Shown: positions 1 through 64,000, counted from the stretch's first letter. The stretch: DNA of 64,000 nucleotides from an uncultured delta proteobacterium (GCA_963767925.1 CAVYGB010000002.1:160001-224000), one strand, 5' to 3'. The notes: generated by a model not told the origin, from the letters alone. Made by a program: numbers and translations.

Positions 1-1
1 G

Positions 2-2092
2 AGCGGGTTCCAGTCGGCGATCGAGCGGGGCGGCGTCCGCTTCGAGGTCGACTGCCCCCCGCTGGCCGAGCCGGTCTTCGTCGACCGGGAGATGTGGGAA
101 AAGATCGTCCTCAACCTCCTGTCGAACGCCTTCAAGTTCACCCTGAAGGGCCACATCGCCCTCACCCTGCGGGCCGGTCAGGGCCAGGTCGAGCTGGCGG
201 TCGCCGACACCGGCGCGGGCATCCCCGAACACGAGCTGCCCCGGGTGTTCGAGCGCTTCCACCGCATCGAGGGGGCCCAGGCCCGCACCCACGAGGGGTC
301 GGGGATCGGGCTGGCCCTGGTGCACGAGCTGGTCGAGCTGCACGGCGGCCGCATCTCGGTGCAGAGCCGGCTGCACGAGGGGAGCACCTTCACCGTGACG
401 GTCCCGCTGGGGCGCGATCACCTCCCCGCCGAGCGGGTGACAGGCGCCGCCAGCGGCAGCCCCGAGCCGGGCGCGGCCCGGGCCGCCTCCTTCCTGGCCG
501 AGGCCTTCCGCTGGCCGCCCGAGGTGGTGCCCGAAGCGCTGCCCGCCCCGGACCCGGGCCACGAGCGGGCGGCCCGCCTGCTGGTCGCCGACGACAACCC
601 CGACATGCGCGACTACCTGGCCCGCCTGCTGCGCCCGCGCTGGCAGGTCGACATGGCCTGCGACGGCGCCGAGGCGCTGGCCCTGGCCCGGCAGCGGCGG
701 CCCGACCTCATCCTCACCGACGTCATGATGCCGAACCTCGACGGCTTCGGGCTGCTGCGGGCGGTGCGGGCCGACCCGGACATCCGGCACACCGCCATCA
801 TCATGCTCTCGGCCCGGGCGGGCGAGGAGTCCCGGGTCGAGGGCCTCGACGCCGGCGCCGACGACTACCTGATCAAGCCCTTCTCTGCCCAGGAGCTGCT
901 GGCCCGGGTGCGCGTCCACCTCGAGCAGGTGCTCACCCGCCAGACCATCGAGCAGCAGGCAACCCAGCTCGCCGAGGCGACCCGGGCCAAGGACGAGTTC
1001 CTGGCCATGCTGGGGCACGAGCTGCGCAACCCCCTCTCCCCCATCTTGACCGCCCTGCAGCTCATGCGCCTGCGGGGCAGCGAGACGCGCGAGCAGGCCG
1101 TGATCGAGCGCCAGGTGGGGCACCTCGTGCGGCTGGTCGACGACCTGCTCGACGTCTCTCGCATCACCCGGGGCAAGATCGAGCTGCGCCGCGAGCGGAT
1201 GGAGCTGATGGCGGCGGTGACGAGCGGGCTGGAGACGGCCCGCCCCTTGCTGGAGCAGCGGCGGCAGCGGCTGGAGCTGGACGTCGCGCCCGAGGGGCTG
1301 GCCATCGAGGGGGATCCCAGCCGCCTGGCCCAGGTGATCTCCAACCTGCTCACCAACGCCTGCAAATACAGCGATCCCGGGTCGACGGTGTACCTGTCGG
1401 CGGCCCGGGAGGGCGACCGCATCGCGCTCACCGTGCGCGACGAGGGCGTGGGCATGCCCCCCGAGACGCTCGACCGGGTGTTCGACCTGTTTTATCAGCA
1501 GCCGCAGTCGCTCGACCGATCCAAGGGTGGGCTGGGGCTGGGGCTGGCCATCGTGCGCAGCCTGGTCGAGCTGCACGGCGGTCGGGTCACCGCCCGCAGC
1601 GACGGTCCCGGGCGGGGCGCGGTGTTCACCGTCGAGCTGCCCGCCGCCGCCCCCTCGACGGAGGTGCGCAACCCGCCCGCCACCGGGCTGCTGTCCCCCC
1701 GGGAGGACACCTTCGCCGTGCCGGAGCACGCCCGGCGCGTCCTCATCGTCGACGACAACGCCGACGCCGCCGAGGCCCTGTCCGAGCTGCTGACCGACGT
1801 CGGCTACGAGGTGCGCTCGGCCAACGACGCCTTCACCGCCCTGAAGATCGCCGCCAGCTTCGAGCCCAACTACTGCCTCCTCGACATCGGCCTGCCGGTC
1901 ATGGACGGCTACGAGCTGGCCACCCGCCTGCGCCAGTCAGGCCCCGCCCTGGCCGCCGCCCGCATCGTCGCCGTCACCGGCTACGGCCAGGACGCCGACA
2001 GGCAGCGCGCCCTGCAAGCCGGCTTCGACGCCCACGTCGTCAAACCGGTCAGCCTCCCCGCCCTCATCCGCGCCATGTCCAGCGCCTCATAG
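2..2092 (+). CDS. Hybrid sensor histidine kinase/response regulator (HATPase-REC-HisKA-HATPase-REC), 5' end outside the window
   Basis: Frame is open from base 2. Motifs NLLSNAFKFT, GSGIGL, REC (VADDNPD..TDVMMP), H-box LGHELRNPL, GGLGLGL and a second REC (IVDDNAD..LDIGLP). Confidence 0.93.
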   Translation, partial: SGFQSAIERGGVRFEVDCPPLAEPVFVDREMWEKIVLNLLSNAFKFTLKGHIALTLRAGQGQVELAVADTGAGIPEHELPRVFERFHRIEGAQARTHEGSGIGLALVHELVELHGGRISVQSRLHEGSTFTVTVPLGRDHLPAERVTGAASGSPEPGAARAASFLAEAFRWPPEVVPEALPAPDPGHERAARLLVADDNPDMRDYLARLLRPRWQVDMACDGAEALALARQRRPDLILTDVMMPNLDGFGLLRAVRADPDIRHTAIIMLSARAGEESRVEGLDAGADDYLIKPFSAQELLARVRVHLEQVLTRQTIEQQATQLAEATRAKDEFLAMLGHELRNPLSPILTALQLMRLRGSETREQAVIERQVGHLVRLVDDLLDVSRITRGKIELRRERMELMAAVTSGLETARPLLEQRRQRLELDVAPEGLAIEGDPSRLAQVISNLLTNACKYSDPGSTVYLSAAREGDRIALTVRDEGVGMPPETLDRVFDLFYQQPQSLDRSKGGLGLGLAIVRSLVELHGGRVTARSDGPGRGAVFTVELPAAAPSTEVRNPPATGLLSPREDTFAVPEHARRVLIVDDNADAAEALSELLTDVGYEVRSANDAFTALKIAASFEPNYCLLDIGLPVMDGYELATRLRQSGPALAAARIVAVTGYGQDADRQRALQAGFDAHVVKPVSLPALIRAMSSAS

Positions 2093-2124
2093 AGCACCGA
2101 GCGGTGTGAACCGCGGGCCCGCCA

Positions 2125-2290
2125 GACCCCTCACCCCTCCCCCGCCGCCGCGGGGCGAGGGCGAACAGGCAACAGGGAGCGGAATCTCGAGGAGCTGACC
2201 ACGCGGCCCGCCTGGAAGCTGATCGAGGCAACTCCCCCGGTTGTTCGCCCTCGCCCCGCGGCAGCGGGGAGAGGGCGGGGGTGAGGGGTC
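2125..2290. repeat. Inverted pair of REP-like palindromic units between convergent genes
   Basis: gacccctcacccc..gcggggcgagggcgaac (2125-2166) and its near reverse complement (2243-2290). The same motif recurs at several places in the window. Confidence 0.8.
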
Positions 2291-2299
2291 CGGCGGGCG

Positions 2300-3658
2300 C
2301 TAGAACCCCTGCATGCGGGTGTAGACGTGCGTGGCGAGCACGAACACCACATCGATCGCCGCGACCGCCATCAGGTCGGCAAACCGAAAGCGCACCTGCA
2401 ACCGCGGATCGTGCCGGGTGGTCGCCGAATACAGCGCCCCCACCAGCCCGAGCAGCACCCACAACACGTAGTGATCGGTGAGCGACAGAAAAAGCGCCGA
2501 GGTGGTGAACCCCGCCAGGCAAGCCAGCAGGGCGGTGGCCCAGATCTGCGCCACCTTGGCCTCGGGCGCGCGCTCCGAGCGCAAGATGGTGAGGGTCATC
2601 TTGAAGGCGAGGTAGATCATCGCCGTCCAGAACAGCAGCCCCGGCACCCCGGTCTCACCGAGGGCCAGCATGATCGAGCTGTGGGCGGTCAGCGGCTGGT
2701 GCTCGGCGAACTGGGACATGCCCACCCCCACCAGGGGGTTGTCGCGCGCCATCTGGATGGCCGCCGCCCAGAGCTCGAGCCGCAGGTCGCTCGACTCGTC
2801 GGCCTCGGCGCCGCTGCGGCCGCCCAGCAGCAGGATCGGGATCCCGGCCAGCAAGCCCAGCAGCAGCCCGCCCCGCCCCATCCGGCGCAGCAGGTACACT
2901 CCCAGCACGGCCACGAAGGCGAGCTGCCCGCTGCGCGACTTGGTGAAGATGTCGGTCGCCGCCACAACCAGCAGGGTGAGGGCGGCCAGCAGCAGGCGGG
3001 GCGCCGTCTGTCGCAGCTCGAACAGGGCGAAGGCGAAGGCCACCGTCATGCTGCCCACCAGGGCCAGCTCGTTGGGGTCCTGCATGATGCCCCGGTAGCG
3101 CACGCGTTTGTCGATCGAGGTGGTGCCCAGAAGACCCACGTGCTCGCACAGCAGGTCGTCCCGGTCGTGTTCGGCACGACACTGCTCGCTGGTCTCGCAG
3201 GCGGCGCCGATCGGGACCATCGCCTCCGAGATCTCCTCGTGAGGGTGCACGCAGCCGAGCGGGGCGAAGGCCTGGTGCAGCCCGATGAACACGATGAACA
3301 GCGACACGACAAGCATGCCCAGGCCCACCGAGGCCAGGCCCCGGAACGACTGCACCCCCTGCGAGAGCACGAGGAAAATCAGCAGCGACACCGTGAGGAC
3401 GATGCCCTCGGGCTGCAGAGCGTGGCGGGCCTGCACCGCCATGCTGACGATGTTCCAGGCCAGGTGGGCCGCTATCCAGGGCAGGAGCGGGTTGCGACGA
3501 GCCCGGGCGTAGCCGAGCCGAAAATCCAGAGCAACCCCCACCAGCGCGAGGAGCACGAGGATGTAGAGGAGAGGGACGCGCGAGAGCGGAAGAAAGATCT
3601 CCTGCGGGCGGATGTAGACAAAAAACAGGAGCGCCAGGATGGCCGGTGTGGCGAACAT
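2300..3658 (-). CDS. O-antigen ligase/Wzy-like polysaccharide polymerase
   Basis: Many hydrophobic helices. Motifs DPNELA, TKSRSG, R..LW, NPLVGVG, TAHS...GETG. Confidence 0.85.
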   Translation of the reverse strand: MFATPAILALLFFVYIRPQEIFLPLSRVPLLYILVLLALVGVALDFRLGYARARRNPLLPWIAAHLAWNIVSMAVQARHALQPEGIVLTVSLLIFLVLSQGVQSFRGLASVGLGMLVVSLFIVFIGLHQAFAPLGCVHPHEEISEAMVPIGAACETSEQCRAEHDRDDLLCEHVGLLGTTSIDKRVRYRGIMQDPNELALVGSMTVAFAFALFELRQTAPRLLLAALTLLVVAATDIFTKSRSGQLAFVAVLGVYLLRRMGRGGLLLGLLAGIPILLLGGRSGAEADESSDLRLELWAAAIQMARDNPLVGVGMSQFAEHQPLTAHSSIMLALGETGVPGLLFWTAMIYLAFKMTLTILRSERAPEAKVAQIWATALLACLAGFTTSALFLSLTDHYVLWVLLGLVGALYSATTRHDPRLQVRFRFADLMAVAAIDVVFVLATHVYTRMQGF

Positions 3659-3685
3659 TTCAAAAGAAACGTATCGTAGAGGCTG

Positions 3686-4330
3686 ATGCCTATCCGAGCG
3701 CCCTTCTCCGCGCAGGTGTTGCTGTCTCTGCAGCTCGCACTCGGCGTTGCTGGTGGCGTTGCCGCCTCGATCTCTGGCTGTGCAACGCCAAGCCTGATTT
3801 ACGACTATAGCAGGGAACCCGATCCACGCGCCCAGGAGTTTCCCGTGGGTCCCGGGGATCGCCTGCGGGTCAGCGTGTGGCGCGACGAGGAGCTGACCAC
3901 CGAGGTGCGCGTGCGCCCCGACGGCGCCTTCACCGTGCCCCTGGTGGGCGACATCCGCGCCGCCGGCCGGACCGCCTCCCAGATCCGCGACGAGATCCAG
4001 TCCAAGCTGACCGCCTTCATGAAGAGCGAGACGGCCAAGGTGACGGTCATCGTCGCCGAGGTGGCCAGCTACTACTTCACCGTCAGCGGCAACGTGGAGA
4101 AGCCTGGCATCTACCGTCCGGCCAGCTACGTGACGGTGCTGGAGGCGCTGGCCATCGCCGGCGAGCCCAACCGCTACGCCGACCTCGATGACCTGAAGAT
4201 CCTGCGGCGCGACCCCATGGGGGGTGGCCTGCTCAAGCGCATCCCCATCAACTACAACCTCCTGCGCCGGGGCGAGCGGATGGACCAGAACGTGGTCATC
4301 CTCGCGGGCGACAACATCATCGTCCCCTGA
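3686..4330 (+). CDS. Polysaccharide export lipoprotein (Wza/OPX, SLBB domain)
   Basis: Lipobox ISGC; GPGDRLRVSVW, VRPDG.FTVPLVGDI.AAG, GNVEKPGIY, GD.IIVP. Confidence 0.9.
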   Translation: MPIRAPFSAQVLLSLQLALGVAGGVAASISGCATPSLIYDYSREPDPRAQEFPVGPGDRLRVSVWRDEELTTEVRVRPDGAFTVPLVGDIRAAGRTASQIRDEIQSKLTAFMKSETAKVTVIVAEVASYYFTVSGNVEKPGIYRPASYVTVLEALAIAGEPNRYADLDDLKILRRDPMGGGLLKRIPINYNLLRRGERMDQNVVILAGDNIIVP

Positions 4331-4338
4331 GGACGGCG

Positions 4339-5529
4339 GTGGCGGAGCGCGGGGCGGCGGCGGACAGCAACGGGGGCGGGGCGGTCACCCCCGCGATCCC
4401 CCCGCCGGTGGCGACCGGCGGGCGGCCGGCGGCGGCGCCGATCCCGGTCATGCACGTGCTCAACACCTTGCAGACCGGGGGGGCGGAGTACCTGGTGCTC
4501 AACCTGGCCCGGGCCCTCGATCGGCGGCGCTTCCCGATGTCCGTGTGCAGCCTGCAGGGGGACGGCGAGATCGGGACCGAGCTGCGCGCCCTGGGGGTGC
4601 CGACCTTCGTGCTCGAGCGGCGCGAGGGGGTCGATCCCTTCCTGGTCCCCTCGCTGGTGGGGCTGATCCGGCGGCACGGGGTGCGCATCGTGCACACCCA
4701 CAACGTGGCCCCCTGGCTGTACGCCGGCATCGCCGCCCGCCTGACCGGCGCGGCGGTCTGCCACACCGAACACTCCAGCCTGTTTCCCGAGCAGCGCGCG
4801 CTCAAGAAGGCCGAGTGGGTGCTGGGCCACCTCAGCAAGGCGGTGATCTGTGACGGCGAGGACGTGCGCCGGCAGCTCGTCCAGGAGCAGGGGCTGTCTC
4901 CGCGCAACGTCGTCACGGTGTACAACGGCGTGGACACGCCGCTGTACGCCCGTCCCGTCGATCGGGCGGCCGGCCGCCGGGCGCTGGGGATCGAGGGCGA
5001 CGCGCCGGTGGTGGGCACGGTGGCCCGGCTCGAGCCGGTCAAGGATCAGGCGACGCTGCTGCAGGCCTTCGCCCAGGTGGCGGCCCGCCTGCCCCCCGCC
5101 CGCCTGGTGATCGTGGGCGACGGCTCGCAGCGGGGGCTGCTCGAGCAGCAGGCCCAGGCGCCGGCCCTGGCCGGGCGGGTGCACTTCCTCGGCCGCCGGG
5201 CCGACGTGGCCAGCGTGTTGCCCCTGCTCGACGTCTTCGTGCTCTCCTCGCTGAGCGAGGGCCTGCCCCTGACCATCCTCGAGGCGATGGCCGCCGCCCT
5301 GCCCTGCGTCTCCACCGCGGTAGGCGCCGTCCCCGAGGCGATCCTCGAGGGCCAGACCGGCCGCCTGGTGCCGGTGAAAGACCCCACCCGCCTGGCCGCC
5401 GCCATCGGCGACCTCCTCGCCGACCTCCCCCTGTCCCGCCGCCTGGGCCAGGCCGGCCAGCAGCGCGCCCGCGCCCTCTTCGACCTGGCGGCGATGACCC
5501 GCCGCTACGAAGACCTGTACGCCGCCTGA
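4339..5529 (+). CDS. GT4 family glycosyltransferase
   Basis: GGAE motif, VYNGVD, VARLEPVKD, SLSEGLPLTILEAMA. Confidence 0.92.
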   Translation: MAERGAAADSNGGGAVTPAIPPPVATGGRPAAAPIPVMHVLNTLQTGGAEYLVLNLARALDRRRFPMSVCSLQGDGEIGTELRALGVPTFVLERREGVDPFLVPSLVGLIRRHGVRIVHTHNVAPWLYAGIAARLTGAAVCHTEHSSLFPEQRALKKAEWVLGHLSKAVICDGEDVRRQLVQEQGLSPRNVVTVYNGVDTPLYARPVDRAAGRRALGIEGDAPVVGTVARLEPVKDQATLLQAFAQVAARLPPARLVIVGDGSQRGLLEQQAQAPALAGRVHFLGRRADVASVLPLLDVFVLSSLSEGLPLTILEAMAAALPCVSTAVGAVPEAILEGQTGRLVPVKDPTRLAAAIGDLLADLPLSRRLGQAGQQRARALFDLAAMTRRYEDLYAA

Positions 5530-5552
5530 GCGCCCTTGCGCCCGGGGTGGTG

Positions 5553-7019
5553 TCAGGCGGCGCGGATGCTGCCGCTGCCGGCGGCGGGGGTCTGGTTGAT
5601 CTCGGTAAGGACGCGGCCGGGGAGAGTCCGCGGCACCGGGACGTCGAGCAGGCCCAGCATGGTGGGCAGCAGATCGAGGGGGGAGATGCTGGAGAGCTCC
5701 TGGCCCTGGCGGATGCCGGGGCCGTGGAAGATCACCATGCCCTTCGGATCGTGCATCCCCTCCTTGGGGGTGGGGGCGTCGGAGGCGAACAGCTCGTCGA
5801 GGCCGTAGCCCTCCGGCCTGGCGGCGGCGGCGCCGGGGAAGGTGTAGCGGGCGGAGGCGCCCTGGGGGCCGAGCGCCCGCGGGGTGAGGGTGAGGATGTC
5901 GCCCGTCTCCTCGACGTGGATGGCGTCCGGGTAGATGCCGCCCTGGCAGCGGGCCGCCCGCAGCAGATCGCGCACACGCGTCCGCTCCGCCCCCTCGGGG
6001 ATGGTGACGTTGTACTGGGGCAACATGGTGGGCACCACCTCGGTCACCCCCTTGGCCCCCAGGATCGCCAGGATCTGGCGGAGGTCCTTGAAGCGGATGG
6101 CGATCTTGCCCTCGGGGTAAAGATCGCTCGCGTAAGGCTGCTGCCCCATGCTCGAGGCCAGCACGATCACCGTGTCCTGGTCGACCAGGCGCATGAAGCG
6201 CCCGAGCAGCTCGTCGCACAGGTCGTAGCCGTACTCCACCGCCTCGCCGTATTTGACCTTCTCCTCGGGGGTGGAGGGCACGCTGAACTTCGAGTCGTCC
6301 ATGGCCCGCCAGTAGTGGTGCATGTAATGGGCGGCGTGGTTGGTGTGCCAGGTGGCGAAGTCCGGTCGATAACGGCGGTAGACAGTGGCGAACACGTCGT
6401 AGTTGATCAGGGGCTGCAGGGCGACCCGCTTCCAGCGCAGGTGGGGGCGGACCCGCTCGATCGCGAGCTGCTGGACGATCCGCCCCGCGGAGGCCGCGCT
6501 GAGCCCCAGGCGGAACACGTCGAACGCCTCCTTGGCCATGGCGCCCGCCCCGCTTTCCTGCATGATGTGGTTGTGCACCTGGGTGTAGCGGCGATTGAGC
6601 TCCTGCACGGGGCGCAGGTAGTCGGGGTAGGTCTCCGAGCCCGGGGCGAAGGGGCCCGGCACCATGAAGCCGGGCACCGGCCGCGGCGGATAGGCGCTGA
6701 TGCTGCCGAACACGCCGACCGACTTGCCCGCCTCGATCACGTAGTCCCAGCTCCGCCTGGCCTTGATGGTGCTGGCCTCCTGCTCGAGCACGGTGGCCCC
6801 ATGTACGCTCCTGTCGACGCCGGTGTGCACGGTGACCCAGGTGATCCAGGGATCGAGGTGGGGCGGCCGCTCGAGCGCGACCGGCGAGCCCCAGGTCCCC
6901 TCCCGGCGCAGGCGCGCGAGGTTCTGCAGGCGTCCGCGCGCGATCATCGGATCGATGATCGACCAGGTGATCTCGTTGAACTCCAGCAGCAGTACCTTGC
7001 GCCCGCGTTTTGACATCAT
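5553..7019 (-). CDS. Alkaline phosphatase superfamily (phosphodiesterase/sulfatase-like) protein, probable polysaccharide modifier
   Basis: Likely start MMSKRGRKVLLLEFNE; PWITWVTVHTG, D.LLGRF, GMHDPKG, SPLDLLPT. The longer ORF call overlaps the next gene. Confidence 0.7.
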   Translation of the reverse strand: MMSKRGRKVLLLEFNEITWSIIDPMIARGRLQNLARLRREGTWGSPVALERPPHLDPWITWVTVHTGVDRSVHGATVLEQEASTIKARRSWDYVIEAGKSVGVFGSISAYPPRPVPGFMVPGPFAPGSETYPDYLRPVQELNRRYTQVHNHIMQESGAGAMAKEAFDVFRLGLSAASAGRIVQQLAIERVRPHLRWKRVALQPLINYDVFATVYRRYRPDFATWHTNHAAHYMHHYWRAMDDSKFSVPSTPEEKVKYGEAVEYGYDLCDELLGRFMRLVDQDTVIVLASSMGQQPYASDLYPEGKIAIRFKDLRQILAILGAKGVTEVVPTMLPQYNVTIPEGAERTRVRDLLRAARCQGGIYPDAIHVEETGDILTLTPRALGPQGASARYTFPGAAAARPEGYGLDELFASDAPTPKEGMHDPKGMVIFHGPGIRQGQELSSISPLDLLPTMLGLLDVPVPRTLPGRVLTEINQTPAAGSGSIRAA

Positions 7020-7052
7020 GGAAACTCTATCCGATATCGGGAGCTGCGCGGA

Positions 7053-8357
7053 ATGACTGGACCTGGGCTGGCCAACGGATCGGGTGGAACTTCTCTCCTT
7101 CGGGACGGCGCCGATAGGGCCGGTCCGCAAGCCCCCACGGCGACGAGCGTCAAGGGGGCGGGCGATCCGCAAAAGCCGCAGCGGCTTCGCGTGCTTGCCC
7201 TCACCAAGATCTTCCCCAACCCGCGCCAGCCCCTCGGCGCCGCCTTCAACCGGCAGCAGTTCGCCGCCCTGGCGCGACGGGCCGACCTGCAGGTGGTGGT
7301 GCCGGTGCAGTGGTTCCCCGGAGCCGCGCGCTTCGGCGATCGCACCGAGGCCGGCAAGCTGGCCCGCGTCCCCGCCTACGACTGGGTCGACGGGATGTTC
7401 GTGCGCTACCCGCGCGTGTTCCACGTCCCGCGCGTCGACTACCCGGCGGCGGCGGGCCTGTACCTGGCGTCCCTCTTCCCGCTCGTGCGGCGCCTGTGCC
7501 GGGACGTCGACGTCGTGCTCGGCTCGTTCATCTACCCCGACGGGATAGCCGCCGCCTGGATGGCCCGCCTGCTCGGCCTCCCCTCGGTGGTCTACGCCCT
7601 CGGCTCGGACGTCAACGTGGTGCCAGACATCGCCGGCGTGCCCGCCCAGCTCCGCTGGACCCTGCCCCGGGTGAACCGGGTGGTGGCAGTCAGCCGCGAT
7701 CTGGCCGCCCGCACCGTCGCCCTCGGCGCGCCCGCCGACAAGGTCGTCGTGATCCCCAACGGCGTCGATCGGACGATCTTCTTTCCCCAGGACCGGGCCA
7801 CCGCCCGGCGCGAGCTGGGACTGCCCGAGGACGGCCGCCTCGTGCTGTTCGTCGGCCGCCTCGAGCCGATCAAAGGAATCGACGAGCTGCTGCCCGCCTT
7901 CACCAAGCTGGCCGCCGCCGACCCGACCGTGCGCCTGGCCCTGATCGGCGACGGCGCCCTGCGCGCGCGCTGCGATCGCGCCGCCGCCGATCTACCCGGT
8001 CGGATCCTCGTGCCGGGTGGCCGGCCCCTCCCGGAGGTCGCCCGCTGGCTGGCCGCCGCCGACCTCCTGGTCCTGCCGAGCTGGAACGAGGGCACCCCCA
8101 ACGTGATCCTCGAAGCCCTCGCCGCCGGTCGCCCGGTCGTCGCCTCCCGGACCGGCGGCATCCCCGATCTGATCACCGCCCCCGAGCTGGGCACCCTCTC
8201 CCCCCCGCGCGACGCCACCGCCCTCGCCGTCGCCCTCCGCGAAGTCCTCGACCGCCCCTCCGACCCCACCACCATCTCCGCCCGCGGCACCGTGAGCTGG
8301 CAAGAGAGCGCCGACCAGCTCCTGGAAGTCCTCCACTCCGCCACCCGCGACCGCTAG
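7053..8357 (+). CDS. GT4 family glycosyltransferase (TuaC-like)
   Basis: YPDG, GSDVN, IPNGVD, VGRLEPIKG, SWNEGTPNVILEALA. Confidence 0.9.
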   Translation: MTGPGLANGSGGTSLLRDGADRAGPQAPTATSVKGAGDPQKPQRLRVLALTKIFPNPRQPLGAAFNRQQFAALARRADLQVVVPVQWFPGAARFGDRTEAGKLARVPAYDWVDGMFVRYPRVFHVPRVDYPAAAGLYLASLFPLVRRLCRDVDVVLGSFIYPDGIAAAWMARLLGLPSVVYALGSDVNVVPDIAGVPAQLRWTLPRVNRVVAVSRDLAARTVALGAPADKVVVIPNGVDRTIFFPQDRATARRELGLPEDGRLVLFVGRLEPIKGIDELLPAFTKLAAADPTVRLALIGDGALRARCDRAAADLPGRILVPGGRPLPEVARWLAAADLLVLPSWNEGTPNVILEALAAGRPVVASRTGGIPDLITAPELGTLSPPRDATALAVALREVLDRPSDPTTISARGTVSWQESADQLLEVLHSATRDR

Positions 8358-8456
8358 CGAACGGGCCGTCACCCCGTCACCCCTGGCAACGGGGGCGACG
8401 TATCAGGAGCGGCCACCACCCCGGCGTCACCCGCCGACACCTCCGCCCGTCTTGGG

Positions 8457-9085
8457 GTGTCGGCCCGCCCTGGGCGTAGTGTGCTCAGGGAGGCTGAGCG
8501 CGTCGCCGACCTGGCCCGCACCCAGCTCGGGCTCGGTCCCACTCTCCCGGCGGTGCAGTTGCGCGCGCTCATGGAGGAGCGCCTGGCCATCAAGACCTTC
8601 GTCCTCGCCGCGGAGTCGCCGCTCTCTGGAGCGTGCATCTTCCACGAGGAGGTCGGCGGCTGCGTGCTCGTCATCGCGAAGACGATGCCCCATATGCTCT
8701 ACACGCTCGCGCACGAGCTCGGTCACCTGCTCGCCCATCGCGATACGCCGACCGTGGACGAGGACCTGTTCGGCCTGAAGACACCAAAGGAGCACGCGAG
8801 CAGCTCGGCTCGGCTCGGCCGAGCGGGAGGACCGGCCGGGTCTCCCGCGTGGAGGACAAGCCGCGCTACTGGTACCCGTTGCCCGAGCGCTACGTCTTCC
8901 TCGCTCTGGGTGCGTACTACCGCGAGGAGATCAGCATCGGGCGGCTCGCGGAGCTGCTCTGCAAGGAGGACGGGGAGGCGCGTTCCCTCGAGGAGACGGA
9001 GGAGTTTCTCTCGGCCTACGAGGGACAGGCCCAGAGCAGCGACGATCCATCGGCAGATGCCGGCCAGGAGGACGACGCCTTCTAG
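8457..9085 (+). pseudogene. ImmA/IrrE-family metallopeptidase remnant
   Basis: TLAHELGHLL (HExxH) in one frame; C-terminal LALGAYYREEISIGRLAELL in another frame after ~8795. No N-terminal HTH visible. Confidence 0.7.
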
Positions 9086-9613
9086 ATGTCGCGGTTCGTG
9101 CTCGATGCGATGGTCTGGCTCAACTTCGCTCGCGCGGAGTCGGTCGACCTCCTCGGCCGCGGGCTCTCGGGTCGGCTGATCGTCGGCATGATCGTCCGGC
9201 AGCGCGAGGTCAAGACCTGGCCCCGCGACACCACCCGCGCGGGCCAACCCTTCTCTTTCGACAAGCTCATCGCGCAGCGCCGGGTCGAGTGCGTGGAGAT
9301 GACCTCGGAGGAGCTGGGCCGCTTCCACCAGGTGAAGTCGGAGCGCGGCGTGCAGCGGCTCGGTGCCGGTGAAACCGAAGCGTTCATCCTGGCGACCAGC
9401 CGGGGGTGGACCCTGTCGTGCCGATGCGCCACTTCCTCGGCGAAGCGACGCCTCGAGATCCTGTCCTGGATCTTTGCGAGCACCGGGGCCGACGGGAAAA
9501 CTGGCACGCCAGGAAGCTTACCACCGCGGCCATCTCGCCTGCTGTCCCGCAGGCGAGTCACATCCCCTGTGCCGTCAAGGAGGGCGGGAGCAATGGGGCA
9601 TGTGCTGCGCTGA
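9086..9613 (+). pseudogene. PIN-domain (DUF3368-like) protein, similarity lost after ~9415
   Basis: MSRFVLDAMVWLNFA and LGAGETEAFILA; the expected following acidic (TDD-type) motif is absent. Starts directly after the ImmA stop. Confidence 0.6.
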
Positions 9614-9646
9614 GCTATCGCCCGCGAACACCCTGCCCGACGTCAG

Positions 9647-11149
9647 TCACCTGCGGATTGAAGCGGGGCCCAACGTCACCGTGAAGGTCGTGCCGGTGTC
9701 GGTGGAGCTTTCTACGGCGACGGTGCCGCCGTGGGCTTCGGCGACGCCGCGGACGAGGGTGAGGCCGAGGCCCCAGCCGAGGGTGCCGGCGCGGCTCTGC
9801 GGGAGGGCGCGGTGGTAGGGCTGGAAGATCTTGGCCTGCTCCTCCGCCGGGATGGGGTGGCCGTGGTTGTGGACGACCAGGACGACTCCACCCGCCTGCT
9901 CGCGCAGGTGGATGCGCACGGGGGTGTGGGGGTTGCCGTATTTGATGGCGTTGCCGATCAGGTTCTCGAGGGTGCGGCGGATGGACCCCTCGTCGCAGAT
10001 CGCGGGCAGCGCGGCGGGGGCCTCGAGGGCGAAGCGGTCGCCGAAGATGGTGGCCTGGTCCTCGACCACGTCGCGCAGGAGGCGGCCGAGGTCGCAGGGG
10101 CCCCGCAGGATGGTCATCGGCTCGCCGGCGCTGATGCGGCTGGCGTCGAGCAGGTTCTGGATGAGCTGGTCGGCGTGGCCGAGGCTGCGGATGATGCGGG
10201 CGGCCTGGGTCCGGGACACCTCGGGCTGGTCGCTGCGCTTGAAGATCACCTGGGCGCTCATGTTGGCGGCGTGCAGGGGCGAGCGCAGATCGTGGGACAG
10301 GGCAGCGACGAAGCGCTCGCGCAGCACCCGCTCGAGCTGGAGATCGTCGATGGCCCGGCGCTGATCCTCGATGTCGGTGGCGGCGCCAACCCGGCAGACC
10401 ACCTGCCCGTCCCCGTCGCGGATGGGCAGCGAGCGGGACAGGTGCCAGCGGTAAGCGCCGTCGCGGCCCCGCAGGCGGTAGGTGATGTCCACCTCCAGGC
10501 CGCGGGCGCGGCGATCGCGCAGCAGGGGGCCCAGCCGGGCGGCGTCCTCGGGGTGGACCAGCTCGAGGACGTCGGTCAGCGCGGGCGGCTGCTGGCCAGT
10601 GTATTCGTACCAGTGGCGGTTGTAATAGAGCGAGCGGCCCTCGGCGTCGCCCATCCAGATGATGAGGGGCAGGCCGTCGGCCAGCACGCCGAAGCGGGCC
10701 TCGGCGGCCTGGCGGGCCTGCTCCATCGACCGGATCTCGGTCACGTCCTCCAGGAACGAGACGTGCAGCCCGGGGTGATCGGGCGCGAAGTCGGCCAGGG
10801 CCTGGTAGCGCAGGACGCGCTGGCTGCCGTCGGGCCGCACCAGGGGGAACTCGCCCGACTGGCCCTTGTGCCGGCGAAAGTCGTCCCAGCGGTGGCGCAG
10901 GGGGAAGGCGCGGGCCGGGTCGAGGAAGTCCTCCACCCGCATGCCGACGATCTGCTCACGGGGGTAGCCGAAGATCCGGCAGGCCATCGGGTTGGCGTCG
11001 ATGTAGCGGCCCTGGTCGTCGGTGACGAGGATGGCGACCGGGCAGGCCTCGACGATGCGACGGAACAGCTCGCCGTCGGGCGTCTGCGGTTCCGCGTCGC
11101 GCGGGGCAGAGGAGCGGGCCTGCGGTCGAAGCTCTTCCAATGCGCACAT
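9647..11149 (-). CDS. PAS-PAS sensor histidine kinase
   Basis: Two PAS/PAC repeats, LSHDLRSPL, NLIGNAIKYG, GWGLGL. Confidence 0.92.
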   Translation of the reverse strand: MCALEELRPQARSSAPRDAEPQTPDGELFRRIVEACPVAILVTDDQGRYIDANPMACRIFGYPREQIVGMRVEDFLDPARAFPLRHRWDDFRRHKGQSGEFPLVRPDGSQRVLRYQALADFAPDHPGLHVSFLEDVTEIRSMEQARQAAEARFGVLADGLPLIIWMGDAEGRSLYYNRHWYEYTGQQPPALTDVLELVHPEDAARLGPLLRDRRARGLEVDITYRLRGRDGAYRWHLSRSLPIRDGDGQVVCRVGAATDIEDQRRAIDDLQLERVLRERFVAALSHDLRSPLHAANMSAQVIFKRSDQPEVSRTQAARIIRSLGHADQLIQNLLDASRISAGEPMTILRGPCDLGRLLRDVVEDQATIFGDRFALEAPAALPAICDEGSIRRTLENLIGNAIKYGNPHTPVRIHLREQAGGVVLVVHNHGHPIPAEEQAKIFQPYHRALPQSRAGTLGWGLGLTLVRGVAEAHGGTVAVESSTDTGTTFTVTLGPASIRR

Positions 11150-11226
11150 GGGATGCGCCGGCCAGACACGATGTTACGGCCCCCCGGTGTCGGAGTTCGA
11201 CTCCAGGTAATCGCCCCGAGGGTGGC

Positions 11227-11862
11227 TCAGGGCCGGCCGGCGACCTCGCCGTTCACGGCGGCGCCCGGGCGAGCGGCCCAGGTCCAGTAGAAGTTCAGCA
11301 GGTAGTTCCACACCATCGCCGCGCCGATCCCGAGGAGCTGGGACAGGTAGACCAGGTTGCCGACGTCGGGGGGCTCGACGAAGGGGTGATAGATCCAGCG
11401 GTCGGCGAAGTTCCCCGCCCCGGCGCCGTAGGCCTGCAGCGCGGCCGAGCCCCCGAGCACGTACAGCCAGGCGACGTTGAGGGCCACGAACACGACGAAC
11501 TGGATCAGGCCCCCGCCGAGGCTGACCAGGTGAAACCGCAGGCCGTGGGCCAGCAAGGACTGGCCTCCGTTGCGCCGATCACCGAAGGTCCACAGATGGT
11601 TGATGGTGAAGTTCGAGAGGATGGAGACTTCGATGGCGAGGGCGGAGGCCAGGTTGACGTGCACCCGCAGGGCACGGAACAGCGCGAAGCTGGCCAGGTT
11701 GACCAGCACCCCGCTCATCCCCACCGCGGCGAACTTGACGAAGCGGGCCGAGAGGAACGGCTTGATGAGGCGGGAAGAGCGCCGAGGGAATTGCAAGCGC
11801 GCGGACCTTACCCAATCCCGCCACGCCAGACCAGCTCGACGCGCTCGACCGCCGCGTCTCAA
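11227..11862 (-). CDS. GtrA family membrane protein (start uncertain)
   Basis: RFVKFAAVG.SG.LVN, SNFTINHLWTF, WNYLLNFYWTW. Confidence 0.85.
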   Translation of the reverse strand: MRRGGRARRAGLAWRDWVRSARLQFPRRSSRLIKPFLSARFVKFAAVGMSGVLVNLASFALFRALRVHVNLASALAIEVSILSNFTINHLWTFGDRRNGGQSLLAHGLRFHLVSLGGGLIQFVVFVALNVAWLYVLGGSAALQAYGAGAGNFADRWIYHPFVEPPDVGNLVYLSQLLGIGAAMVWNYLLNFYWTWAARPGAAVNGEVAGRP

Positions 11863-11951
11863 CCCGGCGCGGCGGATCGGGGCCCAAACCAGGCGGGGCC
11901 GTTACCTTGTCCGCCTCCCGGGCAAGACCCAGCTTGCGGGTCGATCCGGAC

Positions 11952-14813
11952 ATGAAAATTCCTTCGGCCACCTACCGCCTGCAGCTGCAGCAGCAGTTCA
12001 CCTTCGCCGACGCGACCGAGCTGGTGCCCTACCTCGATCGCCTGGGGGTGAGCGACCTCTATCTGTCGCCGGTGTCGACCGCCCGACCGGGCAGCGTGCA
12101 CGGCTACGACGTCATCGACCACGACCAGCTCAACCCCGAGCTTGGCGGGGCCGAGCAGTTCCAGCGCCTGGCCACCGTGCTGCGCAAACATGGCCTGGGG
12201 GTGTTGCTCGACGTGGTGCCCAACCACATGTGCGTGGCCGGCCACTTCAACGCCCGCTGGATCGACGTGCTGGAGAACGGCCCCGCCAGTGTCTCGGCGC
12301 GCTTCTTCGACATCGACTGGCGCCCCCCCAAGCCCGAGCTGCTGGGAAAGGTCCTGCTGCCGGTGCTGGGACAGCAATACGGGCGCATGCTCGAGGACGG
12401 GATCTGCCTCCGCTTCGAAGGCGGGGCCTTCCTCATCAGCTTTTACGAGACCAGCTTGCCGCTGGCCCCCCGCACCTGGTCCCACCTGCTCGAGCCGGCC
12501 CTGGCCGATCTGCGCGACCGCTTCGGCGACGAGGAGCCGCGGGTGCTGGAGCTGGAGAGCATCATCAGGTCGATCGGCCACCTGCCCCCCCGCACCGAGC
12601 CGGCGCCGGCCCGCATCCGCGAGCGCCAGCACGAGCGGGAGATCATCGGCCGCCGCCTGGCCGCCCTGGTCCAGGGCAACGGCACGGTGGCCGAGGCGAT
12701 CGACCGCGCCGTCCAGAGCTTCAACGGGCACAAAGGTGACCCGCGCAGCTTCGACCGGCTGGAGGCCCTGCTGGCCGACCAGGCCTACCGCCTGAGCCAC
12801 TGGCGGGTGGCGGCCGACGAGATCAACTACCGCCGCTTCTTCGACATCAACGATCTCGCCGCCGTGCGGGTGGAGGACCCGGTGGTGTTCGACCTGGTCC
12901 ACCGGCTGCCCCTGGCGCTCGTGCACCAGGGGGTGGTCAGCGGGTTCCGCATCGACCACGTCGACGGCCTGCACGATCCGGAGAAGTACCTGCGCGATCT
13001 GCAGCGTTGCTTCCGGGAGGCGCTCGACCCCCGGCCCGAGGACCAGGGCGACGCCGGCGGCTACGTGGTGGTCGAGAAGATCCTCGAGGGAGACGAGCGG
13101 CTGCCGGCCGAGTGGCCGGTGGCGGGCACCACCGGCTACGAGTTCCTCAACCGACTCTCCGGGGTGCTGGTCGACGGGGCCGGCGTGCGGCGCTTGCGCG
13201 AGAACGCCACCGGGGCCGGCATCTTGCCGGGGCGCTTCTCCGACATCGTCTACGAGTGCAAGAAGCTGGTGCTGGGCTCGGCCATGTCGGCCGAGCTGAC
13301 CGTGCTGGCCCGCCGGCTCGACCGCATCTCCGAGCAGCACCGCTACACCCGCGACTTCACCCGCAACGGCCTGCAGGCGGCGCTGGGCGAGGTGGTGGCC
13401 TGCTTCCCCATCTACCGCACCTACGTCCGCACCGACGACACCACCGTCTGCGACCGCGACCGTCAGGCCATCGAGACGGCGGTGCGCAGCGCCCGCCGCC
13501 GCAACCCGGTCCTCAACGAGTCGCTCTTCGATTTCGTGCGCCAGGTGCTGCTGCTGGAGGTGCCGGGGGGCCTGGGCGAGGCCCAGCAGGCCGAGCGGCG
13601 CGAGTTCGTGCTCCGCTTCCAGCAGATCACCGGGCCGGTGATGGCCAAGGGGCTGGAGGACACCGCCTTTTATCGCTATTTCCCCCTCGCCGCCCTGGCC
13701 GAGGTGGGCGGCGACCCCGACTCGACCGGCATCTCGGTGGCCGAGTTCCACGCCCTCAACCGCGAGCGCTGGCAGAAACATCCCCACGGGCTGTCGGCCA
13801 CCGCCACCCACGACACGAAGCGGGGCGAGGACACGCGGGCCCGCCTGCTGGTGCTGGCCGAGCTCCCCCAGCTCTGGTCGGAGGCGACCGGCCGCTGGGG
13901 CCAGCTCCTGTCCGATCACCGGCGCCACGTCGCCGGGGTGCAGGCCCCCGGCCTGGCCGAGGAACACCTGTTTTACCAGACCCTGCTGGGGGCCTGCCCC
14001 CCGGGCGGGCTCCAGAGCGAGGCGGACTTCGGCGAGCGGGTGAACCGCTACCTCGGCAAGGCCCTGCTGGAGGCCAAGCTCAACACGAGCTGGATCAACC
14101 GGGACGAGGCCTACGAGGCGGCGGTGGCCGAGTTCGTGACAGCGGCGCTCGATCCCGAGCGGAGCCGGGCCTTCGTGGAGGACTTCGCCCGCTTCTTCAC
14201 CCTGGTGGCCCGCCCCGGCTACTACACCTCGCTGTCCCAGACCGTGCTGAAGCTGGCCGCGCCGGGGGTGCCCGATCTGTACCAGGGGACCGAGCTGTGG
14301 GACCTGTCGCTGGTCGATCCCGACAACCGGCGGCCGGTCGACTGGGCCCGGCGCCGGGCCGACCTCGACGCCGTGCTGTCCGAGGGGCAGCGCGACCCGC
14401 GGGACCTGTGCGATCGCCTCTTGCGCGAGCCCGAGGACGGCCGCATCAAGCTGTTCGTGATTGCCCGCGCGCTGCACTTCCGCCGGGCCCAGCGGGGGCT
14501 GTTCGAGCAGGGCGACTACCAGGGGCTCGAGACCCGGGGCGCCCTGGCCGAGCACCTGGTCGCGTTCTCGCGAACGGCGGGCGGGCGGTCGACCCTGGCG
14601 GTGGTGGGGCGGCACTTCGCCCGCCTGTGTGAGGGCGGCGCGGTACCGGTGGGCGCGGCCTGGCAGGACACGGCCGTCGCCGTGTCGGAGGCGCTGGCCA
14701 CCCGCCGCTACCGGGATGTGTTCAGCGGGCTCACCGTGGTCCCGCGCGCTGGCGCCTTGCCGGTGGCGGAGGTGCTCGCCCACTTGCCGGTTGCGCTGCT
14801 GGAGGCGGTCTAG
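11952..14813 (+). CDS. treY: Malto-oligosyltrehalose synthase (GH13)
   Basis: PSATYRLQ, GSVHGYDV, DVVPNHM, INYRRFFDIN, RIDHVDGL, MAKGLEDTAFYR, THDTKRGED. Confidence 0.96.
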   Translation: MKIPSATYRLQLQQQFTFADATELVPYLDRLGVSDLYLSPVSTARPGSVHGYDVIDHDQLNPELGGAEQFQRLATVLRKHGLGVLLDVVPNHMCVAGHFNARWIDVLENGPASVSARFFDIDWRPPKPELLGKVLLPVLGQQYGRMLEDGICLRFEGGAFLISFYETSLPLAPRTWSHLLEPALADLRDRFGDEEPRVLELESIIRSIGHLPPRTEPAPARIRERQHEREIIGRRLAALVQGNGTVAEAIDRAVQSFNGHKGDPRSFDRLEALLADQAYRLSHWRVAADEINYRRFFDINDLAAVRVEDPVVFDLVHRLPLALVHQGVVSGFRIDHVDGLHDPEKYLRDLQRCFREALDPRPEDQGDAGGYVVVEKILEGDERLPAEWPVAGTTGYEFLNRLSGVLVDGAGVRRLRENATGAGILPGRFSDIVYECKKLVLGSAMSAELTVLARRLDRISEQHRYTRDFTRNGLQAALGEVVACFPIYRTYVRTDDTTVCDRDRQAIETAVRSARRRNPVLNESLFDFVRQVLLLEVPGGLGEAQQAERREFVLRFQQITGPVMAKGLEDTAFYRYFPLAALAEVGGDPDSTGISVAEFHALNRERWQKHPHGLSATATHDTKRGEDTRARLLVLAELPQLWSEATGRWGQLLSDHRRHVAGVQAPGLAEEHLFYQTLLGACPPGGLQSEADFGERVNRYLGKALLEAKLNTSWINRDEAYEAAVAEFVTAALDPERSRAFVEDFARFFTLVARPGYYTSLSQTVLKLAAPGVPDLYQGTELWDLSLVDPDNRRPVDWARRRADLDAVLSEGQRDPRDLCDRLLREPEDGRIKLFVIARALHFRRAQRGLFEQGDYQGLETRGALAEHLVAFSRTAGGRSTLAVVGRHFARLCEGGAVPVGAAWQDTAVAVSEALATRRYRDVFSGLTVVPRAGALPVAEVLAHLPVALLEAV

Positions 14814-16753
14814 TGATGTTCGAAACCGAGACGCGACGTGAGTCCGCCAACCCGTTGCCGGCGGCGGCCCGCCGCCGGCGCCTGCCGGTCGGCGCCGAGG
14901 TGCAGCCGGGCGGCGGCGTGCACTTCCGGCTGTGGGCGCCGCAGCGGCGGCGGGTCGACCTGGTGGTTGTCGCCGCCAAGGGCGAGCCGCCCCCCACCAC
15001 CGAGCTGCGCCTCGATCGCGACGGCGACGGCTACTGGGTCGGGCTGCTCGATCGGGTCGGCGCCGGCACCCGCTACGCCTACCGGCTCGACGGGGAGGAC
15101 AAGCTCTACCCCGACCCCGCCTCGCGCTACCAGCCGGAGGGGCCCCACGGTCCGTCGGAGGTGGTCGATCCCGGGACGTTCGCCTGGACCGACGCGACCT
15201 GGAGCGGGCTGACCCTGGCCGGGCAGGTCGTGTACGAGCTGCACATCGGCACCTTCACCCCCGAGGGGAGCTGGGCGGCGGCGGCGGCCCGCCTGCCCCA
15301 CCTGCAGGAGCTGGGGATCACGGCGATCGAGGTGATGCCGGTGGCGGAGTTCCCCGGCGCCTTCGGCTGGGGCTACGACGGCGTCGAGCTCTACGCCCCC
15401 TACCGGGGCTACGGGCGGCCCGACGACTTCCGCCGGTTCGTCGACCAGGCCCACCGGCTGGGCCTGGGGGTGGTGCTCGACGTGGTCTACAACCACTTCG
15501 GCCCCGACGGGAACTACCTGTCCTGCTTCTGGCCCGGCTACTTCAGCGACAAGAGCACCGAGTGGGGCCAGGCCATCGACTACTCCGCCCCCGCCACCCG
15601 CGAGCTGGTGGCCCACAACGCCGCCTACTGGATCGACGAGTACCACCTGGACGGCCTGCGCCTCGACGCCACCCAGAGCATCTTCGACGACCCGGCCAAC
15701 CACATCGTGGCCGAGCTGACCCGCAAGGCCCGGGCCGCGGCGGGCAAGCGGACCATCGTCGTGTTCGCGGAGAACGAGCCGCAAGAGACCGGGCTGGTGC
15801 GGCCGCCCGAGGTGGGCGGCTACGGCCTCGACAGCCTGTGGAACGACGACTTTCACCACAGCGCCCGGGTGGCCCTCACCGGGCACACCGAGGCCTACTA
15901 CGCCGACTACCTGGGCTCGCCCCAGGAGCTCATCTCCGCCGCCAAATACGGCTACCTGTTCCAGGGCCAGTGGTACGTCTGGCAGAAACAGCGCCGGGGC
16001 CAGTCGGCCCGGGGGATCCCGCCGCGGGCCTTCGCCGCCTACCTCGAGAACCACGACCAGGTGGCCAACACCTGTCAGGGCGCCCGGCTGTGGCGGGCCA
16101 GCGCGCCCGGCCGCTTCCGGGCCATGACCGGGCTGCTGCTCCTGGGTCCCTGGACGCCGCTGCTGTTCCAGGGGCAGGAGTGGAACGCCTCGCCGCCGTT
16201 CCTGTTCTTCGCCGACCACCACGAGGAGCTGGCCGGCCTGGTGCAGAAGGGGCGGGTCGAGTTCCTGGCCCAGTTCCCGAGCTGCGCCACGCCCGAGATG
16301 CGCGACAACCTCGCCGCCCCCCACGCCCGGGCCACCTTCGAGCGCTGCATCCTCGACTGGAGCGAGCCCGGCCAGGGGGCCCACGCCCAGATGCTGGCCC
16401 TGCACCGCGATCTGCTGGCCCTGCGCCGCGCGGATCCGGTGATCCGGACCCAGGCCACCGCCGGGGTGACCCTCGACGGCGCCGTGCTGGGACCGGACGC
16501 CTTCCTGCTGCGCTACCTGGCGGTCGACGAGGCCGACGACCGCCTGCTGCTGGTCAACCTGGGGCGCGACCTGCCGCTGCGCCCCGCCTCCGAGCCGCTG
16601 CTGGCGCCCCCCGCGGGGGCCCGCTGGAAGGTGGCCTGGTCGAGCGAGGACCCGCGCTATGGCGGCGAGGGCACCGCCGGCTTCGAGAGCGAGACCGACG
16701 TGCCCCGGCTGCCGGGCCAGGCGGCGCTGCTGCTGACCGCGACGAGGGGGTGA
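14813..16753 (+). CDS. treZ: Malto-oligosyltrehalose trehalohydrolase (GH13)
   Basis: PDPASRYQPEGPHG, YELHIGTFT, WGYDG, DVVYNHFGPDG, GLRLDAT, NHDQVAN. Start overlaps the treY stop. Confidence 0.95.
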   Translation: MMFETETRRESANPLPAAARRRRLPVGAEVQPGGGVHFRLWAPQRRRVDLVVVAAKGEPPPTTELRLDRDGDGYWVGLLDRVGAGTRYAYRLDGEDKLYPDPASRYQPEGPHGPSEVVDPGTFAWTDATWSGLTLAGQVVYELHIGTFTPEGSWAAAAARLPHLQELGITAIEVMPVAEFPGAFGWGYDGVELYAPYRGYGRPDDFRRFVDQAHRLGLGVVLDVVYNHFGPDGNYLSCFWPGYFSDKSTEWGQAIDYSAPATRELVAHNAAYWIDEYHLDGLRLDATQSIFDDPANHIVAELTRKARAAAGKRTIVVFAENEPQETGLVRPPEVGGYGLDSLWNDDFHHSARVALTGHTEAYYADYLGSPQELISAAKYGYLFQGQWYVWQKQRRGQSARGIPPRAFAAYLENHDQVANTCQGARLWRASAPGRFRAMTGLLLLGPWTPLLFQGQEWNASPPFLFFADHHEELAGLVQKGRVEFLAQFPSCATPEMRDNLAAPHARATFERCILDWSEPGQGAHAQMLALHRDLLALRRADPVIRTQATAGVTLDGAVLGPDAFLLRYLAVDEADDRLLLVNLGRDLPLRPASEPLLAPPAGARWKVAWSSEDPRYGGEGTAGFESETDVPRLPGQAALLLTATRG

Positions 16754-16757
16754 GGCC

Positions 16758-18812
16758 ATGACGACCCGGGTGGGGTGGAGACGCGGGGAGGCGGAGGACG
16801 CGCTCATCAGCCGCGAGTGGCTGGTGACCAACGGCCTGGGCGGCTACGCCTCGGGCACCATCGCCGGAGTGGCCACCCGCCGCTACCACGGCCTGCTGGT
16901 GGCGGCCCTGCCCAACCCCCTGGGCCGCTCGATGATGTTCAACCACCTGTCCGAGCAGGTGCGCCTGCCCGACGGCCACGTGCACCGCCTCGGCTCGGCC
17001 GAGCTGGCCGGGGCCCTCGAGATCGGCGCCGCCCAGCACCTGACCGAGTTCCGGCTGGAGCTGGGGCTGCCGGTCTGGACCTTCACCTTCGACGGCTACG
17101 TCATGGAGAAGCGGGTGGCCCTCTCTTACCTGCAGAACACGGTCTACGTCAGCTACCGCCTGCTCGAGGGCAAGACGCCGCTGCGCCTGTCGTTGCGCCC
17201 CTCGGTGCAGTTCCGGCCCCACGACGCCCCGGTCAGCCGCGACCTGGGGGGGCCGTATACGCTGAAGCTGCAGGGCGACCGCTTCGAGATCTCCGACGAC
17301 GACGGGCCGTTTCCCCCGCTGCGGGTGCGGGTGTTCGGGCAAGACGCCCGCTTCGTCTTCCAGCACGATCGCCAGGACGCGGTGACCTACCGGGTGGAGG
17401 CCGACCGGGGTTACGAGGCCCGGGGCAACCTGTGGAGCCACGGCTACTTCAAGATACAGGTGGGGCACGACGAGCCCGCCACCTTGCTCGCCTCGACCGA
17501 GACCTGGGAGACCATCGTGGCCCTCGAGCCCCGGCAGGCCCAGCGCTACGAGCTCGCTCGCCGCACCCGCCTGCTCCGCCTGGCCGAGCTGCCGCCCGGC
17601 GAGACCAGCGCCGCCGAGCTGGTGCTGGCCGCCGACCAGTTCCTCATCGCCCCCGCCGGGCGCATCGACGACGCCACCCGGGCCCGGGCTCAGGGCGAGG
17701 AGCTGCGCACGGTGATCGCCGGCTACCACTGGTTCACCGACTGGGGGCGCGACACCATGATCAGCCTCGAGGGGCTGACGCTGTCCACCGGGCGGGCCCA
17801 GGAGGCGCGCTTCATCCTCAACAGCTTCTCCCACTACGTGCGCGACGGGCTGATCCCCAACATGTTCCCCGAGGGCGCGCAGGAGGGCCTCTACCACACC
17901 GCCGACGCTACCCTCTGGTTCTTCCACGCCCTCGACCGCTACCTGTCTTACACCGGCGACCGGGGGACCCTTCGCCAGATCCTGCCCCGGCTCGAGGAGA
18001 TCGTGGCCGCCCACCGGGGCGGCACCCGCTTCGGCATCCGGGTCGATCCCGCCGACGGGCTGCTCATGCAGGGGCACGAGAGCCTGCCCCTCACCTGGAT
18101 GGACGCCAAGTGCGACGGCTGGGTGGTCACCCCCCGGCGGGGCAAGCCGGTCGAGATCAACGCCCTCTGGTACAACGCCCTCCGGTTGATGGAGCGCTGG
18201 ACCGCCGAGGAGCGCGGGACCGAGGCGGCGACCGAATACCGGGCCGCCGCCGATCGGCTGGCCACCTCCTTCAACGCCCGCTTCTGGTACGCCGAGGGCA
18301 AACACCTCTACGACGTCCTCGACGGCGAGGCGGGCGCGGTCGATCCCGCCTTCCGCCCCAACCAGCTCCTCGCCGTCTCCCTGCCCAACCCGGTGCTGGC
18401 CCGCGACCGCTGGCTCCCGGTCGTCGACGCGGTCCGCGAGCGGCTGCTGACCCCCGTCGGCCTGCGCTCGCTGTCGCCCGACCACCCCGACTACAAGCCC
18501 ACCTACCACGGCGACCTGCGCACCCGCGACGCCGCCTACCACCAGGGCACCGCCTGGAGCTGGCTGATCGGCCCCTTCATCGACGCCTGGCTGAAGGTCC
18601 ACCCCGAGCGGCGGAGCGAGGCGCGTCAGCTCCTCGCCGGGCTGGAGGCGCACCTGGGGGAGGCCTGCATCGGCTCGGTGAGCGAGGTGTTCGACGCCGA
18701 AGCCACCTTCACGCCCCGCGGCTGCATCGCCCAGGCCTGGGCGGTGGCGGAGATGCTGCGCGTCTTGCTCCTCCTGCGCCCGCCGGGCAGCGCGGGCGAC
18801 GACAGCATTTGA
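16758..18812 (+). CDS. Amylo-alpha-1,6-glucosidase / glycogen debranching enzyme family
   Basis: EWLVTNGLGGYA, AGYHWFTDWGRDTMI, TWMDAK, YHQGT.W.WL, CIAQAW. Confidence 0.93.
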   Translation: MTTRVGWRRGEAEDALISREWLVTNGLGGYASGTIAGVATRRYHGLLVAALPNPLGRSMMFNHLSEQVRLPDGHVHRLGSAELAGALEIGAAQHLTEFRLELGLPVWTFTFDGYVMEKRVALSYLQNTVYVSYRLLEGKTPLRLSLRPSVQFRPHDAPVSRDLGGPYTLKLQGDRFEISDDDGPFPPLRVRVFGQDARFVFQHDRQDAVTYRVEADRGYEARGNLWSHGYFKIQVGHDEPATLLASTETWETIVALEPRQAQRYELARRTRLLRLAELPPGETSAAELVLAADQFLIAPAGRIDDATRARAQGEELRTVIAGYHWFTDWGRDTMISLEGLTLSTGRAQEARFILNSFSHYVRDGLIPNMFPEGAQEGLYHTADATLWFFHALDRYLSYTGDRGTLRQILPRLEEIVAAHRGGTRFGIRVDPADGLLMQGHESLPLTWMDAKCDGWVVTPRRGKPVEINALWYNALRLMERWTAEERGTEAATEYRAAADRLATSFNARFWYAEGKHLYDVLDGEAGAVDPAFRPNQLLAVSLPNPVLARDRWLPVVDAVRERLLTPVGLRSLSPDHPDYKPTYHGDLRTRDAAYHQGTAWSWLIGPFIDAWLKVHPERRSEARQLLAGLEAHLGEACIGSVSEVFDAEATFTPRGCIAQAWAVAEMLRVLLLLRPPGSAGDDSI

Positions 18813-18923
18813 TCGTCGCCCGTGTCACGATCCAGTAACCGTGGTGAACGCCTGGTAACCAATCTCTCCGTGAGCCTCGGCAAAGACCCAGGCGTTCCGC
18901 GGGTCATGGCTTCCCCCCGGTTC

Positions 18924-18939
18924 AGGCACGAGGCTTGAA
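18924..18939 (+). promoter_or_regulatory. Putative sigma-54 (-24/-12) promoter
   Basis: aGGCACG-aggc-TTGA: GG-N10-GA spacing against the consensus TGGCACG-N4-TTGC; lies ~45 bp before the small-gene cluster. Confidence 0.45.
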
Positions 18940-18983
18940 CCTACACACACGCGGACAACTCCCCCACGACGAGGTCGATCCCC

Positions 18984-19187
18984 ATGAGCACCGCTCGCAG
19001 CGAAACCCTCTCTCAGCTAGCCCGTCAGGCCGAGCCCCTGACCCGGCTGGCGTCCAGCGACACGGTCCTGCGGGTCCGGGATGGGATCACCAGCCTGGTG
19101 AAGCAATATCCCGCCTCGACGGTGCTGGGCGCCTTCGCCGTCGGCTTCGCTCTGGCGCGCCTCTTCCGCAGCCTGGGCGAGGATTGA
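18984..19187 (+). CDS. Small tail-anchored membrane protein (DUF883/ElaB-like)
   Basis: VKQYPASTVLGAFAVGFALARL motif; RBS gaggt. Confidence 0.7.
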   Translation: MSTARSETLSQLARQAEPLTRLASSDTVLRVRDGITSLVKQYPASTVLGAFAVGFALARLFRSLGED

Positions 19188-19189
19188 CC

Positions 19190-19462
19190 GTGGCAGCCAA
19201 GGGGACGGTCTCCCGAGTGATTGCCCGCTTCCGGGAGAAGGCCCGCAGCCGCCCGCTGCTGTTCTTCGGAGCGGCGCTGGGGGCGGGTCTCGCCGCCGGC
19301 GGCGCGCTCGCGCCCCGGGTGCTGGGGCGGATCTTGACGGTCGGCGGAGGCCTCGCCTGGAAGTTCGTGGCGCTGCCGATGATCAAGGAGAAGGTTCTGA
19401 CTGCTGTCGAGGGTTCCCAGGTTTCCAATGAGGAGGAGCAACATGAAGCTGAGCGATATTGA
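19190..19462 (+). CDS. Small membrane protein, hypothetical
   Basis: GTG 2 bp after the previous stop; RSRPLLFFGAALGAGL hydrophobic segment. Confidence 0.6.
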   Translation: MAAKGTVSRVIARFREKARSRPLLFFGAALGAGLAAGGALAPRVLGRILTVGGGLAWKFVALPMIKEKVLTAVEGSQVSNEEEQHEAERY

Positions 19463-19691
19463 CAAGGACACCGTGCTCGAGCTGCTCGGCTTGACCACCC
19501 GGCCCAGCGCCGCGGGTCGGGCGGTGGGCGCGCTGGGGCTGTTCGGCCTCGGCCTGCTGGCCGGAGCGGCCGTGGGCCTCTTGCTGGCGCCCCGCCCGGG
19601 CGCCGAGCTGCGGGCCGAGGTGGCCCGGAAGCTGGGTGTGGGCAACGGTCAGACCCCGGACGGCGAATCCATCGACGAGCTGGTGACTTGA
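19443..19691 (+). CDS. YtxH-domain protein
   Basis: FGLGLLAGAAVGLLLAPRPGAELR motif; strong RBS gaggaggag. Confidence 0.8.
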   Translation: MKLSDIDKDTVLELLGLTTRPSAAGRAVGALGLFGLGLLAGAAVGLLLAPRPGAELRAEVARKLGVGNGQTPDGESIDELVT

Positions 19692-19882
19692 ACCGCCCGG
19701 ATCTCCAGGACACCGAAGTGGAGCTCGCTCGCGCCCGCGAGCAGCTCCAGGCTTCGGTCACCGCGCTGAATCAGCGACTGGGAGAGCTGCGCGACTGGCG
19801 GACCTGGATCCGCAAGCACCCGCTGGCGTTCCTGGCGGGGGCGCTCGGGCTCGGCGCGCTGATCGGCCTGCGGCGCAAGTGA
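19688..19882 (+). CDS. DUF3618/DUF883-like small protein
   Basis: ELARAREQL coiled coil plus WIRKHPLAFLAGALGLG tail anchor; start overlaps the previous stop. Confidence 0.7.
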   Translation: MNRPDLQDTEVELARAREQLQASVTALNQRLGELRDWRTWIRKHPLAFLAGALGLGALIGLRRK

Positions 19883-21186
19883 CGCAAGAGCGGCAAGGCG
19901 ATCTTGATCGAGGTGGGGAGGCGAGCCACATGAGGGAAGCGCGGAGTCGGATCGGCGGTGCGCCCGCGGCTCCCGGCGTCTACCCTCCGTTGCCCGACGA
20001 GATGGCCACGAGGCTGGGCGGCTCGCGCGAGCTGGCCCAGCTCGTCCTCGATCAGCTCCCCGCCGGGGTCGGTTACTACGACGCGGAGGGCGTGCTGTTC
20101 GCCTGGAACACCGAGCTGGAGCGGCTGCTGGGGACGTTGCCCCGCCAGGCGGGACAGGTCCGCTTCCGCCCACACGGGGGGACCCAGAGCGGCGCCCCCC
20201 TGGCCCCGGTCGAGCGGGCCCTGCTTGGTGAAGCGACCTGCGACGCCGACCTCGAGGTGGCGCAGCCCGAGGGCAACGGCCGCTGGCTCAAGGTGACGGT
20301 CCTCCCCCTGCCCCGCTCGGCCCCCGCGGGGGCAGCGACCGGTGCGCCCGACGACCGCACCTCGCCCGACGACCGCACCGCCCCCGACGACCGCACCGCC
20401 CCCGACGAACCGGCCGAACTGGACGACGAGGCGGAGGCCGCCGCCGACAAGCCCCGCCCCACCGGCGCGGTGCTGCTGGTGCTCGACGTGGGCGAGGCCC
20501 GCAGCCTCGACGCCGTTCGCGACCAGATCCTCGCGGTGGTAGCCCACGACCTGCGCAACCCCCTGAGCGCCCTGCGCATGACCGCCACGATGTTGACCAA
20601 GTCCCAGGACATGACCACCGCCCGCCGGCAGGAGCTGGCCGAGCGAATGCTGGGGACCATCGGTCGCATGGAGGGTCTCGTCGCGACCCTCGTCGAGCAC
20701 GCCCAGGCCGACCGGGGGATGAAGCTGCGCTTGCAGCGCGACAAGGTCGACCTCGACGAGGTCTACGCCCGGGTCAAGCGCGACATGGATGTGTTGTTCC
20801 CCGGCTGCGCGATCCAGGTGACCCGCCGCGGGCGCCTGGAGGGCCGCTGGGACGGCCCCCGCCTGCAGCGGGTGATCGCCAACCTCATCACCAACGCCAT
20901 CAAACACGGGGCCCCCGATCAGCCGGTGACCCTGACCCTCGACGGCTCCTCGCCCGACGTGGTGTGGTTCAGCGTGCACAACCGGGGCAACCCGATGCCG
21001 CCCGAGCTGCTGCCCCACCTGTACGAGCCCTTCGCCATCGGCAGCCTGTCGGAGGGCCGCCGCCGCCAGATCGGCCTGGGCCTGTTCATCGTCGACCACC
21101 TGGTGACCGCCCACGGCGGCAAGGTCTCCGCCGCCTCCACCACCGCGGACGGCACCACCTTCATCGTCACCCTCCCCCGCGACTGA
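19879..21186 (+). CDS. PAS-like sensor histidine kinase
   Basis: VAHDLRNPL, NLITNAIKHG, IGLGLFIV. Confidence 0.88.
   Translation: MTQERQGDLDRGGEASHMREARSRIGGAPAAPGVYPPLPDEMATRLGGSRELAQLVLDQLPAGVGYYDAEGVLFAWNTELERLLGTLPRQAGQVRFRPHGGTQSGAPLAPVERALLGEATCDADLEVAQPEGNGRWLKVTVLPLPRSAPAGAATGAPDDRTSPDDRTAPDDRTAPDEPAELDDEAEAAADKPRPTGAVLLVLDVGEARSLDAVRDQILAVVAHDLRNPLSALRMTATMLTKSQDMTTARRQELAERMLGTIGRMEGLVATLVEHAQADRGMKLRLQRDKVDLDEVYARVKRDMDVLFPGCAIQVTRRGRLEGRWDGPRLQRVIANLITNAIKHGAPDQPVTLTLDGSSPDVVWFSVHNRGNPMPPELLPHLYEPFAIGSLSEGRRRQIGLGLFIVDHLVTAHGGKVSAASTTADGTTFIVTLPRD
20347..20408 (+). repeat. 18-bp in-frame tandem repeat x3.4 encoding PDDRT(S/A)
   Basis: Units cccgacgaccgcacc(tcg/gcc). Confidence 0.9.
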
Positions 21187-21289
21187 CGGTCCCGACTCCC
21201 GGCGCAAGCTCAGCTGCCAAGCTGGGCAAGGAAGCCGACCGGCGGGGCCGTGTCGCCCGCCCTCCCGCTGGTGGTATCGTGGGGGGCCC

Positions 21290-22732
21290 ATGGCCGAGAC
21301 GGACGAGGCACGACGGGAGCTGGAGGAGCTGCGGGCGAGCGCGCACCAGGTGGTCGACCTGCTCGTCGACTACCTGGGCAAGGTGGGAGAGGGGGCGGTG
21401 TTTCCCGCCGGCGACCCGCGGGCGGTGGCGGCCCTGTTCGAGGAGGCGGCGCCGCACAAGCCGCAGGCCATGGAGGGGATCCTCGCCGAGCTGAAGGACA
21501 AGGTCCTGCCCTGGAGCACGCACGTGGGCCACCCCGGGTACATGGGGCTCATCACCCCCTCGCCCACGCCGGTGGGGGCCCTGGCCGACTTCGTGGCCTC
21601 GGTGCTCAACCAGAACTGCGGGGCCTACTCCATCGGGCCGGCGGCGGTGAGCATCGAGCGGCTGACCGTGCGCTGGCTGGGGTCGCTGCTGGGGCTGGGC
21701 TCGGGGGCGGGCGGGCACCTCACCAGCGGCGGCATGATGGCCAACTTCGAGGGGATCAAGCTGGCCCGCGACTTCGCCAGCGGCGACCAGGCCCAGCACG
21801 AGGGGGTGCGCACGCCGATGGCGGTGTACGTGTCCGAGGAGCGGCACGTCTCGATCGACAAGGCGGTCGACTGCGTGGGGCTGGGGCGGGAGGCGCTGCG
21901 CCCGCTGCCGACCGACGACAACTTCCGGGTGCGGCTCGACGCCCTCGACGCGGCCATCGCGGCCGACAAGGCGCGCGGCATCCACCCGGCCTGCATCGTC
22001 GGCCTGGCCGGCACCACCAACACGGGGGCCATCGACCCGCTGGGCCGGCTGCGCCAGGTGGCCGACCGGGAGAAGATGTGGCTGCACGTCGACGCCGCCT
22101 ACGGGGGCGGCATGGCGCTGTCGACGGCCCGACCGGGGCTGCTGGCTGGCATCGAGCGGGCCGACTCCATCACCATCGACCCCCACAAGTGGTTCTTCGC
22201 CCCCCTCGACGCGGGGGCTATCCTGGTGCGGGAGTGGGCCCGGCTCGAGCGGTCGTACGGGATCGAGCCGCCTTACCTGCGCAGCGCCGACCCGTCCCGC
22301 TTCGACTACTACGTGCACAGCTTCGAGCAGTCGCGCCGCTTCCGGGCGCTGAAGCTGTGGATGAGCTTCAAGCGCTACGGGCTCGATCAGATCGGCCGCT
22401 GGGTCGACGCCAACTGCGAGCAGGCCCTGCACCTGTACCAGCTCTGCAGCGAGGCCCCCGACTTCGAGGCGGCGGCGCGCCCGCCCATGTCGGCGGTGTG
22501 CGTGCGCTGGACCGGGACCAAGGCCACGCCCGAGAAGCTGGCCGCCCTGCACCGGGAGGTCGCGCGCCGGGTGCAGGACGGGGGGCGCTTCTGGTTCTCC
22601 ACGACGGTGCTCAAGGGGCGCTCGTATTTCCGGATCAACCCGGTCAATTTCCGCACCCGGCGGGCGCACATGGACGCGCTGCTGGCGGAGCTGCGCAGCA
22701 CCTGCCAAATGGTGGCCCAGGAGCAGAAGTGA
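21290..22732 (+). CDS. PLP-dependent group II amino-acid decarboxylase
   Basis: TSGG..AN, H.SIDKA, GTTNTGAIDPL, WLHVDAAYGG, DPHKW, SRRFRALKLW. Confidence 0.93.
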   Translation: MAETDEARRELEELRASAHQVVDLLVDYLGKVGEGAVFPAGDPRAVAALFEEAAPHKPQAMEGILAELKDKVLPWSTHVGHPGYMGLITPSPTPVGALADFVASVLNQNCGAYSIGPAAVSIERLTVRWLGSLLGLGSGAGGHLTSGGMMANFEGIKLARDFASGDQAQHEGVRTPMAVYVSEERHVSIDKAVDCVGLGREALRPLPTDDNFRVRLDALDAAIAADKARGIHPACIVGLAGTTNTGAIDPLGRLRQVADREKMWLHVDAAYGGGMALSTARPGLLAGIERADSITIDPHKWFFAPLDAGAILVREWARLERSYGIEPPYLRSADPSRFDYYVHSFEQSRRFRALKLWMSFKRYGLDQIGRWVDANCEQALHLYQLCSEAPDFEAAARPPMSAVCVRWTGTKATPEKLAALHREVARRVQDGGRFWFSTTVLKGRSYFRINPVNFRTRRAHMDALLAELRSTCQMVAQEQK

Positions 22733-22802
22733 CAGACGGAGGCGTGGCAGACACAGGCGTGGCCGAAGACGAACACCTGACGGACAGGAAGCGGGCGCCC
22801 GG

Positions 22803-23846
22803 TTGAAGCGGAGCACGGTCAAGAAGGTCGCCCTGGCGCTGGGGCTGCTCGCGCTGGCCTTCGCCGCCGATCTGGCCTGGCGGCGGTCCTGGTTCCAGCG
22901 GGTCGTCTCGGGCGGGCCGGGTCCGGTGCTGGGCCGGCTGTCGGGGCCGCCGCGCGGGACCATCGCGCCCGAGCCGGAGCTGAAGATCGCCTTCCTCGGC
23001 GACACCGGGGCGGGCGCCGGCTTCCGGGCGGTGCTGGAGCTGGTCGAGCGCGAGGGGGCCCAGGCCCTCGTGCACATGGGCGACGCGCTCTACGTCGAGA
23101 CGCCGGCCCAGTTCTGGGGGGTTGTCGACGAGCTCCTGGGCCACGACTTCCCCTACATCCTCACCCAGGGCAACCACGACCTGCCCCACTGGCCCGCCCT
23201 GGCCGCCCACACCTACGAGCACCTCCGGGATCGGGGCGCGCTCACCGGAGCCATCGGCGCCGGCGATCCCCGCTACGGCCTGATCTTCCGGGGGGTCAGC
23301 CTGCTGCTGCTGGGCAGCTCGCCCCGCTCGATCGACCCGCGCTTCATCGCCGATCGCTTCTCCGATGACGCCCACATCTGGAAGGTCTGCGCCTGGCACA
23401 AGAACCAGAACGCTCTGCAGGTGGGGGGCAAGGACGACGAGATGGGCTGGGGGGTCTACGAGTCGTGCCGGCAGATGGGGGCGATGATCCAGACCGCGCA
23501 CGAGCACTCGTACCAGCGCACCAGGACCCTCAGCAGCACCGTCGAGCAGCGGGTCGATCCCACCTGCAACGATCCCCGCCGCCTCTGCGTGCGCCCGGGG
23601 GCCGTCCCGGTCTTCGTCTCGGGCCTCGGCGGCAGGAGCATACGCGACCAGGAGCGCTGCCTGCCCACCACCTACCCCTACGGCTGCCAGGGCGAGTGGG
23701 CCTTCATCTACACCTCCAACCAGGGCGCCCGCTACGGCGCCCTCTTCATCACCTTCCACGTCGACGGCAACCCCCGCAAGGCGCGCGGCTACTTCAAGAA
23801 CGTCGAAGGCCAGGTCGTCGACACCTTCGACCTCGAAACCCCGTAG
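22803..23846 (+). CDS. Exported calcineurin-like metallophosphoesterase
   Basis: N-terminal signal/TM; GD, GD..Y, GNHD, AHEHSY motifs. Confidence 0.85.
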   Translation: MKRSTVKKVALALGLLALAFAADLAWRRSWFQRVVSGGPGPVLGRLSGPPRGTIAPEPELKIAFLGDTGAGAGFRAVLELVEREGAQALVHMGDALYVETPAQFWGVVDELLGHDFPYILTQGNHDLPHWPALAAHTYEHLRDRGALTGAIGAGDPRYGLIFRGVSLLLLGSSPRSIDPRFIADRFSDDAHIWKVCAWHKNQNALQVGGKDDEMGWGVYESCRQMGAMIQTAHEHSYQRTRTLSSTVEQRVDPTCNDPRRLCVRPGAVPVFVSGLGGRSIRDQERCLPTTYPYGCQGEWAFIYTSNQGARYGALFITFHVDGNPRKARGYFKNVEGQVVDTFDLETP

Positions 23847-24095
23847 CCGCGGGGGGCGCGGGCGCTGCGCCGGAGCGAGACCGTGGTGACCAGCCGCGGG
23901 CGCGCCCACCCCGGGTCCCCGAGCTTTCCGACCCGCGGCCCGTTCGCCCGCCTCGAAACCGCGGGCTTCCGCGAGTACTCTCGGGGTGTACCCGATGCAA
24001 CCCGACGCTGACCCGACTGAACGAGGGGACATGACCGACCAGGAGCGGCCCCCCCGCTCCCGCTCCCCGATCCGCCTGCGGGCCCTCGAGCCGTC

Positions 24096-25835
24096 ATGAG
24101 CCCCCCGAAGAGCTCGTCCGCCGTCCGGAAGCTGCGGGTCCTGGTCATCCAGGGGTCGCGCAGCTTCAGGACCGTGCAGGACCGCCTCGTCCGGCTGCTC
24201 GGCGCCAGCGTCGAGGGCCGCCCGAAGCTCGTCGCCGGGATGCTGGCCCGGAGCTCGCACGAGACCACCTCCTACTGGCTCCAGCTCGTCGTCTCGATCG
24301 GCATCGCGACGCTCGGTCTCGTCGTCGGCAGCACCGCCGTCATCATCGGCGCGATGCTGGTATCTCCCCTCATGGTGCCGATCCTCAACCTGGCCATGGG
24401 GCTGGCCACCGGTTCGCCGTTTCTCGTGCTGCGGGCGGCCGGCCGGATCGTGCTCAGTGTCCTGGTCGCCATCGGGGGCGCGGCCCTGGTCACCGTCCTG
24501 CTCCCCTTCCACGAGCTCAACGTCGAGATCGCGGCGCGGACGTCGCCCACCGTCCTCGATCTCTTGACCGCCGGGTTCTGCGCGCTCGCGGGCGTCTACG
24601 CTTCGCTGCGACCGGGTTCGGATACGGCCACCACGGCGGCGGGGACGGCGATCGGGATCTCGCTCGTCCCCCCGCTCTGCGCCAGCGGCTATGGCCTGGG
24701 AACCGGGATGTGGCCGGTGGCCGGCGGCGCGGCGTTGCTCTTCTTGACGAACCTGATCGCCATCCTTTTCGTGGGGACGCTCTCGTTCCTGGCCGCCGGC
24801 TTCAACCGTGTCGAGGCGACCAGCCTGGAACGGGAGGAGCTCGCGAAGGACCAGGACGCGCTGGTCACGGCCGCGATCTCGCGACGGCTCAACCGGCTCT
24901 TCGAATCCAACGCCGGACCGGCCCTGCGCTTCCTGATGCCCCTGGTTCTGCTGGCGGTGGTGTACGCCCCGCTTCGCCAGGCGCTCGACGAGGTGGCCTG
25001 GCAGGTGCGCACCCGCGCCGCCGTCCGAGATTCGCTGGAGCGGGAAGGCCACAAGATCGTACAGAGTCGGGTTCGCGTGGAGCGCCGGGAGGTCGATGTC
25101 CTCGTGGTGCTGCTCGGCAACACGGCCGCCGCGGAGAGCTCGCGGGCGCGTCTCGATGGCGAGATCAGGCAGGCATCGGGCGTCGTTCCTCGCGTCGAAG
25201 TCCTCGCCATTCCCGACGCGAAGGCCTTCGCCGGCCTCGAGTCCACCATGCGCGCGCCGAGCGACCCCCTGCCGCTGCCGGTCCCTCCGCCTGCTGGGGA
25301 GCAGCTCGACAAGGGACGCGCGCTCATCCGATCGATCGTCACCCGGCTCTGGCCTGCTGCCACCGCCGGCCATCCGCTCGCCATCGAGGTCGGGGCCGGC
25401 GAGAGCGGCGCTCTTCCTGTGCGGGTCGCGCACCTCGGCGCGGCCCTCGGCCCGGACGCGGTGGAGAGCCTCGCCCGGAGCCTCGGCGGCGCGCTCGAGC
25501 GCACGGTCCAGCTCATCGACGTCGCCATTCCTGGCGAGGTCCTCGGGCGCTCCGACGGTGACCTGAGGTTCCTCTCCCGCGTGTCGGCCGGCGTTCGTGC
25601 CAGCGTGGCGATCGACGACGTCAACGTCTGCGTCGTGCAACCCCATCCTCGGCACAAGCGCAGGCGCACCGACCTGCGGGAGCAGGAGCTCGCCGCGGCG
25701 CTTCGGGAGGTCCTGGCGCCGCATCCGCGCGTCACGACCGAGCTCGGTGACGACTGGCTGGTCCGGTTCGTTCGGGGCCAGTGCGCTCCGCCCGACGGGG
25801 ACGCGGACGCGGCGGAGGCGCGGGCGCCCGGGTGA
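24096..25835 (+). CDS. DUF389 membrane protein with C-terminal extension
   Basis: IATLGL...STAVIIGAMLVSPLM, EIAARTSPT, GTAIGISLVPPL. Confidence 0.88.
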   Translation: MSPPKSSSAVRKLRVLVIQGSRSFRTVQDRLVRLLGASVEGRPKLVAGMLARSSHETTSYWLQLVVSIGIATLGLVVGSTAVIIGAMLVSPLMVPILNLAMGLATGSPFLVLRAAGRIVLSVLVAIGGAALVTVLLPFHELNVEIAARTSPTVLDLLTAGFCALAGVYASLRPGSDTATTAAGTAIGISLVPPLCASGYGLGTGMWPVAGGAALLFLTNLIAILFVGTLSFLAAGFNRVEATSLEREELAKDQDALVTAAISRRLNRLFESNAGPALRFLMPLVLLAVVYAPLRQALDEVAWQVRTRAAVRDSLEREGHKIVQSRVRVERREVDVLVVLLGNTAAAESSRARLDGEIRQASGVVPRVEVLAIPDAKAFAGLESTMRAPSDPLPLPVPPPAGEQLDKGRALIRSIVTRLWPAATAGHPLAIEVGAGESGALPVRVAHLGAALGPDAVESLARSLGGALERTVQLIDVAIPGEVLGRSDGDLRFLSRVSAGVRASVAIDDVNVCVVQPHPRHKRRRTDLREQELAAALREVLAPHPRVTTELGDDWLVRFVRGQCAPPDGDADAAEARAPG

Positions 25836-25886
25836 AGCCAGCGCCTGGCCAGGGCGCCGGACCCAACCTCGCCCCCCAGGCCCGGT

Positions 25887-27450
25887 TCAGCGCGCTCGCC
25901 GCGGATGATCGGGCGCTCTTCGGCTCGGGAGATGTCCGGCCTGCAATTGCCCCCAGTAACGGTCGACCTCGCGCCGCACGATCGGCGTCAACAGGTAGAC
26001 ACCGATCAGGTTCGGAATCGCCATGATGAACAGCAGGGCGTCGGCGATGTCGACGATGCTGCCGACTTGCATCGTGCAGCCGACGAGGACCATCGCCAGG
26101 TAGACGACCTTGAAGCCGTACAGCACCACCTTGGACTCGCGGGCCAGGAAGCTGGCCGCCTTCGCGCCGTAGTAGCCCCAGGTGATGGTGGTCGAGAAGG
26201 CAAACAGGAACACGACCACGGCCAGCACCGGCGGAAACCAGGGCATGACCGACTCGAACGCGGCGGAGGTGACCTGGACGCCTCCGAGGTTGCCGGCCCC
26301 CAGGTGCGCGCCGGTGATCACGATGACCACCGCGCTCAAGCTGCAGATCACGACCGTGTCGATGAACGGCTCCCAGAGAGCCACGAAACCCTCCGTGACC
26401 GGCTCGCGCGTCATCACCGCCGAGTGGGCGATGGGCGATGAACCCAGGCCCGCCTCATTGGAGAACGCCGCGCGTCGGAAGCCCTGGATCAGCGCCCCGA
26501 CGACGCCTCCCACCACGCTCTCGGGGAGGAAGGCGCCGGCCAGGATGGCCCGGGCCGCCGCTGGCACGTCCGTCCAGTGGGCGCCGATGACGACGAGACA
26601 GGCGATCAGGTAGATGACGCGTCATGGCTGGGACGAGCCTGGCGGTGACACTGCCGATCCGGGTGATGCCGCCGATCACGACGACTCCGGCGAGGGCCGC
26701 GTAGAGCAGCCCGAACAGCCACGCTCTGCCGGCGAGGATCCCCTCGGAGCCTCCGGTAGCGGCAAGAAACTGCGAATAGGCCTGGTTGGCCTGGAACATC
26801 GCTCCCGCGCCGATGGCCCCGAACATCGTACAGACTGCGAAGGCGACGGCCAGAACCCAGCCGAGTGTTTTGAGCCTGGGGTAGTTTTGCCCCAGCCCGC
26901 GGCTGAGGTAATACATGGGTCCGCCCGAGATGGTTCCGTCTGCTCTCTCGAGCCGGTACATGACCCCCAGGGTGCACTCGACGAACTTCGTCGACATGCC
27001 CAGCAAGCCCGCGAGGATCATCCACAAGGTCGCGCCGGGGCCACCGATGGTGATGGCCACGGCGACACCGGCGATGTTTCCGAGGCCCACGGTGCCCGAG
27101 ACCGCCGAGGTCAGCGCCTGGAAGTGGCTCACTTCACCGGGATGGCTCGGATCGGAGTAGTCGCCCCGGATCAGGCGGAAGCCGTGGGCGAAGCCCCAGA
27201 CGTTGACGAAGCGAAAATAGAGGGTGAAGACGATGCCGGCGAGGATCAGCCAGCCGACGATCAGGGGAAAGACCGTGCCGTTGATCGGTACCGCGTAGAA
27301 GATCGCCGAGGACACCGCCTTGGCGATGGGCTCGACGGCGGCGTCGATACGCTGGTCAAGTCCCCGCTCCGGAGCGGCCAGCGCGGGCATGGGCAACCAG
27401 ATGACGGCGAGGGCCACCAGCAGTGTCGAGAGGGCTTTGGGTACCTTCAC
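25887..27450 (-). pseudogene. Alanine/glycine:cation symporter (AGCS family), one frameshift at ~26620
   Basis: GTVGLGNIAGVA, GPGA.LWM, GGPMYY in one frame; RAAFSNEAGLGS, EPFIDT in the other. The halves join as ..LVPAMT/VIYLIACL.. Confidence 0.85.
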
Positions 27451-27574
27451 GTGCTCGGGAACTTTACACGTACTGGGCTCCCTTCTGCGGGGAGGTTGCG
27501 CGGGTTGGCCACCCGGTACCCGGAAGGGGTGGGGTCTCCGGTCGCTCACGGCCCGGCCAGACCGTTCCGTGCCC

Positions 27575-28087
27575 TCAGGGGGCGTGGCGCTGGTAGGTCA
27601 CGTAGGTGGCTCGGTCGCCGGGGCGGCGCTCGGTGGGGGTCCAGTCGTGCGGGTCGAAGGCGGGGAAGCGGGTGTCGCCGTCGGCTTCGAAGTCGAGCTC
27701 GGTGAGGATGAGGCGGGTGGCCAGCGGAAGGGCCAGGCGGAAGATCTGCGCGCCGCCGATCACCATCGGCTCGGGGTCGGTGTGACGGGCGGCGGCGATC
27801 GCGGCCTCGAGGCTGGGGTAGACCTCGCGGCCGCTGCCGCTGACAGCGCCCGCGGCGGACACCACGAGGTTGCGGCGGCCGTCGAGGGGGCGGCCCCGCT
27901 CGTCCCAGGTGCCCCGGCCCATGACCACGGCGTGACCCAGCGTGGTCCGCCGGAAGTGGGCCCGGTCCTCGGGCAGGTCCCAGGGGAGCTGCCCGCCCCG
28001 CCCGATCACCCCGTTGCGCGCCACCGCCGCCACCAGGGTGAGCGGCAGGCGCGCGCCCGCAAGGGCCGCCGCCGGAGGGGTCGTCAT
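27575..28087 (-). CDS. folA: Dihydrofolate reductase
   Basis: NGVIG.GGQLPW.LPED..HFR..T, VVMGR.TW, RPL.GRRN, VIGGAQI, GDTRFP. Confidence 0.93.
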   Translation of the reverse strand: MTTPPAAALAGARLPLTLVAAVARNGVIGRGGQLPWDLPEDRAHFRRTTLGHAVVMGRGTWDERGRPLDGRRNLVVSAAGAVSGSGREVYPSLEAAIAAARHTDPEPMVIGGAQIFRLALPLATRLILTELDFEADGDTRFPAFDPHDWTPTERRPGDRATYVTYQRHAP

Positions 28088-28596
28088 GGAACGATCCTGA
28101 TGCGCCCGGCCGCCCCTGGCAACCCGGCGTGTCCCTCGAGAGCTGCTCCGAGGCGTCCTTGGCCTCTGCCAGGTCGCGAGCGTGGCGGCGAGCGCCGAAG
28201 ATCAGATCCTTTGCGCCGTAGGCGGGAAGAAGAAAAGAAGAACGGCTTTGCCCCGCGCAGGGTGACCTCGAGGGGCAACATGCCCTTGTCGTCCGAGAAG
28301 GCCCAGTGCGGATGTTCCGCTTCGACGATGTCCAGGCAGTGGACCCGCCGCCGCCGATCACCCTCGCCCACCTCCCGGTAGTCCCCGTCCAGCCACACCG
28401 GCCGCGTGCGCAGGACGACCCGGCCGATGATGGTCGGAAACGCGATGAAAAAAGCGCAGGCCAGCACGTCGCCCAGGTGGCGGCCGAACCTACTCCGCTG
28501 ATATGCGACGCGCGATGGTTTTTTCTCGCGGTCACCATGGTGTCGACCGCAGGGTCGCGGCGCGGTTGGGTCGCTTCTTTGCGGCAGCGGACACAT
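28084..28596 (-). CDS. Hypothetical membrane protein, possibly frameshifted
   Basis: One hydrophobic stretch (VLACAFFIAFPTIIG); stop overlaps the folA start; no recognisable family. Confidence 0.25.
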   Translation of the reverse strand: MCPLPQRSDPTAPRPCGRHHGDREKKPSRVAYQRSRFGRHLGDVLACAFFIAFPTIIGRVVLRTRPVWLDGDYREVGEGDRRRRVHCLDIVEAEHPHWAFSDDKGMLPLEVTLRGAKPFFFSSSRLRRKGSDLRRSPPRSRPGRGQGRLGAALEGHAGLPGAAGRIRIVP

Positions 28597-28767
28597 CCAC
28601 GGCCGGCTCTCGAGCGGCTGGGGATGGGCGCTTTCGGGGGAGGACGATGGGGGTCACCGACGGGGGCGGTGGGGGGCGGGCAGGATGGCATGATGGCGTG
28701 CGTGAGCAGACGTGGCTCGTCGATTCCCGAGGGAAGATGTCGTGCGGCCGGGCGAGGGCGCCCGGTG

Positions 28768-29595
28768 ATGGTCGGGGTGGCCGCGATCGTGGCGATCGCG
28801 GGGGGGTGCGCGACGCCTTCGCGGCGGTTGCCGTTGCAGATGGTGGATGATCCGGTGACGTTGCCGGCGCGGCTGCTGGAGGTGCGGGGGGAGCTGCGGC
28901 GGGAGGTGACGGAGCCGCGGGGGGCGCGGGAGGATTTTTTCTGGCCGTCGTTCCGGTACGGGCTGAGCGACCGGATCACGATGGACGCGCTGACGATGTT
29001 CGATTTTGCGCTGCTCGACGACGCGCCCCCGGCGATCGCCGCCACCGGCCAGGCGGCGGCGGGGGCGCCGCTGTCGCTGGCGGTGCGGGCAGGGGCGGAG
29101 GCGCTGGGGTGGAGCTCGCTCGAGGGGTTCATCATCCAGCCGACGGTGGGAGTGATCGCTCACAAGCGGGTGACGCCGCGGCTGCGGCTGGGAGGCAAGG
29201 CGCTCGGGGGGACCCGCAGCTCGCACGGAGAGATGCTGAGCCGCGGGCTCGAGGGCTGGTGGCTCGGGGGGGAGGGCAACCTGCTCTTCCAGCTCCTCGA
29301 GCACACGGGCTTCGGCCTGGATTTGTTTCACGCGTGGGGGCTGGGTGGGTGGGACTCACCGGCCCATCAGCGCGAGGGGCAGACGGGGCTGACCAGCCGC
29401 TGGTTCGGGGCGCGCCCGGGGCTGTCGTATCGACCGTTTCGCTTCCTGACCGGCGGGCTCGAGGTCGAGGTGCGCTGGGTGCGCTGGCGGCCCCTGACGG
29501 TGGTGCCGATGCCCGGCGACCCGCTCCCGCCGGCCGGCGACTGGTCCCCCCCGGCGGCGGTGCGCGCGCTGACCTACGTCCAGCTCACCTGGTGA
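28768..29595 (+). CDS. Hypothetical lipoprotein / beta-stranded outer-membrane protein
   Basis: Lipobox AGGC; alternating beta-strand pattern; C-terminal YVQLTW. Confidence 0.6.
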   Translation: MVGVAAIVAIAGGCATPSRRLPLQMVDDPVTLPARLLEVRGELRREVTEPRGAREDFFWPSFRYGLSDRITMDALTMFDFALLDDAPPAIAATGQAAAGAPLSLAVRAGAEALGWSSLEGFIIQPTVGVIAHKRVTPRLRLGGKALGGTRSSHGEMLSRGLEGWWLGGEGNLLFQLLEHTGFGLDLFHAWGLGGWDSPAHQREGQTGLTSRWFGARPGLSYRPFRFLTGGLEVEVRWVRWRPLTVVPMPGDPLPPAGDWSPPAAVRALTYVQLTW

Positions 29596-29817
29596 GCGGC
29601 CCTGGCTGACCACGTCCCGCTCCGGTGGGGAGCCGAGGAGCTCGGCCACCTGCATCTTTCCCTCTCCCGCCGCGCCGGGCGAGAGCGAACGGGCAGTGGG
29701 GAGCCGAGGAGCTCGAGCGAGGGCGGGGGGAGCGGCTGCTCGGAGGTTGATCGGCGCGCCTGGCTTCTTCGATCGAGCTTCAGGTCAGCGAGCTTCATGT
29801 CTGTCGACTGTCCGATT

Positions 29818-30240
29818 TCAGCGGTCGGGCGCGGGGGACAGGCCGACCCAGCCCATCCCCGCGTGGGTCAGGGTCTCCCAGACGATGTGGTGGTTGACCC
29901 CCTGGTGGCTGCGCACGCGCGCCTCGACCAGCCGGGCGGTCAGCGGCAGCGGCAGCCCCCGCCGGTCCCGGAAATGGTTGAGGGCGATCTCCCAGGTCGG
30001 CAGGTTCGCCAGGTCGAGCTTGCCCCCGCACAGCCAGCCGGGCACCGGCTTGCCCAGCAGGTAGTCGGCGTGCAGCTCGAGCCCCGCCCGCAGCCGGTCG
30101 GACTGCTCGGCGTACAGGTCGACCCCCTGCTGGAACGCCGTCTCGGCGGCGCTGACGATCGAGGCGATGCCGTAGGCGGTGTGCCCGAAGTCGCGGCAGG
30201 TCTCCTGCGACAGGCCGTCGACCAGCTTCGCCGGGGCTCC
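29818..30240 (-). pseudogene. C-terminal fragment of an alginate-lyase-family protein
   Basis: Hand translation DGLSQETCRDFGHTAYG..AAETAFQQGVDLY..WETLTHA. No start codon upstream of this segment. Confidence 0.7.
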
Positions 30241-30262
30241 CGGCGCGGGAGCGCGGCGGGGA

Positions 30263-31744
30263 TCACTGCGGCTCGCAGAAGCCGTAGTTGCAGGCGGGGC
30301 GCCCGGCCGGGCAGTCGGCGGCGTTGGCGCAGGTGGCGCACGAAGAACGGCCGGTGGCCCGGCTCTCGTAATAGCAGCCGCAGCCGAACTGCGGCTGGTA
30401 CGAGGCGATGGGCCCCATCTCCTGATCGCGGCGCACGCGCATGGCGCAGGCGGGGATGTAGCCGCTGGCCACGATGGCGTCGATCAGCGGCTGCTCGAGC
30501 CGGGGCACCGAGAACCGGCGCACCAGGGCGTCGGCCGCGGCCGAGGGCACGCCGTTGGTCGTGGCGGCGAACAGGTGGATGGGCCCCCAGATCGGGTAGT
30601 GCCCATCGCGCACGTTGGCCTTGTCGTTGGCGGTGGGGGTGGAGTCGGGCAGGTAGCCGCAGGCCTGGCCGGTCGACTGGAACATCAAGGTGCGCAGGTT
30701 GGCCCGGGCCTTGTCGGCGAAGTCCGAGGAGAGCACCCCGATGGCCCGCTCGACCACCATGGGGTCGACCACCTCCATCGAGTCGCGCAGGTTGTCCGAG
30801 GAGAGGCGGTCGATGCCCCACCAGCTCGTGGGTGGGACGTTGATGGCGCGCGAGGTGAGCTGGATGGTGCCGGTGCCGGCGCTGCGCACGAAGTAGTAGC
30901 GGGGGTCGATCCAGGGCTGGACGTTGCCCTGGTTGCCCCCCGCCCCGAACAGCAGGTGGGCCGCTTCGGCGCTGATGACCCGCTCCGGGGAGGCGGCGGG
31001 CACCACGAAGTTTATCGCCTGGATCGGCCCCAGGTAGTCGGCCACCCCGGCCCGCGGCTCGTAGCCGCAGGTGCGCGAGTAGATGTCCGACTCGCCCACG
31101 TCGACGGTGTTCCCCTCGGGGCTGAGGCGGCAGGAGTGTTTGGTCCCCTGAGCGTCGAAGAAGAAGGCCCAGTTGTTGGGGATGTCGCGGATGATCCGGC
31201 GGGTCGGGTCGGCGTCGAACATCGAGGCCACACCCCGGCAGGAGGTCTGGGGCTGGAAGACGACGACGTAGGGCGGGGCGCCGGCCGCCAGCAGGGGCGC
31301 CACGGCCTGCAGCAGCGGCAGGAAGTTGGTCGAGCCGGTCGAGTAGATGACGTTGCGGGACAAGTCGGCGCAGTTGATCGTGGGGACGGGCTGGGCGTTC
31401 ACCAGCGCGGGGGTGGCGCCCAGGTCGGCCGGCGGGACGAGCGCGTTCAAGGCGGTCCCGCTCTGGCACAGGCCCAGCCGGGTGCAGTTGTCGAAGGGGA
31501 GGCACTGGGCGGCGGTGCAGGCGTTGCTGAACTCGGCCTGGGTGCGGGGCGTGCCGAGAAAGCAGCCGGGCGGGCCCAGCCCCGAATACACGCAGACGCC
31601 CTGGGCGCCGCAGCGCGGATACCCCTCGAAGCCGAGGCAGTCGGCGTCGGTCCGGCACTGCACGACGCCCCGGTCGACGAGCGCCGAGCAGCTCGACAGC
31701 GCCGCCAGCGCGGCCGCCGTCAGGCCCAACCTGCTCCCTTGCAT
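30263..31744 (-). CDS. Cys-rich lipoprotein with PstS/PBP2-like central domain
   Basis: MQGSRL..LSSC lipobox; TGST, RSAGTGT, GHYPIWGP; Cys-rich N- and C-terminal repeats. Confidence 0.7.
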   Translation of the reverse strand: MQGSRLGLTAAALAALSSCSALVDRGVVQCRTDADCLGFEGYPRCGAQGVCVYSGLGPPGCFLGTPRTQAEFSNACTAAQCLPFDNCTRLGLCQSGTALNALVPPADLGATPALVNAQPVPTINCADLSRNVIYSTGSTNFLPLLQAVAPLLAAGAPPYVVVFQPQTSCRGVASMFDADPTRRIIRDIPNNWAFFFDAQGTKHSCRLSPEGNTVDVGESDIYSRTCGYEPRAGVADYLGPIQAINFVVPAASPERVISAEAAHLLFGAGGNQGNVQPWIDPRYYFVRSAGTGTIQLTSRAINVPPTSWWGIDRLSSDNLRDSMEVVDPMVVERAIGVLSSDFADKARANLRTLMFQSTGQACGYLPDSTPTANDKANVRDGHYPIWGPIHLFAATTNGVPSAAADALVRRFSVPRLEQPLIDAIVASGYIPACAMRVRRDQEMGPIASYQPQFGCGCYYESRATGRSSCATCANAADCPAGRPACNYGFCEPQ

Positions 31745-31779
31745 GGCTGTCCTTTCTTCTCTTCTCGTCAGGGAGATCT

Positions 31780-32745
31780 CTAGAAAGTTGCCCCGAAGGC
31801 CAGCCCGCCCGCGGCCGGCCCCACCTGCACCGCCCGCGCCTCCGCGCGCTCCTCGTCCGCACCCCCGCTGAAGTAGGCGGTGAGGATCACCGCCAGCAGC
31901 GTGCTGGCGGCGAGCACGTCCCCGGCGACGGCGAGCCGCTGGTTGAACAGGGCCTTGGCCCGCAGCCGGCCCGGCGTCACCGGATAGGTGCTGCGGAGTT
32001 GCTGGAGCTGCCGCGAGCCCATGGCGGCCGCCGTGTAGGCCCCCGCGGTGGCGGCGGCCAGCAGGCCGTTCATCGTCCAGGCCAGCGCCGAATGGCCACC
32101 CGAGCGGGGAGCTGGCCGCGCGGGCGGCGGCGCGGTCGCGCGGACCGGGGCGGGCGCCGCCAGCCGGGGGGGCGGGTCGGCGGGCGGGGGACCCAGCTCG
32201 AGCGCCACCCGCACGGTCTCGCGCGCGGCCACGTCGACCTCGCGGCTGGCGCGCGGTCCGCCCGGGCAGCTCACCGCCAGGCGGCGCCTCCCGATGGAGA
32301 CCAGCAGCGACTCGGCCAGCGGGGTGGTGCCCACCCGCTGATCGTCGACCGCCACCTCGCACCGCTCCCGGTCGCTGCGCAGCTCGATGTGGCCGACCCG
32401 GTCGCGCAGCAGCTCGACCGTCTCGCGGACCTCGGCGTGGTGGGCGGCCTGCTTGCCCGTCTCGACGAGGAAACGCTCCAGGGTGCGCAGGGCGGCGGCG
32501 TATTCGCGGAGCTGGAACTCGGTCTGCCCGATGTTGTAGAGGGCGCTGGCCCGGGGCAGCAGGGTGTGGGCCCGGCGGAACTCGAGCAGGGCGCCGCGGA
32601 AGTCCCCCTCGTTGTAGAGCATCACCCCGCGCTGGAAACGCCGGGAGGCCTCGGTGGCGACGTTCGCGCCCTGGGCGCGCGCGGCCACCGGCGCCAGCAG
32701 GGTGGCGGCGATCAGGGCCAGGCAGCGAGCCAGCTGGCCGATCAT
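31780..32745 (-). CDS. Secreted/membrane TPR + PEGA-like protein
   Basis: Signal peptide; FQRG..LY..GDF..AL.EF, LYNIGQ; VDDQRVGTTPL; C-terminal GLAFGATF; ATGA overlap with the upstream gene. Confidence 0.85.
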   Translation of the reverse strand: MIGQLARCLALIAATLLAPVAARAQGANVATEASRRFQRGVMLYNEGDFRGALLEFRRAHTLLPRASALYNIGQTEFQLREYAAALRTLERFLVETGKQAAHHAEVRETVELLRDRVGHIELRSDRERCEVAVDDQRVGTTPLAESLLVSIGRRRLAVSCPGGPRASREVDVAARETVRVALELGPPPADPPPRLAAPAPVRATAPPPARPAPRSGGHSALAWTMNGLLAAATAGAYTAAAMGSRQLQQLRSTYPVTPGRLRAKALFNQRLAVAGDVLAASTLLAVILTAYFSGGADEERAEARAVQVGPAAGGLAFGATF

Positions 32746-33749
32746 CGGTGGTCGTCCGCGTAGGGGTCGCGGGCCTCGATGCGGCGGCGCCCGGGCTCGG
32801 GATCGAGGCCGGGGCTGCTCGGGCGGCCGGTCGGCGGGCCGAGCCGCCGGGCGGGGACAGCGGGGGGACGGCGGACGTTGCGCTCGCGGCCCCCGCCCAC
32901 CGCGGACAGCGGCGAGAGGCTCAGGTCCAGCACGACGTTGTCGGAGAAGGTCACGAACCGCTCCTTGCTCTCGTAGCCGGGGGCCACCACCCGCAGGTGG
33001 TGGGTGTCCGGATTGCGGGGGAAGCGGGCGACGAAGGTGCTCGACGGCATGAGGTGGCCATCGACCCGCACCTTGGCGTTCTCCGGCCACACCGTGACCG
33101 ACAGCAGGATCGTGTCGACCACCGGCGGCGGCGCCTCGGCGGGAGGATCGGCGCCGAGGGTGGGATCGGCCCCCGGGTCGGGGGCAGGGTCGGTCCCGGG
33201 ATCGGCGGCCTGCTCGGACCCGGGATCGGAGGGCAACGGGGGGGCCGGCCCGGCGGCCGAGGACGTGGGCTCGGGATCGGGGGGCGCGCCGCCGGACGGG
33301 GACTCCCGCTCCGAGCCGGGCGCCGCCTCGGGCGGCTGCTCGGCGGCGAAGACCGCCGCCGCGCTGGCCGGGGGGGACCCTCCCGGGCCGGGGCCCTCCG
33401 GCGGCGACTCGGGCAGCGCCGGCGCCGCGGCCAGCGCCTCGACCGGGGCCGCCTCGGGCCCGCCCCATCCGTCGAGCAAGCGGGTCAACGCGGTCCCCGC
33501 CATGAACGACACGACGACGAGGATCAACGCGCCCAGGGCCACCAGCACCGGCCGCAGGCGCAGGTACAGCCGCGCGCCCCGGTGCCGGATCATCGTCACG
33601 GTGGGCGGGCGGGCCACCGTGGTCTTGTCATCCGGATCGTAGAAGGACGCGTCCGGATCGGACCCGCGGTGAAAAGAGGAGAAGGACCGCGCGCTCGGCG
33701 TGATCGGTTCGATGACGAGCGTGGTGGGCTTGCGAGGTCGCGGCTTCAT
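32742..33749 (-). CDS. Single-TM protein with Pro-rich linker and PEGA-like domain
   Basis: TM LVALGALILVVVSFMAG; P.NAKVRVDG...HLRVVAPGY; tail RRIEARDPY. Confidence 0.75.
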   Translation of the reverse strand: MKPRPRKPTTLVIEPITPSARSFSSFHRGSDPDASFYDPDDKTTVARPPTVTMIRHRGARLYLRLRPVLVALGALILVVVSFMAGTALTRLLDGWGGPEAAPVEALAAAPALPESPPEGPGPGGSPPASAAAVFAAEQPPEAAPGSERESPSGGAPPDPEPTSSAAGPAPPLPSDPGSEQAADPGTDPAPDPGADPTLGADPPAEAPPPVVDTILLSVTVWPENAKVRVDGHLMPSSTFVARFPRNPDTHHLRVVAPGYESKERFVTFSDNVVLDLSLSPLSAVGGGRERNVRRPPAVPARRLGPPTGRPSSPGLDPEPGRRRIEARDPYADDHR

Positions 33750-34259
33750 GGTTCACCGGATGGGCAGCAGCAGGGGGGCCCGACAGAGGCGAGTTCGAAG
33801 GAACTACTCGGCGAGCGCGCCTGACGATGAGCTCCGCGATCAAAGCCCACCCACGTTCGGCGCGAAAGCTCGGCTAGGAAGAGAATGGAGCCAGCGGCGG
33901 GGGCGCAGCGGAGGGCTCGGAGAAACTCGATCAAAGTATCAAAACGAGCCCGGTATTTTCACCCGTGTTTGAACAAAATTTCTCTCTGTTTTCGATTTTC
34001 CGCCTCGGTGTGGGACAAAAACCTTCGAGGGGCCTGATTACCCTGAGCGGGAAACCCGCGCCATTGCCCAAACAAGAAGGGACGGTAACAACACCATCAC
34101 AAACCCAGCACACGCACCGGTCAGGTCGTTGAGCCACTTACATGGCCGCCAGAACCCCTGAGCGCCCCCTGAACCGGATCCGTCGAGGGGCCTGAGGCCG
34201 GCGCCAGCGCGGGCGGGCGCAGACAGCAGAGAGCGGGTGCCTCTCTCCTCTCTTCGGCA

Positions 34260-34380
34260 CCCTCTCCCCGCGCCTGCCGTTGGGAGAGGGCGGGGTGAGG
34301 GGCGGTTGCCACGCCGGAGAACCTCACCCGGCGCGCAGACGCGCCGACCTCCCCACGGCAGACCGCGGGGAGAGGTGATG
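34260..34380. repeat. REP-containing dispersed repeat, inverted copy of ~52411-52548
   Basis: ggttgccacgccggag..cctcaccc..cgcgcagacgcgc..cggcagaccgcggggagaggtga is present at both loci in opposite orientation. Confidence 0.8.
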
Positions 34381-34448
34381 GAGGGTGGGAACGCCGGTGG
34401 CTCTGCCCTGCAGATGATCGGGGCCGCCGCGCTCGCGGCGAACGTCGA

Positions 34449-35486
34449 TCAGGCGACGCGGAGGCCGGTGGCGGGGGGGCGGGCGACCACCGTCGTGTGG
34501 GCGGTGGGGCGGCGGAGGCGGGCGGCGCTGGCGCCGTCGTTGGCGGCCGGCTCGGTCAGGCTGAGGTGCAGGAGCGCCGGCGATTGGGGCCGGGGCGGGA
34601 TCGACATGTCGGCCACCGGCCGCGCCGCCCGGGCGAGCTGCTCGGCGAACTCGAGGATGCGGGGGTAGCGGCCCTCGGCGCGCTTGCACAGCGCCCGGCG
34701 CAACACCGCCTCCACGCCGTCGGCCGGCCAGGCGACCCGCGAGCCCAGCGGCGCCGGCTCGGCGTGGATGATCCGGGCCAGGACCTCGACCGTCGTGTCG
34801 CCCGGGAAGGGATCGGCCCCGGTGAGCAAGACGTAGGTCAGCACGGCGAGGGCGAACTGATCGGCCCGCCCGTCGATCTCGTCGTTGCGGCACTCGGCCT
34901 GCTCGGGCGCCATGTACGAGGGCGTGCCCAGCATGAGGCTGGTCGGCTCGGTCGAGCCCGAGCGGGTGCCGAACATCTGGGCCACCCCGAAGTCGAGCAC
35001 CTTGACCAGGTCGCGGTGGCCCTCGCGATCGACGAGCATGACGTTGGCCGGCTTCAGATCGCCGTGCACCACCCGCCGGGCGTGGGCCGCCTCGAGCGCC
35101 GAGGCGATCTGGTGGACGATGCGCACCACCCGATCGAGCGAGAGCGGTCCCCCCTCCACCACGTGCTGGGCGAGGTCGCGGCCCTCGACGTGCTCCATGA
35201 CGAGGAAGGGGACGCCCTCGGACAGCAGGTCGAAGTCGAACACCTGCACCACGTTGGGGTGGCGGATGAGGGCCAGGATCTCGGCCTCGCGCCGGAAGCG
35301 GGCGATCGACTTGGCATCGCCGGCCAGGCGAGCGTTGAGGATCTTGACGGCGAAGCTGCCGGGCAGCCGCACGTGCCGGGCGCGGTAGACCTCTCCCATG
35401 CCGCCCGAGGCGAGCTTGTCCCCGATGAGGTACGTCTCGCGCAGGAGCGTCTCCGGTTGCAAGAGAGGCTGGTTACCGCCCGACAT
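34449..35486 (-). CDS. Ser/Thr protein kinase, catalytic domain only
   Basis: [37 protein letters not shown]. Confidence 0.93.
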
Positions 35487-35530
35487 CGTGCTTCCTTTCG
35501 AGCCAGACGACCACCTGCGGTGGCCATCCG

Positions 35531-35695
35531 TCAATTTTCGTAGCGCTGCAAGAGCTCGCCTTCCGAGAGCTGCCGGGGGGGACTGCGTCCCTCCACCACC
35601 TGGCGATCGTCCTCCGGGCGCGCTTCGGGCTCCTGCTCCGGCTGCTGGGTGTTCGAACGGGGCGGGCTCCGGCGGTCCTGGCGCGATCGGTTCAT
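35531..35695 (-). CDS. Small hydrophilic hypothetical protein
   Basis: ATG preceded by gggagga; MNRSRQ..LLQRYEN; ends just upstream of the kinase. Confidence 0.35.
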   Translation of the reverse strand: MNRSRQDRRSPPRSNTQQPEQEPEARPEDDRQVVEGRSPPRQLSEGELLQRYEN

Positions 35696-35928
35696 GCGTC
35701 CTCCCGGGTTCACGCCGGGATCAGTATCCACGTACCGTGCCAAGGGCAGCAGGTCACACGCGCACCGCGCGAAACCCCGGCGCGACACGTCCGGCCGGGC
35801 GCGGCAGCGGTTATTGCTTTTCGATCTCTACACATGGCCGGCCCTGACGTAACCGTCTGCGCCCATGTGAGGAGTGCTAGCCCTGGCCGGCGAGCCGACC
35901 TATTCTTCATTCGTAGGGAGACAACGAC

Positions 35929-36153
35929 ATGCGGCGAATTTCCGGCAATTTGGACGACGGACGGATCGTTTTCGGGTCACGGCCAGCCGCGGCGCAGACC
36001 AAAGCTCGCGATCCAGTCTGCGGAATGCTGGTCGACCCGAGCGCCGCGCCCCAGGCCATGCACAGCGGGCACAGCTATTTCTTCTGCTCGCCCGAGTGTC
36101 GGGAAAAGTTCGAGACCGACCCGGACAAGTTCCTGTCCGGTTCGGGGACGTAG
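35929..36153 (+). CDS. YHS-domain protein
   Basis: DPVCGM.VD...YFFCS..C..KF..DP.KF. Confidence 0.85.
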   Translation: MRRISGNLDDGRIVFGSRPAAAQTKARDPVCGMLVDPSAAPQAMHSGHSYFFCSPECREKFETDPDKFLSGSGT

Positions 36154-36252
36154 CAGCGCCTCTCCGGATCCAGGCGCCTGACGCGGAAAAATGCCCGGGA
36201 TCACCGGGCAGCGCGCGGGCCCGGCTCGGGCCCGCTGGCGCACTGGCCCCTC

Positions 36253-36681
36253 TCAGATTCTCGAGGGAGCGGGATCCGCGAGTCGTCGGTAGGCCCCGAG
36301 CAGCAGCAGCCAGGTGCTCGCCTGCATCAGCCAGGTGGCGGGCCGCCGCCGCCCGCTGAGCATCAGCGCGAGCGACCCGGCCGCCAGGGCGCCCGCGGCC
36401 AGCGCGGGGCCCTCGCGCAGCAGCCGTTCCTTCATCGAGGGGGTGCAGGGGACCATCGTCATCGGCAAGGGCGCCTCCAGGGGCAGCCCGACCGACCCGA
36501 CCGGAGGCGGTATCCGCGGCGGCGCAGCCGCCGTCGCGACGCCGCCGCCCGTGGTCCAGCTCGGCGGGTCGCTGGCCGGGAACGAATCGTCGATGGTCTC
36601 ATCGATCTGCCTCTCGCCCGCGCGCGTCTGGTTCGTGTTCACCGCTTTGCCCCCGCTGTCGCTGGTTACCCGCTCGGCCAT
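36253..36681 (-). CDS. Conserved hypothetical membrane protein
   Basis: IDE..DDSFPASDPPSWT motif and two C-terminal hydrophobic segments. Confidence 0.7.
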   Translation of the reverse strand: MAERVTSDSGGKAVNTNQTRAGERQIDETIDDSFPASDPPSWTTGGGVATAAAPPRIPPPVGSVGLPLEAPLPMTMVPCTPSMKERLLREGPALAAGALAAGSLALMLSGRRRPATWLMQASTWLLLLGAYRRLADPAPSRI

Positions 36682-36810
36682 GACGCTCGCAACGATGGGT
36701 CCGCCGGAGACGGGGGCAACCGGCCCCCCAAAATGATACGGCGGGTAGGCCCCTGGGGGCCCGACCCGCCGTCCGCTGTCGGGCGAGGCCCGACCGGTCG
36801 CTCGACTACA

Positions 36811-37290
36811 TCAATTGAAGGAATGCTTGAGGCTGCTCATGCGGGCGTGGGTCATCTCCTGTGCGCCCCGGAGCTGGGTCTCGGCAACCTTGCGCGACTC
36901 GGCGTCGAGCTTGTCCAGCTCCTCGCGCGCCCGGTACATCTTGAGGCCGTAGTCCTCGCCCTCCTCGAGCGCGGCCAGGGCGGCGCGGGCCCCGAACACC
37001 TTGGCCCCGCCCTCGACCAGCTTGGCGAAGCCACCCCACACGCCCGATCCGTCCGAGGGGCGCCCGCCGAGCTGCTGGATGCGGGTGCGCAGCAGGTTCA
37101 CCCGCTCCTGGTGCGAGCGCAGACACTCGTCGAGCGCGCTGCGGATGCTCGGCTCGCTGATCTTGCCCGCGGCCATCTGGTAGGTCTCGACCGCGGAGAT
37201 CTCGCCACGCAGGTAGCTGTTGAGCACCTCGACGCTCTTCTCCAGGGTCTCGGGGGTCGTCGTCGAACGAACGTTTGGATCGATTGCCAT
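36811..37290 (-). CDS. DUF2383/PA2169 ferritin-like protein
   Basis: LNSYLRGEISAVETY, H..R...L...I..LGG.P, LEEGED.G; RBS aaggag. Confidence 0.85.
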   Translation of the reverse strand: MAIDPNVRSTTTPETLEKSVEVLNSYLRGEISAVETYQMAAGKISEPSIRSALDECLRSHQERVNLLRTRIQQLGGRPSDGSGVWGGFAKLVEGGAKVFGARAALAALEEGEDYGLKMYRAREELDKLDAESRKVAETQLRGAQEMTHARMSSLKHSFN

Positions 37291-37483
37291 CGTCAGCGTC
37301 TCCTTCACTTGGGTTTGGTACTGGTGCGGACTATGGAGTCGAAACTCCATCAAGCAATGTCGATGGCCCACGGGTTCGAGGTCACCGCTCTGTGACCCCG
37401 GCGATCCGCGGCAGTAACGTCCCGCCCGCTCTGGATCGGCGCAAAATCAGCGCGAATCGCCCTTTCGGGGTCGTTTCGGTCCT

Positions 37484-37498
37484 TGGCATGCCGCTTGA
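37484..37498 (+). promoter_or_regulatory. Putative sigma-54 promoter
   Basis: TGGCATG-ccgc-TTGA, ~65 bp upstream of the ATG at 37563. Confidence 0.45.
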
Positions 37499-37562
37499 GT
37501 ACTTTCCTCACTGCGGACCGAACCGCGAATGGTCGTGTTGGATGGAAAAAGGAGCTAAGAGC

Positions 37563-38300
37563 ATGAGTACTGAGACGAAGCGATACGGGAAGTGCGGGGC
37601 GCTGTTTCGTGGGTCGCTCGTCCCGGCGCTGCTCTGCGGGTTGGCGCTTCCGGCTGCCGCCTACGCGCAGACGGAGAGCCAGGGCGAGGTGCCACTCGGA
37701 CAAGGTGCCCCACCTTCGCAACTTCCGGCACCGCGGTCAGACAATGACCCGCAGCCGGCAGTGCCAGCCCCCACGGTGCCAGTGACGGGCGTGACCAAGC
37801 AGGCCGGCGTCGGCGGGACGCAGGCCTATGGGCGGGCGGGGGTGATGGAGCTGGGTGGCTCGGCCGGGTTCTCGGCGGCCTCCAACTACAGCCGCTTCGA
37901 GCTGTCGCCCTCTATCGGCGTCTACGCGGTCGACAACCTGGAGTTCTCGCTCCTCACCGGCTTCAGCCACTTCCGCATCGGGGCCTCCGACGGCGCCGAG
38001 GCGGCCTCCGCGACGGAGATCAAGGCGCTGATCGAGCCGAGCCTCCACCTGCCCTTCTCGCAGGTGGCGTTCGGCTTCGTCGGCGTCGGCGCGGGCTTCA
38101 ACTACATCAGCGGGCACGACGCGGGCTTTGCCCTCCAGCCGCGGCTGGGGTTCAACTTCCTCATCGGCCGCTCCGGTGTGCTGACCCCCGCCTTCAACGT
38201 GGCTTACTCGACCGTCGAGGCGCTGCGGACCGAGGTCGGGACGGTGCTGGCCGTGCAGACCTCGTACGGCATGAACATCGGCTACACGGTCATGTGGTAA
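37563..38300 (+). CDS. Small outer-membrane beta-barrel protein
   Basis: RBS aaggag; signal peptide ending AYA-Q; amphipathic strands; terminal GYTVMW. Confidence 0.8.
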   Translation: MSTETKRYGKCGALFRGSLVPALLCGLALPAAAYAQTESQGEVPLGQGAPPSQLPAPRSDNDPQPAVPAPTVPVTGVTKQAGVGGTQAYGRAGVMELGGSAGFSAASNYSRFELSPSIGVYAVDNLEFSLLTGFSHFRIGASDGAEAASATEIKALIEPSLHLPFSQVAFGFVGVGAGFNYISGHDAGFALQPRLGFNFLIGRSGVLTPAFNVAYSTVEALRTEVGTVLAVQTSYGMNIGYTVMW

Positions 38301-38340
38301 GGCCCCCCCGGCTAGCACAACCGAAAGCGACAACCACCGA

Positions 38341-38421
38341 GACCCCGGCCGGGATTTCCCGACCGGGGTCTCGTCTTTTCCCCCCGGCCCGGGATCCCTC
38401 CGACCGGGGGTTTTCTCTTTT
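38341..38421 (+). terminator. Two tandem, mutually similar GC hairpins with T-rich tails (intrinsic terminators)
   Basis: gaccccgg..ccggggtc (38341-38370) and cccccgg..ccggggg followed by ttttctctttt (38381-38421). Confidence 0.7.
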
Positions 38422-38629
38422 CCGCGAACCTTTCCCGAGCTGCGGTGTTGGATCGGGGGCGGGGAGACGCCCAGGTCGGCCGCAGGAGACCGAAGAGCGC
38501 CTGCAGCAGCGCACGCGGGCCCTCGAGGAGCGCCTCGAGCGCCTGGAGAAGCAGCTCCAGCAGCCAGCGCCGAAGAAGTGAGTCCCCCACCGGCGCGCAT
38601 GGCGTTCGGTCATGCGCCGCACGGCCGAA

Positions 38630-39084
38630 GACCCCTCACCCCTCCCTCTCCCCGCTGCCGCGGGGCGAGGGCGAACACCTTCAGATGAACGCCGACGGCA
38701 GCGCGGTGACCGGCAGCAAGCTGGCCGAGGCCGCCGCCCCCGGCACCATCCCCTGGCTCCTGCCCGGCGCCACCCCGAAGGCGCCCGCCGGCCAGCTCGC
38801 CCCGGCCAGCTACATCCAGCGGATCGCCACCACCGGCGGCCTCACCCCCACCGCCCTGCGACGCCACCCGCGCCGGCCGCGACACCGGCACCTTCTACAC
38901 CGCCACCTACCTCTTCTTCCGCAAGGTCCCTTGATCGAGGCGAAGGCGTTCAGCGGACCGTTTGCCCTCTCCCCGGCCACAGACGGCCGCGGGGAGAGGG
39001 TCCAGGAGCACCGAGCGGTTTGATCCGCGAACACCGGAGCCCCTCACCCCTCCCTGTCCCCGCTGCCCCGGGGCGAGGGCGAAC
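38630..39084. repeat. Cluster of three REP-like units (~38630-38676, ~38960-39003, ~39041-39084)
   Basis: cccctcacccc..ct(c/g)tccccgctgcc..ggggcgagggcgaac family, same as 2125-2290. Confidence 0.8.
38685..38934 (+). pseudogene. DUF3455-like C-terminal remnant, frameshift at ~38855
   Basis: DGSAVTG..IPWLL..SYIQRIATTGG.TP, then in a shifted frame C...YTATYLFF-stop. Confidence 0.7.
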
Positions 39085-39118
39085 GGAACGGTGAGCCGAA
39101 TCCTCGGAGAAGGTCGCC

Positions 39119-39280
39119 ATGGACCCCACTCGGAAGATGATCGAGGCCACATCGCCCGACCTGTGGTGCCCGGTCGGCCACCTCGGCCACCTGCTGGCCG
39201 GCCACCTGTTGCCCACCGCCCTGCTCGGCCTGCTCGGCGCCTGGCTGGGCCAGCGCCTGCTGGGCCTCCGCGGCCTCTAG
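39119..39280 (+). pseudogene. Remnant resembling the C-terminus of a DUF1109/NrsF anti-sigma factor
   Basis: Hand translation DLWCPVGHLGHLLAGHLLPTALLGLLGAWLGQRLL. Confidence 0.5.
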
Positions 39281-39295
39281 CAGCGCCCGCGCGAC

Positions 39296-41197
39296 TCAGC
39301 GGTCGGGGGCCAGGGCGCGCAGGCGGCGGTGGGTCTCGCCCACGACGTCGAAGGGCTTCTCCACGCAGTCGTCGGCGTGGCTGACCAGGAAGTCGGCCGC
39401 CCAATCGGTGAAGGCGCCGCCGGTCATGAAGACCACCCGGGTCAGGCGGTGGGGGGCCCGGTCGGCGAGCACGTCGGCCAGGTCCATGCCCGACATGCCC
39501 TTCATCATGAGGTCGCAGTAGACGAGGTCGAAGGCGGCGTCCCCCAGCAGCAGCGACGAGGCGCTGGCCGCGTCGGGGACCACCTCGGTGTCGAACCCGG
39601 CCTCGGCGAGCTGGCCGGAGAGGGCCTTGGCCACCAGCGGCTCGTCGTCGATCAGCAACACGCGGGGCCGCCGCCCCGCCGGAGGCGCCGGACCGGGGGG
39701 CGGTGGGGGGCGGCTGGCGGCGGTCCGCCCCGCCGCCGGCACCTCGACCCGGAAGATGGCCCCGCCGCCCGCCCGCTCGTGCACCGAGATCTCCCCGCCC
39801 AGCCCGCGCACGATGTTGCGGCAGACGAACAACCCCAGCCCGGTCCCCTCGCCGGTGGGGCGCCGGCTGACGAAGGCCTCGAACACGCGTTCGCGCTCGC
39901 TCTCGGGGATGCCCGGCCCCGAGTCGGACACCTCGATCGCCACCACCGTCCCCTCGTCGCGCAGCACCACCGCCACCTCTTGAAGGTCCGAGTCGCCGTC
40001 GGGCAGCGACTGCTGGGCGTTGATCAACAGATTCAGCAGGACCTGCGCCAGGCGGGTCTCGCTGGCCACCACCGCCGGAACCGCCGGCAGCCAGACCCGC
40101 AGGCGGGCCCGCAGCTCGACGTCCTTGCGCACCAGCTTGACCACGCTCTCGATCACCGGGCGCACGTCGATCGGCTCGAGGCGGCCGTCGTCGGCCCGGG
40201 CGAAGGTGCGGAGGTCGCGGATGATGGTGGCGATGCGCTGGACGCCCTGGTAGGCAGGGATCAGGTCCTCGATCATCTCGCTGGCCGCCGCCGCCAGCTC
40301 GGGCTGGCCGGCCAGGCGGGTCAGGTGGCGGTCGAGCCCCCGCCGCAGGCTGTACAGGTGGGCCAGGACGTAGGTGAGGGGGTTGTTCACCTCGTGGGCC
40401 ACGCTGGCGGCCAGGGTCCCCATGGCCATGACCCGGTCGCTCTGGATGGCGGCGGCCTGCAGGTGGCGCAGCTCGCTCATGTCGTGGGCCAGTCCGAGCA
40501 CGCCGGTCACCACCCCGTCTTCGCCCCGGATGGGCGTCAGCCAGGAGTCGAAGACGGCCTCGCCCACCTGCACGGTGTAATAGAGCGCCTCGCCCGCCAG
40601 GCCCTTGCGGATGTAGCCGGGGATGGTGGGGTGGTCGCGGTAGAGGTTCCAGATCGACTGCCCCACGAGATCCCCCGAGCGCACGCCGAGGGCCTTGAGC
40701 CCCGCCCCCTCGGACATCGTGATGATCCCCTCGGGATCGATCGAGAACAGCGCCACCGGGGCGTGGTCGACCGCCAGCTTGAGCTGGGCCACGATGGTGT
40801 CGCGCTCGGCCTCCACCAGGACCTCGCGGCTGACGTCGATGAAGGCGACGATGACGTGGCCCATCCGCCCCTGCCCATCGCGCAGGGGCTGCCCGAAGGC
40901 CCGGATGGGGACGCGCGCGCCGTCGGCCCGGTGGATCACCATCCCCTCGACGACAACGCTCTGGCCGCTGGCCACCACCTGGGAGAACGGGAGGCGCTCG
41001 ATCGGGAAGGCCTGGCCCCCGCGATCGAAGACCCGGTAGGTGGCGGGGATGTCCCCCAGCCGGCTGCCTTCCACCGCGGCCATGCCGAGGATCTCGCGAA
41101 ACGCCCGGTTGGCGTAGAGCACCCGCCCCTCCGGGACGCAGCCCACCCAGACACCGAGCGGCAGCTCATCAAGTATCCTCCCCGAGGAGTCGTCCAT
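39296..41197 (-). CDS. PAS-PAS hybrid histidine kinase/response regulator
   Basis: VAHEVNNPL, NLLINA, GTGLGL, REC LLIDDEP..CDLMM. Confidence 0.92.
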   Translation of the reverse strand: MDDSSGRILDELPLGVWVGCVPEGRVLYANRAFREILGMAAVEGSRLGDIPATYRVFDRGGQAFPIERLPFSQVVASGQSVVVEGMVIHRADGARVPIRAFGQPLRDGQGRMGHVIVAFIDVSREVLVEAERDTIVAQLKLAVDHAPVALFSIDPEGIITMSEGAGLKALGVRSGDLVGQSIWNLYRDHPTIPGYIRKGLAGEALYYTVQVGEAVFDSWLTPIRGEDGVVTGVLGLAHDMSELRHLQAAAIQSDRVMAMGTLAASVAHEVNNPLTYVLAHLYSLRRGLDRHLTRLAGQPELAAAASEMIEDLIPAYQGVQRIATIIRDLRTFARADDGRLEPIDVRPVIESVVKLVRKDVELRARLRVWLPAVPAVVASETRLAQVLLNLLINAQQSLPDGDSDLQEVAVVLRDEGTVVAIEVSDSGPGIPESERERVFEAFVSRRPTGEGTGLGLFVCRNIVRGLGGEISVHERAGGGAIFRVEVPAAGRTAASRPPPPPGPAPPAGRRPRVLLIDDEPLVAKALSGQLAEAGFDTEVVPDAASASSLLLGDAAFDLVYCDLMMKGMSGMDLADVLADRAPHRLTRVVFMTGGAFTDWAADFLVSHADDCVEKPFDVVGETHRRLRALAPDR

Positions 41198-41253
41198 CGC
41201 CGCAGCGACAGTATAGGTACACCTCGCCGCGCAGCATAGGCGCGATGGGGGGG

Positions 41254-43548
41254 TCAGCGGGCCGGGCCGGTCAGGTGGCGCACGTCAGGGATGCGGTCGA
41301 AAGGGGCGTAGAGCCAGGAGTAGGCGAAGTAGGAGGCGAGGACCCGCTTGGTGTAGCCGCGGGTCTCCTCGAAGGGGATCTCCTCGATGAACTCGTCGAC
41401 CGGCAGGTTGCCCCGCCGGCGCAGCCAGCGGCCCACCGCCCCCTCCCCGGCGTTGTAGGCGGCGATGGCCGTCACGACCGAGCGATACCGCCGCAGCAGC
41501 GAGGCGAGGTGGCGGCCGCCGACCGCCAGGTTGGTCTCCGGGTCGAGCAGCTCCTCGCGGGTCATCTCCCGGGCCATCACCCCCTTGGCGGTGAGCGGAT
41601 GGAGCATGGTGAGCCCGAGGCAGTTGGCGGTGGAGACGGCGCGCGGGTTGAAGGCGCTCTCCTCGCGCATGAGGGCGAGCTGCAGCTCGGGGGGGACCTT
41701 GTTGGCCCGGCTGTTCTCGTCGACCAGGTCGCCGAAGGCGCGCGGGTAGGCCAGCGCCCAGGGGCTGACCGGGCCGGCGGCCGGGTAGTGGTAGCGAAAC
41801 TCGCCGAGCTGGTCGGCGACGAGCGCGTGCGAGGTGTTCCACATGCCGGCGCGATCGAGCAGCACCGCCGCGGTGCCGGTGAGGTCCCGATCGGGGCCCC
41901 CCTCGACCCGCTCGCCGTACAGGCGCGCCAGCTCCCGGTGGGAGGCCTGGCCCAGGCCCATGCGGGCCAGCTCGACCGCGCGCTCCAGGGTGGCCCCCGC
42001 CTCCCCGGTCGGCCCGGAGGTCCTCGCGCGCGCGCGCTCCCGGGAGCGAGGGGCCGGGGTCTCGAGGGGGCGGCGCAGCTCGCGCTCGAGGTCGGCGGCG
42101 ACCTGGGGGGCGATGGCCTCGAGCCGGCCGAAGGCCAGCAGGCTGTACACCGCCAGCGGGTAGCGGCGCACGGTCTGGCGGTACCAGTCGATGGCCTCCT
42201 CGGGGCGGCGCTGCTTCTCGAGGATGCGCCCCTCCCAGTATTCGGGGCGCCCCTGCGCGTACCAGGTGAGCGCGCGCGGGACCAGCTCGCGGTTGCGGGC
42301 CAGGTAGGCGCGGGCCTCGTCCCAGGCGCGCGCCCGGTAGGACCGGTAGGCGAGCTGCCAGAGGGCGTCGCCGGCGATGTCGCCGTAGGGGTAGCGCTCG
42401 GGCAAGGTGCGGGCGAGCTCGACGGCGCCGGCGGTGTCGCCCGCTTCCCAGGCGGCCTCGGCGGCGCGCAGGCGGGCGTCGTCGGCCAGCCGGTGCTCGG
42501 GGTGGTCGGCCTCGAGGCGGGCGAACTCGGCCCGCGCGCCCGCCTTGTCGCCGGTGAGGGCCAGGCAGCGGCCGCGCTGGTAGAGCGACCAGGCCCGCAG
42601 GTGGCCGTCGCCCGCGCGCTGGCAGGCCTCGGCGGCCAGCGCGAACAGGGGCGCGGCCCGCGTGCGGTTGCGCTGCTTCCAGACCGACTGGGCCAGGTGA
42701 AAGCGCGCCCGGCAGGTGTCGGCGGGGTCGAGGGCGCCGCTGTCGAGGGCCTGGCCGAGCAGGGCCTCGGAGGTCTCGTTCTGGTGGCGATCGAAGAGGA
42801 CCATGCCCCGGGCCAGCCAGTCCTGCGGGCGGCGGGCGGCTTGCCGCTGCCCGGCCGGATCCAGCCGGGGCAGCAGCGCGGTCAGGCGGTCGTCGGCCCG
42901 CTTGCTCCAGGTGTCCGAGCGGGCTTCGGCCCAGAGGGTGCGCAGGCGCTCGGCGGCCTCGAGCAGGCGCCCCTGCGCCTCGATCGCCACCGCGGTGGCG
43001 AAGGCCGCCTCGGCGCTGCGCGGGCCCGCGGGGAAGCGCTCGGCGTAGCGGGTGCCCTCGCGCTCGACCTCGCGGAAGCGGCGGCTCGCGGCGAGGGCCT
43101 CGATGCGGATGAGGGCGCTCTCCGCCTCCGGGATCGAGCCCCGGGGCACGCGCGCCACCCAGGCGAGCGCCCCCGCCCGGTCCCCGCGGCGCAGGTGGCA
43201 GGCCGCCGCGTGGTAGGCGTAATAGGGCCGCAGCAGGCGGTCCTCGCGCCACAGGCGCTCGAAGGTCGCGGCTGCTTCCGTCCAGCGGCCGAGGTTGCTC
43301 TGGGCCAGCCCCAGGAGGAAGCGGGCCCGCGGGATCTCCGCGCGGGGCGGCGGCCGCCGCGCCTGCAACGCCCGGGCGAAGCCGTCGGCGGCGGCTTGCC
43401 ACTGCTCGCGGCGGAAGCTGTCGGCGGCGGCGCGCAGCGGACCTTGCTCGAAATACGGCTCGGCCGCTCCGGGATCCACAAGCAGCCGATGGGGTGCGGG
43501 GGCCGGAGCGGTCAGGGCGGCGGCGGACAGGGCCAGCGCGGCGATCAC
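41254..43548 (-). CDS. Soluble lytic transglycosylase with TPR repeats
   Basis: TPR superhelix; ALMREESAFNP, AAYNAGEG, IPFEETRGY.KRV. Confidence 0.92.
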   Translation of the reverse strand: MIAALALSAAALTAPAPAPHRLLVDPGAAEPYFEQGPLRAAADSFRREQWQAAADGFARALQARRPPPRAEIPRARFLLGLAQSNLGRWTEAAATFERLWREDRLLRPYYAYHAAACHLRRGDRAGALAWVARVPRGSIPEAESALIRIEALAASRRFREVEREGTRYAERFPAGPRSAEAAFATAVAIEAQGRLLEAAERLRTLWAEARSDTWSKRADDRLTALLPRLDPAGQRQAARRPQDWLARGMVLFDRHQNETSEALLGQALDSGALDPADTCRARFHLAQSVWKQRNRTRAAPLFALAAEACQRAGDGHLRAWSLYQRGRCLALTGDKAGARAEFARLEADHPEHRLADDARLRAAEAAWEAGDTAGAVELARTLPERYPYGDIAGDALWQLAYRSYRARAWDEARAYLARNRELVPRALTWYAQGRPEYWEGRILEKQRRPEEAIDWYRQTVRRYPLAVYSLLAFGRLEAIAPQVAADLERELRRPLETPAPRSRERARARTSGPTGEAGATLERAVELARMGLGQASHRELARLYGERVEGGPDRDLTGTAAVLLDRAGMWNTSHALVADQLGEFRYHYPAAGPVSPWALAYPRAFGDLVDENSRANKVPPELQLALMREESAFNPRAVSTANCLGLTMLHPLTAKGVMAREMTREELLDPETNLAVGGRHLASLLRRYRSVVTAIAAYNAGEGAVGRWLRRRGNLPVDEFIEEIPFEETRGYTKRVLASYFAYSWLYAPFDRIPDVRHLTGPAR

Positions 43549-43563
43549 GCGGGGCCAAGCATT

Positions 43564-43586
43564 AACTAATATCTTAGTTGTGTCAA
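43564..43586 (-). promoter_or_regulatory. TTGACA -35 box followed by palindrome AACTAA-N4-TTAGTT
   Basis: AT-rich island 15 bp upstream of the SLT start. Confidence 0.55.
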
Positions 43587-43776
43587 GGTGGGTCGAATCG
43601 GCACGGTATTCTCGCGGCGAGGGCGCGGCGCTTTTGCGCGCGCATTTACAGAGGAGTAACGTGGCCGCCGGAGGACGTTCGCGATGCGCGATACAAGCAG
43701 CCAGGCGTCACGGCGGCCGAGCGGCGAAGTGGGCTCTCTCACGGTGCGCGGGCGCGCGACCGGCAGGGAGCTGGAA

Positions 43777-44877
43777 ATGGTGATGGAGACGGAGTCGGCG
43801 GGGCGAGGCGCTCCGGCGCGGATCGGGTGTGATCACCCGGGATCGAGGCGGGGGCGCGCGCTGCCGTCGCCGTCGGCAGGGCGAGGCACTCCGCTGCGGG
43901 ACGGGTGCGGGGACTCGGGACCGACGCGGGGACGCGCGCTGGCGCGGGCGGCGGCGTTTTCCCTCGTGCTGGTGCTCGCGGTGGCGGGGGCGGGCGGCGC
44001 GCAGGGTGCCACGGCGCGGGGGTTCGCGCTCGATCGGTTCAGTCCGTCGGGCGGAGGCAGCGACTGGTTCGCGCTCGAGTCGCTCGATTTCCGCGGCCAC
44101 TTCCGCCCTTCGGGTGGGGTGACCTTCAACTACGCCGACCAGCCGCTGGCGGTGCACGACAGCGCGGGCAACACCTACGGCAACGCCATCGTCGACACGC
44201 AGCTCTTCGTGCACGGCAGCCTGGCGATGATGTGGCGCGACCGGGTGCGCTTCGGGCTCGACTTCCCCCTGGCCATCCACCAGGCGGGCAACCAGCAGAC
44301 GGTGGGCGACTTCACCTTCCGCTCGGCCAACCGGGTGGCGGCCGGCGATCTCCGGGTGGGCGGCGATGTCCTGCTGACGGGGAGCTACCGCAGCCGCTTG
44401 CAGGTGGCGGCGGGGCTCGAGCTGCTGTTCCCCACCGGGATCCGCAGCCAGTACACCAGCGACGGGGTGGTGCGCTTCGCGCCCCGGCTGATGGCGGCGG
44501 GCCAGTGGGGGCGCTACGTCTATGCGGCCCGCCTGGGGTTTCACTCGCGGGGCTCGGTGCCGGAGGCGCAGCGGGAGATCCTGCGCATCGGCCACGAGGT
44601 GACGGGCGGTGTGGCGCTGGGGGTGCGGCCGGGGGACGCGTTCGTGATCGGGGCGGAGGTGTACGGGGCGACGGTGGTGACGGGCGGGAACTACCTGCGC
44701 GAGTCGGTCAGCCCGCTGGAGGTGCTGTTCTCGGCCCGCTTCGCGCCTGCGCAGGACTTCCACGTGATGCTCGGGGTGGCGCCGGGGATCACGACGGCGG
44801 TCGGCTCACCGACGATTCGCGTACTCGGTCGGGTGGAATACACGCCCAGCCTCTCGCTCGCCCGCCCGCGGAACTGA
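43777..44877 (+). CDS. Outer-membrane beta-barrel resembling the N-terminal domain of myxobacterial OmpA-family (TraB-like) proteins
   Basis: GFALDRF.P..GGSDWFALESLD, GDLRVG.D, SPLEVL, GPGI..AVGSP.IR. No OmpA C-terminal domain. Confidence 0.65.
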   Translation: MVMETESAGRGAPARIGCDHPGSRRGRALPSPSAGRGTPLRDGCGDSGPTRGRALARAAAFSLVLVLAVAGAGGAQGATARGFALDRFSPSGGGSDWFALESLDFRGHFRPSGGVTFNYADQPLAVHDSAGNTYGNAIVDTQLFVHGSLAMMWRDRVRFGLDFPLAIHQAGNQQTVGDFTFRSANRVAAGDLRVGGDVLLTGSYRSRLQVAAGLELLFPTGIRSQYTSDGVVRFAPRLMAAGQWGRYVYAARLGFHSRGSVPEAQREILRIGHEVTGGVALGVRPGDAFVIGAEVYGATVVTGGNYLRESVSPLEVLFSARFAPAQDFHVMLGVAPGITTAVGSPTIRVLGRVEYTPSLSLARPRN

Positions 44878-45039
44878 TCCCCGGCACGGGTCGAGGGGAC
44901 GCTCCGTGCTTTCCGGCGGGGGGGCGCGGGGTGGCCTACATTTTCTCCGCTGCGCGCGGGGGGGACGTGGGACCCGGACCTCGACGAGCGCACGTAGAGG
45001 GATTGGCTCTGGGTGCCGTGCTCGCTGGGGCGGCTCTGG

Positions 45040-45471
45040 TCAGGCTACGTCGCAGCCGGCCAGGGTGGGGTCGGCGGGGTGGCGGCGGAGGGCGGCGAGG
45101 GCGAAGCCGCCGAACATGGCGGCGGTGAAGACGGCGATGCCGGGCTGGCCGCCGGGCAGGGAGACGATGGCGGGGCCGGGGCACAGGCCGGAGAGGCCCC
45201 AGCCGGCGCCGAAGAGGGCTGCGCCCAGGACGAGGGGGGGGTCGATTCGTTCCTGGCGGCGGCTCCAGGGCCGGCCTGGATCGGCACGGCGCAAGGCCTG
45301 CAGGAAGGGGAGATAGACCAGGACGGCGCCGCCCATGACGAGGGCCAGGCTGGGGTCCCAGCGGCCGAAGAAGTCGAGGAACCCGATCACCTTGACTGGC
45401 GCGGTCATCCCGGACAGCCCGAGGCCGAGCGCGAACAGGAGGCCCGACAGGAAGGGAACGGCCCGCTTCAC
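45040..45471 (-). CDS. YeeE/YedE-family (DUF6691-like) small membrane protein
   Basis: GLLFALGLGLSGM..P.KV.GFLD..G.WDPSL, FG.GWGL.G.CPGP; GTGA overlap. Confidence 0.9.
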   Translation of the reverse strand: MKRAVPFLSGLLFALGLGLSGMTAPVKVIGFLDFFGRWDPSLALVMGGAVLVYLPFLQALRRADPGRPWSRRQERIDPPLVLGAALFGAGWGLSGLCPGPAIVSLPGGQPGIAVFTAAMFGGFALAALRRHPADPTLAGCDVA

Positions 45472-45884
45472 GGCGCACCCCCGACCAGGGCCACCGTCAG
45501 GGCTCCGGTGGCCATGAACACGATCACGGCCACCAGCGACCGGCCCGACAACCGGCCCAGCCCGCAGATCCCGTGCCCGCTGGTGCAGCCCCCCGACACC
45601 CGCGCCCCGAACCCAACCAGCACGCCGGCGACGGCCAGCGCCGCCAGGCTGGCCGGCGCAGCCCCCAGGCGCTCCGGGGCCACCACCCGCAACAGCACGC
45701 CCCCGACCACCAAGCCGGCCACGAACTCCGCGCGCCACCGCCAGGCATCTCCCCGCTCGCTGAAAACCCCCGCCGCGATCCCGCTGACTCCCGCTGCGTG
45801 CCCGGCCCCCCACAAGAGCAAGGAAGCCGCCGCCCCGATGAGCATCCCCCCGAGGAGGGCGAACAGAAGATCCGAAGAAAACAT
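45468..45884 (-). CDS. YeeE/YedE-family small membrane protein
   Basis: LLGGMLIG, AGVSGI, GGCTSGHGICG. Confidence 0.9.
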   Translation of the reverse strand: MFSSDLLFALLGGMLIGAAASLLLWGAGHAAGVSGIAAGVFSERGDAWRWRAEFVAGLVVGGVLLRVVAPERLGAAPASLAALAVAGVLVGFGARVSGGCTSGHGICGLGRLSGRSLVAVIVFMATGALTVALVGGAP

Positions 45885-46076
45885 GGCCGCGCCATCATAG
45901 CGCGCCCCCGCCCAGCTTCCGCCCCCTCCACCGGAGCGCCGCGCGAACAGGCACGACACACGGCCCGCCCCAGGGCCCGGCAAAGGTCGGCCCGACGCCC
46001 GCTCCGAACACGCAGCGACGACGTCGGCTCATTGCTGCGGGGTATCTCTACAAAGACCCCCTCCGAGCGCCCCGCC

Positions 46077-46530
46077 GCCCCCCCGCGCGCAGCGGAGAAA
46101 CCGTAGGCCACCCAGGGGCGCGTGGGGAGGTGGGGATGGGCTTCCCGGGGGCGTGGAGCGCCTGCACCGCCGTCTGCGGCGGCTGCCTTGGCGCGAGTCG
46201 AGGCTGCGCGCCCCCAACCCCGAGCGCTCCGCTTCCGCCCCCCGCGCGCAGCGGAGAAAATGTAGGCCACCCAGGGGCGTGGGGAGGTGGGGATGGGCTT
46301 CCCGGGGGCGTGGAGCGCCTGCACCGCCGTCTGCGGCGGCTGCCTTGGCGCGAGTCGAGGCCGCGCGCCCCCAACCCCGAGCGCTCCGCTTCCGCCCCCC
46401 GCGCGCAGCGGAGAAAATGTAGGCCACCCAGGGGCGTGGGGAGGTGGGGATGGGCTTCCCGGGGGCGTGGAGCGCCTGCACCGCCGTCTGGGGCGGCTGC
46501 CAAGGCGCGAGTCGAGGCCGCGCGCCCCCA
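46077..46530. repeat. 157-bp tandem repeat, ~3 near-identical units
   Basis: Anchor cagcggagaaa at 46090, 46249 and 46406 (spacings 159 and 157). Confidence 0.95.
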
Positions 46531-46764
46531 CCAGGCCATTGCCGTTCTTTCGGCCCCAGCCCCCGTTCAGCCCGTGAGGCTCCCCCGGCCGGCGCGTGAG
46601 CGGCCGTCCCCCGGGAAGCCCATCCCCACCTCCCCGCGCCCCCCCGCCGGAAAGCACGGAGCGTCCCCCTCAACGAGCTCACGCAGCGTCCCCCACACAG
46701 CCACAGCCACAGCCACCGCACGCCGGAAAGCCCGCAGTGCTCCGTCGCCGCCCGCCTGCCACCC

Positions 46765-47844
46765 TCACCCCGGCGGGGTATCGGGACTGACCGCGCCGGC
46801 GCGCGCTGTCTCTGACGTGGCCATCCGCGCGCGGATGTCCTCGATCAACTTCGACCCCACCGCCTTGTGCGCCACCTTCACCGCGTTGGCGATCGCCCGC
46901 GCCCGCGATCGCCCGTGCGCCTTGATGAACAGCCGATCGAACCCCAGCAACGGCGCCCCCCCGTACTCCTGCCAGTCGGTGATCGCCTTCAACCGCTTGA
47001 TCCCCCCCGACAGCATCGCCAGCCCCACCCGCCACACCAGCTTGCGCTTGTACGCATACCGCGCGAGCCGCAACACCGTCTCGCTCACCCCCTCCAGCAT
47101 CTTCAGCACCACGTTGCCGACGTACCCCGAGCAGACCACCACGTCCGCCGTCCCCCGCGGGATGTCCACCCCCTCGACGTTGCCGATGAAGTTGAGCACC
47201 GCTCCCCCCGCCGCCGACAGATCCGCCAGCCGCTGATAAGCCAGCGCCACCTCGCGCGGCCCCTTGCCCGCCTCCGAGCCGTTCGACAGCAGGGCCACCC
47301 GCGGCCGCGGGTTGCGCGAGATGCGGGCCGCGTAGGCCGCGCCCATGAGCGCGAAGGAGACGAGATCCTCGGCGGTGGCGTCCAGCGTGGCCCCCACGTC
47401 GAGCAGCAGCGAGAACGGATCCTCCTTCTCGCCCCGCCGGATCTCCGTGGGGTACACCGCCGCCAGCCCCGCCCGCCGCACCCCCGGCAGCAGCTTGAAG
47501 TTGCGGGCGCAGGCCAGCACGCTGGCCCCGGTGTTCCCCGCCGAGACCAGCGCCTCGCCCTCCCCCGCCGCCACCAGCCGCGCCGCCACCGCGATGGAAG
47601 AATCCGGCTTGCCGACCAGCGCCTCCGAAGGTTTGTCCTCCATGGTGACCACCTGCCCGGCGTGCTGCACCCGCACCCGATCGCGGGCATGCGCCAGCCC
47701 GCTCAGCAGCGCGCGCAGCCGCCCCTCGTCCCCCACCAGCGTGAGCTCCAGATCCGGCCGCAGCAGCGAGGCCTGGGCACAGCCCGCGACGACCTCGCCC
47801 GGGCCGGCGTCGCCCCCCATCGCGTCCACCACGATGCGCACCAT
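46765..47844 (-). CDS. plsX: Phosphate acyltransferase
   Basis: IVVDAMGGD..P, VSAGNTGA, LLDVGA, FIGNVEG, GNVVLK..EG, YGGAPLLG, KAHGRS. Confidence 0.93.
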   Translation of the reverse strand: MVRIVVDAMGGDAGPGEVVAGCAQASLLRPDLELTLVGDEGRLRALLSGLAHARDRVRVQHAGQVVTMEDKPSEALVGKPDSSIAVAARLVAAGEGEALVSAGNTGASVLACARNFKLLPGVRRAGLAAVYPTEIRRGEKEDPFSLLLDVGATLDATAEDLVSFALMGAAYAARISRNPRPRVALLSNGSEAGKGPREVALAYQRLADLSAAGGAVLNFIGNVEGVDIPRGTADVVVCSGYVGNVVLKMLEGVSETVLRLARYAYKRKLVWRVGLAMLSGGIKRLKAITDWQEYGGAPLLGFDRLFIKAHGRSRARAIANAVKVAHKAVGSKLIEDIRARMATSETARAGAVSPDTPPG

Positions 47845-47862
47845 GGCCCGAGCATACCCCCG

Positions 47863-49053
47863 TCAGGGCGGCGCCGGTGTGGCGCTGGTCGCCCCCGGCG
47901 CCGGCGCCGCCAGCCCGTGGCGGCGGGCGTGCTCGAGCGCCTCGCGCGCGTGCGACACGAGGACCATCTCGGTGCCGCGCCGGCGGGCGTCCTCGGCCAG
48001 GGTGGCGAGCTGGCGCCGCCGGAGGCCGCCGCTGCCCACCTCGCGGATGTAGATGGCCCGCACCCGCCCGGGGTGCTGGGCGGCGATCTGCAGGTAGATG
48101 TCCGGATCGCGCTCGCCGCTGTCCCCGATCAGCACGAAGGGCAGCGGCCCGCCCGGCATCCGCCCGTACACCGAGAGGATCTTCTCGATGGCGGCCGTCT
48201 TGTGGTCGAGCGGCGCCTCCGCGTTCAGCCCCATGTCCCGCAGCAGCAGCGGCCCCCGGGGCAGCTCGTGCCGGTCGAGGAACTCGACCAGCAGGTCGTA
48301 CAGGTTCCAGGGGCTCTTGGACACGTAGAACACCGGGTTGTCGGCGGCGGCGCCGGGGCCTGCCACAAGCGCCCGGTACAGGTCGGTGGTTCCCTCGAAG
48401 GGCAGGCGGGTCTGGGCGTTCTCCACCAGCGTCGTCCAGATCATCTTCCAGCGCTGGGTGACGTGGGTCTGCAGGACGGTGTCGTCGATGTCGCTGATGA
48501 TGCCCAGCTCGGCCCGGGGGCCGGGCACCAGCACCTCGGCCAGCGCGCGCACGGGCGTCCAGCCCGGCACCGGCGCCCCGCAGAGCTGCAGCTCGGCGGC
48601 GTGCCAGGGGCCGGCCGTCGCCAGCTCGGGCATCGCCCCCGGCTCGAGCTGCAGGTAGAAGTAGCCCTCCTCGTCGGTGACGGCGGTGGCCTCCTGCTGG
48701 CCGAAGCGCGCCTGCACCTGCGCCTCCGGCACCTCGTTCGACAGGAACCGCCGCACCATCCGGACCACGTTGCGCCAGCGGCGGTCGGTGGGAGTGGACC
48801 GCCCCAGCGCCCGGGTGGCCTCCACCACCCGGCCGGTCAGCAGCACCGCCGACGGCGTCCCGAACCCGCGGTAGGCGAGGATCTCGACCGGGCCCAGCCG
48901 CCCGAAGCGCCGCCGCCACCCCCAGCGCACCCGATCGAACACCTGCTCGAAGCGCGCGGCCTGCCGCTGGGTGAGCGCGACGAGCCGCTGGCGCGTGCGG
49001 ATGCGGCGGGTGCTGGCCGCCTCGGGGGCGTCGGGAGGGAGTGGCTCGCCCAC
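47863..49053 (-). CDS. App1/DUF2183 phosphatidate phosphatase family
   Basis: ISDIDDT, YVSKSPWNLY, LIGDSGERD..IY. Confidence 0.9.
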   Translation of the reverse strand: MGEPLPPDAPEAASTRRIRTRQRLVALTQRQAARFEQVFDRVRWGWRRRFGRLGPVEILAYRGFGTPSAVLLTGRVVEATRALGRSTPTDRRWRNVVRMVRRFLSNEVPEAQVQARFGQQEATAVTDEEGYFYLQLEPGAMPELATAGPWHAAELQLCGAPVPGWTPVRALAEVLVPGPRAELGIISDIDDTVLQTHVTQRWKMIWTTLVENAQTRLPFEGTTDLYRALVAGPGAAADNPVFYVSKSPWNLYDLLVEFLDRHELPRGPLLLRDMGLNAEAPLDHKTAAIEKILSVYGRMPGGPLPFVLIGDSGERDPDIYLQIAAQHPGRVRAIYIREVGSGGLRRRQLATLAEDARRRGTEMVLVSHAREALEHARRHGLAAPAPGATSATPAPP

Positions 49054-49147
49054 GGGTTAGTGGTGGCGCCGCGACCGCCCCGCCGTCAAGGACCGCCCCG
49101 GGTCCGACCGGTTCGATTGGCCGTCGATTGCATCCGACCGCGCCGTT

Positions 49148-49723
49148 GTGTTGCAGCGACCAATCGTGTCATCATCCCGCTCGTCGCGACCGGCACCGGC
49201 AGCTTCCGCCGGCCGCTCGAGTGCGAGAGCAGCGTCCGCTTCGGCCGCTCGGCCGAGGGGCGGCGCACGCTGGTGGTGCGCAACACCTATTTCGAGGAGG
49301 AGAGCGCCCTGTGGGCGGCCGCCCGGCGCCTGGCGCTCGAGCTGGCGGTGCTGGTGCTGCTGACCACGCCGCTGATTCCGATCCTGCTGGTGCTGGGGGG
49401 CGACCCGCCGGGAGGCGGCGCTGCTGCTGCGCCCCGCGATCGCCGCCGCGTCCCTCCTGGCCATGGCCACCGCCTTCGAGCGGGCGCTCGAGACGGGAGG
49501 GCTGGGCGGGGTCAACCTGTCGACGCTGGCGGTCTGGCTCGCGAGCTGGGTCTTCGCGCTGGCCGCCCACACCGGGTTTCGCCGCGCCCTGCGCGGCGCG
49601 CGCGATCGCGAGGTGGCGGCGGGGCTGCGGGCCTACGCGCTGGTCCTCTCGGCCGCCGCCCTCTGGATCGCCCTGCACCTCGCGCGTTACGGCCTCGTCG
49701 GCCTGCGCACCTGGCGCTGGTGA
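49148..49723 (+). pseudogene. Membrane protein fragment, frameshifted at a G6 run (49395-49400)
   Basis: ..VLLTTPLIPILLVLG continues as ATRREAALLLRPAI..YGLVGLRTWRW in the +1 frame. No convincing 5' end. Confidence 0.45.
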
Positions 49724-49817
49724 GCCGGCGCGGTGAGCCGGCCAGACGGCCCGGGCATCCCGGCGGGTCGATGTTATGTTCCGCCCTCCGCGAGACCCCT
49801 TTTTGGAAGTGAGGGCA

Positions 49818-50507
49818 GTGCCGTTGAAACATCGTTTGCGAACCACACCGCTGGTCATGTTGCTTGCGCTGGGAGCTTGCGGCGAATCGTCGCCGCCGCC
49901 CGCCGGCGGGGGAGGAACCGGAGGTGGAGGCAGCGGAGGCAGCGGCGGCAGCGGCGGATCGGGAGGGGCCGGGCCCGCCGCGACCCCCGACGCGGCCGCG
50001 CCGGATGCGCCCCCCGCCAGCCCGCCCGGGCTGCCCGCCAGCGCCAGCCAGGCGGACATCGTCGCCTTCCTCGCGGCCGGCGAATACAAGAAGGCGCCCT
50101 GGATCGCCGAGACCGAGGCCGCCCGCCCGCAAGCCGGCGCGACCTCGCCCCACGACTCGGTTCGCGTCTGGTTGAACCCCGAGCTGGTGGCGTCGCTGCA
50201 GGGCGGCCGCGACGGCTTCCGCAACACCATGACGATGGTGACCAACCCCCCGCACGACCGCTGGAGCATGGCGGTCAAGGAGCTGTACGACGAGGGCGGC
50301 ACCACCGTCGAGGGCGTGGCCGCCATGATCAAGACCGAGGCCGGCCCGGCCCAGAACACCTGGACTTATTATTGCCACGGCCCCGAGGGCCGCTGCGCCA
50401 CCGGCCGCCCCTCGCCCCCCGACATGCCCGTCTACGGCCGCGGCCAGATGGTCTCCTGCGGCTTTTGCCACGGCGGCCTGATCTACACCAAGCTGCGCAT
50501 GCCCTGA
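49818..50507 (+). CDS. Lipoprotein c-type cytochrome, cytochrome P460/c'-beta-like
   Basis: Lipobox LGAC; AVKELY, AAMIK, W.YY and C-terminal CGFCH. Confidence 0.6.
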   Translation: MPLKHRLRTTPLVMLLALGACGESSPPPAGGGGTGGGGSGGSGGSGGSGGAGPAATPDAAAPDAPPASPPGLPASASQADIVAFLAAGEYKKAPWIAETEAARPQAGATSPHDSVRVWLNPELVASLQGGRDGFRNTMTMVTNPPHDRWSMAVKELYDEGGTTVEGVAAMIKTEAGPAQNTWTYYCHGPEGRCATGRPSPPDMPVYGRGQMVSCGFCHGGLIYTKLRMP

Positions 50508-50598
50508 GGCCGCAAGCAGCAGACGTTCCCGGGAGGGAGGGCGGGCTCGCCGCAGTACTCCGCCCTCCCCGCGGTCCCGGCCATGACAAGCTGAGGCC

Positions 50599-52341
50599 AT
50601 GGCGCCGATGCCTCGCTCTCCCGATCGCGTCAGCCGCTCCGCTCCCCGATCGCCCGGCCCGGTCCCCCTCGCAGCCGCGGCGCTGCTGGCCGCCCTGCTC
50701 GCGACCGCCTGCCAGGAGTCCGAGCCCGGCGTCGAGGCGCGCGACACCGGCCTCGGCGAGGCCGACGCCGCCACCGATGCGCCTCTGCCCGACGCCAGCA
50801 GCGACAGCGCCGACGGGCGCGACGCCGACACCGGGTCGGGCGATGGGCCGCCCGCGGTTCCCGTGCCGCTCGGCCAGATCGTGCCCCGTCCGGTCAGCGT
50901 GACCCCCGCGACCGGCGTCTTCCTCCTGAGCGAGGCCACCCGGATCGAAGTGGAGCCGGCGGACGAGGAGCGGATGGCCCTCGGGCAATACCTCGCCGCC
51001 CGCCTGCGCACCCCCACCGGCTTTCCCCTGCCGGTCTCGGCCGCGACCGGCGCACCCACCGCCGGCGCCATCCGCCTGACCACCGCGAACCCCGACGCCA
51101 CCCTCGGCGAGGAGGGCTACGAGCTGCGGATCACCGCCGACAGCGTCACCCTCGCCGCCGCCCAGCCGGCCGGCATCTTCCACGGCCTGCAGACGATCCG
51201 CCAGCTCCTGCCCGCCGCGATCGAGCAGGCGAGCTTGCGGCCGGGGCCCTGGCCGCTGGCCGCCGGCACCGTGCGGGACCAGCCGCGCTTCGCCTGGCGG
51301 GGCGCGATGCTCGACATCGCCCGCCACTTCTTCGGCGTCGAGATCCTCGAGCGGTACATCGACCTGCTGGCCTATTACAAGCTCAACCGCCTGCACCTGC
51401 ACCTGGCCGACGACCAGGGCTGGCGCATCGTGATCGACGCCTGGCCGCAGCTCGCCCTGCACGGCGGGTCGACCCAGGTGGGCGGCGGCCCCGGCGGCTA
51501 CCTGACCAAGGCCCAGTACGCCGGCGTCGTCGCCTACGCCCGCGCCCGCTACATCACCATCATCCCCGAGTTCGACGTCCCCGGGCACACCAACGCCGCC
51601 CTGGCCTCCTACCCGGAGCTCAACTGCAACGGCGTGGCGCCGCCGCTCTACACCGGCACCGACGTCGGCTTCAGCTCGCTGTGCATCGACCTGCCCATCA
51701 CCGAGCGGTTCGTCACCGAGGTGGTCGCCGAGCTGGCGGCGCTGACCCCCGGCCCCTACCTGCACATGGGCGGCGACGAGGCAGCCGCCACCAATCCGGC
51801 GGCCTACGTGCGCTTCATGAGCAAGGTGCAGGGGATCGTGCGGGCCGCCGGCAAGGAGCTGATCGGCTGGGAGGAGATCACCGCCATCCCCGACCTGGCC
51901 ACCACCTCGCTGGTCCAGCACTGGGCCACCCCCGCGCTGGCCCAGCAGGGCAAGCAGCAGGGGGCCAAGGTCATCATGTCTCCCGCCTCGCGGGCCTACC
52001 TCGACATGAAATACGACGCCAGCACCCTCCTCGGGCTGACCTGGGCCGGCTTCATCGACGAGCGGCGGGGCTACGAGTGGGACCCCGCCACCCAGATCCC
52101 CGGCATCGGCGAGGCCGACATCCTCGGCGTCGAGGGCCCCCTCTGGGCGGAGACCATCGCGACCCGCGCCGACCTCGAATACCTGGCGATGCCCCGCCTG
52201 GCCGGCCAGGCCGAGATCGGCTGGTCGCCCGCCGCCGGCAAGAGCTGGGACGAATACCGCGTCCGCATCGGCAGCCAGGGCCCCCGCCTGGCCGCCCAGG
52301 GCGTGAACGTCTACCGCTCGGCCCTCATCCCCTGGCAGTGA
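50599..52341 (+). CDS. GH20 beta-N-acetylhexosaminidase, lipoprotein
   Basis: PRFAWRGAMLD.ARHF, HLHL.DDQGWR, PEFDVPGH, HMGGDEA. Confidence 0.94.
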   Translation: MAPMPRSPDRVSRSAPRSPGPVPLAAAALLAALLATACQESEPGVEARDTGLGEADAATDAPLPDASSDSADGRDADTGSGDGPPAVPVPLGQIVPRPVSVTPATGVFLLSEATRIEVEPADEERMALGQYLAARLRTPTGFPLPVSAATGAPTAGAIRLTTANPDATLGEEGYELRITADSVTLAAAQPAGIFHGLQTIRQLLPAAIEQASLRPGPWPLAAGTVRDQPRFAWRGAMLDIARHFFGVEILERYIDLLAYYKLNRLHLHLADDQGWRIVIDAWPQLALHGGSTQVGGGPGGYLTKAQYAGVVAYARARYITIIPEFDVPGHTNAALASYPELNCNGVAPPLYTGTDVGFSSLCIDLPITERFVTEVVAELAALTPGPYLHMGGDEAAATNPAAYVRFMSKVQGIVRAAGKELIGWEEITAIPDLATTSLVQHWATPALAQQGKQQGAKVIMSPASRAYLDMKYDASTLLGLTWAGFIDERRGYEWDPATQIPGIGEADILGVEGPLWAETIATRADLEYLAMPRLAGQAEIGWSPAAGKSWDEYRVRIGSQGPRLAAQGVNVYRSALIPWQ

Positions 52342-52410
52342 GCGCCCGCGCGCGGCGCCGTCTGCCACGTCGAACCGCACGCCCCGGCCAACCGCCGTCG
52401 GGAGCCGGAA

Positions 52411-52548
52411 CATCGTCACCTCTCCCCGCGGTCTGCCGGGCGGAGAGGTCTGCGCGTCTGCGCGACGGGTGAGGGGCCTCCGGCGTGGCAACCTCCCCTC
52501 ACCCTGACCCTCTCCCCACGGCCGCAGACGGCCGCGGGGCGAGGGCAA
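52411..52548. repeat. REP-containing dispersed repeat between convergent genes
   Basis: Inverted copy of 34260-34380 plus ccctcaccc..ccctctcccc..gcggggcgaggg. Confidence 0.8.
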
Positions 52549-52606
52549 ACGGGCAGCGGGGGACCGGACTGAACAGGTTTGGCCCGCTTCGCCGGCTACC
52601 GCAATC

Positions 52607-53317
52607 TTACTTCTGCCCTTGCCGGCTCTCCCAGTCGGCCAGGCGCTGGCGGGCCTCCTCGCGGACGCGGCGGTCGGGGTCGTTCTTCGCGGCCTGCAGC
52701 GCGGTCTTGACGGCAGGGTCGTCCAGGAACCGCTGCAGCAGCTCGACCGCCTCGGTGCGCGTGTTCGAGTCGCGCTCGCGGGTGAGGATGCCGATCAGGG
52801 GATCTTTCATCGACGGGTAGTCGAGCCGGCTCAGGTGCCTCAGGGCGTCCCTCCGCAGCGGGGCCGCGACCGAGGCATCCTGGGCGAGATCGAGGGCCGC
52901 CCGGGCCACCTCCTCGTTGCGCCCGTCGCGGAGCTTGCGCAGGTTCAGGAGGGCATCGACCCGCTCGCTGGCCGGGCGCCCCCGGTCGAGGAACGTGCGC
53001 CGCGCCTCCTCGGTCGGGGCGGGAACCGGCGGCACCGCCACCGCCCCGCCGGCCGCACCCGGCGCCGCCGCCGCTGCGCCGAGCTGGGCGGGCGTGGGAA
53101 TGCTGCTCGGCCGCGCGGCCCCCGAGCCCAGACGCTGCAGAGACATCGCGTTCGCGCGCGTCGCCACCCGCAGGTCCTCGAGCTCCGACGACAGCACGTC
53201 CACCCGCTCTTTCAACGCGGCCACCTCCCGCTCGCCCGAGTCGGTCCAGTCGACCGCGAGGTGGATGAGCCCCAGCAGCAAGGCGATGGCGCTGACGAAG
53301 AGCGGCAGGATTCGCAT
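52607..53317 (-). CDS. Membrane-anchored coiled-coil + HEAT-repeat protein
   Basis: N-terminal TM, coiled coil, then R..A...L and DPD..VR..A repeats. Confidence 0.75.
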   Translation of the reverse strand: MRILPLFVSAIALLLGLIHLAVDWTDSGEREVAALKERVDVLSSELEDLRVATRANAMSLQRLGSGAARPSSIPTPAQLGAAAAAPGAAGGAVAVPPVPAPTEEARRTFLDRGRPASERVDALLNLRKLRDGRNEEVARAALDLAQDASVAAPLRRDALRHLSRLDYPSMKDPLIGILTRERDSNTRTEAVELLQRFLDDPAVKTALQAAKNDPDRRVREEARQRLADWESRQGQK

Positions 53318-53510
53318 GTGGTCTCGCGATCGTCGTTAGCGCGGTTGCGCCCGCAACGGCAACCCCTTTTCCTGGCCACCCCCGTCGTGGTCGCCGACGC
53401 GGCCGGCGCCTCTAAGCGGGTCAGCGCGACCCGATCGGGCCAGCGACAGGCGCCGCGAACTAGGGACTGTTTTCGAAGTAGTCGGGTCCCCTCGCTTCGC
53501 TCGGGCCCGA

Positions 53511-53675
53511 CTAGTCCCCTGGAAAGGTGAAGTCTTGCATATGTCGGCGAGGCATCTTCGTTCCTGGCAAGGCGCGAGGAGGGCGAATACCTGGCGTATT
53601 TAGCCGACGAGCAACGCAGCCAGGGACGAAGAGGACCGGCGAGATATGCAAGAAATCACCTCTCCAGGGGACTAG
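53511..53675. mobile_element. MITE-like 165-bp imperfect palindrome bounded by CTAG
   Basis: ctagtcccctgga.aggtga..tcttgcatat ... atatgcaaga..tcacct.tccaggggactag, with inner arms cttcgttcctggc / gccagggacgaag. Confidence 0.75.
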
Positions 53676-54457
53676 CAGCCGATAGGGACCAGGGCCCGGA
53701 CGCGGAGGATCTCCTCGGCGGGCAGCGACGGGCTCGCGAAGCGGAGGGTGACGTCGACGTCGACGGCGCAGGGGAGCGGGCCGGGCCAGGTCACGCTGCC
53801 GCTGCCGGCGGTGGCCGCCGTGACCGCCGGGGCGGGCAAGGCCCCGGGGGCGCAGTCGCCGCCGGCGGTGGCGCCGGCCGCTTCGACCTGCCAGGTGTCG
53901 GGCAGGCGCAGCGGCAACACCGACTCCGTGTCGGGCGCGCGCAGGGTGAGGCGGAAGCAGAGGTTGCGGCCCGGGTCCGACTTCACGATCACCAGCCGGT
54001 CCAGCCCGCCGTGGAGGACGGCCGCCGCATAGCTGCCCGGTGCCGGTTGCGGGTCGCCGCCGTCTCCGCCGCCGCCCGCGTCCCCACTGTTGCCGCCGGG
54101 GCCATCGATGGTGGCGGCGTCCGGCGCCGGTGGCGCGCTGTCGCCGGGGCTCACGTCGGCTCCGTCGATCGGCCTGCCCTCCGACAGGCCCCCGTCGGAG
54201 GCCGCCCCGCCATCCGGGGCCCCGGAGTCGGCGCTGCCATCGCCGGCGGACCCGGCGTCCGCCCGACCTTCCCCCCCGCCGGCATCGCGGACAGCGTCGG
54301 TGGGGGCGTCGCGGCCGCCGCCGTCAGCGGCATCGGGGGGACCTCCAGCTCCGCGGTCCGGGCAGCCAGCGGCAGCACCGACAAGCATCGCCAGCAGCAG
54401 GACGGTCGATCCGCGAAGTGACAGTGCGCACGACAAGGGAGAATCAGAGCCTAGCAC
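53672..54457 (-). CDS. Hypothetical lipoprotein with Gly/Asp-rich linker (start uncertain)
   Basis: Lipobox AAGC; low-complexity linker; Cys-containing C-terminal domain. Confidence 0.65.
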   Translation of the reverse strand: MLGSDSPLSCALSLRGSTVLLLAMLVGAAAGCPDRGAGGPPDAADGGGRDAPTDAVRDAGGGEGRADAGSAGDGSADSGAPDGGAASDGGLSEGRPIDGADVSPGDSAPPAPDAATIDGPGGNSGDAGGGGDGGDPQPAPGSYAAAVLHGGLDRLVIVKSDPGRNLCFRLTLRAPDTESVLPLRLPDTWQVEAAGATAGGDCAPGALPAPAVTAATAGSGSVTWPGPLPCAVDVDVTLRFASPSLPAEEILRVRALVPIGC

Positions 54458-54566
54458 CTCGGGTGCAGTCGCGGATCCGGGGTCGTCACGGACAAGTTGA
54501 ACAAACCGCCCCGGCGAACGTTATTCTGCGGCTGGTCCCCGCCCACCCGCACAGGAGCCGAACCTC

Positions 54567-56825
54567 ATGAGAGCGCGAACCCGATCGAGCAGCCTGGTGA
54601 CCTTTGCAGCGGCGGGAGCCGCGCTCGCGCTCGTCGGAGCGGCGGGGTGTGGCGACGCCGGTCCCGCCTCCGATCCGGGCGCCGCCAGGGGCCTCGAGAT
54701 GGGCGCCCCGCTCACCGGCGACCCGCCCGGCTACGGCGGCGGCGGCCCTGCAGCCGCCGTGAGCGCCGAGTACCAGTTCCCCGCCACCATCGATCCCGAG
54801 GTGCAGGGCGACCGCTACACCGAGCTGTGGGCCCGCGTCTACCGCCCCGAGCAGCTCGACCCCCTCCGGCCCCACCCGCTGCTCGTGTTCCTGCACGGCA
54901 ACCACGCCACCTGTGGCCACGGGGAGAACCCGCGCATCGACAACGATCGCACCTACACCTTCTCCGGCACCTGCCCGCCCGGCTACGTCGTGGCGCCGAG
55001 CCACGCCGGCTACGAATACGCCGCCACCGAGCTCGCCGCCCTCGGGTACGTCGTCGTGTCGATCAACGCCAACCGGGGCATCAACGCCGCCCCGGGCGTG
55101 CCCGGAGACGCCGGGCTCAACCTCGCGCGCGGGCGGCTCATCCTCAAGCACCTCGCCCTGCTCAGCCGCTGGAACCGCGGCCTCGAGGCCACCCCCGCCT
55201 CCCTCGGCGTCAACCTGGCGGGCCGGCTCGACTTCGCCAACGTCGGGCTGATGGGCCACTCGCGCGGGGGCGAGGGGGCGCGCGCCGCCTACAACCAGTA
55301 CCGCGATCCGGACAGCCTCTGGCCCCTCCGCATCGCCGACCCGGTCACCATCCGCGGCATCTTCGAGATCGGCCCGGTCGATGGCCAGTCCGCGCGCACG
55401 CTCGACGCCAGCGGCGCCCGCTGGACCGTGCTGCTGCCGATGTGCGACGGGGACGTGTCGAACCTGTCGGGCGTGCGCCCCTTCGATCGGATGATGCGGG
55501 CCGCGGGTGAGCAGCCGCCCCGGTTCAAGGCGACGTTCACCGTGTGGGGCACCAATCACAACTACTTCAACACCGAGTGGCAGCTCTCCGATTCGAGCGG
55601 CTGCACCGGGCACCTGCCGCTGTTCACGGAGGGGCCGGGCGTGATCGGCTCGGCGCCCCAGCGCGAGACCGCGCGCGTGGCGCTCACCAGCTTCTTTCGC
55701 GCCGCCGTCGGCACCCAGCGCCAGCCCGACCAGGCGCAGCTCTTCAACCCGCTCTACCCGCTGCCCCGGTCCCTCACCCGCATCACCCGGATCGAGCGGG
55801 GGTACACCGTCTCCTCGGATCCGCGGGTGAGCGTGCTCCTCGAGGACTTCGCCAAACCGACCGGCACCGGCCGCTCCGGCCTGCCCACCACCACGAGCGA
55901 GGTGATCGTCGCGCACCAGGCGCTGCCCGAGCATGACAGCAGCCACCGGGGCGCGCGGTTGACCTGGACCGCGGCGGGAGGCGGGACGTTCTTCCAGACC
56001 AACCTCACCGAGGCGGGCAGCGGCCTGCCGCTGAGCCGCTTCGGCACCCTCGACCTGCGCGTCGACCGGGCGCCCAGCCCGGCCAACCCGCCCGAGCCGA
56101 CCAGCTTCTCGGTCCAGCTCGTGCACGCCGACGGCACCCTCTCCGGGCCGGTGGCGATCGCCCGCTTCGTCAAGCTGATCGGTCCGGTCGGCGGCCCCGC
56201 CAACCGCCTGCACATGATGTTGCAGACCACGCGCATCCCCCTCGGCGAGTTCCCGGGCGCGCAGCTCGACGCCGTCCAGGCGGTCCGCCTCACCTTCGAC
56301 CGCACGGCGACCGGGAGCGTGCTGATCGCCGACCTGCGCGCCTCCGGCTCCTCCGCGCCGGCCTCGCAGGTCGCCGGCAACGGCGACACCGATCCCGACC
56401 CCGACCCGCTGCCCACCGTCGTGGAGGGCGTCGTGAACGAGCCCGACCCCGTCCCCCTCCCCACCGCCTCCGCGACGCCGATCGCCCCCCGCCTGGTGGC
56501 GGGCAACACCGTCCGCGGCATCGGCCCCACCGCCGTGGCCGGCGTGATCGAGGGGATCCAGCCCAGCTGGCTCGACGTCGAGCTCGAGAGCCCCGTCCCC
56601 TTCGCCGAGCAGGCCGAGCTGCTGCTCCTGCAGATCGGCGACACCGAGGTCGAGCTGAGCCGCCACCCCGAGACCGGCAGCGACCAGCGCCTGGTCTTCA
56701 CCCTCACGCCCGAGCAGACCGCCTCCCTGCAAGACGGCGACGACATCACCGTCCGCTACGGCGGCCCCCACTCCCCCCTCGTCTGGACCTTCGGCCCCCT
56801 CGACGCCAGCCTGCTACCCCCATAA
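54567..56825 (+). CDS. Alpha/beta-hydrolase-fold lipoprotein with C-terminal beta-rich domains
   Basis: Lipobox AAGC; FLHGNH, nucleophile elbow GHSRGG, DGDV, NHNYFNTEW. Confidence 0.82.
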   Translation: MRARTRSSSLVTFAAAGAALALVGAAGCGDAGPASDPGAARGLEMGAPLTGDPPGYGGGGPAAAVSAEYQFPATIDPEVQGDRYTELWARVYRPEQLDPLRPHPLLVFLHGNHATCGHGENPRIDNDRTYTFSGTCPPGYVVAPSHAGYEYAATELAALGYVVVSINANRGINAAPGVPGDAGLNLARGRLILKHLALLSRWNRGLEATPASLGVNLAGRLDFANVGLMGHSRGGEGARAAYNQYRDPDSLWPLRIADPVTIRGIFEIGPVDGQSARTLDASGARWTVLLPMCDGDVSNLSGVRPFDRMMRAAGEQPPRFKATFTVWGTNHNYFNTEWQLSDSSGCTGHLPLFTEGPGVIGSAPQRETARVALTSFFRAAVGTQRQPDQAQLFNPLYPLPRSLTRITRIERGYTVSSDPRVSVLLEDFAKPTGTGRSGLPTTTSEVIVAHQALPEHDSSHRGARLTWTAAGGGTFFQTNLTEAGSGLPLSRFGTLDLRVDRAPSPANPPEPTSFSVQLVHADGTLSGPVAIARFVKLIGPVGGPANRLHMMLQTTRIPLGEFPGAQLDAVQAVRLTFDRTATGSVLIADLRASGSSAPASQVAGNGDTDPDPDPLPTVVEGVVNEPDPVPLPTASATPIAPRLVAGNTVRGIGPTAVAGVIEGIQPSWLDVELESPVPFAEQAELLLLQIGDTEVELSRHPETGSDQRLVFTLTPEQTASLQDGDDITVRYGGPHSPLVWTFGPLDASLLPP

Positions 56826-57105
56826 CCGGGTGCGGGCCCGTTCCCGCGCCGGGCGCCGGCGCGGGGTGGCTACCGGGCGTTGCAGGCGCAGCCGGCGGGC
56901 TTGCGGCAGACCTTGCTGCAGGAGATGCCCGAGTCGCCGCAGGCGCAGCCCCCGCAGCCCTGCGCCGACGAAGCACGGGCTGCGCCCCGGCTGCCGTTTT
57001 TGCGCGTCCCTCGGACACCCTCCCAACCTCCCGCTGGGCCTCGGAATCCAGGTAGCGGCTTCGTTTCTTCGTGACGTCGGCGTGGTCGGGTCACCTACTG
57101 GGGTC

Positions 57106-58147
57106 ATGCGCACGCACAGCCGTCTACCGGATCTCGCGATCTTGCTTGTCTGCGTCGTGGGCGGAGGCTGCCAGCCGACCGCCGAGGGGCCCACCAATCC
57201 GGGCGGCGGTGGCGGCTCGGGCGGCGCGGCGACCGGAGCGGCGGGGGCAGCGGGAGGGGCGGCGGCCAGCGGGGGAGGCTCAGGGACCGGCGGCGCGAGC
57301 GGCGCGGGCTCCGGCGGCGGGGGGGCGGCTCGGCGGGCGGGCGGGGGCCTCCGGCGGCGCGGGCGCATCGACCGGCGGTACCGCTGGCGGCGGATCCGGT
57401 GGTGCCGGGGGCAGCCGCGACAGCGGCCGGGCGGACGCGACTGCGGCGAGCGACCGCGGCGCCACGGCGCCCGATGCGCCTCCGTCCGGCAGCGGCGGGC
57501 CCTTGCCGCCGGCGGTTCGCAAGGTCGTCATCCTCCACGATGCCAACGCTGGCGGCAGCGCTACCGATCCATCGCGCAAGACCATGGTGGACATCCTCAA
57601 CGGGATGAAGGACTCGCACGGGATCGTCGTCGAGCTGATGGACAGCCCCACGAAGGCCACCGACCTGATGGACAAGGCGCTGGTGATCGTCGGCCCGAAC
57701 GCGAGCATGTTCGGGGACAACCATCCCGATCCCGGGCTGAAGACGCTCGCCATCCCGATGATCGTCAGCAAGGACGGCAACACCACCGAGATCGGGCTCG
57801 GTCGTGTCGCGGCCACCGATCCCCCCACCTTCGATCGCATCACGATCGTCGAGCCCAATCACCCGCTGGCGGCCGGGCTCCCGGCGGGCAACCTGGTCGT
57901 GATGACGACCCCGAACCGCCAGCGGATGATCACCTTCACGGGGCTCGGCCCGGACGCCATCAAGATCGCCACCAGCCCCCAGGGCGCAAACGCCTTTTCT
58001 CTGATCGCCTACGAGAAGGGCGGCGACATGGGCGCCGGCCTCAAGGCCCCCGCCCGCCGCGTGGGCTTCTTCTGGCACCGCCCGGCGGCCGTCAACGCCC
58101 AGGGCACCAAGCTGTTCCAGGCCGCCGTCGACTGGGCCCTCCGCTAG
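57106..58147 (+). pseudogene. Gly-rich lipoprotein, frameshift in G runs at ~57319-57348 (possibly a sequencing error)
   Basis: Lipobox GGGC in one frame; globular C-terminal domain (..HPLAAGL..ARRVGFF..LFQAAVDWA) in another. Confidence 0.65.
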
Positions 58148-58272
58148 CAGCCCGGGGTGTGGCGGGGGTCTCATGGGACGGTGGCGTGACGGGCGGCGGC
58201 GGGGGAGGTGGGGGTAGACTCCTGAAAAATGGGCGGTCGCCAACGGGCGGGCGCCGGCGGTGTAGGGAGGGC

Positions 58273-61200
58273 ATGAGCGTCGATAACCCCACGATTCATC
58301 CCGAGGAGCTGCTCGCACATGCGGCCTGGCTGCAACGGCTGGCCGCGCGGCTGGTGGGGTCCACGGCTGCGGCCGAGGACCTCGTCCAGGACACCTACGT
58401 CGCGGCGTTGAAGTCGCCGCCCCACGGCGATCGATCGCCACGGCCCTGGCTGGCCCAGGTGCTGCGCAACCTGGTGCGCAACCGGGCGCGCGGCGATGGC
58501 CGCTCGGCGGCGCGGGTCCGGCGCGCCTCGGCGGGCGAGGCGAACAGCCTTCCCAGCGCAGAGGATCTGCTCACCCAGCACGAAGCGCGGCGGCTGGTCG
58601 CCGAGCTGGTCTCGCGGCTCGAGGAACCCTACCGATCGACGGTGCTGCTCTGTTACGGGCAGGGGCTGACGCCGGCAGCGGTGGCGACAAAGCAGGGGAT
58701 CCCCGCGGGCACCGTGCGCTGGCGGCTGAAGCGGGGGCTCGACGATCTGCGATCTTCCCTCGATGCGCGCTACGACGGGGATCGCCGGGCCTGGTCGGCC
58801 GCGCTGGCTCCGCTGGCCGCGGGCGCCGCGCAGCTCGGCGGCGCCGTCCCGGTGACCGCTGGGCTCAAGCTCGCGGTCGTGGTGCTCGCCGCTGCCGGCT
58901 TCGGCCTGTGGCTGGGCACGCGCTCGGAAAGCACGGAGAGCATCCCGGAGGGCGCGGTCACCGCGCGCGCCGCCGCCAACCTCGCCCCCTTCCAGGCCGG
59001 CGCCGAGCGCGGGCCCGCGCCGCCCGCCCCCGCCGGTGGGCCGCAGGGACAAGGGCCACAGGGCGGACCGCAGGCGCTCCTCGCCGTGGCGGCGGCGCCC
59101 GCCCAGCCGGGCGGCGGCGCCGGGGGGCCACCCGTCCCGCCGGCCGAGGCGATCAAGAAGGCCATGGAGGTCGGCAACGCGCCGGTCAAGGGGGACCCCA
59201 AGGCGCCGGTCACGATCGTGGCCTTCAGCGAGTTCCAGTGCCCCTTCTGCGCGCGGGTACAGCCGGTGCTGGCGGAGCTCATGACGAGCTACCCCAAGGA
59301 GGTACGGCTGGTCTTCAAGAACCTGCCGCTCCCGTTCCACGAGCACGCCAAGCTCGCCGCCGAGGCGGGCCTGGCCGCCAACGAGCAGGGCAAGTTCTGG
59401 GAGATGCACGATCGCCTGTTCGCGAACCAGGACGCGCTCGATCCGGTCGCGCTCGTCGCGCACGCCGAGGCCATCGGGCTCGACGTGGCTCGCTTCCGCA
59501 AGGCGCTCGACGAGAAGCGCTTCCTGGCCGCGGTCGAGGAGGACATGCGGGTGGCCAAGGCGGCCGGCCTTGACGGGACCCCGTCGTTTCTCGTCAACGG
59601 CAAGCCGATCGTGGGCGCCCAGCCGCTGGGGGCCTTCAAGAGCGCCGTCGACGGGGCGCTCGCCCGGGCGAAGGGCCTGCCCGAGCCGCCGCCGCCAGCC
59701 CAGGTCGGGTGGCCCCCGCCGACCCCGCCCAATTCGCCCCCCGCCGATCCGGCCGCCCTGCGCGCCGCCGTCGAGTCGGCCACCGCCCCCTCGAAGGGCG
59801 CCCCCCGGGCACCCGTGACGATCGTGCTGTTCTCGGAGTTCGAGTGCCCGTTCTGCGCGAAGATCGTGCCGACCATGAACGAGCTCCTGGCGGCCTTCCC
59901 GGACGAGGTGCGCCTGGTGTGGCGAAACCTGCCGCTGCCCTTCCACCAGAACGCCGCCCCGGCGGCAGAGGCCGCGCTCGCCGCCCACGAGCAGGGCAAG
60001 TTCTGGCCCATGCACGATCGCCTCTTCGCCCACCAGCAGGAGCTGGGGCCGGGGGCGCTCGAGGCGCACGCCAAGGCGGTCGGGCTCGACCTCGACCGCT
60101 TCCGCGCCGCGATCAAGGACCGGCGCTTTCGCAAGGTGGTCGAGGCGGACCTGCAAGTCGCCCAGGCGCACGGGATCCACGGGACCCCAACCGGGGTGAT
60201 CAATGGACGGATCCTCGCGGGCGCCCAGCCCCTCGAGCGCTGGAAGACCTCCGTCGACCGCGAGCTGCGACGGGCGCGCGGCCTTCCGGTGGTCGAGGAG
60301 CCGGCGCCGGTACGAGGGGTGCCGCCCACCGAGCGGCCACGCCTGGACGTTCTCCGGGGCCAGTGGCCCCCGCCCCGCCTGGCTCTGCCCGACGAGGTGC
60401 TCGGCGAGCGCCTGCGCGTCCCCTTCCCCACCGGCGACGCCCCCTCCCTCGGTCCCGGTCGGGCAGTGGTCGAGGTGCTCTACTTCAACGACTACGCATG
60501 CCGGGGGTGCGGCCTCGGCAAGGTCATCGTCGACGGCTTGCGGGCCAGCTACGGCAAGCACCTGCGGATCGTGGCTCGCCCGGTGCCTTACGCGTCCTCC
60601 AGCAGCCCCGGGGCCCAGCAGGTGGCCGAGGCGGCCTGGGCGGCCCACGCCCAGGGCAAGTTCTGGGCCATGCACGACAAGATGTTCAGCGGCGGTTTCG
60701 AGATGGATCGGGCCACCCTGGAGCGTTACGCCGCCGAGATCGGGCTCGACGTCGACGAGCTCAAGGCCGCCCTCGACGATGGCCGCTTCCGGAGCAAGGT
60801 GAAAGAGGACGTCGAGCTGATCAGCAGCGCGGGTCTGCGGGGCCGGCCCCTGTTCGTCGTCAATGGCCGTCGCGCCGATGGCACATCTGCGCTGGTGCAG
60901 CTCGTGGAGGCGGCGCTCACGAAGGCGGGGATCAAGCCCCCGGTCCTCGCGCCAGCGCCCGGCAGGCCGCCAGGATCGAACGCCGTTGTGATGCAGCGGC
61001 TGTCGGTGCCGCAGCAGTTCCACCTGGAGAAGCGCGACGAGGGCTGGGCCGCCACCGTCGAGAAGGAGGTCGGCCCGCTCGTCGAGCGCGACCTGCGCGC
61101 GCTGGACCCGCGCGCCAGCGCCAGGCTCGAGTGCCGGACCAGCCTGTGCCGGCTGAGCTTCCGATCGGAAAAGGGGCAACCCGCCCTCACCGCGTTCGCC

Positions 61201-61434
61201 CGCCAGGTGTACAAGGCCGACCTGCTCGCCGGGGCGCCGGCGGGCCAGGCCCAGGCGTTCCTCGTGGTGGGCGAGCAGCGGCAGGGGGTGGCGCCAACCA
61301 CCGGGGTGGCGCCGACCACCGAGGAGAGCATCGCGCGCCTGCGCTCGCGCCGATCGACCCAGCTCTTCTCGCTGCGCACCGGCCGGCTGGCGCCCGATCC
61401 CGACCTCCCCCTGAGCAAGCTCCCTCCGGAGTGA
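58273..61434 (+). CDS. ECF sigma-70 factor fused via a TM helix to three DsbA/thioredoxin-like domains (1053 aa)
   Basis: RBS ggagg. Sigma2 AEDLVQDT..WL..V.RN; sigma4 L.E.YR..V.L..GIP.GTVR.RL.RG; TM; FSEFQCPFC, FSEFECPFC, FNDYACRGC, each followed by QGKFW.MHD. Confidence 0.9.
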   Translation: MSVDNPTIHPEELLAHAAWLQRLAARLVGSTAAAEDLVQDTYVAALKSPPHGDRSPRPWLAQVLRNLVRNRARGDGRSAARVRRASAGEANSLPSAEDLLTQHEARRLVAELVSRLEEPYRSTVLLCYGQGLTPAAVATKQGIPAGTVRWRLKRGLDDLRSSLDARYDGDRRAWSAALAPLAAGAAQLGGAVPVTAGLKLAVVVLAAAGFGLWLGTRSESTESIPEGAVTARAAANLAPFQAGAERGPAPPAPAGGPQGQGPQGGPQALLAVAAAPAQPGGGAGGPPVPPAEAIKKAMEVGNAPVKGDPKAPVTIVAFSEFQCPFCARVQPVLAELMTSYPKEVRLVFKNLPLPFHEHAKLAAEAGLAANEQGKFWEMHDRLFANQDALDPVALVAHAEAIGLDVARFRKALDEKRFLAAVEEDMRVAKAAGLDGTPSFLVNGKPIVGAQPLGAFKSAVDGALARAKGLPEPPPPAQVGWPPPTPPNSPPADPAALRAAVESATAPSKGAPRAPVTIVLFSEFECPFCAKIVPTMNELLAAFPDEVRLVWRNLPLPFHQNAAPAAEAALAAHEQGKFWPMHDRLFAHQQELGPGALEAHAKAVGLDLDRFRAAIKDRRFRKVVEADLQVAQAHGIHGTPTGVINGRILAGAQPLERWKTSVDRELRRARGLPVVEEPAPVRGVPPTERPRLDVLRGQWPPPRLALPDEVLGERLRVPFPTGDAPSLGPGRAVVEVLYFNDYACRGCGLGKVIVDGLRASYGKHLRIVARPVPYASSSSPGAQQVAEAAWAAHAQGKFWAMHDKMFSGGFEMDRATLERYAAEIGLDVDELKAALDDGRFRSKVKEDVELISSAGLRGRPLFVVNGRRADGTSALVQLVEAALTKAGIKPPVLAPAPGRPPGSNAVVMQRLSVPQQFHLEKRDEGWAATVEKEVGPLVERDLRALDPRASARLECRTSLCRLSFRSEKGQPALTAFARQVYKADLLAGAPAGQAQAFLVVGEQRQGVAPTTGVAPTTEESIARLRSRRSTQLFSLRTGRLAPDPDLPLSKLPPE

Positions 61435-61539
61435 CCACCCCCGAGCCGCCCCGCCCCGCGCCCCTGATTCTGCGGGGGCTACCGGGGCCGGGCGGGTGGG
61501 TTCGGCCCGGGGCCGCGCGCGGGTGAAGTAAACTTGGCC

Positions 61540-62034
61540 ATGGACAGCGCAGGTGCAGCCTCCCCGCCGTCAGGGCGGGCCAGGCTGAGGAAGGTTGTGA
61601 AGGTCGGCCTGGTCCTCGCAGTGGCGATCGGGATCGCCCTGCAGCTCGTCCCGGTCGAGGGGATCGGCAGGAACCCGCCGCAGCGGTACAAGGTCGAGGC
61701 GCCGCCGGAGGTGGAGCGGATCCTCCGGGAGTCCTGCTTCGACTGCCACTCCAACGAGACCCAGTGGCCGTTTTACGCCCGCATCGCCCCCGGTTCGTGG
61801 CTGATGGCGCGCGATGTGCGGAAGGGTCGCAGCCGCATGAACTTCTCCGAGTGGGGCGATACCGACGAGGAAGAACGCGCCATCGATCGCCAGAACGCCT
61901 GGGACGAGATCGAATCCGGTGACATGCCCCCCTGGTTCTACATCCCCATGAACCCCGCCCGCCGCCTCAGCGCCGAGGAGAAGGCCACCCTGAAAGCCTG
62001 GCTCCTCGAAAAGAAACCAGCCGCCAAGCCCTGA
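61540..62034 (+). CDS. Haem-binding domain (Haem_bd) c-type cytochrome
   Basis: Signal/TM; SCFDCHSN.T.WP.Y..IAP.SW, NFSEW, MPP..Y. Confidence 0.9.
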   Translation: MDSAGAASPPSGRARLRKVVKVGLVLAVAIGIALQLVPVEGIGRNPPQRYKVEAPPEVERILRESCFDCHSNETQWPFYARIAPGSWLMARDVRKGRSRMNFSEWGDTDEEERAIDRQNAWDEIESGDMPPWFYIPMNPARRLSAEEKATLKAWLLEKKPAAKP

Positions 62035-62191
62035 CAACGCCGAACGATCTGCCCCGGATGGGTGGACAGGCCAGCGTTTACAGAGAGCGGACAGGAATCG
62101 GTACAGTTCCCGGACCCAGGCTGATTCCATCTGGGGTCGTGGAAGCCTGACTCGTGACCCTTGCTCGTCTCGGGGGCAGAGCACCCATTCG

Positions 62192-62569
62192 CTACCCCGC
62201 CTTCTTGGCCAGCGCCGGCTTGGTCAGCGCCGGCTTGGCCAGCGCCTTCTTGGCCAGCGCCGGCTTGGCCAGCGCCTTCTTGGCCAGCGCCGGCTTGGCC
62301 AGCGGCCGCTTCGCCGGCGGCAGCCCCAGCTTCCTGCGCACCTCCGCCTCGCTGTGCCGGGGACGCTTGGACTTGCGCACCTTCTCGATCATCTCCCAGA
62401 ACTCGGGCCGGCCCTCGATCACGACCGAGCCGATGTCGACCCGACCCTCCACGCCAAGCAGCATCGCCACGGGTTTGCCGTGTCGAGTGAGCCAGACCGG
62501 CTCGGCTTGCGCCTGCTCGACCAGGTCAGCCAGCTTTGCGCGGGCCTCCTGCATGCTGATGCTCTTCAT
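62192..62569 (-). CDS. Phd/YefM-family antitoxin with basic repetitive tail
   Basis: MKSIS..EARAKL..LVE.A..EPV.LTRHGKPVA.L; ATGA overlap with the toxin. Confidence 0.88.
   Translation of the reverse strand: MKSISMQEARAKLADLVEQAQAEPVWLTRHGKPVAMLLGVEGRVDIGSVVIEGRPEFWEMIEKVRKSKRPRHSEAEVRRKLGLPPAKRPLAKPALAKKALAKPALAKKALAKPALTKPALAKKAG
62201..62305 (-). repeat. 15-bp in-frame tandem repeat x7 (ALAKK/ALAKP)
   Basis: Units c(tt/gg)cttggccagcgc. Confidence 0.92.
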
Positions 62570-62889
62570 TGGCTCTCCTCCTCTATTTTCGTGGCCGCCG
62601 CCATGGCGTCAGCCAGGGTCAACGTCCCCTTGTGGACGACCCGGATGATGAGCACCAGCGTCTCGGGCACGATGTCGTACAGCACGCCGAAGGCGCCGAC
62701 CTGCAGCTCCCAGGCAGCGCTGACGGACAGATCGGGCGACGGCACGACCGGCTTGCGGTGCTTGGTAATCACCATCGGTTGATAGGTCAGGTTCTTGCTA
62801 ATGGCGTCCGCGATCCGGGCTCGGTCGAACGCACGCAGCGCCAGCAGGTCGGCCAAAGCCTCGTCCGAGTACTGAATCGCGAAGGGCAT
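62566..62889 (-). CDS. RelE/ParE-family toxin
   Basis: F.IQYS.EA..DL..L, I..AI...L..QP, WELQVG.F.VLYDI. Confidence 0.8.
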
Positions 62890-62908
62890 GGACCAACTGT
62901 CTACGGAT

Positions 62909-62937
62909 ATTCTGTACCGTAAAAAGTACAGAATCAA
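62909..62937 (-). promoter_or_regulatory. TA promoter (TTGATT-N17-CAGAAT) overlapped by operator ATTCTGTAC-N8-GTACAGAAT
   Basis: Perfect 9-bp inverted repeat at 62909-62934, 19 bp upstream of the toxin ATG. Confidence 0.75.
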
Positions 62938-63130
62938 GCGATGGTGCCGCGGCATCCCGTTGACCGGCCACCTGTGGCGTCCGGCGCTCCACTGGTGCTT
63001 TCGACGGATTCAGGGGTCAGACGGGCTCGCAATCGCGGGCCTTGGGGGGCCGGGATGTGGCGCGGAGCTTCGCGGGCGGGCAGCCTGTGGATGGGGGGCA
63101 GGCGGGCGGGGCCGGGAAGGAGGGGTTGCG

Positions 63131-63892
63131 ATGTCGTTGCAGCGCAGGTGGGTGGCGGAGTTGATCGGGACGTTCTGGCTGGTGCTCGGGGGGTGCGGGA
63201 GCGCGGTGCTGGCGGCCAGCTTCCCCCAGCTCGGCATCGGGTTTCAGGGCGTGGCCCTCGCCTTCGGGCTGTCGGTGCTGACCATGGCCTACGCGCTCGG
63301 CGGTATCTCGGGCGGACACTTCAACCCGGCCGTCTCGCTGGGGCTCTACATCGGCGGGCGTTTCCCGGCGCGCGAGCTGCCGCACTACCTGCTGGCCCAG
63401 GTCGCAGGCGCGATCCTGGCCGGTGGCGTCCTCTACCTCATCGCCAGCGGCGCCCCCGGCTTCACCACCGCCGCGGGGTTCGCCACCAACGGCTACGGGC
63501 GCCTCTCGCCCGGCGGCTACTCGCTGGGGGCCGCCTTCCTGTGCGAGCTGGTGCTCACCGCGGGTTTCCTCATCGTCATCCTCGGCGCGACAGACAGCAA
63601 GCGCGCCGCCCCCGGCTTCGCCCCGATCGCCATCGGCCTCGCCCTCACCCTGATCCACCTCATCAGCATCCCGGTGACAAACACCTCGGTGAACCCCGCC
63701 CGCAGCACCGGCGTCGCCGTCTTCGCCGACCCCGCCGCCTTCCGCCAGCTCTGGCTGTTCTGGCTGGCCCCCCTGCTCGGCGGCGCTATCGGCGCCACCC
63801 TCTACCGCCTCCTCGCCGAGGAACACCCCTTCGCCCTCCCCCGCCGCCACCCCCTCGGCCCGACCCCCCCGATCCCGGAACCCCAGACGTAA
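63131..63892 (+). CDS. aqpZ: Aquaporin Z
   Basis: [37 protein letters not shown]. Confidence 0.95.
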
Positions 63893-64000
63893 GGTGGTGC
63901 CCAGCACGGCGGTTGCCCCCGGCAGGGTGAAGTCTCGGGGTTGAGGCCGGAACAACGAGCTTCGGAGCCGCTGCGAGGTCAGCTGTCCCGCCAGCGCGAC

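Follow-up and report, generated by a model that had tools for sequence, protein, structure and literature searches.

We found that P0001, encoded in the 64,000-nucleotide stretch of DNA analysed here (the window), is one real, conserved gene that joins an ECF sigma factor to a single transmembrane (TM) helix, a DsbA-like ectodomain and an unnamed domain with a cysteine pair. It represents an uncharacterised variation on the known ECF sigma factors with TM-containing extensions, and its most likely role is that of a one-chain sensor of the periplasmic thiol or folding state.

The translated frame contains no internal stop (Table 1), and a AGGGAGGG ribosome-binding site lies 5 nt upstream of the ATG. 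In the encoded protein, sigma2 and sigma4 are followed by a juxtamembrane helix and one TM helix; a Pro/Gly/Ala linker then leads to three Thioredoxin_4/DsbA domains (D1 to D3) and a C-terminal domain (CTD) with a C-x4-C motif. Most of this had been read in the initial annotation and was recovered: the single ORF joining the sigma to the DsbA parts gives a stop-free translation of 1053 aa, Sigma70_r2 and Sigma70_r4_2 both match, the three thioredoxin-fold repeats were located (CPFC 323-326, CPFC 525-528 and CRGC 743-746, in three Pfam stretches), and the ECRTSLC of the final small domain occupies residues 953-959.

Table 1. Features of P0001 and of the gene downstream, in window coordinates.
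Feature	Residues and motifs	Position	Strand	Basis
Whole gene P0001, sigma-TM-(DsbA)3-CTD	1053 aa	58273..61434	+	Uninterrupted ORF
ECF sigma core	sigma2 15-77, sigma4 107-158	58315..58746	+	Pfam PF04542, PF08281
Conserved juxtamembrane helix	164-191, motif D.R.G.DRRAW..AL.PL	58762..58845	+	Alignment and AF2
Single TM helix	about 196-216	58858..58920	+	Sole segment with KD19 > 1.6
Pro/Gly/Ala-rich periplasmic linker	217-300	58921..59172	+	Composition
DsbA-like domain 1 (D1)	301-462, CPFC 323-326, cis-Pro P437	59173..59658	+	Pfam DSBA 314-459
DsbA-like domain 2 (D2)	504-662, CPFC 525-528	59782..60258	+	Pfam Thioredoxin_4 504-662
WPPPR segment and divergent DsbA-like domain 3 (D3)	697-719 and 720-879, CRGC 743-746	60361..60909	+	Third Pfam stretch
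CTD	905-1053, invariant C954 and C959	60985..61431	+	Outside Pfam; AF2; profile family
Downstream Haem_bd gene	166 aa, N-terminal TM, CFDCH at residue 68	61534..62034	+	PF14376

The fused sigma-TM-DsbA architecture was present in at least 23 further proteins from several sources, with conserved residues in all parts. Sigma70_r2 was combined with Thioredoxin_4/DSBA in 20 of the 120 homology matches listed, at comparable lengths (820-1060 aa), and P0124, P0129 and P0247 are additional fused homologues. Among the homologues, sigma and DsbA are thus found in one gene and not always as separate genes, and this number of independent fused proteins means that the fusion is not an artefact of assembly or gene calling. 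That a misassembly, a frameshift or a decaying pseudogene lies behind it is extremely improbable: the source genome does hold one decayed paralogue, but the frame of P0001 is open and its independent fused homologues are conserved throughout. One protein (P0013, 755 aa, on a 240-kb contig) starts at D1 and has no sigma part; it may be a split form or reflect a different start call.

The nearest named relatives of P0001 are Polyangia and Myxococcales MAGs. Among the 120 long relatives listed, 94 carry CarboxypepD_reg, 18 DsbA and 8 sigma domains only. The source genome itself contains at least 8 paralogues in which the sigma-TM chassis bears a different ectodomain (a GT51 transglycosylase, or CarboxypepD_reg repeats plus PDZ), and to judge from these sequences the same chassis with differing extracytoplasmic domains fits a putative modular sensor slot. 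The decayed paralogue, with a frame change and TAG stops, lies at C8:3076196-3078102. Relatives of the ectodomain without sigma are plain arrays of three to four Thioredoxin_4 domains in many Myxococcota, with 38-41% identity.

The sigma part is of the ECF (group 4) type, since Pfam places sigma2 and sigma4 in it and no other sigma regions, and the general ECF model TIGR02937 gives 56.6 bits against a cut-off of 42.9. Its structure matches are ECF sigmas, the closest solved chain being M. tuberculosis SigL (6dv9_F, E 1e-13, residues 15-163). In a quick IQ-TREE phylogeny of the sigma core (residues 8-184, 55 sequences), 18 of the 20 DsbA-type proteins fell into one clade (SH-aLRT 97); therefore the sigma core tracks its ectodomain, as it tracks regulatory extensions in the available text of the ECF re-classification (PMC7826278). 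The tree shows co-evolution of the core with the type of ectodomain, and the sigma module of P0001 falls within a large clade of ECFs that are membrane-tethered and lack an anti-sigma. The AF2 model of the N-terminal part resembles neither the free nor the anti-sigma-bound sigma arrangement (TM-score 0.25-0.3) and is therefore silent on autoinhibition.

The juxtamembrane helix has two invariant residues, W174 and L178, in an alignment of 20 sequences, where D164, R166, G168, D170, R171 and A173 reach at least 90% conservation. In a set of 55 sequences with other ectodomain types included, W174 and L178 remain at 90% or more. According to the AF2 prediction, residues 171-191 form a helix, with pLDDT dropping from 95 to 79, and so do residues 198-215 in the TM region. 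The mean Kyte-Doolittle hydropathy over 19-residue windows (KD19) exceeds 1.6 only for those starting at 187-198, the best value elsewhere being 1.32. The single hydrophobic helix proposed earlier (LAVVVLAAAGFGLWL) corresponds to residues 200-214, with no second segment above the threshold, and the Pro-rich character claimed for the linker agrees with its composition (15 P, 14 G and 21 A, i.e., 50 of 84 residues). Among homologues the linker varies in length and aligns poorly.

The spacer between sigma4 and the TM helix is only about 35 residues long. No Pfam family matched residues 161-316 even at E <= 10, and no anti-sigma family was matched among the flanking ORFs scanned by Pfam, in agreement with the claim that no anti-sigma gene is adjacent. 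The absence of a recognisable anti-sigma domain from P0001 and from its neighbours is supported, as is the description of P0001 as an ECF of one chain, anchored in the membrane and bearing an extracytoplasmic ectodomain of the thiol-oxidoreductase type; we infer its topology, with the ectodomain outside the cytoplasm, from the requirements of sigma and DsbA. A sigma/anti-sigma hybrid of the IutY type or of ECF52/53 was considered and rejected, the FecR N-terminal or ZAS domain being missing.

The DsbA-like region matches PF13462 (228.9 bits) and PF01323 (183.7 bits), each in three stretches and above the gathering score. D1 matches the solved chain 3gyk_A (E 3.4e-22) and also chains of ScsC, BdbD and actinobacterial DsbA; D3 matches 3gyk_A with an E of 2.5e-12 and is preceded by the WPPPR segment, where W698 and P700 are invariant. 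The CxxC and cis-Pro motifs read CPFC/GTP in D1 and D2 and CRGC/GRP in D3. Among the homologues, CxxC is intact in 14/20 for D1, 7/10 for D2 and 14/20 for D3, and the cis-Pro is present in 20/20 for D1 and in 12/20 at the D3 position; D2 is missing in 10 of the 20, which form a two-DsbA subtype. Two of the 20 homologues (P0069 and P0093) have no CxxC at all, which means that the family as a whole cannot be signalling through thiol exchange in its DsbA domains. The cysteine-dependent redox control put forward in the initial annotation is weakened in its strict form by these losses, but the C-x4-C of the CTD is kept in all 20. The source genome (84% complete) yielded no VKOR and one DsbB, which adjoins a separate DsbA-like gene; the position of this DsbB indicates that housekeeping oxidation is covered elsewhere.

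No Pfam family and no Atlas match were obtained for the CTD. AF2 gives it an alpha/beta fold (pLDDT 90.6, pTM 0.84) in which the cysteine pair flanks the turn of a beta-hairpin. Foldseek returned nothing at E <= 1e-3 with this model, and the top match by VIA was the C-terminal domain of PulL (8a9w_A, Z 5.5, rmsd 2.3, 69 aligned), where a Z under 8 may reflect a common arrangement only; EpsL (2w7v_B, Z 4.6), PilO (3jc8, Z 4.4) and XcpY (6ghu_A, Z 4.3) are further weak matches. A profile search collected 1184 cluster representatives of an unannotated family, mostly stand-alone membrane-anchored proteins. Within longer proteins the CTD nearly always follows a DsbA-like domain: DSBA/Thioredoxin_4 is present in 12 of the 13 scanned longer CTD proteins without sigma (303-574 aa), and the fourteenth, P0247 (821 aa), has sigma, DsbA and CTD. 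In addition, two operons of the source genome pair a TM-CTD gene with TM-DsbA genes.

The modelled complex of D3 and CTD reached a median ipSAE of 0.64 over three runs, a mark attained by 116 of 157 solved complexes and by 2 of 215 mismatched pairs, and the best control gave 0.00. At least 80% of the contacts were common to the runs, with a partner pLDDT of at least 82. The interface comprises the CxxC helix (743-752) and the cis-Pro loop (857-861) of D3 and residues 905-918 of the CTD, and cysteines 954 and 959 lie outside it; the leading segment of the CTD is thus predicted to occupy the active-site groove of D3. The model, together with the recurrence of DsbA-like domains with the CTD, shows that the two are coupled, and the CTD family is an additional, unannotated component of periplasmic thiol biology in Myxococcota.

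The next gene on the same strand encodes a CxxCH Haem_bd protein, as had been noted (PF14376, E 1.9e-36, 125.4 bits vs. a cut-off of 27; CFDCH). The role assigned to it, as target or redox partner, fared less well. A two-gene redox circuit, in which the cytochrome would be a redox partner of P0001 or a direct target of its sigma, is suggested by the common strand, the 99-bp gap, the TM anchor and the CFDCH motif, but Haem_bd adjoins neither of the two P0001 homologues (0/2) in the same-genus genome G001, which holds the only related loci that were readable. A PadR gene and a MacB/FtsX permease lie downstream of the first and a convergent PEP-utilising enzyme downstream of the second, and the sole Haem_bd gene of G001 is on contig C754, away from both. 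A second, distant copy in G000 and a G+C-rich, hairpin-like stretch in the gap also speak against the circuit, which we regard as highly unlikely; the Haem_bd gene is probably not part of the P0001 system. More generally, the gene context of P0001 homologues is not conserved and therefore points to no regulon. Only in G001:C496 is a trypsin-like gene located upstream of the homologue. At least four loci of the source genome encode M50 site-2 proteases, and no linked protease gene was found within the window.

What P0001 senses, the nature of the signal, its proteolytic release and its regulon are parts of the picture that we infer. In the reading that we prefer, to which we give roughly an even chance, P0001 would be a one-chain transmembrane signalling device released by proteolysis when its ectodomain changes. 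The sigma would lie in the cytoplasm, anchored to the inner membrane through its own C-terminal TM helix and lacking an anti-sigma domain, and the tether, possibly aided by the conserved juxtamembrane helix, would keep it from productive use. The periplasmic part would act as a thiol-oxidoreductase module, made of two canonical CPFC domains of the DsbA/ScsC type and a divergent DsbA fold whose active-site groove would be filled by the leading segment of the novel Cys-x4-Cys domain. A change in redox state, substrate load or folding of this ectodomain, which would mirror the state of oxidative protein folding in the periplasm, may expose it to a periplasmic protease; a site-2 (M50) protease would then cut inside the TM helix, and the freed sigma would switch on an envelope or thiol-stress regulon.

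Two other readings need to be weighed against release upon sensing. P0001 might be chiefly an enzyme, a membrane-anchored poly-DsbA oxidoreductase or isomerase that senses no outside signal, its sigma being a feedback reporter freed on turnover or damage to prompt replacement. The tandem Thioredoxin_4 arrays of many Myxococcota, the CPFC and cis-Pro kept in D1 and D2 and the presence of the disulfide isomerases/reductases ScsC and BdbD among the closest solved chains all point this way. However, in several homologues the catalytic cysteines are lost while fold, CTD and sigma persist, the sigma core varies together with the type of ectodomain, and the same chassis bears non-enzymatic beta-sandwich and PDZ ectodomains, which leaves this reading unlikely. 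Should P0001 be no more than an anchored enzyme whose sigma is vestigial, its interest would be modest. It is more doubtful still that the sigma is never released and recruits RNA polymerase at the membrane in the manner of ToxR or CadC, with the ectodomain modulating oligomerisation or conformation. The lack of an anti-sigma domain and of a linked protease in the window would agree with this, as would the weak matches of the CTD to periplasmic dimerisation domains of GspL/PilO-type proteins (best Z 5.5), but these Z values are below the level that the tool treats as meaningful, the spacing from sigma4 to the membrane would be tight for a holoenzyme-bound sigma, and fused sigma factors examined to date are reported, in the text available, to need cleavage (PMC8999054).

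Beyond the release reading for P0001 itself, we tentatively suggest an undescribed general mode of ECF control, a "tether-only" one, in which no anti-sigma takes part and the sigma would be gated directly by an ectodomain of the same polypeptide, enzyme-like or binding in nature. Instances would be the DsbA folds of P0001 and, among its paralogues, a GT51 transglycosylase and CarboxypepD_reg-PDZ arrays. In its DsbA branch the CTD would be a built-in reporter substrate: the invariant Cys-x4-Cys domain would be clamped in the degenerate DsbA groove, and if disulfide bonds failed to form in the periplasm, it would unfold and thereby permit cleavage at site 1 and site 2. Bacteria use ECF sigma factors as one of their main signalling routes and, to our knowledge, nearly all of those studied rely on an anti-sigma domain, whether separate or fused. 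A simply tethered sigma with a modular periplasmic domain would be a compact sensor linking the state of the envelope, in P0001 disulfide-bond formation, directly to transcription, and the DsbA branch offers clear, mutable residues (three CxxC and one C-x4-C).

As the initial annotation had stated, no characterised sigma-TM-(DsbA)3 protein is known in the literature searched, as far as its text was available; in the same way, no sigma-TM-DsbA protein is described in that literature or in the accessible text and supplement of the ECF re-classification (Casas-Pastor et al., 2021; PMC7826278), the text of which mentions no DsbA or thioredoxin extension. The annotation had also placed TM-tethered ECFs mainly in Planctomycetes and Actinobacteria. 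They are not confined to these phyla: the source genome holds a whole paralogous family, and ECF220 (Polyangiaceae) and ECF216 (Myxococcales) in the available text have extensions with about one TM, besides ECF57 and ECF01-Gob of Planctomycetes (PMC7826278). By description only, P0001 resembles ECF220 and ECF216 in having a sigma2-sigma4 core to which an extension with about one TM is attached, in a myxobacterial lineage, and a domain of the carboxypeptidase-regulatory-like type occurs in ECF216 contexts, as in the paralogues of P0001. Unlike P0001 with its DsbA domains, ECF220 extensions are described there without a Pfam domain (PMC7826278).

IutY of Pseudomonas putida (ECF243) and SCO4117 (ECF52) are sigma/anti-sigma hybrids activated by proteolysis (PMC8999054), with Prc and RseP releasing IutY (PMC8999054; PMC5411451). 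According to the portions of these papers available, both combine sigma, TM helix and periplasmic sensor in one polypeptide, as P0001 does, and SCO4117 also has a Pro-rich periplasmic region; they differ in holding a FecR-type or zinc-finger anti-sigma between sigma4 and TM, in the place of the short spacer of P0001 (PMC8999054). Their ectodomain is also of another kind. As to the ectodomain of P0001, D1 to D3 match in sequence the ScsC, BdbD and actinobacterial DsbA group (3gyk, 4gxz, 4xvw, 6nen, 3eu3, 4pwo), and the tandem-DsbA proteins of Myxococcota share the identity given above. Both groups differ in having neither sigma nor CTD, and D3 of the P0001 family differs from the former in being divergent, often without CxxC or cis-Pro.

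Eukaryotic ATF6 is a membrane-tethered regulator under redox-gated proteolysis. The same type of control is described for ToxR of V. cholerae (PMC6242745) and for PdeC of E. coli, through its CSS domain (PMC5897775), and in the text available on these systems a periplasmic or luminal cysteine pair sets the susceptibility to the site-1 protease. They belong to other protein families, none of them a sigma factor, and rely on DsbA in trans, whereas P0001 has DsbA-like domains in the same chain. The invariant C954/C959 pair of P0001 would fit such a protease-gating role and, if the tether-only proposal is true, its DsbA branch would play in bacteria a part like that of ATF6 or PdeC and gauge the capacity for oxidative folding.

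The gene product, P0001, contains every element that the initial annotation had named, i.e., the sigma2 and sigma4 regions, one helix, the linker, the CPFC, CPFC and CRGC motifs of three DsbA-like domains (D1, D2 and D3) and the ECRTSLC motif of a C-terminal domain (CTD), and a Haem_bd gene comes next. A start at 56830, which gives a 1534-aa frame, was rejected as the read-through that is usual at high G+C (73% G+C). Translation starts instead at ATG 58273, because the ribosome-binding site AGGGAGGG lies before it and the homologues begin at a matching position. Pfam recognises three Thioredoxin_4/DSBA stretches in P0001, which passes the cut-off of the general ECF model TIGR02937 and that of no specific sigma subfamily model. 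The single hydrophobic segment noted at the outset stood up to a Kyte-Doolittle analysis, as outside it no 19-residue window has a mean higher than 1.32. Since a sigma factor has to be in the cytoplasm and DsbA folds with disulfide activity function outside it, the single helix points to an N-in/C-out topology. The NCBIfam (seleno)lipoprotein model Rcas_1661 gave 255.9 bits on P0001, summed over the three repeats; a selenoprotein reading is ruled out by an ORF that contains no in-frame TGA. Cys127 in sigma4 (LLCY; window 58651-58653), the sole cytoplasmic cysteine of P0001, is conserved in 90% or more of 20 DsbA-type homologues.

Features of the sigma-DsbA gene, its product, its neighbours and related genes (G000, genome containing the window; G001, genome of the same genus)
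Feature	Location	Strand	Remarks
ORF	window 54567-56825	+	upstream of sigma gene; no Pfam or NCBIfam family
ORF, 358 aa	window 57071-58147	+	upstream of sigma gene; no Pfam or NCBIfam family
sigma-TM-(DsbA)3-CTD gene	window 58273-61434	+	uninterrupted 1053-aa ORF
Haem_bd gene	window 61534-62034	+	next gene downstream; N-terminal anchor, CFDCH
Sigma70_r2	P0001 15-77		Pfam
Sigma70_r4_2	P0001 107-158		Pfam
Single hydrophobic (TM) segment	P0001 about 196-216		includes LAVVVLAAAGFGLWL at 200-214
Linker	P0001, after TM segment		84 residues, 60% Pro/Gly/Ala
D1	P0001 301-462		CPFC
D2	P0001 504-662		CPFC
WPPPR segment	P0001, between D2 and D3		conserved
D3	P0001 720-879		CRGC
CTD	P0001 905-1053		ECRTSLC
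Orthologue of P0001	G001:C372		truncated, three DsbA domains
Two-DsbA form	G001:C496		820 aa, apparently P0093
Paralogue	G000:C1, L168:1487-4987	+	1166 aa: sigma, TM helix, eight CarboxypepD_reg repeats, C-terminal PDZ
Paralogue	G000:C12, L159:9629-11173	-	514 aa: sigma-TM and GT51 peptidoglycan transglycosylase (PF00912, E 8.7e-57)
Two paralogues	G000		861 aa and 584 aa; CarboxypepD_reg ectodomain
Four paralogues	G000		ectodomain without any Pfam domain

A homologue search covering 5.8 billion proteins gave, among the 120 matches listed, 20 proteins of 820-1060 aa with Sigma70_r2 and Thioredoxin_4/DSBA in one chain (identity 42-65%; JGI, ENA, NCBI and Logan assemblies), and later searches added P0124, P0129 and P0247. 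The fusion, which had been proposed from a single ORF, thus recurs in at least 23 proteins, so that homologues are not always separate genes, and it is real. Two subtypes are found among the 20 aligned sequences, one with three DsbA domains (10/20) and one with two, D2 being absent (10/20); these are interleaved on the sigma tree, and therefore D2 was gained or lost more than once. P0013, which is on a long contig and begins at D1, may be a split form or reflect a different start call. Among 89 genomes of the family (also the order; with a stricter first look in one query), the fused form or the CTD was found at strong E-values only in G000 and G001. A 401-genome sample of the class, searched for the CTD at E <= 1e-8, gave the same two genomes and no others; absence beyond them means not found with those queries. 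G001 is the only other species genome found with the fused form, and all gene context of homologues comes from it.

An alignment search of genome contigs gave at least 72 loci, all encoding DsbA-only proteins, none of which aligns before residue 167, and a metagenome search with residues 690-1053 gave 41 loci, all matching the D3 part only. Sigma-less relatives, which are common in Myxococcota, consist simply of three or four Thioredoxin_4 domains in a row; that they might be anti-sigma factors was rejected, an anti-sigma domain being present in 0/8 scanned. In sequence, D1 and D3 belong with the ScsC/BdbD/actinobacterial-DsbA class (matches to 3gyk_A, E 3.4e-22 and 2.5e-12, respectively; also chains of 4gxz, 4xvw, 6nen, 3eu3 and 4pwo). 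A further copy of the DsbA-type gene, now decayed, lies in G000 at C8:3076196-3078102 (minus strand, locus L156); a frame change interrupts its sigma part (~70% identical), it lacks D1 and D2, and its D3/CTD part contains TAG stops.

The sigma module was also searched on its own (P0001 residues 1-235; targets of 579-1843 aa), giving 197 matches at E <= 1e-10. Among the 120 listed, 94 carry CarboxypepD_reg repeats (many with PDZ), 18 are of the DsbA type and 8 have sigma domains only, the named relatives being MAGs of Myxococcales, Polyangia, Kofleriaceae and Planctomycetota. In G000 (9.3 Mb, 13 contigs, 84% complete), eight or more intact paralogues have the same juxtamembrane motif, one TM helix and ectodomains other than DsbA; the one at L159 ties a sigma factor to a cell-wall synthase fold. 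In a sigma-core-only tree (quick search version), 18/20 DsbA-type sequences fall in one clade (SH-aLRT 97), P0093 and P0064 being outside it on unresolved branches. The DsbA types are therefore one branch of a large membrane-tethered ECF clade, in which the core tracks the ectodomain. No anti-sigma domain was found in P0001, and Pfam gave no family for its residues 161-316 at E <= 10. The stretch from sigma4 to the membrane is about 35 residues long, and juxtamembrane residues 171-191 are modelled by AF2 as a helix (pLDDT 95 dropping to 79). A fold search with the N-terminal model returned ECF sigmas at TM-score 0.25-0.3 only, too low to judge a closed, autoinhibited state. This 'tether-only' chassis, free of an anti-sigma domain (ASD) and carrying enzyme-like ectodomains, is a noteworthy by-product of the analysis.

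The CTD is a second such by-product, as an unannotated family coupled to DsbA folds. Against Pfam at E <= 10 it matched no family (only MTS_N at chance level, E 0.17), and the Atlas search gave no usable match. Its AF2 model is confident (pLDDT 90.6, pTM 0.84) and shows an alpha/beta domain, with C954 and C959 flanking a beta-hairpin turn. Foldseek found no match for it at E <= 1e-3 in 'pdb'; in a wide VIA search the best Z was 5.5 for the PulL C-terminal domain (rmsd 2.3, 69 aligned), followed by EpsL, PilO and XcpY at 4.3-4.6, values that are within background according to the tool's notes. A profile built from 11 CTD sequences taken from loci matched 1184 cluster representatives at E <= 1e-3, of which 340 reach E <= 1e-10. 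By length, the best 150 comprise 129 proteins of 115-277 aa with the CTD at the C-terminus, 14 of 303-574 aa and 7 of at least 820 aa. A DsbA-like domain stands just N-terminal of the CTD in 12 of the 13 mid-length proteins scanned, and the 14th protein scanned, P0247 (821 aa), has sigma, DsbA and CTD. Two short CTD proteins of G000 (L160 and L163) have a TM anchor directly at the start and no anti-sigma domain.

Two G000 loci combine a TM-CTD gene with TM-DsbA genes, an HTTM membrane protein gene lying between them at one. At C2:594675-598760 (L162:2675-6760, minus strand), an operon-like row of four genes encodes a TM-CTD protein (229 aa), an unknown ORF (254 aa), an HTTM-domain membrane protein (332 aa) and a TM-(Thioredoxin_4)2 protein, whose first domain has CPPC and whose second is without Cys; GT87-like membrane proteins flank the row. 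On the same contig (L165:3177-6516), three CTD-like genes with the motifs ECRTLTC, ECRDLVC and TCRGAVC are clustered, and one overlaps the start of a TM-DsbA-like gene (CRSC).

A complex of D3 (692-893) and the CTD (900-1053) was predicted in three runs with three controls, using our own alignments. The median score was 0.64, as compared to 0.00 for the best control; this score is reached by 116/157 solved complexes and 2/215 mismatched pairs, counts that hold only roughly with own alignments. At least 80% of the contacts agree between runs, and partner pLDDT is at least 82. Confident contacts in the model join CTD residues 905-918 and 985-988 to D3 residues 697-713, 743-752 (CxxC helix), 857-861 (cis-Pro loop) and 867-873, i.e., the groove where DsbA-type folds hold substrates. 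C954 and C959 are not at the modelled interface. Some contact is expected, because the two pieces neighbour each other in one chain; the model supports the view that the CTD may bind D3.

Residues invariant or nearly so in the 20 aligned homologues are the sigma core, a juxtamembrane motif (D164, R166, G168, D170-R171, A173-W174, L178, P180-L181), the D1 cis-Pro, W698/P700 of the WPPPR segment and, in the CTD, R921, D940, C954, C959, R1027, R1035, G1037 and R1038. Pro occupies the D3 cis-Pro position in 12/20. CxxC, present in all three DsbA-like domains of P0001 itself, is intact in 14/20 homologues for D1, 7/10 for D2 and 14/20 for D3, and the catalytic cysteines are thus not invariant. At least one CxxC is kept in 18/20, P0069 and P0093 being without any, and this complete loss makes thiol exchange by the DsbA domains an unlikely family-wide signal. 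The invariant CTD Cys pair is a better candidate for the redox-sensitive element than the DsbA CxxC.

The haem c protein had been put forward as target or redox partner, a partnership that the adjacency survey did not bear out: Haem_bd lies beside homologues at 0/2 loci of G001, whose single Haem_bd gene is on contig C754, apart from both. At one of these loci, PadR and a MacB/FtsX permease follow the homologue; at the other, the downstream gene is convergent and encodes a PEP-utilising enzyme. By eye, the upstream regions of the sigma and Haem_bd genes have only G+C-rich words in common, and a sigma-70 promoter scan gave 0 sites. About 40 bp (GTCGCCAACG ... CGGTGT ... GGAGG) recur upstream of both the window gene and the decayed C8 paralogue; as evidence for an ECF promoter this was rejected, the stretch being absent upstream of the G001 gene. 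The 99-bp gap before Haem_bd (61435-61533) contains an inverted repeat rich in G+C (CCCCGC...GCGGGGG) and lacking a T run, which might be a terminator in a high-G+C genome.

Beyond Haem_bd follow a ParE/Phd pair on the opposite strand and then an aquaporin. The ParE-like toxin ORF (62566-62955, minus strand) is upstream of, and overlaps, the Phd/YefM-like antitoxin ORF (62192-62569, minus strand), an unusual toxin-first order, and the antitoxin has a C-terminal tail of lysine/alanine repeats (AKPALAKKAL...). The 358-aa ORF upstream of the sigma gene, with a Gly/Ala-rich N-terminal half, matched 'hypothetical protein' clusters only in the Atlas search.

The analysis shows the anatomy, the conservation, the co-variation of core and ectodomain and the DsbA-CTD coupling. 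The best-supported reading is that P0001 would be a one-chain sensor. Sigma would be held at the membrane, the periplasmic DsbA/CTD module would report thiol or folding state, and regulated proteolysis by a site-1 and then an M50 site-2 protease would free sigma. At least four loci of G000 encode M50 proteases, and the genome has one DsbB, adjoining a separate DsbA-like gene; VKOR was not found in this 84%-complete genome. At G001:C496, the 820-aa sigma-DsbA-CTD gene is immediately preceded, in the same orientation, by a gene for a secreted trypsin-like protease (L154:11089-12606, minus strand). This protease is a candidate site-1 protease, and no counterpart lies within the window. Sensing, signal and cleavage are proposed from precedents, of which ATF6 is reportedly one. 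Others are IutY and SCO4117 (PMC8999054), ToxR (PMC6242745) and PdeC (PMC5897775).

As judged from published group descriptions, P0001 resembles two groups of the re-classification (PMC7826278): ECF220 of Polyangiaceae, whose extension is variable, has about one TM helix and lacks a Pfam domain, and ECF216 of Myxococcales, with a TM-containing extension. Unlike ECF52, ECF53 and IutY, for which PMC8999054 describes a fused anti-sigma domain, it has none. A DsbA or thioredoxin extension is mentioned neither in the main text and part of the supplement of PMC7826278, nor in the available text of PMC8999054 and PMC7671368, nor in full-text searches, in agreement with the initial annotation, which knew of no characterised sigma-TM-(DsbA)3 protein. 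ECFs with TM-containing extensions are already known, and the sigma-DsbA proteins are a real, conserved and uncharacterised branch.
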